This document shows positions 1 through 64,000 of a DNA stretch of 64,000 bases, piece after piece. Made by a program: the position numbers and the translations under genes. This DNA comes from Hamiltosporidium tvaerminnensis FI-OER-3-3 (lineage: Eukaryota; Fungi; Microsporidia): positions 124,001-188,000 of the forward strand of contig CM061255.1 of NCBI GenBank assembly GCA_022605425.2. The letters run 5' to 3'. The notes beneath the pieces were generated by a model. It worked only from the letters and a program-made list of their open reading frames with translations, did no database searches and was not told the DNA's origin. Positions within the stretch are counted from its first letter, which is position 1. Each line of letters begins with the position of its first letter.

Positions 1-1
1 G

Positions 2-1864
2 GTTGCTATTACTGTCTAACAGTGTGTTATTACTACTGTTATCTAACAGGTTATTACTACTACTGTCTAACAGGGTGTTAATACTATTGTCTAACAGGGT
101 GTTATCATTACTGTTGTCTAACAGGTTATTACTACTACTGTCTAACAGGGTGTTATTACTACTGTTGTCTAATAACCTATTATCATTACTACTAGTACCT
201 GTGTTATATGTCTCATCATTAAAGGGTGTTATATTACCTAATATATCATTACTATTATAACACCCTTTATTATCTTCTCCTTCTATAACAGTAATATCAT
301 CTACCTTTAATTCATTTAACCCTTTATCTTTAGATTTATTTCCTAAAGCCTCTTTAATAGAGGGTAATGAACAAAGGGTGTTAATAATAGGAACAGTAGA
401 GGTATTATTAAAAGTGTTATCACCAAAGGGTATTTCCTCAGTAGTGTTATTAAAGGGTATTTCCTCAGTAGTGTTATTATTAAAGGGTACTTCCTTATCA
501 CTAAAGGGTACTTCCTTATTAACACCCTCTATTTCCTTTATAACCTCTTCATCCTTATTAACACCCTCTAATCCCTTTATACCCTCTAATTCCTTTATAC
601 CCTCTTCATCCTTATTAACACCCTCTAATCCCTTTATACCCTCTTCTTCCTTATTAACACCCTCTAATCCCTTTATACCCTCGTCATCCTTATTAACACC
701 CTCTATTTCCATTATACCCTCTTCTTCCTTATTAACACCCTCTTCATCCTTATTAACTCCCTCTAATTCCTTATTAACACCCCCCTCTCCTATATCACTA
801 TACTTACTTTCCTTCCCTTTAAATTTACTGTTATTTTCACTTTCCTTAATAACACGTACAACATTAACAAGCCATTTACATAAAACACTTCTTATTTTAT
901 CACCCCACATCCAATACATACAAACATAAAGCATAACCATTTCTTTTATATTATAATACTTTATAAAGTAACCATAACACCCTGCTAATGGTATACATTC
1001 ATTTACAGATGAACTTGGTGAATTAAGAAGATTAACAGTTGTTTTTACATAATTTATAAGTAAATTAACAGGTATATCTATAGAGGGTGTTATTATACTG
1101 TAAATACTTTTTAAGTATTCTTTAGAAATATAACTAGTAACAGGGTGATAGGTAGTAAGGGGGTGATAATTATTAGGTGTGTTAGTAAGAGGGTGTTGGT
1201 TGGATGGTGTGTTAATAAGGGGGTGATAATTATTAGTACTGTTGTTATCACCCTGTTGTTTAGTAGTACTATGACTAACACCCTCTAATACACTATCCTT
1301 ATCACTAACACCCTCCATCATATCCCTACTATTGCTAACACCCTCTAATACACTATCCTTGTCATTAACACCCTCTAATACACTACTACTGTTACTAACA
1401 CCCTCTAATACAGTATCCTTATCACTAACACCCTCTAATACACTACTACTGTTATTAACACCCTCTAATACACTATCCTTGTTATTAACACCCTCTAATA
1501 CACTACTACTGTTATTAACACCCTCCAATCTACTACTATCATTATCACCCCCTAATATACCCTTGTTATTAATACACCTATTCCATATAGATTTATAAAC
1601 ATAAAGACATATTTCAATATCAGATTCTATAAGACTATTAACACCCTTTAATACCTCTTTACAATATATTCTATCTAAATATTTAGCACATATTATCTTA
1701 TTAGAGGTGTTAGCATTACAATAATTATTATATATATTATAAAGGGTGTTATCCTTAAACATAGATAGATAAGTTGTTATTTTATCTAAGAGTTGTCTAA
1801 CACATGTTAAGTTATTAGCAATATTAGTATTATTGTTGTTATGAGTATTAATAAGGTTGTATGG
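2..1864 (-). CDS. 3' continuation of the 3372 gene after a 1-nt frameshift; runs off the window edge
   Basis: Read by hand, this frame has no stop from about 1864 to position 2 (NLINTHNNNNTNIANNLTCVRQLLDKITTYLSMFKDN...LEGVNN repeats...IPLAGCYGYFIKYYNIKEMVMLYVCMYWMWGDKIRSVLCKWLVNVVRVIKE...). It is absent from the ORF track because it has no stop in the window. Confidence 0.7.
520..790. repeat. Coding minisatellite (TTAACACCCTC-containing units, EGVNKEEEGIKGL on the minus strand)
   Basis: Tandem imperfect ~21/39-bp units visible in the sequence. Confidence 0.85.
1270..1530. repeat. Coding minisatellite, 30-bp unit (TAACACCCTCTAATACACTA..., VLEGVNNKDS)
   Basis: About 8 tandem 30-bp units. Confidence 0.9.
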
Positions 1865-3372
1865 TTAGTATGATTGTTATTATAACCACCATCATTATCA
1901 TTATTATAACCATTATCCTTACTATTGTCAACACCCTTATTATTGTTATCTCTTGGATTACCGTTAGAATCTATATCTACTGTGTTATATTCTAAATCTA
2001 CTGTCTCTGTTATAAAATTATAATTATTTATATCTGTATTATAATTAAAACCCTTATAATTATTAGAGAATTCAAAATAATTATTTACTTGGGAATAACA
2101 GGTGTTAATGTATATATGGTTAGAATTAGAGGGTGTGTCAATAACACCCTTATAATCATTAGAGGATATGAAAATATTACTGTAGGTGTTATTTACAGGG
2201 GGAATTGAAAAATTACTTTTATTTTCTAAGGTTTGGAAATAAAGGTGTTGTTTTATAATAAAGTGTTTAACAGTAGAAAGATCTGAGATAAGGAGGGTGT
2301 TAATTAAAGTATTGTTATTTAAAGGGGTATTAGTATCTGTACTAATGGTTAAAGGGGTATTAGTATCAGTACTAATAGTCAAAGAGGTGCTATTACTAGT
2401 AGTATTACTAGTACTATTGGTTAAAGGGGTGTTATTACTAGTACTATTAGTTAAAGGGGTGTTACTAAGTAACTCTTTAACGTTTGTTTCTACTTCTTTA
2501 TCTATAAGGGTGTTAATACTGAGAGACTGTAAATAAAGGGTGTTAATACCAGGTGACTTGTTTAAAATACAATTAATTCGGTGTAAAAGAGTATCAATGT
2601 ATAAAGAAGGGTAGTTAGTAAGATAAGAGGTGTAATTTATATTATAATGTTCACATATATACATATAAAGGTCTAAAGCTTGTTTTATGTTAAAAGGAAT
2701 GAATTGTTGAAGAAGAAGAAGAATACCTGTTATTACTTCATTTTGACTGTTAGAATTGTTTATGCAATTATTTAGGGTTAAGGTAGGGTTAGTATTATCT
2801 AGATTGTTAACACCCTTATAATTATTATCTAATACTTCTTTGTTTATGCATTCATCTGCGATAGGATTGTCTAGATTATTGACACCCTCATAGTTATTAT
2901 CTAATATTTCTTTGTTTATGCAATTATTTAGGGTTGGGGTAGGGTTAGGGACCGGTTTATGTTCTATTATTTCTTTGTTTATGCATTCCTCTAAGTTAGT
3001 CTCTCTTTCTTTATAATTAACACCCTTTAATATATCCTTATTACTTGTATTAATAATGTACTTATTTAAAGGGGTGTAATGGTTAGTCCATCGTAAAAGA
3101 TTAAGAGTTTCTATATCTGTATGTTGGGGTGTTAAATACTGTAATATCTTAAAGAGTTCATTAACAGCATGAATGCCGTATGTGTTAACATTACAGAAAG
3201 GGTGTTGTAATAACAATGGTACATATTCTGTAAGAAAGAGTTTTGTCCCGTTTTCTTTTAAGTACTGTTTTATACGTTCGTATAGTTGTAGTAAATAAGG
3301 GTCCGGAGTTGAGGATGAGAGGTTGGCTATTAAAACGTTTAGTGGGTGGTTTTGTGGTGGAGGCTGTTGCAT
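1807..3372 (-). CDS. 5' part of a large hypothetical protein with Asn-rich low-complexity inserts; appears to continue in another frame
   Basis: 521-aa ORF with ATG preceded by CCCC (3385-3388). Its last ~18 codons (TTLLILITTIILILLIT) look out of frame, and a second frame opens at about 1864. Confidence 0.75.
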   Translation of the reverse strand: MQQPPPQNHPLNVLIANLSSSTPDPYLLQLYERIKQYLKENGTKLFLTEYVPLLLQHPFCNVNTYGIHAVNELFKILQYLTPQHTDIETLNLLRWTNHYTPLNKYIINTSNKDILKGVNYKERETNLEECINKEIIEHKPVPNPTPTLNNCINKEILDNNYEGVNNLDNPIADECINKEVLDNNYKGVNNLDNTNPTLTLNNCINNSNSQNEVITGILLLLQQFIPFNIKQALDLYMYICEHYNINYTSYLTNYPSLYIDTLLHRINCILNKSPGINTLYLQSLSINTLIDKEVETNVKELLSNTPLTNSTSNNTPLTNSTSNTTSNSTSLTISTDTNTPLTISTDTNTPLNNNTLINTLLISDLSTVKHFIIKQHLYFQTLENKSNFSIPPVNNTYSNIFISSNDYKGVIDTPSNSNHIYINTCYSQVNNYFEFSNNYKGFNYNTDINNYNFITETVDLEYNTVDIDSNGNPRDNNNKGVDNSKDNGYNNDNDGGYNNNHTNHTTLLILITTIILILLIT

Positions 3373-3409
3373 CTTCTTTTTTTAGGGGTGTTGTTATTTT
3401 TAGTTATAA

Positions 3410-3800
3410 ATTTAAGGGGTGTTAAATTGTACGAATAGGATACATATAGATAAGAGGGTGTTAAATAAGGGATAATAGTATTGGTGGAATAGAGGGTGTT
3501 AAATAAGGGATAATGGTATTGGTTGATAAGAGGGTGTTAAATAAGTTATATGTGTATGATGGATAAGAGGGTGTTAAATAAGGGACATCGTTATAAGTAT
3601 CGTAAAGGGGTGTTAAATAAGGTATATTTATATTAGTATCGTAAAGGGGTGTTAAATATGTGATATGTGTATGATGGATAAGAGGGTGTTAAATAAGGGA
3701 TATTGGTATTAGTATCCTAAAGGGTGCTATTAGTTTCTCTTATTACAAGATTTAAAGGGTGTTAGTTCTAATAAATAACTATAAAGTTAAAGGGGTGTTA
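3410..3800. repeat. Intergenic tandem repeat (GATAAGAGGGTGTTAAATAAGG-type units) between divergent genes
   Basis: About 10 imperfect copies of GGGTGTTAAATA lie between the 3372(-) and 3855(+) start codons. Confidence 0.85.
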
Positions 3801-3844
3801 TCTTAAGCATCCCTTATTTCATTTTTTTTATTTTTTTTTCTGAT

Positions 3845-3848
3845 CCCC
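3845..3848 (+). promoter_or_regulatory. Microsporidian CCC-like transcription signal
   Basis: CCCC 6 nt upstream of the ATG, after a T-rich tract. Confidence 0.6.
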
Positions 3849-3854
3849 TAATTT

Positions 3855-4175
3855 ATGTCTGAGTTACAAAATCATGAGTTGTATGTTTACTCTGCACTTT
3901 TTCTTAGAGAAAGAGAAGGAGTAGTAACAGTTGAATCTTTGAAAGCTATATTTGAACACTTGGGTCTTGATTTCTCACATAAGCTTGCCAGTCAATTTAT
4001 TATGCCAGTTGAAGAATATGATAGAATAATAAGTAATATGGGATCAGCATCTTCAGTCTGTACTACTGCTGATAATGGTGCAGCAAAAGTTGAAGAAAAG
4101 GTTGAGGAAGAGAAAAACGAGGAAGCTAATATCGATGGAGATGTTGAGGTTGATTTTGATGATATGTTTGGGTAA
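3855..4175 (+). CDS. RPLP1: 60S acidic ribosomal stalk protein (P1-like)
   Basis: 106 aa. N-terminal ELYVYSALFL resembles P1 ELACxYxALIL, followed by an Ala/Ser hinge, an acidic EEKVEEEK tract and C-terminal DFDDMFG. P2 cannot be fully excluded. Confidence 0.8.
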   Translation: MSELQNHELYVYSALFLREREGVVTVESLKAIFEHLGLDFSHKLASQFIMPVEEYDRIISNMGSASSVCTTADNGAAKVEEKVEEEKNEEANIDGDVEVDFDDMFG

Positions 4176-4249
4176 TAAATTGTTTTACGGTTTTTATGTT
4201 TTTCTAAAAAAAATTTTCTATTTCTATAAATATATTTGAATTTGATTTG

Positions 4250-5640
4250 TAATTTAAAGAAAATTTATTTTTTATCTGTAATCATAGAAATTCTTAAATG
4301 CAAAAAATTTTATTTTCTTTGAGGATTTAAATGAATTCTTTTGTATAAAAACATTTCTCTTCTTTATGTATATTCTCTACAGTTTTTTTTCTTCTAAAAT
4401 TACTTTTTCTTTTGTTACTTTATATTCTTCTAAGCTGTTTGACAATCATAAATATGAAATATATTTTTTTTACTTTTAAAGGTGATTTCAGAGGCTAGTT
4501 GCATGGCTTAAAGAGCTATTGGCTTTTTGAATAACATTAATTGATCCTCTTTTTCATCTATCTTATGCATTATGTTCTCATTCTGCGCTTTTCGTAGGTA
4601 TAAAGTAACTATTTAGACAGTTTTCTTTACCAATATTGATTGTATGCCTCTATATTCTTGGGTATTTGTAATCTTTTAAGGTATTTCTTATGGTATTTTC
4701 TAAAAATACTATCTCAGTATGAGATATGGGAATATTCCAACATCTAACTTGTAAAAAAATCACCATTCTTTGGTTAATAAGTCATATTTCTTAGTGGTCA
4801 GTTCAAGTTTTTGATATGAATATTCGAAATGATTCTTTAATAAAACAAAGAATAATCGTAATTTTTCTCTTATAAAAAAATATATATCGAATCGCATTTT
4901 AATTTTAAAAACGGATTTTTTTCTGATCTTCACTATTATTTCCAATCTTCAACTTTTAGAATCTCTTGAACGGATTGATTCCTAATTCTTTTTTTTAGAA
5001 AAACCTATATCTATTTGAAATAAGCAACTTTATCTGCCTATCAGTTCATTATGACGTCTGGTATATTTATGTCCGCGTGTTTTACCCCATCGATTTGCCA
5101 AACCTCTGATGATTAGGAAATTTATGTATAAAAGTTTCATTCTAATCGACAGAATACATTTATATCTTTTATATAGCAGAACGATAGTTCATCATTTTGC
5201 TTTATATTTCTTTTTCTTTGGGCATTACGTGGAGTGGAAAACACATATAACCTTGGTTTTTTTGCATTATATAACTTTGAATGAAGTTTTCGTTTTTCTA
5301 TTTCGACAAATGATCTGCAAGTCTTAAACCCTGCTGATGCTTTCTTAGTACCTTCTTTTCAAATCTATATTATAGTCTAAAATGTCTTTTGGATTGCAGA
5401 AACGATTTTCCTAGTATTTTCTATTTTTGGTAATTTTATTTTTCTTTCTAATGCACTTTTACTGTTTTCAAAACAGTTAAAAAGTTGCGTGATATTTGTT
5501 TCCTTTTTCGGCTCAACACTATAAATGTATTTTCGATCTTTGGTTCCAGGAAGGTACAAACTCTCTTTAAATCTTAAACAAAGAGGTACCTTGACTTTCA
5601 CGAGCCCAAGTGCCCTACTTTATTGAACTTAGAGAATTCA
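4250..5640 (-). mobile_element. Decayed RLE-type (R4/Dong-like) non-LTR retrotransposon, 3' portion
   Basis: Residual motifs ESLYLPG (ERLYLPR-like), RRHNEL, RFDI (RPDI-like) and KKYDLL. DNA similarity to 48100-49245 (e.g. TTTGCATTATATAACTTTGAAT) and to 27060-27125. Confidence 0.75.
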
Positions 5641-8600
5641 GCGGTTATATTTAAAAAAAGAATAAAGCTTAAATTTTATTCTATTTTTTTGTAATTTCTA
5701 CAGGGATATATTTAAGAAAAATAAATATAATTTCTAATATCAAATAACTCAGTTCTAGAACAATTGTTATTTCTAATTTCTTTTGGTTTAGAAATATAAC
5801 ATGTTTCTTATTTCATGAATAATTCTTACTTCTCAAATGTAAAGTAGTTTGTATTTACATATTTTATATGAATTCTTAGGTATTCAAAAAATTTTCTTAC
5901 TCCTTTATAATATAATAAAGCTTTCAATTCTCTTCACATCAATTTATTTTCTTCTTTGGGATTGCTCTTACTTGATTATTATTTGGGAGAAAACAATTCT
6001 GTTTGTAGTATTTCTTATGACTTTCACTCCTCTTTTAGCATAATTTCTTACTTCTTATTATGTTTGAGAATTAATTTTTATTTTTTTTAGAAATACACGA
6101 ATTAAAAATTTAATATCCAATTAATTTCCTTTGTGGTAATTTTTAGGTTTATCGTTATACTTATTTTTTTTTGTAAACAAAGTTCGATATATATTATTTA
6201 TTTTCAAAATGCTGTTTTAATTCTAATATTTTATTTATCAATTATTATTCTTTGCTGATCTTTATTTTAGAAAATTTAAAAATCTATCAACAAATTTTTT
6301 ACTTCTCAACACATTTAAAGTTATTATATATATCTGTGGGTATCGATGTATTACAAATGCAGATTCTGGGCTGTAGTTTACTTTTCTATTTATTATGTTG
6401 GTTTATTCTGATCTAAATAGCTTTTGGTTTGCAATTGATTTGCTCTATTGTTGTGGCGATTAATATACTGGCATATTGATATGTTTATAAAAGAAATGTG
6501 TTGGATCTAATCTATTCTATATTTTGTCTATCTTGGATTTACTAATAATTTTTATATAAGAATATATTTATTGCTGGAGACTCATAATTTATCTAAAATA
6601 TAAATAACTGTTGGATATTTTAGCAATATGAATGTTTTCACTGTTTTTGTCATTTTCTATGGTGTCTTTTAATAAATCTTGTTTTTATCATTCCTTAGAT
6701 TATTTGTAAAATGAATAATGATATTAAAGCGAGTTGAACGAAGTTAAAACTTAGAATTTCAATTCTAGGTAAAAAAAGATCAATAAATATTGGTTTTTTA
6801 TGTCTATTTTCCATTGTTATATATTCCAAAGTGTATTCGGCAAAATAGAAAGACAAAATCAGAAGCAATAATTTTAGTTAGTTTATGAATTCTAATTTTC
6901 TTTTATTTAATAGAAAAGATATCTTAAAGTTTAATACTTCTAAATATATATTATTAAGATATTAGGAACTTTGGAAGTTATGATTTACTTATAGTTGCGA
7001 ATTATGATTAAAAGAATCAATCATAATATGAAGTATGCATTTTAGTTAATTAGTAGTGTGTTTTACTTTGTATTTAAAATATTTTATTCATTTTATATTT
7101 TTTTATAGATTCTTGCATCTTGGAGGATTTTTCCAAGCCTGTTTTTTTTTTATTTTAATTTTTTAACTGTCTTTTTGTGTTTAAAAATTCACTATGAAAA
7201 TAAATTTTTTATATTTAGATTTAATATTATACCATTACTTAAATCCAAGTGTAATGTATGATGGGATGTGGCAATGTTTATTTTAATCTGATTTTTTTCT
7301 GAGCACAATTTAATTAAAAATTTAAGCTTTCCGATAATTCAAATCAAAAGATTATTGATTTAAGTGAGTTTGAAGTCTGATATAAGCAATAAAAACAAAA
7401 TTCGATAAAGGAATGAAATTTTGGCAAAATATGATACTATAGAAACTCAGGTGATTTTTTTCCTATGTAAAAATACTTGATTTTTGCTCAATAAATATAA
7501 ATCAATGTTTATGATCACATTAATTATTACAAAACGTGTCGGTAGTATATAATAAATTTAAGATTCTCAACTAGATGAGGAAAATCTACTTCGTTTCTTT
7601 TATATTTGCCTTCTTTGTTCTCTATCATTTTTTTATGTTTAAAACATTAGAGCTGCATTTTATAAACTAGACTTCGTATAGAAATTGTATTCATCTCTTA
7701 AATTTATACTTAGAAAGCCTTTTTAAACATTGATTGATAAGAGCCATCTTTTACAAAGTTTATTTAGTCTAGGATGCAAGCCGATTTCTTTTTAAATAGA
7801 TGCATCGTTATTATATTTTGACATAAATATGGTATCTATGGGCATTATCATCTCAAAATTGTACTGTATAATTTCGAGTTTATTTTATTATTTTGGTTTA
7901 ATAAAATCGGAATAGCTAGCAAATATTCCATGATCAGTTCCAACTTTTTTTATCAACAAAATAGTCGAATGATTTAGCCTTAAAATGGGCCTTTGTTATA
8001 TATTTTAGGTTATGTTTTAAAATATATCATATTTTTTCGTTTTTTTACGGTATAGTGTTGACTGGATTACTAAGTGATATACAAGAAGAGGTTTAGCTCT
8101 AACTGGTTGTTGTTTTGTCTAAATTAATTCAAGTTTTGGCATTGCATGTCTTTACGTTCTTTGAAATATACAAATCACGAGTAGGCTTAGTATGAAATAC
8201 TCATTTATGTATTTTTGTGATCGTACACGTTAGCGATAGGAGTTTCAATTTTTATTCCCAGGTTTGATTTAGTCAATTGCTAAAGGAAAAATGATTATTT
8301 TAGAGTGTTTGCACACCACTGAAGTGTGTAATTTCAAAACTTAATTATTCTAAAATTAAATTGAATAAAATATAATATACTTCTTAAAAATATATTATCG
8401 ATTCAAAATCAGTTGGATTTTTTTATTTTTCATTTCGGAGATACTCTGCTTTATATCTAATTGTAGTTTGTTTTTGACCTAAAATATCCATGTTATCATT
8501 CTGATTCGTTATTTCGAATGCACATAGATGAATCTCTTTCTAGATATTTATTAGATAGATTTGACAAAGTTTTTATTTTTTATCGCAGCTTTTCAATTTT

Positions 8601-8736
8601 ACTTTAAATTTGAGTCAATTGGTCACAAAAAATTAAAACTTAAAGATTATAACCAGTAAATAAAATAAACAAATAAAGATAAAACTTAAAATACTTTTTG
8701 ACATAATTTACTAATAAATACCTCTAAACATAAGTG

Positions 8737-9495
8737 TTATTCTCCAGAGCGTTTATTTGCGCGAGAAATGAGATTCTGTGATAAATTATTGTCGTTTGTA
8801 ACACCATATATCATAAATAAAATATAATCGATGAATTGAGTATTTTTAATTTTATCTAAATTAACTTTGAATTTGCTGGCAGTGATTAGTTTGTAAATAT
8901 TTAAATCAAATATAAATTCATAAATAAACAATTCGTTGCTGTTGTAATGAATATAAAGATTACAAATGGAGTCTTCATTAATTTTTTCGCTAAATTTTTT
9001 TATATTCGTGTATAATTCTAGAAGTTTAAATATTTCGTGATTTTTACAAATCATTTTAAGAATATTTCGTAACAAAAAACCCAATTCTTTCTCAATTCCC
9101 AATGAAATAAATTTATTTAGATTCCATCCGAACTCAAAAACTATGTTTCTTTGTTTCGCCACATTTATTTTATACTCATTCTTAGAAAAGTAAGAAAAAT
9201 TAATAGAAATTTTGTCAAAAAATGTGTGTCTTTGTCTTGAAAAATTTATTGAATTATCATTTTTGAAGTTATGAATTAATCCGACAGTTTTTTTTTCTTT
9301 CTTAAAAAAATAAATTATTATTTCTTTGCCTTTACAATGTTCGGATGCTAATTTGCCTTTTTCGGATTTTAAAAATAAATTTATCATTTTTTCATATTTT
9401 TCTGAAATTTTTTTAATTTTGTTTCTACAATTTAAGAATATGAAAAATGCTAAAACGCTAATTAGTAAAAATACGAACAAAACCTTTCCTTTCAT
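8737..9495 (-). CDS. Hypothetical protein with N-terminal signal anchor/signal peptide (~252 aa)
   Basis: The ORF track starts at TTG 9507. The first ATG is at 9495, preceded by GGGG (9502-9505), and is followed by hydrophobic VLFVFLLISVLAFFIFL. Confidence 0.7.
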   Translation of the reverse strand: MKGKVLFVFLLISVLAFFIFLNCRNKIKKISEKYEKMINLFLKSEKGKLASEHCKGKEIIIYFFKKEKKTVGLIHNFKNDNSINFSRQRHTFFDKISINFSYFSKNEYKINVAKQRNIVFEFGWNLNKFISLGIEKELGFLLRNILKMICKNHEIFKLLELYTNIKKFSEKINEDSICNLYIHYNSNELFIYEFIFDLNIYKLITASKFKVNLDKIKNTQFIDYILFMIYGVTNDNNLSQNLISRANKRSGE

Positions 9496-10749
9496 CTTCT
9501 TCCCCAAAGTTTTTCTCTTTATATTTCTTTTAGTTTTAAATTTATCAGATAATTAAATTATTTAATTAAACTTATTCACAGATATTTTATTGTTTAATAG
9601 AATATTAAATAACGACTAACGATTTGTAAATTAAAAATAGATTCAAAATACTATTTGGCGATTTTCATCTCAAACTAAATGAGTCTATAAAAGAAAGAAA
9701 TTTTATACACTCTTTTTGGTTTATTAATAAAAATATGCATTTTAGAATCTTATCTGGAAATAAATTTGTTCCATATTAACTATTTAAATATCTAACAACA
9801 TTCAATAGAAGCTTAATCAATTAAATTCCAAAACATTTAATCTCTCATATAAATTCATCTTCTGTAGAACGTCTCTTAGAACTAATTTCGAAACAAACGA
9901 ATATTTTCTAAGTAAAAACTTAAAAGGGTATCCTCAATCTAATTGAAATTAAAATAGACCTGAAGATTGGGTCTGAAATCAATGACATGTTTGTAACAAA
10001 ATTTTTAAACTCTGAGTAAAAAGTGCTATAAATTATTTATAAAATAATTAAAATAACATAATGCATTTAATATATTTGAGGACCATCTGGATTAAAATCA
10101 TTAGATTTTTTCCCGATTAAGATTAGAATTGGTTTGAAAAAGATCCAAAAATTTCAAGACGAAAACAATTATGTTAACTGCGCACAATTTAACATGTTTT
10201 TTATCTTATATATGGGACTTAATAAATGTTTCGAAATTTAAATTTATTGGCTTAGTAACAAATTAGATTAAAACCAAGAAGTAACGAGTATTTAACTGTT
10301 TTTGATTAATATTGGTGGTTTAAGAAGCAATAATCAATCAAATGTATGGTGTCACTTTCTTTTACATTTCGATTTAAATATAATAGAAATGCCGGAACGA
10401 GTAACAAATTCTGTTTTGTACTCGAAGGTTGTCTTCACATCTTAATTTTGGATCAATATAAATGTTTGATGTGACTAGATAAGACGTGGCAAGGAAGGGA
10501 GATACGGTATTTCTTTTGTCAGAATAAATATAAATTAAAATCTAAAAGACGGGTCTTGTGCTCTTTTGCTGAGATTCTTTAAATAACTTTGCAAAGACAG
10601 GATCAGACATCTGAATAAAATTATATCTAGTTTAGGGATTATAAATAAGAAACATATATATTAAATTGAAAAGGAGGATTTTATACTCGAAATGGCTATA
10701 ATTACAAAAAAAAACTCGCTTCAACTCTTCTAAACATAAGAACTAAAAA

Positions 10750-13700
10750 ACCAGGAATTTTTGGTAGGTATTCCAGGTTTCTAATCACTTCAACTACAGA
10801 TATAATTTCGCATACGATAAATTCGAACTTTAATTCAGATAAATACCATAATATCGCCAAAATGTCAGTTTGGGTAACAACAGACTCTTCGTTTTTAAAT
10901 ATTTTTAAAATCATGGTCGAATCTATTTTTTGATCGCGAAGTCTGGGTGTGAAGATAATATGCCATATTGAGCCGGAAGGACGCAATGATGGCTGTTATA
11001 CTAGAATTTTGAAAAACCAAACCAAAATATCTACTCACTATATATTCTTTAATAGCCTAGACTGTAAAGAAATCAAATAACATATTTTTGAAACCTTTAA
11101 ATGTAAATAGAATGCAATAAAATTGCATTCATCTAAAATATCAAAAAAGTTTAAATCCAAAAAAAATTATCGGAAAGAATCGAGAAAGGGTTAGAAAAAG
11201 CCAAATTTGGATTAAATGAAACACTACCGACTTGAATATAACTCACCGTTTGTATTATACTTCTTTCAAAATATATTTAGATTTTTGTTCGGGAAAAAAT
11301 TGTAAGAATATCTTTATGTTTTTATTACAAACATTATAATTTTTAAAAGATTTGTAACAATAAATACCTTTCAATCATATGAGTATATGCATATATAAAT
11401 TAAATCTATTATAAATTAAAAAGCAAAGAAATTTTATTGTTTAAATCTGCCGCTGATGAATCGACTCCATAGTAGCAAATATATTTATTTTAAAAAATAT
11501 CAAATATTTTGAAAACAGTGGCACGTGTTATATTGTTTTCATGAAATTAACGCAATTCTAGGTTTATCATAAGAAAGTACAACTCAGCACTCCATAGGCC
11601 CCCCTGCCATACCTACGTCCTGAAGCCCTTCATCTATCAGGTTTGTAAATTATTTAATGAGTGAGCCAATTAACTGGTGTTTGTTAATTTCTGTTGCATG
11701 GAGTGTAATCGCAGGTCGAAACCTAACTTAATCCTTTGTAGAATATGCAGCATTCCCAATTACTTTACACATTCCGAACTTAATTAACTACTAGCTAAGA
11801 TATATCTCGTAAATTAACATGCTGCTTGTTTAGCCGCTAATACTATACCTCATTTATAATTTCTACTTGGATTTAAAAGACTTTGTTTTTATATCTCTTA
11901 GCATCTAAGTGCTCTAACTAGAATAAGAGAAATTAGGCTTACATGTTTCTAAATAACAATTAGTTAAAGGTTTGGCAAGAGCGGCAATGCAATTTCGTAA
12001 AAAACTCAAATTATACCCGAGAAAAATTACAGCCATTAAGTATACTTCCTCCTTCAAACAACCTCCTATAGACTTCAAAAGCATGGTTTATTTTTATTCA
12101 CATTGAAAGTTCAAAACATATCTCAAACATATATTTCACTTTCTCATTGTCAAGCAAATGGTATTTTATGTGGTTATTTACAGTTCACTCCTTATCCTTA
12201 ATAGTTCTAGTAGTTATCTTTTTTACGGGTGATACTATAGATAATTATGATATTCAAATATTTTTTTACTAAAAATAAACTTAAAAGAATAATTTCAAAC
12301 TGAGATAAATATTAAACTTTTCTTAACATCGAGTCAGTTACACGATGTTTTAGATTTTCAAACCAAAAAATTTAAACCGTAGGATTTAGCGATAAATGAA
12401 GCGGTAATATTTTAGGGTGCAAAGATTGTAATCTTCAAATAATTTTAGACAATAGTATTCTTAAGGTCATTTCAGATTATTGGTGATATATATAATGCGC
12501 AAATTCAATAGGCGATCTGCATAAATTTTTATTCCCATTTATTTTATACAGAAATAAAAAGATATTATACTAAATAAAAGAATGCAATCTATAGGTACAT
12601 CTAACAAAAAAAACACGTTCATTTACAACATTTTGTCAAATCAAAAGGTTTTTTTATCGAAGCAGCCTACACTTTGGTTGGAATTTTGATTTTTATAGCT
12701 TTTTTTACAGCACCGGTATTGAGCAATTTACATTTAAGCCGCATATAGATTATAATCTTGGCTCTAATATCTATTTAACATTCTGTCGTAGCCTCTCTCG
12801 AGGCACCCAGATAAAATGTATCTTTGATAAAGGCAGGCTCTATCATTCGAATTAAAGGTTTTTTTAACATGTCTAACAAAATAGTTGTTTTGATCAACGA
12901 AATATTTATTAAATTTAATATTCCAATTCTTCGTTTTCCTTTCTTCCACCATTAAGGTTTTAATAAAATAAAATTTTATATTTTATAAGGGAATTCAATA
13001 ACTTGTAATTGTGTAGTAGAATACTACACATTCTTTTGGCGAATCTACAGAAGAGAAATTTCATCTGCTGAAATAAACTTTCTATTACATACTGTAAATT
13101 AGTTCTAGTTTGAGGGTGGATAAATAATTTCATGATTTGTGCATAATTGTAATAGATTTGATATGTGATTCCAAGAACAAATCGCATGATATTTGCCCAA
13201 TTTCAATCTCTACCAATATCTGAGACTAAAAGTGGTACCATTTTATTTTTCTTAAAGACATGTTAGTTGTAATCCTAACTTATAAGCATTTTCTGCTTAT
13301 ATTTTTTGTTAATGTTCCCTGTTTTTAGCTTACCAGATTTTTTTTCGAATCGAACTTTACTGAGGAATCATACTCTTCTGCTATTCGTTATTCGCGACCT
13401 GTTACTTTTGCTATCAAAAGATTCTAATAGATTCATTTTTAACTATTGATACAGAAATAAAAACTCGGCTTAAATAGCGAAGTTAACGCTTGAGACAACC
13501 CGACAAGAAAGAATTCTTTATTCTATTGACTAATTATGCTACTGGGTGTTTATAGACTACCTTTTTCTGTAGTTATAAATTATTTCCATCCTTTATATTA
13601 CTTAATGTTATCTTTGCAACATATATAATGCAGAAATTTTGTTGTAAAAAAATATTTTAGGGCATCCTTGAACTTTGTTCCATGTATGGCTTCATAGAAA

Positions 13701-14760
13701 ATAAATTTATGCCAATATAATCACTTTGATGCCCAAACCCAAACAAAGATGGCTTTTTTGTCGATTTTTTGCTGTAGATGTCTATCAGGCACAAGCAAGG
13801 CATAGTGTTCATATCTTGTTTCGCAAGTTTTCTTGAACCTAGAATTTATAAGTGTCTAGACATCTCATCTACAATATTTTACTTGTGCCATATTTGTCAG
13901 AGTTATATGATGGTGGTTTGTGTATGTATAGCGATTATATCTTTTCAAAATAGTGAACATTCAAATGGTAAAAATATTAAAGTACATATGCTTCTTTTTC
14001 CTAACCTTGATTTTTAAACGATCGAAATTTGATAAATTTACTAAAATAATCTAGGTATGCTAATATGAATTTTATTAATTATCAGGTATTGACAGCCTGA
14101 CGATTTCTCAACTATGCATCTTTAATTCTTGAGACTACTTACCATCGGTCATATATTCCATTTTCTTTGATATACCGCGTTATTTCGATCGTTATCATAA
14201 ATTTGGATGTCTTACTATCAGTATTCTTAAATATTATATAGTTTGAATTGTTTTTTTCCATACGGTTTCGACTAACATGCCCATTTGCAACAAATGAATC
14301 ATCTAAATTCAGAAATATCTCTTCCCATCCAAATTAAACCCGATATGGACCTTACTTCCTCTAAAGATATGTGTCTTTTCCTTCTCGCAAATAGATATTG
14401 CGTTAAACCCGAGTAAATGCTGATATATGGGTTTTTTCCTACTAATTTTCCTTTAGATGCTTTAAAATTTTCTATTTGATCCAGGTTGTTGATTTGTTAC
14501 AGCCAATGTACCCTGACCTTTCGATAAACCAAATACCTATATTTTTGTAACGATTAATTCTTCATATCACTTGCATCTGTTATCCTCGGGTCTATATAGT
14601 ATTCTGTTAGAAAAATACTAACATTTTATGTCGTTTTATGACGAACCCTCTTATATCAGCTTCTACTGAGTTTCATCTCAGCCAAAAGTAAAATCAGACA
14701 GGAACACATCTGGTGGATCAGATAGGTTTGGAAAAAAATTCGTAGGTTTTCTTTTTTGTG
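10750..14760 (-). mobile_element. Heavily decayed LINE (probably APE endonuclease plus RT), interrupted by the 730-nt element at 11483-12188
   Basis: Degenerate motifs in the expected order on the minus strand: APE-like IFLTE...GQGTLAV (~14500-14620), KMVPL...YHAICSWNHISNLLQ (NYRPISLL-like, ~13150-13250), VKKTFNSNDR (DxxKAFDS-like, ~12840-12870), YAD (12515-12523), YG-like (~11470) and SIWHIIF (C-terminal zinc-knuckle-like, ~10950-10975). Many stops and frameshifts. Confidence 0.55.
11483..12188 (-). mobile_element. 730-nt structured non-coding repeat, diverged full-length copy
   Basis: The reverse complement aligns end to end with 45895-46626 (ATAACCACATAAAA..GCTTGACAATGAG head; AAACCTAGAATTGCGTTAAT..TATAACACGTGCCACTGTTTT tail). 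Confidence 0.85.
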
Positions 14761-16382
14761 GGTAATGAAAAGATTTGAATAAATGAAACTTTAAATTTAA
14801 AAACTTTTAAAATAAAAGTATAAAAAAAATTCTGAAAAGAACGAATTCAAAAGAATCGGAAAAATAAATTGGGAAAAAGTGCTTAAAAAACTTTTAAGTT
14901 GATGGATTTTATTTAGTTTTTGTTTCTTTATATAAGTACTGCCTATTGGTTTTTTCTAATTTTCCTTTATATACGCACTCTTTATAATTAAATCTAAAAA
15001 TCTAGTAAAATGAAAATTTAAATAATAAAGAAAATATGGTTTATTAGATAAATATACTTTAAATAACAGATTTTACAAAAATTTACTTTTTTTTAATAAT
15101 TTTAGTAACAGGCTTTTGTCTTTATACGTGCAATTTAGCGGGTAAATGCAACAAAGCACAACGAAGGGATAAAATAAAATAACAACAAAATTTTCTAAAT
15201 TCTTAGTAAGAAATTTTTCAAAAACCGAGTATATAGAATATAAGAATTTAATTGAAAAGATGGGAATTTAATTTTACTTCAAATATAAAGGCATTAGCAT
15301 AAGTTCGAGGGGATGATGTTGTATTATATCTTTTTTTATTTTTTGACGGGGAAATAGAATAAACTATGTCTTTTCAGAAGAAAAAACCCAAAAAAATGTA
15401 AGTTCGTTGATAGGTAAAATGGTCAAGAGACGGGTCGATAATAATGCCAAACTAAGCGGCAAAAATCACATCAGAAGCATTATCTTGTTAAATCCTGTCA
15501 ATTTTTAAAGTAACCAGAGAAATTGCAGCATAATTTATTGTGATCTGGTAGTATAAAAATTATTTTAAAATGTTTTAAATTACTTAACTTTCAAATTCAA
15601 TTTTTAGAAGAAAGGCTATTATCCAGAATAAATAAATTGATTGCAACAACATTGAAATAGTATGAATCTAGATTTAGAAACTTAAGCTTCGAATAAGAAT
15701 GTAAACAATCATATTTCTTAGCTAATATTAAAAAGGCGGTTCTAAACCATGTATTTTTATAGGCAATTTAAGTAATATCAAAGTCAAATTTGTATACAGG
15801 TTGCAAAAAGGAGGCATGGAAGGGATATAGGAAGCGGAAACCACGATTTGTTTATAAAATATCCAAAACATATGCACATAGAGTAAGAATTTTCTATAAT
15901 TAAGGATGCAAGTTTTGGCTTTCAAATTATGATTTAACGAGTCATAAAAACACTTTGATTTTTAATTTCGAAGAAGAATAGACTAAAACGCCAAATATAA
16001 ATCAATTCGAAGTAAAACGGATTAAATAAACAAACCCAGTGCAAAATTACTTTGGTTTGAAGAAGTAAAATAAAAACCAAAAATTATTTACTGATAAGAA
16101 AAGCGTTCTATTAAACTACAAATTCTATTGAGAAATATAATATTGCTAATATTGGTGAATTTTTTCGATTAAAATTAGGACAAATATGAAAATGTTTGGG
16201 TGGAAATATTTATAATCAATGATTTTGTTAAAAATATAACACAAATTAATTCAATTACAGAAAGTTTATACATTTATTGGTTTTCAATTTCGAGTTTATA
16301 TGCTTAGGCAATTGGTATTATAGTTAAAAAGATAAACATAAAAGATTAAATTCAATATATCAAAAGAAACTTTAATCTTTGT

Positions 16383-18368
16383 TCAATCTGGATAGATTTC
16401 CAAGATTTTAAATATGGCCTTTAATCTTTTGTTGCAATCTTTAGTTGATTTTTGGATATATTTTTGAGAATAAAACTCATTATTCAATCCAACCTTTATA
16501 AAATGATTTAACATAACACAAATGTCTTGTGCTACATCGATTAATTCCTTTAAGTCTAAACGTTCTAAAAATATCTTTTTGTTTTTATGCTTTTGAACAA
16601 TAAGATCGATATGTTTTAATTCGTTTTTGACAAGACTTTCTTTATCACGCAGAATAACTAAACCACAAAACTCATTTTCAAATAACTCAATATAAGAATC
16701 AATCATATTTTCATACACAAGTCTGAAATTAAGTCGAATTTTACTGTCGACTTTATGAGGGTTTTTATAAAGTGTTATAAGCAAATTGTTAATTAAATAC
16801 ACGGAATCGAATTTCTTAGGCTTAGAAATTCCTAAGTTTTTTAATTGTGAAATGAAAAATATTATTATTTTTGGATTCATTTGGAAAATACAATCTGAAA
16901 TTACTCTGCTTAAATATATATATCCACCCTGGGATATATGAATATCTTTATTTCTATAGATAACATTGATAAATATGAAATCAAGCATGTAAATGTAATT
17001 TTCAGGAATTTTAGTCATCCGGAAAATTTTTCTTGCTATTTTGTCATAAACCATGTATAGTCTTTTTAGAACAAGAAATGCATTTTTATCTCCATTATAC
17101 ATATCGAAATCTTTATGTTCTTTGGAAAGGACTTCACCAATAATGTTTTTATCGCACACTATTTTATTTGGTTGGACATTACAAAGTGATTCAGCGGTTT
17201 TAAGAAGTAGAATCCAAAGGCATGAATTTTTAACTAAATTTATGTCTTCTTTAATTATACTTTTTATAAAATATTTTAAATTTACGATATTTTTAGCATA
17301 TGATAGTAACGGGGAACATGGTTTACAAAAATCATACCTCTCTACCGATTCTTTTAGTTTTTCAGCCAGATATTTTATCATTGCATCGGAATCAATTTGT
17401 GACCAGAAACCATTTTCATTGGCTGCTATATGATCAATTAATTCGAAAAAGAGAGCATTATCGGCTTTTAAAACATATCCGTCTATTGAAAAATCACCCT
17501 CGATAAAGAATTGAATATCTGAAAATCCTATATATTCTGTTACTAAATTTTCTAATACTGCATAATTTTTACCATGGGTATCGATTATTTTACTGAACTT
17601 TTTTATTTTGGAAAGATATAGTTCCATGGTAGAGCACGAATCATGCTTTTCTATCTTTAATCCGTTTTTATCTCGGAATTCTGTGCAATTATATGATTCT
17701 ACGTAGTCTTCATCTTTAATATTTGAGTTCTCGTAAATTGGATTGCAAAATTTTGATTTCTGTTCTGTATTATGAAGGCCATTCTCGATGTAGATATCAG
17801 ATCTCTCAGTATGATATCGTTCGTCTAGATTTCTAGGATTATATGACTCATATCTTTCATTTAGTTCGTCTTTTAGTTTGTAATCGAAAGAATTATCTCT
17901 CGATGCGCGAAAACGCATCTCTTCAAAATCTGAACCAGGGTTTCTATGTTTCTTCTCTTCCCTATAATATGGAAGATATCGATTTCTTTGTTTTCTCCTC
18001 GAAGATTCTTCATACTCAAAAGTTTCCTCAAATCTAAAATGTGTTCTAGATGTTTTGTACGTATGTTCACCATATGGTGGAAAAAATAGTTGTTGAGGGC
18101 GGTACTCATGCCTATTTGCATACATATATTGATCATCGAAACTTTCATTTCTTAGGTGTGAGGTAGTATGAGTTTCTCGGGTCGGGCTTCTAAATAATAT
18201 GCTTAACGATATTTCTTTAGGCTCTTGCAAGCTTTGATAGCCTTGGGTGTTTTCATACCAATAATCTTCTTCTCCATCGATATAAGCCCGTGGTTTTCTA
18301 TAAATATCATACCTTGAAGAATATACATATTTTATTAAAAAAGTAATATAATATATATTTCTTACCAT
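16383..18368 (-). CDS. Hypothetical secreted protein (661 aa), candidate host-exposed effector
   Basis: Intact ORF with CCCC 2 nt upstream of the ATG, signal-peptide-like MVRNIYYITFLIKYVYS, a charged N-terminal third containing basic RRKQRNR/KKHR, and a helical C-terminal region. Confidence 0.85.
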   Translation of the reverse strand: MVRNIYYITFLIKYVYSSRYDIYRKPRAYIDGEEDYWYENTQGYQSLQEPKEISLSILFRSPTRETHTTSHLRNESFDDQYMYANRHEYRPQQLFFPPYGEHTYKTSRTHFRFEETFEYEESSRRKQRNRYLPYYREEKKHRNPGSDFEEMRFRASRDNSFDYKLKDELNERYESYNPRNLDERYHTERSDIYIENGLHNTEQKSKFCNPIYENSNIKDEDYVESYNCTEFRDKNGLKIEKHDSCSTMELYLSKIKKFSKIIDTHGKNYAVLENLVTEYIGFSDIQFFIEGDFSIDGYVLKADNALFFELIDHIAANENGFWSQIDSDAMIKYLAEKLKESVERYDFCKPCSPLLSYAKNIVNLKYFIKSIIKEDINLVKNSCLWILLLKTAESLCNVQPNKIVCDKNIIGEVLSKEHKDFDMYNGDKNAFLVLKRLYMVYDKIARKIFRMTKIPENYIYMLDFIFINVIYRNKDIHISQGGYIYLSRVISDCIFQMNPKIIIFFISQLKNLGISKPKKFDSVYLINNLLITLYKNPHKVDSKIRLNFRLVYENMIDSYIELFENEFCGLVILRDKESLVKNELKHIDLIVQKHKNKKIFLERLDLKELIDVAQDICVMLNHFIKVGLNNEFYSQKYIQKSTKDCNKRLKAIFKILEIYPD

Positions 18369-18964
18369 TTGGGGCTAAGGTGTTTCAGTTGTATTAAATA
18401 AATGAAAATTAAATAATTTGCAACCATAGAAAAAAATTTATAATCGCAAAGTATTTTATCAATTTTATTTTTCTAGATTAAATATTATTTGGAATGTAAA
18501 AATATATCACTTCGAAGATTATATATTTCATTTTTGAAAAATTGACTGTTTTATATAAATGTAAAATTTTTTTCCTCTAAATATGTTGACTCACCGAGAT
18601 TATGATTTGAGGTTTTTATATTTAAATTTTTTAATAGAACATTCTCTTTAATTAAATCTAATACTAAAACAGAAATCATCTTTAATTTTTAAATAATTTG
18701 AAATTGTTTTTACAAAATATTAAGATCAGTTACCTTCGAAAAATCAAACATATAGAACATCGTATATCGATAAGGAATAATTATTATTTGAAACGTGCTT
18801 TATATTTTATCAATCAAAGTCTTAGATATTTTTGAATAACAATGTTAATATATGGTTATGTTTATTGATAAAATAGTTTATACAGATCCGTGGCTTTAAA
18901 GCTAGTACACGTAGCATCATTGTATTGCTTCTGAAAATTTTATAATAAAAATATTCTCATGTAT

Positions 18965-19195
18965 TCATTCATTCATCCTTGGCACTACAGCTCTGTGCGA
19001 GCCTTGGCCTCCCCTAGTAATACCGCCAACCGGTCTTTTCCCAGTGGATTTGTTTACTTATCGGGTTTCGTAACAAGGTAGTTTTAAAGTGTGGTTGTTA
19101 GCCCTACCCCAACATGGAAGATCAGTCTCTTTTAGTCACCTCTTACGACAAGCAGAGAATACACCAAGCCAATTCTGCTCTTGACATGGTGGGGG
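18965..19195 (-). mobile_element. Non-autonomous bipartite RTE-derived retroposon (5' UTR fused to 3' tail)
   Basis: The minus strand reads ...CTCTGCTTGTCGTAAGAGGTGACTAA...GGGCTAACAACC... (RTE 5'UTR-like), then GGAGGCCAAGGCTCGCACAGAGCTGTAGTGCC(ATGA)n (RTE 3' end with microsatellite tail). Degenerate TSD ATTCTCATGTAT (18953-18964) / ATTTTCATATAT (19196-19207). Confidence 0.75.
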
Positions 19196-20149
19196 ATTTT
19201 CATATATAGTCATAAAAAATTTCAAATGATGATGGTCTTAACTCCATCTCGCATCTTTCATATATATGGAGGAATGATATATATTATAGATTGTATTCTT
19301 ATCGATACGCCGAGGAAATTCTCTTCAAAATTTTTGACTATATCTTCGCTAAAATGCCGCCCTAAGCTAACTAATTTTAGAAAATACCCCATCTAGTTAC
19401 TTTTCTTTTCGAATTTTTTATTTAATTTTGTCACACCTGTTTTGGAAGTAAATTATAACATACCACCTCTAACATCCTATTTCACCATTTAGGAATTGAA
19501 TTTATTGACTATTTGAATTAAGAATTAAGCTAAAAGATTGTTGATTGCGATCAATAAAACTCTTCTTCTGATCCCCAAAAAACTTTTGCATTTTCTTATG
19601 TATTTTCTATATGGCAAACCGTCTTTTATTTCACAGTGAATCTCACAAGTAGTTGAAAATGAGAGCCTGATTTTTCTAATTTAATTCCAATCGATTTAAA
19701 TTATATAGCAGCAATCGTATTTTCTAAAAAGGATTCGCTAGAACGCTCTCCAAACCTTTATACTTCCAAGGTCAAAATTTCATATAAAAAAAATTAAATA
19801 TCAAATTGCAAGGAAAGTAAAATAAAATTTATTGGGCTTTTTAAACATTTAAATAGTTCTTTTATCCCTTTAATCGCCTTTTATTAGACCATGGTGTTCG
19901 TTAAGATGGTTATTTTTAAACCCCAAATACATATGAAAAACGTTTAAAGAAAGTATATTTCGTCTTATTCAATTCAAGATCTTTTTTTTTCAAACCATTA
20001 TTATAAATGAAATATTCATCTTATGTCATTTGAATTTTCGTTTTATATAATTTTATAACCCATTGCTACCTATGCTGAAGCTTTTCTATAGTTTTCAATG
20101 TTATTGGTTATTCTGGAAATTGCAAAGCTGATTATTCATTTGACTTGTT

Positions 20150-20620
20150 ATTCAAATCAATTGAAAATTCTAAAATTGCATACTTTATTCTAATTTTTTA
20201 TTAGTAATATCCGAAACCGAACTCCATTCAAACGAGAACATCATTTTACTCGAGTTGAAGTAGGCTATTATGCACCCGAAAGTAGATACCAAAGGTTTTG
20301 GTCAATGATTAATATTGTTTGTATCCATATGATAGTTCGAATTTTTTCGTATCATACAAGCATCAATCATGTTCCTTGATATGTTTCTCTAGTGTTTTGT
20401 CTGATGATTACCGGCTATATATTTATAGTGTAACTTGCACGCTTCACTTAACCTGCGCTTTTTTCGTGTGTTTTTTCTATTTATAATAAAATACTTGAGT
20501 AGTCCAGAGTGTTTCAGCAACAATTTTTATATTTAGAGACGTTATCAAATCGTATGAGCACAGGAACACCGAACCTATCAAATAGAAATTTAAAATATTT
20601 TTTTGATTATGAAGTCTGGT
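20150..20620 (-). pseudogene. Remnant of a retroviral-type (rve) integrase, Ginger/Gypsy-like
   Basis: FDRFGVPVLIRFDNVSKY (FGxPxxIxSDNG-like, ~20530-20583) followed by VKRASYTI (VERxNxTI-like, ~20425-20447); disrupted. Confidence 0.45.
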
Positions 20621-20941
20621 TAATCGTCTTTGATTGAGACCTACTTTTTGTGTGCGTAACTAAGATTAAGGTTCTAATAATATTGGTTGTTTTTTTTCAA
20701 GTACACACCCCCCCCCAAAAAAAGAAAGCTAAATTTCATCACAAAGAGATCATATTTTGCTAGTAGTTTGATTTGTGCCAGCTGGAGAAAAAAGTGAATC
20801 ACCTATGCTTTAGTTTGAATTATTTTACCTGCTTATGTCTCTATAAGAATGCTTCAGCTTTTTTCCGCAATTTAAAGTTTTTTGCCATACATCGATATGT
20901 ATGGCATTATGCCTATTTTGTTTCGTCAATAGTCTTATTCA

Positions 20942-21148
20942 GTGGTGAGGATATCGGAATTTAAGTCCGAAGGGCCGGGTTCGATCCCCAGTTGGTGACC
21001 TCTTTACCTTTCGTTCAGAAAATTTGCGTGAGGCTCACAGCCTAACCATTCAAAAGAAAATTGTCTTTGGAACGGTTATAACTTGGTGAAGCTATGATTC
21101 ATCGTTAGATTGTGTTCTATCCGTAGGGAAAGGAGCGGGCTTCTAAAT
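20942..21148 (+). mobile_element. tRNA-derived SINE, 5'-truncated, with 14-bp TSD
   Basis: Partial A box (AGTGGTGAGG), anticodon-arm hairpin TCGGA-ATTTAAG-TCCGA (20954-20970), B box GGTTCGATCCC (20978-20988) and a ~150-nt non-tRNA body. Perfect direct repeat AATAGTCTTATTCA at 20928-20941 and 21149-21162. Confidence 0.75.
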
Positions 21149-22978
21149 AATAGTCTTATTCAAGATGGTCTCTGATCTGAAAACTGCTCATCAAAATTAC
21201 TGCGTAATTTGAAGCAAATATCATATATGAGCAAATTAAAATGTCTCGTTTACTGTTCATAATTCTCTTTTCTTCTTAACACTTTTTATTCCGTGTGTTA
21301 TTTTTGTTTAAATGTGGTTTTAAAGCCTCCTTTTCATTTCTGTTTGGACAGCTTACAAGTTTTGGAATTGTGTTCAACTCACCTTCATTCCCATGTCTAA
21401 TATGAAAATTTAAAGGAAACGAAAAGCCTGAATAGAAAGCCTTGATTACTCGACATGGCATAATCTCGTCCAGTGTTAGAGCTGTGATTAAAAATGCAAT
21501 TTGCCTTGCAAACATAAGAAGCAAAAAAAATCTACAAAATACAGAAGCAGAAAGCAAAAAGAAATTATTTGATATTATCTTCATATTTAACACATCTTTA
21601 TACCGTTTTAATGCGGTTAAATGTGTAATTGAATGGATAGGGAATAACCAGTGAGAAGTTGAAGTTGAAAACATACAGGAACGACTAGAAATAAATAGGA
21701 TACATGTGTACGTATGTGATTCAAAGAGATTCATAACCTATTAAAGGGCATAAAAATATTGAAGTTTATGGTAAAAACGAGGCTCTGTGTCACAAAGAAA
21801 AATGGAGGCTATAAAACCGTGACACTAATATTGAAACAGCGAATTATTTTTCGCTTTGATTAATAAACTCGGTATATCGCTACCAAACAATAAACCCGAA
21901 AGCTTTCTGGTTCAATGCCCATTTTGCATTCAAAATCTTATATCCGTGAATAATACCAAATAAAACCTGTAAATATTATAAGTGATAAGCGAAATGGCTG
22001 CCTTTTCTTTCTTTTCTCTTATCATTTAAAATTTCTGGAAATGAAAATAAAGGAGCCTTTAGTTATACTAGGAATAATCAAGGGCTTGTATATCTGTTGA
22101 AAGCTTACTGTAAATGTATCTAATTACAAAAATTTAATTAGTTCATGAGCTTTCGCCAGAAGAATCAAAATAAAAAATGTGATTATTTTCGGTGTCATAC
22201 GGAGAGAAAAATATCATGGTTGCTCGCTCCTTAGAATATTCTGTAGTAAACCTTCAAGTTCAATTATTTTATGTATTAGGCGCCTTAAATACGTCAAGGA
22301 ATAATTATTTAGAGATTTTTAAGATTTGATTCAGGATTTAGATTCAGTTGTTTAATTCGTTTCTAATAAAAAAAATAAAATAAATTCATTCAGATGTTTG
22401 ATTAAGTGTTATTATCTACTTCTCTTTGGTTGGTTGCACACCTTTGACCACAATATAGCCTTGTGTTGAATCTGGCTCGATTTTTTATTTTTATCGGATT
22501 TTCATCTCTCTTTGTATCATCTAAGACATTTTTTTATAAATTTCGCCTTTGTTTATCTAAAAATTCTCATTAATTCCTGAATATATTAACAAATATGAAT
22601 TAAACATGCTAGTTGAGTCAAATGATTGGTATAAAGGATTCAGGTTTAAATATTTATGTTTATAATATTACACAAAGTATAATCTTAAATATTTTAATGT
22701 ATGAGAAATATATTTTTGTTAAATAGAGTATTTCAGTTATTTTTATTTGCTTTATTTTATCGAACTTTCCTTTTATATTTGATCAGTAAATAATTATGTA
22801 AAATTTATATCAAGTTTAACATTATATAGAAATATTTTTTAAAAATAAAATACAGTTTATTCACAAATTATCTCATTTTATAAAAATTTATTTTTTTCAT
22901 TCATTTAATCGAATCACATTGAATTAAAACATAAAATAATTTGGAGTAACATATTGAGCAAGAAATTTGGATTTTTCA

Positions 22979-48099: not shown

Positions 48100-49245
48100 A
48101 ATAAATTTCTGGGTTAAAATAATTTTACGATATTTATGCGATTTCTTCTACCTCTTTTACCACTACAGTTTCTTCTTCCCAAATCCGACTCTTCATTAAT
48201 ATTTATCGTCGGTTACTCTAATACGTTTCCGTTTTTTGAAATAAGTATTCTATTATTTTTTGTTTTTAAATTTTTAGCACCATCTTCTTCTCGTATCGCT
48301 TGCTTTAAAGTAGGTGTTGGTTTCTCATGCATCCCTACTCTCATAATAACACCCATTGACGTTCTCTCTCAGTGTTTTTCGTCAGTTGGTTCTGACTCAA
48401 GTCATCTTCGTAGATCAAATGAAATTCTTTCGATCGTCTTCTCAAGTACTATAGATTGGATGCATGCCTCTACATTCATGGGTTTCGTAGTCTTCTAGGT
48501 GTGACTTATGATGTTTTTCAGATACCATTCCAGATCAGAATATAGAGATTATCTCAATACCACACTTATAAAAAAGACCCAACTCATTGGCTAGCAGGTC
48601 ATACTTCCTAAGTTTTTCAGTTTCAACTATTTGAAGTAAATCTTGGGAAGTGATTCCTACTTCAATGAGTGTTATCTTATTCTTCTTCTTATCTAAAATA
48701 AATATGTCGGGTCTGTTATTCCGAATTATGACATCAGTTTTTATTCCGGTGTCCACTTTTATCTCTGCATACTCATTATCAAGAATTTCTTGAACTGAGT
48801 GCCTTATAATTCGTTTTGAGGCCTTAAACTTACATTTATTTAGGAGAAGTAAATGTAGACATCTAACCACTTCATTATGCCGTCTGGTGTAGTCATGTCC
48901 TAGCATTTTTTCACGTCGAATTGCTAGATGATCCACAGTCTTACCAAATTTATTACAATATTGACACACATCATCTGCTCCCCAGAATACATTTCTATCC
49001 TGGATATAACAAACCACTGCTTAATCACGTGACTGATCTTTCTTTTTTTTAGCCATATATAAGAATCACTGACACTTACAAGCTCATTTTTCTTTGCATT
49101 ATATAACTTTGAATCGAGTTTTCGTTTTTCTATTTCGTTATATAGTTTTACAAGTTGAGCTTCTTCTAAATTTCTTAATGACTTTTTCTACCAACCTGTA
49201 CTTTACTTTTAAGAAGCCTTTTATTGGTGCAAGATGAGTTGTGTC
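48100..49245 (-). mobile_element. 5'-truncated R4/Dong-like non-LTR retrotransposon (CCHC finger plus restriction-like endonuclease)
   Basis: ORF 48535-49017 contains CQYC...TVDHL, RRHNEVV, NRPDIFI, LIEVGI and EKLRKYDLLANEL, followed by an acidic tail ending VVKEVEEIA* and a short 3' UTR TTTTAACCCAGAAATTTATT. Confidence 0.9.
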
Positions 49246-49799
49246 AATATCTTATTAATATTTTCTAATGATAATTCTTTTATTATATTTATTAATTATA
49301 TCCTTCTTCTTTACCATCAAATTAGCAATTATTTATAGTTTTTACCTTTATCAGATTTAAAAAAAAACTTAAACAGATAAAAATTAAGAAAAAACCGTAG
49401 ATTTAAAACTTAATAATTAATTAAAAGAAAATCTTAATAAATAAGAAATAGCTTTTAAATTATTTATAAATTTATTTCTATTCTTTTCATTCCTCTTTTA
49501 TATATTTTAAAAGTAAAATGATTTTACTTTTCTTTGTCATGATTACTCATCAATTTGTTCTTCCTTCAATTACTTTCTTGTGTCTTTAAAAATTCTTTAA
49601 CTCATCTAATTTCGTTTACCCTCCTATACTTCTTTAAAAATATTTATAGATCTCTTGTCCTTATAATTTGCCCTACAATTACTACCCCTGTCTCTTAAAT
49701 ATTTATAAATCTTCTGTCTTATAATTTACCTTTCACATAGATTTTTATGCTTCTTCAAAATATTCTTTACTTTTCTTATATCCGACCCTCATTACATTT

Positions 49800-51182
49800 T
49801 TATTCTTCTTTAAAAATATTCTTTACTTCTTTCTTTCCTTTAAACTTTACTTTTGTCATAAAAAAATACAAAAAAAAACCTGCCACAATTCCAAAGAACA
49901 TTAAAATATAAAAATAAAAAGTACCTTTTTCTTTTTGCCACGGCACAGGCACATTCATTCCCCAAAGACTTGCTACTGCCTGACACGGTAAAAATATAAA
50001 AGTGACCTGTGTAAACCTTTTCATAACCTTATTCATATCATTTCCTTGTTTAGACTGTTCCATATTAACCAAAGCAAGAAATAAATCTTGACACCTCTCA
50101 AGCACAATATTGTATTCCTTTGCTTGTTTTTCCTGTCGGTTAAAATCCTTGAGACAGTGCAAAATATGCGGACTCACTTTTTTATCTACCCGTTTGTTAT
50201 ACCGAGTGGAAATAGAAGATAAAATAAGCATTTTGGGTTTTATAAATTTACGCAGCGAATATATTTTATTCACCACCTCAAAATTTCTCCGAAGTAAGTT
50301 TTCTATCTCCAAATTTAAATTACTAGAAAGTGTCTGAATATCCACCACCTCAGGTCCAATAGTATCTATAATATGTTTAATATCCTGTAAAAACTCAACA
50401 ATGATCGAAAAAAACACCCAATCAGGCACCATCACAGTATGACAGCATATCAAAGATAAAAAATTTGTAATATCAGAAATACCGCCCCATTTCTTATCAT
50501 GAGTAGTTATAACAAAATCTTTAAACAATAAAATGTTAAAATCGATATCTTCATTGGAATATAAATTTCCTTCAGATAAAAGACGTAAAGAAATAAAACT
50601 GTAATTTTTAAAAATTTCTATTTTTTCTTCTGTGTTTCTCTCCCGAATATCCATCAGTGTTATATCGTTTATGTTAAAATACAAACCTAGAATTTGTAAA
50701 TCGTGCTCAGATGGATTAAAAATATTCAACCAGTAATGCTTTAAAACAGTTAAATTCAATTCTTCAAATCTGTCAAATAAACAGTCAGATTGTATTAAAG
50801 AAGTAGATTTGCTAAATAAAATGTATTTACTTTCACCTAAATTTCTGTATCTAGAAAAGTCGTAGACCGAAGTTCGTTTATCCTCCGTATGACTCAAATT
50901 ATTTCCCTCCACATTTCCATCCTCCATACTCATAGAAATACGTTTATCTTCTGTATGATCTACATTGTTTACAACCTCATTTCCATCCAAATGTCCACCC
51001 ACATTTCCATCCTCTATACTCATAGAAATACGTTTCTCTTCACTTATATTCTTCATCTCCACTACTTCTTCTAGTCCTGCTTCTATATTTAACAACATTC
51101 TGTATATATTTTGATTTTCTCTTCCTTTCTTCATTTTCCTATAAATAGTTATTATTTCCATTATCGTGTTAGTACATTCCAT
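49800..51182 (-). CDS. CorA-family Mg2+ transporter (Alr1/Mnr2-like)
   Basis: C-terminal MNKVMKRFT..TFIFLP...LWGMNVPVPW plus a second TM helix; GMN signature; GGGGG upstream of the ATG. Confidence 0.93.
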   Translation of the reverse strand: MECTNTIMEIITIYRKMKKGRENQNIYRMLLNIEAGLEEVVEMKNISEEKRISMSIEDGNVGGHLDGNEVVNNVDHTEDKRISMSMEDGNVEGNNLSHTEDKRTSVYDFSRYRNLGESKYILFSKSTSLIQSDCLFDRFEELNLTVLKHYWLNIFNPSEHDLQILGLYFNINDITLMDIRERNTEEKIEIFKNYSFISLRLLSEGNLYSNEDIDFNILLFKDFVITTHDKKWGGISDITNFLSLICCHTVMVPDWVFFSIIVEFLQDIKHIIDTIGPEVVDIQTLSSNLNLEIENLLRRNFEVVNKIYSLRKFIKPKMLILSSISTRYNKRVDKKVSPHILHCLKDFNRQEKQAKEYNIVLERCQDLFLALVNMEQSKQGNDMNKVMKRFTQVTFIFLPCQAVASLWGMNVPVPWQKEKGTFYFYILMFFGIVAGFFLYFFMTKVKFKGKKEVKNIFKEE

Positions 51183-51569
51183 ATTTTACCCCCTACAATG
51201 TGGTTTCTATTTTAAAGGAGTAAAATACCAGTAAAATTGTAGATTTAACAGTAAATCGCTGATAAAATATTAAATGTTAGATTTTAACAGTAAATATCAA
51301 ATGTTAGATTTTAAGAGTAAATATTAATTAGTAAATATTATTGATTAGATTGTAAGTAATAGATTCAAAGAGTATTAAAGAGTGTCTAATACTAAAGATT
51401 AAAAGAGTGTTAATTACTAAATATTTAAGAGTAGATTTAATGGTGTTAAATATTGGATTTTAAATAGTAATTTAGAGTAAATTAGTGATAAAATATTAAA
51501 TGTTAGAATTAAAAGGGGTAATAATAATGATTAGAAGATTTAAAGTAATTTAAATGAAAGTATTTATTG

Positions 51570-51925
51570 ATAACAGGGGTTATTAATAAAGGGGTGTTAT
51601 TTATAAGAGTATGTTAAAGGGTATTAATTATATATATGTTAAGTAACAGGGTGTTAATTACATACATAGGTATTAACAGGGTGTTAATAATATACATTGG
51701 TACTAAAAGGGTGATAATTATAACTAATATAATTAATAGTGTGTTAATAAACTATCTAATATATAAGGGGGTGCTAATTATAACTAATACATAATAGGGT
51801 GTTAATAACCTATCTAATACATAAGAGGGTGTTAATAAACTATCTAATACATAACAGGGTGTTAATAAATTATCTAATACATAAAGGGTTTTAATTATAC
51901 TTACTGTTATTAACACCCTTATAAT
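51570..51925. repeat. AGGGTGTTAAT-rich intergenic tandem repeat (~30-bp units)
   Basis: About 10 imperfect units between AOX and CorA. Confidence 0.85.
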
Positions 51926-51956
51926 TACATCTTTTATCATTAACACACTCCAACTC

Positions 51957-53042
51957 TTACTTCAATGAGAATGCCACTTCATTGGCAAATGCATGATTAG
52001 TGTCCCTATGTGCTGCCTCATCTGCACGTACAGCTCGTACAACATCAATAAGACGTGCTTTATGGGGTAAATTCCAATATAAAATAGCCCTTTTAGGTGC
52101 AAAAACATTTTCAATATTTTTATTTTTAATTTCCTCTTCAAACATGTCATAAGACCTAATAGCTTCTTCTTCCAAATATCCAACAAACCGATGTGCAGAT
52201 TTTGGAAATAAAAAATAAAAAATAAAATAAAAACTAAAAAAAAATATTTGTCCAGTATAAATAACAAGAGTGTCTAAAAAAGAAGGTTTGGAAATTTCTA
52301 GAAAAGTTAGAAGATGTTGTCTTTCATTTTCTGCCTCAAGAAGTAGTTTTTGTATGGATGTACCATTATCTACAGTTCTTCGTAAAGAATACAGGTGTCT
52401 GAACAAACCACCCACCATTCCTGGAATAGAAGCTACTGTTTCTAAAACTATGGCTCGATGAACATATCGCTTTCTGAAGTATAAATCTGCAAGAAATCTA
52501 AATCCTTTTACTAGAGAATAAGATATGTAATCTGAGTATCTCTGTGGTTTGAAATGAAAATCTTTTTTATAATTTATTTCTTTTAGCTGAGTAAGCGTTA
52601 TTTTCTTTTTAAATTCTTCTCTGACTGGTTGTGGGAAATAAAACCTACGTTGTGAGATAAAGGGGTGTTGATTATTAGAAGAGTTGTATATGTTATTAAA
52701 GGGGTGTTGATTATTAGAAGAGTTGTATAGGTCTGTAAAGGGGTGTTGTTTATATGATGTAATATCTTGCTTATTAAAAGGGTGTTGTTTATATGATGAA
52801 TTGTATAGGTGTGTAAAGGGGTGTTGTTTATATGATGTAATATCCTCGTTATTAGAGGGGTGTTGTTTATGTAAATATTCTCTGTTATTAATAGGTGTTA
52901 TTTCTAAGTATCTTCTTGGTGCAATATAACCCTTTAATATACTATTATCATTATTACTGTGAATAACACCATTTGTTATATCTTTAAGGCTTTCTTTATT
53001 AATAAAAGGGTTTTTAGTTGTTAATAGATTTTTTAAAAGCAT
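51957..53042 (-). CDS. AOX: Alternative oxidase (mitosomal), with a repeat-expanded N-terminus
   Basis: Di-iron motifs LETVA, EAENERQHL, VGYLEEEA and VRADEAAH; CCC immediately upstream of the ATG (53043-53045). Confidence 0.97.
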   Translation of the reverse strand: MLLKNLLTTKNPFINKESLKDITNGVIHSNNDNSILKGYIAPRRYLEITPINNREYLHKQHPSNNEDITSYKQHPFTHLYNSSYKQHPFNKQDITSYKQHPFTDLYNSSNNQHPFNNIYNSSNNQHPFISQRRFYFPQPVREEFKKKITLTQLKEINYKKDFHFKPQRYSDYISYSLVKGFRFLADLYFRKRYVHRAIVLETVASIPGMVGGLFRHLYSLRRTVDNGTSIQKLLLEAENERQHLLTFLEISKPSFLDTLVIYTGQIFFFSFYFIFYFLFPKSAHRFVGYLEEEAIRSYDMFEEEIKNKNIENVFAPKRAILYWNLPHKARLIDVVRAVRADEAAHRDTNHAFANEVAFSLK

Positions 53043-53159
53043 GGGTTTGTTTTTAAAAGTTTATTTTAAATAAGTTTTGATTAAATAGAATATTAAAGGT
53101 AAATTAAGGGAATTTAATAGAAAGGTAATTCAGGATTGTAATAGAAGGGTAATAGTGTG

Positions 53160-53305
53160 ATGTAATAAGGGAAGATTAATGGAAGGATAATAGAAGGATA
53201 ATAGAGGAATAATAGAGAAATAATAGAGAAATAATAGAAGAATAAAAGAAGAATAAAAGAATATAATAGAGAAATAATAGAAGAATAATAGAGGAATAAT
53301 ATAAG
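53160..53305. repeat. AATAGA(G/A)-type microsatellite-like tract upstream of AOX
   Basis: Tandem ~11-bp AATAGAGAAAT/AATAGAAGAAT units. Confidence 0.8.
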
Positions 53306-53379
53306 GGTTATAAATTACGGTTTTTTAATACAGAATTATAATCTTAAAAACCAATAAAATAAATACTTTACTTACTACA

Positions 53380-53570
53380 TACTAACACCCCTTTAAATAT
53401 ACGTACTTAACCCTTTAACTATAACTACTAATAATAACACCCCTTTAAATATACATACTAACACCCCTTTAACTATAACTACTCATAATAACACCTTTAA
53501 ATATAAATCATAACTCTAACACCCCTTTTTAGCAACACATATACATATAAATAACACCCCTTTAACTATC
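53380..53570. repeat. TAACACCCCTTTAA repeats downstream of enolase
   Basis: About 7 imperfect units. Confidence 0.8.
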
Positions 53571-53571
53571 T

Positions 53572-54858
53572 TTACTTACTTTTCTTTTTAAGTGACTCTT
53601 CAATTCTCAACAACTGATTGTACTTACATGTTCTTTCTCCTCTATTAGGTGCTCCGGCTTTAATATACTCTGCACCGATACCTACACTGAAGTCAGAAAT
53701 AAACGTATCTTCTGTCTCCCCACTTCTATGAGAAACCATAATTTTCATATTGTTTTGTCTTGCGATCTGTACAGCTTTAAGAGTCTGAGTTACAGTTCCT
53801 ATCTGATTAGGCTTAACTAGAAGTGTGTTACACATTTTATTTTGTGCGGCTTTTTCTACCAAATCAGGGTTTGTAACTGTCAGGTCGTCTGCTACTATCT
53901 GTATTGAAGAGCCTACTTGGTTTGTAAATGATATCCATGAGGATGTGTCTGTTTCAGCGAATGGATCTTCTAAGGAATAAATTAATGGGTATTTTTTAAG
54001 TATTTGGTGGTAATATTGTTGAAGTTCTGTTCCTGACAAAGAAACTTTTTTATTGGAATTTTGTGTTTTTTGGTAAATTGTGTATTTTTCTTGGCTGTAG
54101 AATTCGTTAGCAGCGCAATCTAAGGCGATTTTCATGTTTTGTAGGTTTGACTGGGAATAGGCTGTCATGATAAGGTCAAGGGCGTCTTCTAGTGTTTCTA
54201 CGGGTGGTACGAAACCACCTTCGTCGCCTACGTTGGTGGAATTATTGCCGTATTTTGTTGAAATGACACTTTTAAGTGACTCATAAAATTTAACTCCGCT
54301 TTCTAAATTTTTAGAAAATTCTGGTTCAAAAAAGGAAACCATGATTTCCTGAAATGGAAAATTTGTGCCTGCGTGGGATCCACCGTTTAATACGTTGAAG
54401 TGAGGAAATGGCATTTTATTTTTGTACAAAGCCATTCTCGAAATATATTCTCTAAGACTCAAATTTAAAGAAACAGCACCTGCTCTACAGAAAGATAAAG
54501 ACAGCGGTAAAACAATATTTGCTCCAATTCTTGACATATTAGGAGTTCCATCTAAATGTATAAGAAAATTGTCAATTTTTGACTGATCGTGTATTTCTGT
54601 CTCGTTTAAATCACCAATTCGTGGAATTACAATATTTTTTAAATTAAATATTGCCTTCTTCACTGATTTTCCGTTATATTCATCAGAATTCTTGTCTAAA
54701 ATAACTTTTGCTTCTTTTTTACCTGTAGATGCTCCTGACGGACACGAAGATCTAAATACACCAAACGATGTGTGTAGGTCTATTTCCGTGGTAGGTGTAC
54801 CTCGACTGCTAAGTATTTGTCTACATTTTATTTTTTGATAACATTCTTGTATTTTCAT
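53572..54858 (-). CDS. ENO: Enolase
   Basis: PSGASTG, NGGSHAG, QE, VGDEGGF, LDCAA, SLEDPF, VADDL, LLVKPNQIG, SHRSGETED, IKAGAP and KYNQLLRIEE are all intact; CCCC upstream (54863-54866). Confidence 0.98.
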   Translation of the reverse strand: MKIQECYQKIKCRQILSSRGTPTTEIDLHTSFGVFRSSCPSGASTGKKEAKVILDKNSDEYNGKSVKKAIFNLKNIVIPRIGDLNETEIHDQSKIDNFLIHLDGTPNMSRIGANIVLPLSLSFCRAGAVSLNLSLREYISRMALYKNKMPFPHFNVLNGGSHAGTNFPFQEIMVSFFEPEFSKNLESGVKFYESLKSVISTKYGNNSTNVGDEGGFVPPVETLEDALDLIMTAYSQSNLQNMKIALDCAANEFYSQEKYTIYQKTQNSNKKVSLSGTELQQYYHQILKKYPLIYSLEDPFAETDTSSWISFTNQVGSSIQIVADDLTVTNPDLVEKAAQNKMCNTLLVKPNQIGTVTQTLKAVQIARQNNMKIMVSHRSGETEDTFISDFSVGIGAEYIKAGAPNRGERTCKYNQLLRIEESLKKKSK

Positions 54859-54944
54859 TACAGGGGTTTTTCATTTTTTTAGTAAAATTTTTTATATTTT
54901 TCTTTGTAACCAATTATATTGTTGGAGATAAGAATGGTTAATAT

Positions 54945-55285
54945 TATTGATTGAAGTAAGATTTATTTGTAATAAAAAGTTGTGATGTTTAGTCATGTAT
55001 GAGATATAATTTTGTAGTACCCATTGAGGGATTCTAAATTCATTTGTAATAGAAAGAATGTGATATTAAAAGAGTAAAATATAATTAGTTAGTACTTATT
55101 GATGAAATATAAACTTGATTTGTAATAGAAAGGAAGTGGTATTAGAAGAGTTGAATTCATAATTTTGTAGTACTCATCTATGAATTGTAAAATTTATTTG
55201 TATTTAAATTTTTTATATGAATAGACAAAATATTTATCACTAAAGCTTGATGAATTAAAAAATTTATTTGTAATAAAAACATCTT
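54945..55285. repeat. ~80-bp tandem repeat upstream of enolase
   Basis: About 4 diverged units sharing ATTTGTAATA.AAAG...ATAATTTTGTAGTAC.CAT. Confidence 0.7.
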
Positions 55286-56614
55286 TTATAACAAATTTTA
55301 AAGAATATAATATAATAAATAATTCTTTCCTCTATTTTTCTTTAATTAGGAATATTAATTACAATTTATATATCAAAAAATACCTTTTTTGGAAAATTTG
55401 TTATACCAGAAAATATTAAAATTATTGGTATTTGTTGTTATCTAAAATGACCTGCTCAGTCGAAATATTCAATCAAATTTTAACTTTTTAAAATGATTCG
55501 TTTGTTAAAATATAAATATAGAATACAACAATTAGAATATGAAAGGCAATTTTGATAAGTTTTTTAAGGAAAAGGAGTGTTTTTGGACAGAAACTAAATG
55601 CGTGGTGTTTGTTGTCTTTCATCTTATTGTAAGACTGTATTATGTTTACAGTTTTTAACTATAAAAACCTTTTTATGATTCTATTTCTTTAACGGTTTCA
55701 TTTCTATTTTGTTTTCTTGTTTTTGCTTGATGGTTTTGTTTCTAGATTTCAGGTTTTCTTAAAAGTTTTGTCGCAATATTGCAGTTTTTAATAATAAAAC
55801 AGTTACTTGTATTAAAATATATTTTGAAAGAAATTTTAATCTTTCGTTAAATTTTAATCATTTGTAAACCATTGCTTTCATCCAAAATATTCTATTATAG
55901 TGTAAGATGGTAGTTAAAGATTAGAGAAAAATATATGAAAACTTAAAAAAAAATTGAACTCAAAAATTTATTTATAAAAATAATCATAATGTAATATTTA
56001 TAATTATATTTCTTATCTATTAAAAAAATATCAAAGTAATAAGTAAATATATTTAGTTATAGCTTAACAAAGACTCTTTATTTATAAGTATCGGATTCAA
56101 AAGATTGATATCCAAATCAATAATAATTATATTTGAAGATAATTTCATCAAAGTATTTCAATAGTAAAGATATAGTAGATCTAATTATTAAATTATATTT
56201 ATAAATAATTCTTAGAAGTATTCTTACTTAAAGAAGAAAAAATAATTAATTTGTTTGGTATTGGATTTTAGTGTAATTATTCTTTATAGCTACCGTTTAT
56301 TGTTGTAAAATAAGTATTATCTTCAGTAAATATGCATCGGACTCAATTAATTTTACAAAATATTATCTTAAACTTAATGGAAGGAATAAATGAACTTTTA
56401 GATGTTCTTTATAGTGTTATCTTGTTATTATTAAATAGATATATTTATCAGATTTATAAATTTATTATCTAATACATCATGTGTGTTTGGTTATTTATTC
56501 TAAAAATTTAAGATGATTTATTCTTTAAACAGAGGTATGAATTTACATCATATTTAATAAATAGTTAATTTAAAACATATCAGATATTTCTTATAGAACT
56601 TTGGAATAAGTCTA

Positions 56615-57265
56615 TTATTTTTCATACCTTAATGTATCATGGTTTACATTGATAGCATGATTCCAGTGCACTATAGTACTTTTACCTATCAAAACCTCAA
56701 TGCTTTTCATCAAAGATATATATGGTCAAGTAAATGAGCGAAGCATTACCCAGAAACGGTCTAAATTGGTTGTATTAAGTGTGATTGCATGCCAATCCCT
56801 CTAGACTTCTCTAAGAGCAGCAACATTCCCACATACTGCATATATTCTGAACTACAGAGATTTCCAGCTGTGATATATATTGGCGAGTTACATGAGATCT
56901 AACACGATGATGCATGTCATGCTATCAGATTACCTGCAACTTAACCTTTCCGGTTTTTTAGTGTATGTTCCTGTAACTTCCGAGAAAATAAATCTTTTAA
57001 CCGGGTAGCCAGTGCTTTGACATGGCAATTACATCAAGGTCTGCTAATAATTACAATCTACTTACATAAAAAACTATAAAGTGCGTTATAAGAAAAAGTT
57101 CCATTATATTGCAGGTCATATCTTACTGTTACAAATGTTGATTGCAGTCGAATTCAATCTAGTCTTTATTCCACCAAAGAACAAAAAGAAAGATTTTTCA
57201 CACATATTTCGTCTTATAATTGCCAAGAAGAAACTTTTACAAATGTTTATGTTCTCTATCTTCAT
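56615..57265 (-). mobile_element. 730-nt structured non-coding repeat, highly diverged copy
   Basis: The reverse complement retains CTTGGCAAT, TAGTTTTTTATGTAA, GTAATTGCCATGT, GCAGGTAA and TTCAGA..GTGGGAATGTTGC. Confidence 0.7.
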
Positions 57266-58394
57266 TTTAACCATGCAAACGTAAAAATCATACGTACACA
57301 GTCAATAATGGTTGTATTAATAATGTGTAGAGTATATCGTAAAATACATAAAATATAACTATACTGCTAGAAAGAAGGTGTAAGAATACAGTAGCAGTTA
57401 TAAGAACACGAAATAATGGTTATATATACCATTTTTGATCGTAAATTACTTTCGATTACTAAAAAAGGATACTTTAAAGTAAAAGATAAAATTGCGATAT
57501 CTCTTAGATTTCATAGTGGCTTAAACTCAGTTTATTTTAATTTTTCTAAGAAAATGACAAATTAATATAAAATCCAATCAAAACAGGTCTTTTTACTTTT
57601 AATATTTTAAAAATTTATTGCTATATTCTATTTTTATATGTAATTAAATATTTTTTTGGTTGTAATCAACCAAATTTTAATACGAATGTTCATTGAAATA
57701 CATAAAACAGATGTGAAAACATAAATCTGTATTTTTCTATCGCAAAAGATAAAATGATTCGTAAAATATAAAATTACAACATAAAACTCGAAATTGGTAT
57801 TCAAACTTTAAAACTTACAACAAATAGTTTGAACATATAACCAAGATATTATAGCTTGGATAAAATGTAATATAATGCTGTTTCTTCTTAGAGTTATAAT
57901 AAAAATGAAAAATACCCGTACAGTGTTTAATTATACCTTTTTATAATATTTAAGTTATATTTTAGAAAAATATCAAATATTACTTTTTGATTTAAATTTA
58001 TTTTTATAAAATCTATGCATCATAGATATCAGACTTTTACTGAAGAGAAAGAATCATTTTCTAATTCAATAATACTTTTTAGATAAATATAGCAAACACT
58101 TATTTTTTACCGTATATTTACTACTCAAATATAAAGTAAATCTATAAAAATTTGAATTGAAATTATATCAGAAAGTTTGAATGTAACAGTATTTGAGATT
58201 TGAAAAAAAAATCATCTGTAATTAATCTAAAATTTTATATTTTTTTTTAATTAATTAATTAAATTAAAAATATCAAACCGATAATTTAATTTAACTGATT
58301 TATCTTTTTATAATTATTTAAAATTGTTCTTAGACCTTCTGATTTCTAGATAGAAACATATTTATCTCTCAGATATTTTACTAGAATATTCTTA

Positions 58395-58570
58395 ATTCTT
58401 TTACTTACTTAGAAAATTTCTTATAAAATTTCTTATAAATTTACTTATAAACTACCTATAGAATTACTCTTAATATTACTGATAAAATTACTGATAAAAC
58501 TACTTAAATAATTACTCATAGAATTACTGATAAAAACACTTGTATAATTACTCATTAATTACTCTTAGAA
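58395..58570. repeat. 12-bp tandem repeat (AATTACT(G/C)ATA(A/G))
   Basis: About 14 imperfect units. Confidence 0.75.
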
Positions 58571-59022
58571 TGATATTCCTTGATTGAACACTTTATTAAA
58601 TATTTTATTAAATATTTCTTGATTAGATTTGATCTATATATGTTTCAAATTGATAAAGATTATTTTTTATAGAAAAAAAAAGATTAAAAATAACATTTCT
58701 TTGATAAAAATATCAGTTAAAATATTTTTTGTTTCTTAAAAATAAAAATTATATATTTTAAGTTGTCTTACTCCAGATAAAAAAAACTGATTTGAATATA
58801 AATTATTTTGTTTGAGTTTGTACTAAGAACACACCTACTAATAATATATAACTAGGAATAATATGGTATTTAAAGAATATATTTTTGTAAAATATATCAA
58901 TAGATAAGAAAAAATTGAAATTTTTTCTATTTCTATATTAAATGATTGATTAAACTTTTTAATATTATTTAAAGATAAATTACTTTTATGAATAAAAAGG
59001 TAAATATATATAATAAAATATA

Positions 59023-60060
59023 ATGGAGAAGGGTATGTATCTAGTTTATATATTGATTTTCAAATATTTGTATATCTCTGCTGGTTCTAATAGCTCAGAT
59101 CATATATATTCAAATATATATGAAACTATACCGTATGATCAGATTATTCCAAGCATGTATGTGTTTAGTGATAGATTAAATAATTTGAGGGAAAACGATT
59201 TTCTTTTAGAATTTATTTCTTTCAATATGGCAGCCAATTTAGTGTTCTGCGGGGCACAAAGCCAGATGGTAAGTAGAAAGAAAAACCGAATTTATGAATT
59301 GTTGAAACAAAATAGCTTATCTGGTCTTAATATGAAAAGAAATCATGATATTTTTACAAAATATCAGATATACAGATCACATCTGAACAATAAGTTATTA
59401 TCGATTGAGTATTTAGTAATATTAAGATTAAAATTTAAAATAGAAAAAATACTTAAACGAGACTTTCGCAATGAAATAAAAGAATTTACAAAAAATATTT
59501 TTTTATTGAATCCTGGTATTACAAATATTATAAAAGAAAGGTTTAAAAACAAAATTAAGTGTTTAAACTCCGAATCACAGAATATTCCGCAAATTTTTTT
59601 ACAAAAAAATTTTCAAAATTGTGAGATGACCAAATATTTTAAAGATTTTGATATTTCGTTTTGTGACATGAATTCGTATTCAGCAATACCGTATTTAGAC
59701 GTTTTATCTACAGGTATATACCTTTCATATAATCTAAAAACCACCCAAACTATATTTTTATACAATCTTAATGACACAATATTTCAAACTTTATATAATA
59801 ATTTCTTAGATATTGAAATCATACGTAAATCTATAAAAGTAATAATTAAAATGATTTATGATACCAAAATAGAAACAGAAGATATAAATGAAATTTTAAA
59901 ATCAGATTTTAATTTAAAATTTTATCAAATTTATAAAAAAACATTTAAAAATTTAGAATCAGCATATATGAATGTTCTTATTAAAAATATTTTGAATAAA
60001 AAAATTTTATCAAATATTTTAAAAAGTGTTATTAGAGAAATAAAAGAAAATACAATATAA
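59023..60060 (+). CDS. Hypothetical secreted protein (345 aa)
   Basis: Intact ORF with signal-like MYLVYILIFKYLYISA; the true start may be Met5. Confidence 0.8.
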   Translation: MEKGMYLVYILIFKYLYISAGSNSSDHIYSNIYETIPYDQIIPSMYVFSDRLNNLRENDFLLEFISFNMAANLVFCGAQSQMVSRKKNRIYELLKQNSLSGLNMKRNHDIFTKYQIYRSHLNNKLLSIEYLVILRLKFKIEKILKRDFRNEIKEFTKNIFLLNPGITNIIKERFKNKIKCLNSESQNIPQIFLQKNFQNCEMTKYFKDFDISFCDMNSYSAIPYLDVLSTGIYLSYNLKTTQTIFLYNLNDTIFQTLYNNFLDIEIIRKSIKVIIKMIYDTKIETEDINEILKSDFNLKFYQIYKKTFKNLESAYMNVLIKNILNKKILSNILKSVIREIKENTI

Positions 60061-60104
60061 ATTTAAAGAGAAAATATAATATTTTTAAAATTAAATAAAA
60101 TATT

Positions 60105-60307
60105 GGAACTAATTTATTTTCTTAAATATTCTAATAAATAATTAATTACCTTAATTATTTCCAATAAATAATTCATTTTCTTAAATTTTATTAGAAATAA
60201 TTAATTTTCTTAAATTTTATTAGAAATAATTAATTTTCTTAAATATTATTAAAACTAATTAATTTTCTTAAATTTTATAAGAAATAATTCATTTTCTTAA
60301 ATTTTAT
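60105..60307. repeat. ~28-bp AT-rich minisatellite abutting the 730-nt element
   Basis: Tandem AAATAATTAATTTTCTTAAATTTTATTAG units. Confidence 0.8.
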
Positions 60308-61040
60308 GTGGAGGGAGGATAACCACATAAAAAACTTTCTGCTTGGCAATGAGTGTGCGAAACTGGTGTGAGGTCATTGTTTGGATTTTTGGTGGGAATA
60401 AAACCACACTACATCTTCGGTTGTTCAATGAGAGTTGTTATGAGGAGGAGAGGTCTAAGAAACGGAGAAACTTTTTCTACAAATTTATTTGTAGTTTTTT
60501 ATGTAACCAGATTGCAGACCGCAGCTGAACATGTAGGTAATTGCCATGTAAAAGCATGGAAACCTAGCCTTGCTCACTCGGGTTAGAAGACTTAGCGCCT
60601 GGGAGATATAAAAATAAAACCCATTAAAAGCCGGGAGAGCTAAGTAGCAGGTTATACCTGTTGGTATGACATTGCACTGTCTAGGTGGACCCCATGTAAA
60701 TCTCTGAAATATATCTTAGCTAGAAGTTTATTGGGTTCAGAAAGTGTAGATTAAGTGGGAATGCTGCATAGTCTTGGGGGAGGCAAGGAGGGCTTCGGCC
60801 TTCGATCACACTCCATGCAACGACATTAACGAACTCCGGGCAACTGTCTCCCTCGCCTAGTAATTAGGTTCTACACACCTGGTAAATGAAAGGCTTTGGG
60901 ACATAGGTATCGCAGGGGTTACCGATGGAGTGTTGGGGTAGCAGTCATTTATGTTAAACCTAGAACTGCGTTAATGTCATAAAAACAAATATAACACTTG
61001 CCACTGGTTTAAAAAAAGATGTGATACTTTTAAATAAAAT
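60308..61040 (+). mobile_element. 730-nt structured non-coding repeat, young copy
   Basis: Near-identical to 45895-46626, with the same GTGGAGGGAGG start and GATGTGATACTTTTAAATAAAAT end. Confidence 0.9.
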
Positions 61041-61406
61041 AATATTTCTTATATTATTTCTTATATTATTTACAGTTTTATTTATTAATTTTTTTTCTGT
61101 TTTTTATAGATTAAGTTTTATTTATTATATTATATGTTTATAATATTCTTAGTTCTTTAATTATTAAATTATTTTTCTGTTTTTTATAGATTAGGTTTTA
61201 TTTCTTATATTTTATGTTTATAATTTTAATATTAAATTTACGGTTCTTATTTTAAGAATTAATTTTAATATACATATTTAGAAAGATAATGTAGTATTCA
61301 TATCTTTCTATTATAAGTCAACAAAGAAATATATTTTTAATTTATTAGAAATTAATTATTCATCAAATTAAATCAAGAGATTATTCCATCATTTAAATAG
61401 AATTAT

Positions 61407-61475
61407 TATTTAAATAAATTCTAGGTTAAAATATTTTTACAATTTTTATATGTTTTCTTCTACCTCTTTAACCAC
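61407..61475 (-). mobile_element. 69-bp insertion of the extreme 3' end of the R4/Dong-like element, with 15-bp TSD
   Basis: Matches 48100-48165 (GGTTAAAAT...TTCTTCTACCTCTTT.ACCACT); perfect direct repeat TTTAAATAGAATTAT at 61392-61406 and 61476-61490. Confidence 0.8.
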
Positions 61476-61642
61476 TTTAAATAGAATTATAAATATCAAT
61501 TAAAATTATTTATTGATTCGAAATTTTTGTTCTTCAATTGAAAAAAGTTAACAAATTATTTCAAATTTATATTTTTTTTTATTGAATTTAATTGCTTATT
61601 TGGTGTAATTATATTATAATTGAAGAGAATATTTACATTTAA

Positions 61643-61933
61643 TAAAATTCTGAGTTAAAATATTTTTTACTGTTTTTTTATATATTTTCTTTCACCTCTT
61701 AAATCATTATTTAATAAAATTATTGGTTAAAATATTTTTTACTGTTTTTATATATTTTCTTTCACCTTTCAAATGATAACTAAATTTATTTAATAAAATT
61801 CTGAGTTAAAATATTTTTTACTGTTTTTTTTATATTTTCTTTCACCTTTCAAATGATTTATTTAATAAAATTATTGGTTAAAATATTTTTTTTACCATTT
61901 TTATATATTTTCTTTCAGCTCTTTTAATTTAAA
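61643..61933 (-). mobile_element. Four head-to-tail ~70-bp R4/Dong 3'-end units inside one 17-bp TSD
   Basis: Units AATAAAATT(CTGA/ATTG)GTTAAAATATTTTTT..TATATTTTCTTTCA(C/G)CT x4; direct repeat AGAATATTTACATTTAA at 61626-61642 and 61934-61950. Confidence 0.75.
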
Positions 61934-62360
61934 AGAATATTTACATTTAAAATAAATAATTTTTACTTTTTTGTTTGATAAAAAATTAACGGTATTTCTT
62001 TGCTATAAAAAGATTGATTTTAAAGACACAATTTTTTTTGGTATTTTGTTATAAAAAAGTTGAAATATAAAAAAATATTAAGAAAAAAACTGTTTATTTC
62101 TTAAATTTCTTTATAATCAGGAACTTACAATCAGATTAAAAAAATTAAAACATTCTTTATTTGTAATAATTAAGTAATTAACATTTTTTTTAGGAAAAAT
62201 TAGAAGAAAAGTCAAAAATTAAGAGAATTTGGAGAAATTAAATATGTAAATACTTACAGTGAGAATATTCAATTAGAACAAAGTAAGAATAATCTGATAT
62301 AATTTGTACAAATGAAGTAAATTAAAATGTATTTAAATGATAAAAAAATGAACCCCTAAA

Positions 62361-62819
62361 ATGAAATTTGTTGTATGTTTTTTGGTTTTTTTCAATTTTC
62401 TAGCTTTTGGTGTTTTATGTGCCAGTGTAGGAGGAAGTTATAAGCAACCAGACGATAATCCGGTTTTAGTATCTCATAAACGTGTTGGAACAGATTATGA
62501 ACCTGCTATTGTTTCTGATTCTGAAAAGAGGGAATTAAGAGTTTTTGAAAAAACTGAAAGCGAATTCTCAGAAACTGGGCAAGCAAAACCTAAAGAGAAG
62601 GGTGATGAAACAAGTCAAATTGTTTCTAATGGTGATGTTCCACATCGTGAAAGTGATGAGAAAAAAGTCGGATGTTTTGGACGTTGTTTCGGTAAGAAAA
62701 AAAGTAGGGTGAAAGCAAATCCAAAACCCAGTACATTACCTCCTTCAAATCTCTCTGAAGAAGAAAGCAATCCTGTATTAAAACGCCGGAATTCTTGTGA
62801 CGTTATTGATAATCAATAA
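62361..62819 (+). CDS. Small secreted, mostly disordered hypothetical protein (152 aa)
   Basis: Clear signal peptide MKFVVCFLVFFNFLAFGVLCA; CCCC at 62353-62356; hydrophilic body. Confidence 0.85.
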   Translation: MKFVVCFLVFFNFLAFGVLCASVGGSYKQPDDNPVLVSHKRVGTDYEPAIVSDSEKRELRVFEKTESEFSETGQAKPKEKGDETSQIVSNGDVPHRESDEKKVGCFGRCFGKKKSRVKANPKPSTLPPSNLSEEESNPVLKRRNSCDVIDNQ

Positions 62820-64000
62820 ATTTTTATTGATTTTTATTTTATTATTTTCGTATGTTTAATATTCTTAAGATAAAACTATAATTACCGTTCCTTAAATTTA
62901 AGTATTCTAATCAATTCCACACCAAATTTTTTATATTATATAAAATACATAATGTTAGATTGTATAATATTCTATAATATTTTATAATTTTCTATAATAT
63001 CGTATTATAGAAGATATTATTCTAGAAGCTCTTTTAATTAGATAGAAATTTATAAATTTATTTAATTTTTGATGCTTTTACGTGATTTTATTTAAAATGA
63101 AATATATTTTTATATAAATTATGATATTTTACTTAAAATTTAAATGAATTTTTATATAAATCTATAAATATTCTATTAAAAAAGTATTTAAATCGTGAAA
63201 TATTCTATTAAAGAATTATTTGAATCTATAAATATTCTATTAAAAAAGTATTTAATCTATAAATATTTTATTATTAAAAAAGTATTTAAATAGATTTTAT
63301 TTGGACTTGAAAAAGGCAAATTAAAATATCAAATAAATATTAAAAAACCCAATAAACCGCTCGTTTAATCTTGAAAATAAATTCTAATTATGATTAATAT
63401 ACTTTAAAAAGTAATTAGCGAAATAATATATTAGTTGGTAATAAATTATAAAAGCAAATTGTAATAAAATTTATAATACATATGATATATTACATAGTTT
63501 CTTAACTTAATATGCTTTTTGTTAAATAAATGTTTTTTCTTTGTCAATGTATAGCTCAAAATATATTTCTTGAACAATATTTTAATTTAAGAATTTTATA
63601 TATCTTTTGTAGGTTTCATTGGTTTATTATTAAAATTTATTACTTTAAAAATATATTCGGTAAAAATATTCTATATTAAGAATATTTCATATCTTAAAAA
63701 TTTTAAATTAACTAAATGACTTGAATTTTTTAAATCGGAAATTGTAGATTTTAAAGTTATTAAACCTATTAAAGTTATTAAAATCTTATAAAAATAAAAA
63801 AAGATTTATTTTAAAAACTTATAATACCATTTGAAGGTCAATTAATTTAATAATATTATATTTTAGGAATTCCAAATAATATATATAATTGGAATCTTTC
63901 AACCATTCAATAGATTTTTTTTTATCTTTTCAGTTATCAAATCTAATTATAAATATTGTAAATAGTTTGATATTGGTACTTTTAAATTTCTATTAGAGCT

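Follow-up and report, generated by a model that had tools for sequence, protein, structure and literature searches.

What kind of element is the non-coding repeat of about 730 nucleotides that occupies positions 60308-61040 (+) of a 64,000-nucleotide stretch of the Hamiltosporidium tvaerminnensis genome (the whole of which is called the window here), and by which route has it spread? The initial annotation of the window proposed a non-autonomous retroposon, or a retrocopied large RNA, whose fold is under selection, and it reported six copies. All six members of this family, designated family A, were recovered by blastn and nhmmer at the reported places, one of them with a reduced extent: the old copy at 56696-57253 (−; 66% identity) covers only model positions 9-591, its 3' part being lost or decayed. 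The focal copy is full length and is 96-97% identical to other young copies. A second young full-length copy is found at 45895-46626 (+), with 94% identity to the focal one; it carries the 14-bp target-site duplication (TSD) TTTTTTTTATTTAA, in agreement with the duplication of about 15 bp first noticed for one copy. An old full-length copy, 72% identical to the focal copy and with a G+C content down to 35%, is located at 39257-39963 (+), and two other old copies with 32% G+C lie on the opposite strand at 11491-12177 (65-75% identity) and 29816-30514 (67-76% identity). Mapping of four LINE families in the window did not reveal the reported nesting of one copy in an older LINE. No recognisable TSD was detected for the focal copy (60308-61040). 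A tandem repeat of about 29 nt (attaattttcttaaattttattagaaata-like) is present directly upstream of it, at 60200-60307. Elsewhere in the window, three consecutive intron-less genes coding for a CorA-like Mg2+ transporter, an alternative oxidase and an enolase occupy 49800-54858 (−).

The copies of the window align end to end between a common 5' GTGGAGGGAGG and a common 3' TTTTAAATAAA followed by 1-2 nt, as had been claimed. In 30 young copies taken with their flanks, this start and this finish with its 1-2 additional bases were invariant and poly(A) was absent. The 3'-terminal motif TTTAAATAAA plus 1-2 nt is situated at 61029-61040 (+) in the focal copy, again without poly(A), and the same TTAAATAAA ends a LINE of putative restriction-like endonuclease (RLE) type described below. 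The consensus of family A measures 727 nt with 42% G+C, in a genome of about 26% G+C. Its longest open reading frame in any frame is 77 aa and each frame contains 10-18 stops, which confirms the lack of a conserved ORF; no tRNA signal was detected by ARAGORN, no Rfam family was matched by the element, and it could still not be assigned to a known family. Rfam searches of the window, the element and its 5' head, at the gathering thresholds and at E values up to 10, returned only a chance-level bacterial DUF805 motif. This sub-threshold match (16 bits, E = 0.91; L016:1496-1556) lies in the first 55 nt of the element, where it spans the 5' hairpin and the AUGAGU block, and it is most likely fortuitous.

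The abundance of the family was estimated in the whole assembly (21,638,905 bases, 17 contigs, about 26% G+C). The search yielded at least 1408 first-look family A candidates, and the best 40 among these at least 1408 were all full length and 95-97% identical to the focal copy. With up to 2 mismatches, 473 exact 5' ends and 644 exact 3' ends were counted, evenly split between the strands. Young family A copies alone represent about 0.47 Mb, or some 2% of the genome. When the contig depths of a DNA run from this organism were summed, the element exceeded its flanks about a thousand-fold, a ratio that is not to be read as a copy number. The genome also holds a full-length microsporidian small-subunit rRNA (Rfam RF02542, 1208 bits).

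Young family A copies contain 42% G+C and old copies 32-37%. The old copies simply decay towards the A+T richness of the genome, and their best genomic matches are members of the young family (70-73%). As a result of this drop, A/T blocks look 'conserved' and double changes from G-C to A-U arise. The young copies are mosaic: 29 haplotypes were distinguished at 26 shared sites in 32 copies, all four gametes were observed for 76% of the site pairs, and linkage decreases from r2 = 0.26 at less than 25 nt to 0.05-0.07 beyond 150 nt. Gene conversion, or switching of template between RNAs, may account for this mosaicism. Family A 3' ends were also encountered in pairs, 114-118 nt apart on one strand (C1:100383/100497 and C1:1294307/1294425). 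These pairs are short tandem tail fragments resembling the LINE tail concatemer of the window, in which four LINE 3'-tail units follow one another head-to-tail at 61631-61924 (−).

The mode of insertion was deduced from the junctions. Clear TSDs, with a mode of 12-15 bp and each of a different sequence, flank 26 of 32 young copies. In about 60% of the young copies (L002-L030), 1-2 extra bases separate the TSD from the first G of the element, and among about 18 junctions of this type, 10 have a G next to the element, G accounting for about 13% of the genome; this extra G could be due to cap-copying or to non-templated addition. Furthermore, the first 22 nt are duplicated ahead of the element in three copies (C7:805899, C11:388474 and C15:971334). 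The duplicated segment, made of the GTGG...CCAC hairpin plus ATA, is joined through 0-1 junction bases that differ among the copies, which looks like recurrent template jumping at the 5' end of the RNA. Finally, a 5'-truncated family A copy with a 15-bp TSD exists. Together, the TSDs, the extra junction bases, the 22-nt duplications and the 5' truncation indicate target-primed reverse transcription with occasional template jumps, and the same signatures rule out LTRs and DNA transposons.

A solo LTR is thus extremely improbable, as are other repeat classes, MITEs or satellite units for example. The length of the element is in the LTR range and the window copies at 39255 and 45895 are on the same strand, 6 kb apart, but their identities to the focal copy are 72% and 94%, hence they are not a pair, and the ORFs between them gave no Pfam match. 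The TSDs of LTR elements measure 4-6 bp and flank a pair, whereas the young copies individually possess separate duplications of 12-15 bp (26/32). As already noted in the initial annotation, family A shows neither TG..CA ends nor terminal inverted repeats, and no copies were found as paired LTRs around gag/pol with 4-6-bp TSDs. The proposal of a non-autonomous retroposon is upheld by the non-coding nature of the element, its LINE-sized TSDs and its hundreds of near-identical dispersed copies. Very probably, family A is a non-autonomous non-LTR retroposon that behaves like a SINE, is long, lacks a recognised small-RNA head and is driven by a LINE.

A source of reverse transcriptase is abundant in the genome: a search with Pfam RVT_1 gave at least 150 matches from 466 candidates, many of them in intact ORFs of about 1256 aa. 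The dominant LINE is 3.8 kb long with a single ORF of about 1256 aa; its copies are 99% identical, its TSDs measure 11-14 bp and its 3' end is TTAAATAAAAAT. According to Pfam, the ORF contains a central reverse transcriptase and no APE domain, and in the PDB the reverse transcriptase matches L1 ORF2 and R2 proteins. In the C-terminus, read from the translation, a CCHC knuckle precedes an RPD...E motif, and this CCHC plus PD..E arrangement reads as the layout of a restriction-like endonuclease. Only a few bases separate the start of the dominant LINE from its ATG, so that a 5' UTR is practically missing, yet 149 intact 5' ends were counted (L043-L045, L050; C12, C17, C14).

The only similarity between this LINE and family A is TTAAATAAA at the extreme 3' end, over about 9-12 nt. 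As a free local alignment, the resemblance of the two tails is not significant (p = 0.15); the motif occurs in the window at 1.9e-4 per position and, given this rarity, its presence at both extreme 3' termini is unlikely to arise by chance. Judging from these termini, the dominant LINE is on balance the probable partner of family A: its enzyme would copy the family A RNA, and reverse transcription probably begins at the shared terminal TTAAATAAA. No chimeric SINE-LINE insertion was found, and adjacent family A and LINE copies have separate TSDs. Family A 3' ends were observed 1-68 nt upstream of LINE 5' ends of the same orientation at C2:1280100, C2:1294320, C1:1629950 and C1:1666100 (L060, L063, L065, L067). 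Those located 19-68 nt before the LINE were examined as candidate template-jump chimeras and rejected, the separate TSDs at the junctions revealing independent neighbouring insertions; such close neighbours may reflect a preferred target.

Other LINE families of the genome include an APE-type LINE with an (ATTTT)n tail, and the sampling of LINEs with their UTRs covered a part of these families. The APE-type LINE (L048, L032, L033) encodes an ORF1 of 457 aa and an ORF2 of 1195 aa, and a 70-nt repeat with 84% identity is present in its 3' region. A 15-nt match between its tail and family A was discarded as a chance match, this LINE ending in (ATTTT)n and having nothing in common with family A.

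Non-autonomous partners of RLE LINEs are often deletion derivatives. Family A could likewise have arisen from an autonomous LINE by internal deletion, so as to consist of the 5' and 3' ends of that LINE, and the partial coverage of the LINE families sampled with UTRs counts in favour of this origin. However, the family A profile (nhmmer) matched nothing in 20 LINE loci of four families except separate heads of a second retroposon family, family B. The main LINE, whose sequence begins at the ATG, has no 5' similarity to family A, and the listed family A copies are not systematically beside reverse transcriptase ORFs. Moreover, the presence of one head on two bodies with different tails, described below, fits a SINE-type module. 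An origin by internal deletion of a LINE is therefore improbable, and the SINE-like retroposon remains the preferred reading.

The initial annotation had contrasted the full-length insertion of this element with the 5'-truncated LINEs beside it and had deduced from this a defined 5' end, produced by an own promoter or by self-processing. The contrast is real, since only 3' fragments of LINEs occur in the window, among them a solo 3' tail made of the last 78 nt of the RLE-type LINE at 61402-61478 (−) and a 5'-truncated fragment at 48092-49240 (−) which corresponds to LINE positions 2656-3812 (86%). In the genome, 149 5' ends and 585 3' ends were counted for the LINE, i.e. 25% of full-length copies, versus 473 and 644 for family A, i.e. 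73%. A constant stop rate fitted to family A amounts to 4.3e-4 per nt over 727 nt and predicts about 20% of full-length copies for a 3.8-kb template, to be compared with the 25% observed. As one per-base truncation rate fits both elements, length alone accounts for the contrast and a special 5' mechanism need not be invoked.

The fold of the RNA bears on another explanation, in which family A would represent a structured non-coding RNA of large size, or retrocopies of it, with a fold kept by selection and possibly a self-processing 5' end. The helices named in the initial annotation were found at their coordinates, and perfect complements of 12 and 10 bp are present in the element, but overlaps or crossings occur among the long stems. 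A near-consensus copy has a minimum free energy (MFE) of -209.1 kcal/mol. The sense strand folds with z = -1.78 against 20 shuffles and, for the consensus, z = -1.38 against 150 dinucleotide shuffles, 8.7% of which fold as well as the consensus; the antisense strand gives z = -0.61. This difference between the strands is a point for a structured RNA, but no 120-nt stretch was detected at z < -2 in local windows. Similarly, the 42% G+C of the element in a genome of 26% G+C would be compatible with a constrained RNA, but the LINE is as GC-rich as family A. An excess of complementary words (k = 9: 8 versus 1.25) was considered and dismissed, as it disappeared without the A/T runs and was equalled or exceeded in LINE coding segments. 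The qualification 'heavily structured' was consequently not retained, helix counts and folding energy being no higher than in shuffles or in LINE coding DNA.

The comparison of copies did not reveal selection on the fold either. RNAalifold, applied to nine copies, gave a consensus energy of -20.8 kcal/mol in which the covariation term (+1.64) is a penalty. The 216 MFE pairs were canonical in five old copies no more often than same-base pseudo-pairs (p = 0.05-0.74). At 64 sites where at least 3 old copies agree against the young family, 1 compensatory pair was observed for 1.1 expected and 23 single-sided breaks for 23.4 expected, the power of these tests of selection on the fold being limited as the old copies are decayed singletons. 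Thus, with z values of -1.4 to -1.8, a positive covariation term and a retention of pairs in old copies equal to that of the pseudo-pair null, the claim of a selected fold was given up. Two observations point in the other direction. Predicted pairs are broken by 6 of 26 shared young variants and by 50 of 118 private ones (odds ratio 0.41, p = 0.078), and the GGC-UUCG-GCC hairpin is changed to GGU-UUCG-ACC in two old copies, with one compensatory closing pair; but in this A+T-biased genome no mutations are commoner than double changes from G-C to A-U. The bias of the shared variants and the UUCG closing pair are weak hints, insufficient for a claim of structured RNA. No ribozyme or other Rfam family was matched. 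With regard to an HDV-like self-cleaving ribozyme at the 5' end, as in R2 or L1Tc, which would form a nested double pseudoknot from +1, the one partner recognised by eye for bases 1-4 is at 16-19, too close for a P1-P2-P3 arrangement. A structured RNA kept by selection is quite improbable as the nature of the repeat, and family A offers no evidence of a novel structured RNA.

The retroposon family possesses a 5' head module of about 105-109 nt, located in the focal copy at 60308-60416 (+) and composed of the blocks GGATAACCACAT, TTGGCAATGA, ATTGTTTG and GTGGGA..AACCACAC. Profile matches restricted to positions 1-109 led to family B, an element of about 225 nt (e.g. L015:430-654(−); also L069-L075) of which one copy, with the same head and a different body, lies at 47501-47757 (+), its 3' limit being approximate. 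A first-look search gave 582 candidates for family B; compared with the query, itself an old copy, the members of this family show 79-84% identity. Family B combines the same head of about 105 nt with its own body, an AAGT-repeat tail and its own TSDs of 13 bp; no LINE with an AAGT-repeat tail was present among the sampled loci. By eye, the heads of families A and B are about 85% alike and conserved as sequence blocks, and RNAalifold predicted no shared pairs in the heads.

The origin of this head was searched among the usual small RNAs. A 5S origin, suggested by short words which seemed common by eye, was rejected as the head does not align with the 5S rRNA of the genome itself, and a tRNA origin was rejected by ARAGORN. 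In Rfam, the head matched no snRNA, 7SL or ribozyme model, and no recognised promoter boxes were detected in it. A pattern search for the head in metagenomes gave five loci of 41-51% GC without a profile match, considered as chance occurrences. The occurrence of one head on two bodies and two tails speaks for a SINE-type modularity. The head would then putatively supply transcription, through an internal promoter, and not recognition by the LINE, a step proposed with less confidence than the others; an own promoter in this conserved head is possible. The internal T5-T6 runs disfavour pol III. Two raw RNA runs contained no reads of the organism, none matching 6 kb of this locus, and a possible RNA run gave a single 189-nt contig. 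A bolder view, in which the head is a new SINE 5' module that is not derived from tRNA, 5S, 7SL or snRNA and that gives the element its own transcription start or RNA processing, with parts of the body constrained as RNA, is rather unlikely. If it were true, the head might be a pol II-type internal promoter, of which the frequent extra G at the 5' junctions is a possible hint.

Family A resembles canonical SINEs by its modular head, body and tail, its non-coding nature, its LINE-sized TSDs, its burst-like amplification and its mosaic subfamilies. It differs from them by a head that matches neither tRNA, nor the 7SL models of Rfam, nor the 5S rRNA of the genome, by T5-T6 runs that fit pol III poorly and by a minimal LINE-derived tail. 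Canonical SINEs are roughly 100-600 nt long, and the consensus of 727 nt is outside this range. Family A is also comparable to R2 SIDEs, RIME/ingi and NARTc/L1Tc, which are non-autonomous and LINE-riding, some of them on LINEs with a restriction-like endonuclease, but it shares only its last 10 nt or so with any LINE sampled. EhLINE1 of Entamoeba histolytica carries a restriction-like endonuclease (R4 clade), and EhSINE1, its non-autonomous partner, is the closest described analogue. Like the EhSINE1/EhLINE1 couple, family A is a long and abundant non-coding retroposon of a small A+T-rich parasite genome, with conserved ends, TSDs, no tRNA-type head and a probable non-LTR partner. EhSINE1 is 451-684 bp long, non-coding and abundant, with TSDs of about 9-24 bp; about 70 bp of its 3' end are common to EhLINE1 and its transcripts are polyadenylated (PMC2996970). 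Family A, compared with it by description only, has a tail overlap of about 9-12 nt, no poly(A) and no internal repeats of 26-27 nt. In internally deleted LINE derivatives, the similarity to the parent LINE comprises both extremities, 5' and 3', or extends over the entire element (PMC2996970). Family A is an ordinary and very successful retroposon of an already-known kind, whose unexplained head is the one feature of interest.

The genome report of H. tvaerminnensis, a parasite of Daphnia magna, describes 21.64 Mb in 17 contigs with 39.56% of interspersed repeats, 25.45% of the genome being unclassified 'other' repeats (PMC10542269). The word SINE is absent from this report (PMC10542269) and from two surveys of microsporidian transposable elements (PMC7313128, PMC4202319), and a literature search found no paper pairing Hamiltosporidium with SINEs. 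Families A and B and the active LINE of putative RLE type explain part of this unclassified fraction, with family A amounting to about 2% of the genome through its young copies alone and to more when the old ones are included. These results reveal very recent retroposition in a "large-genome" microsporidian; they are of use for annotation and, in the Daphnia-parasite system, as a source of insertion-polymorphism markers, and they add a second case, among protists, of a long SINE that lacks a small-RNA head.
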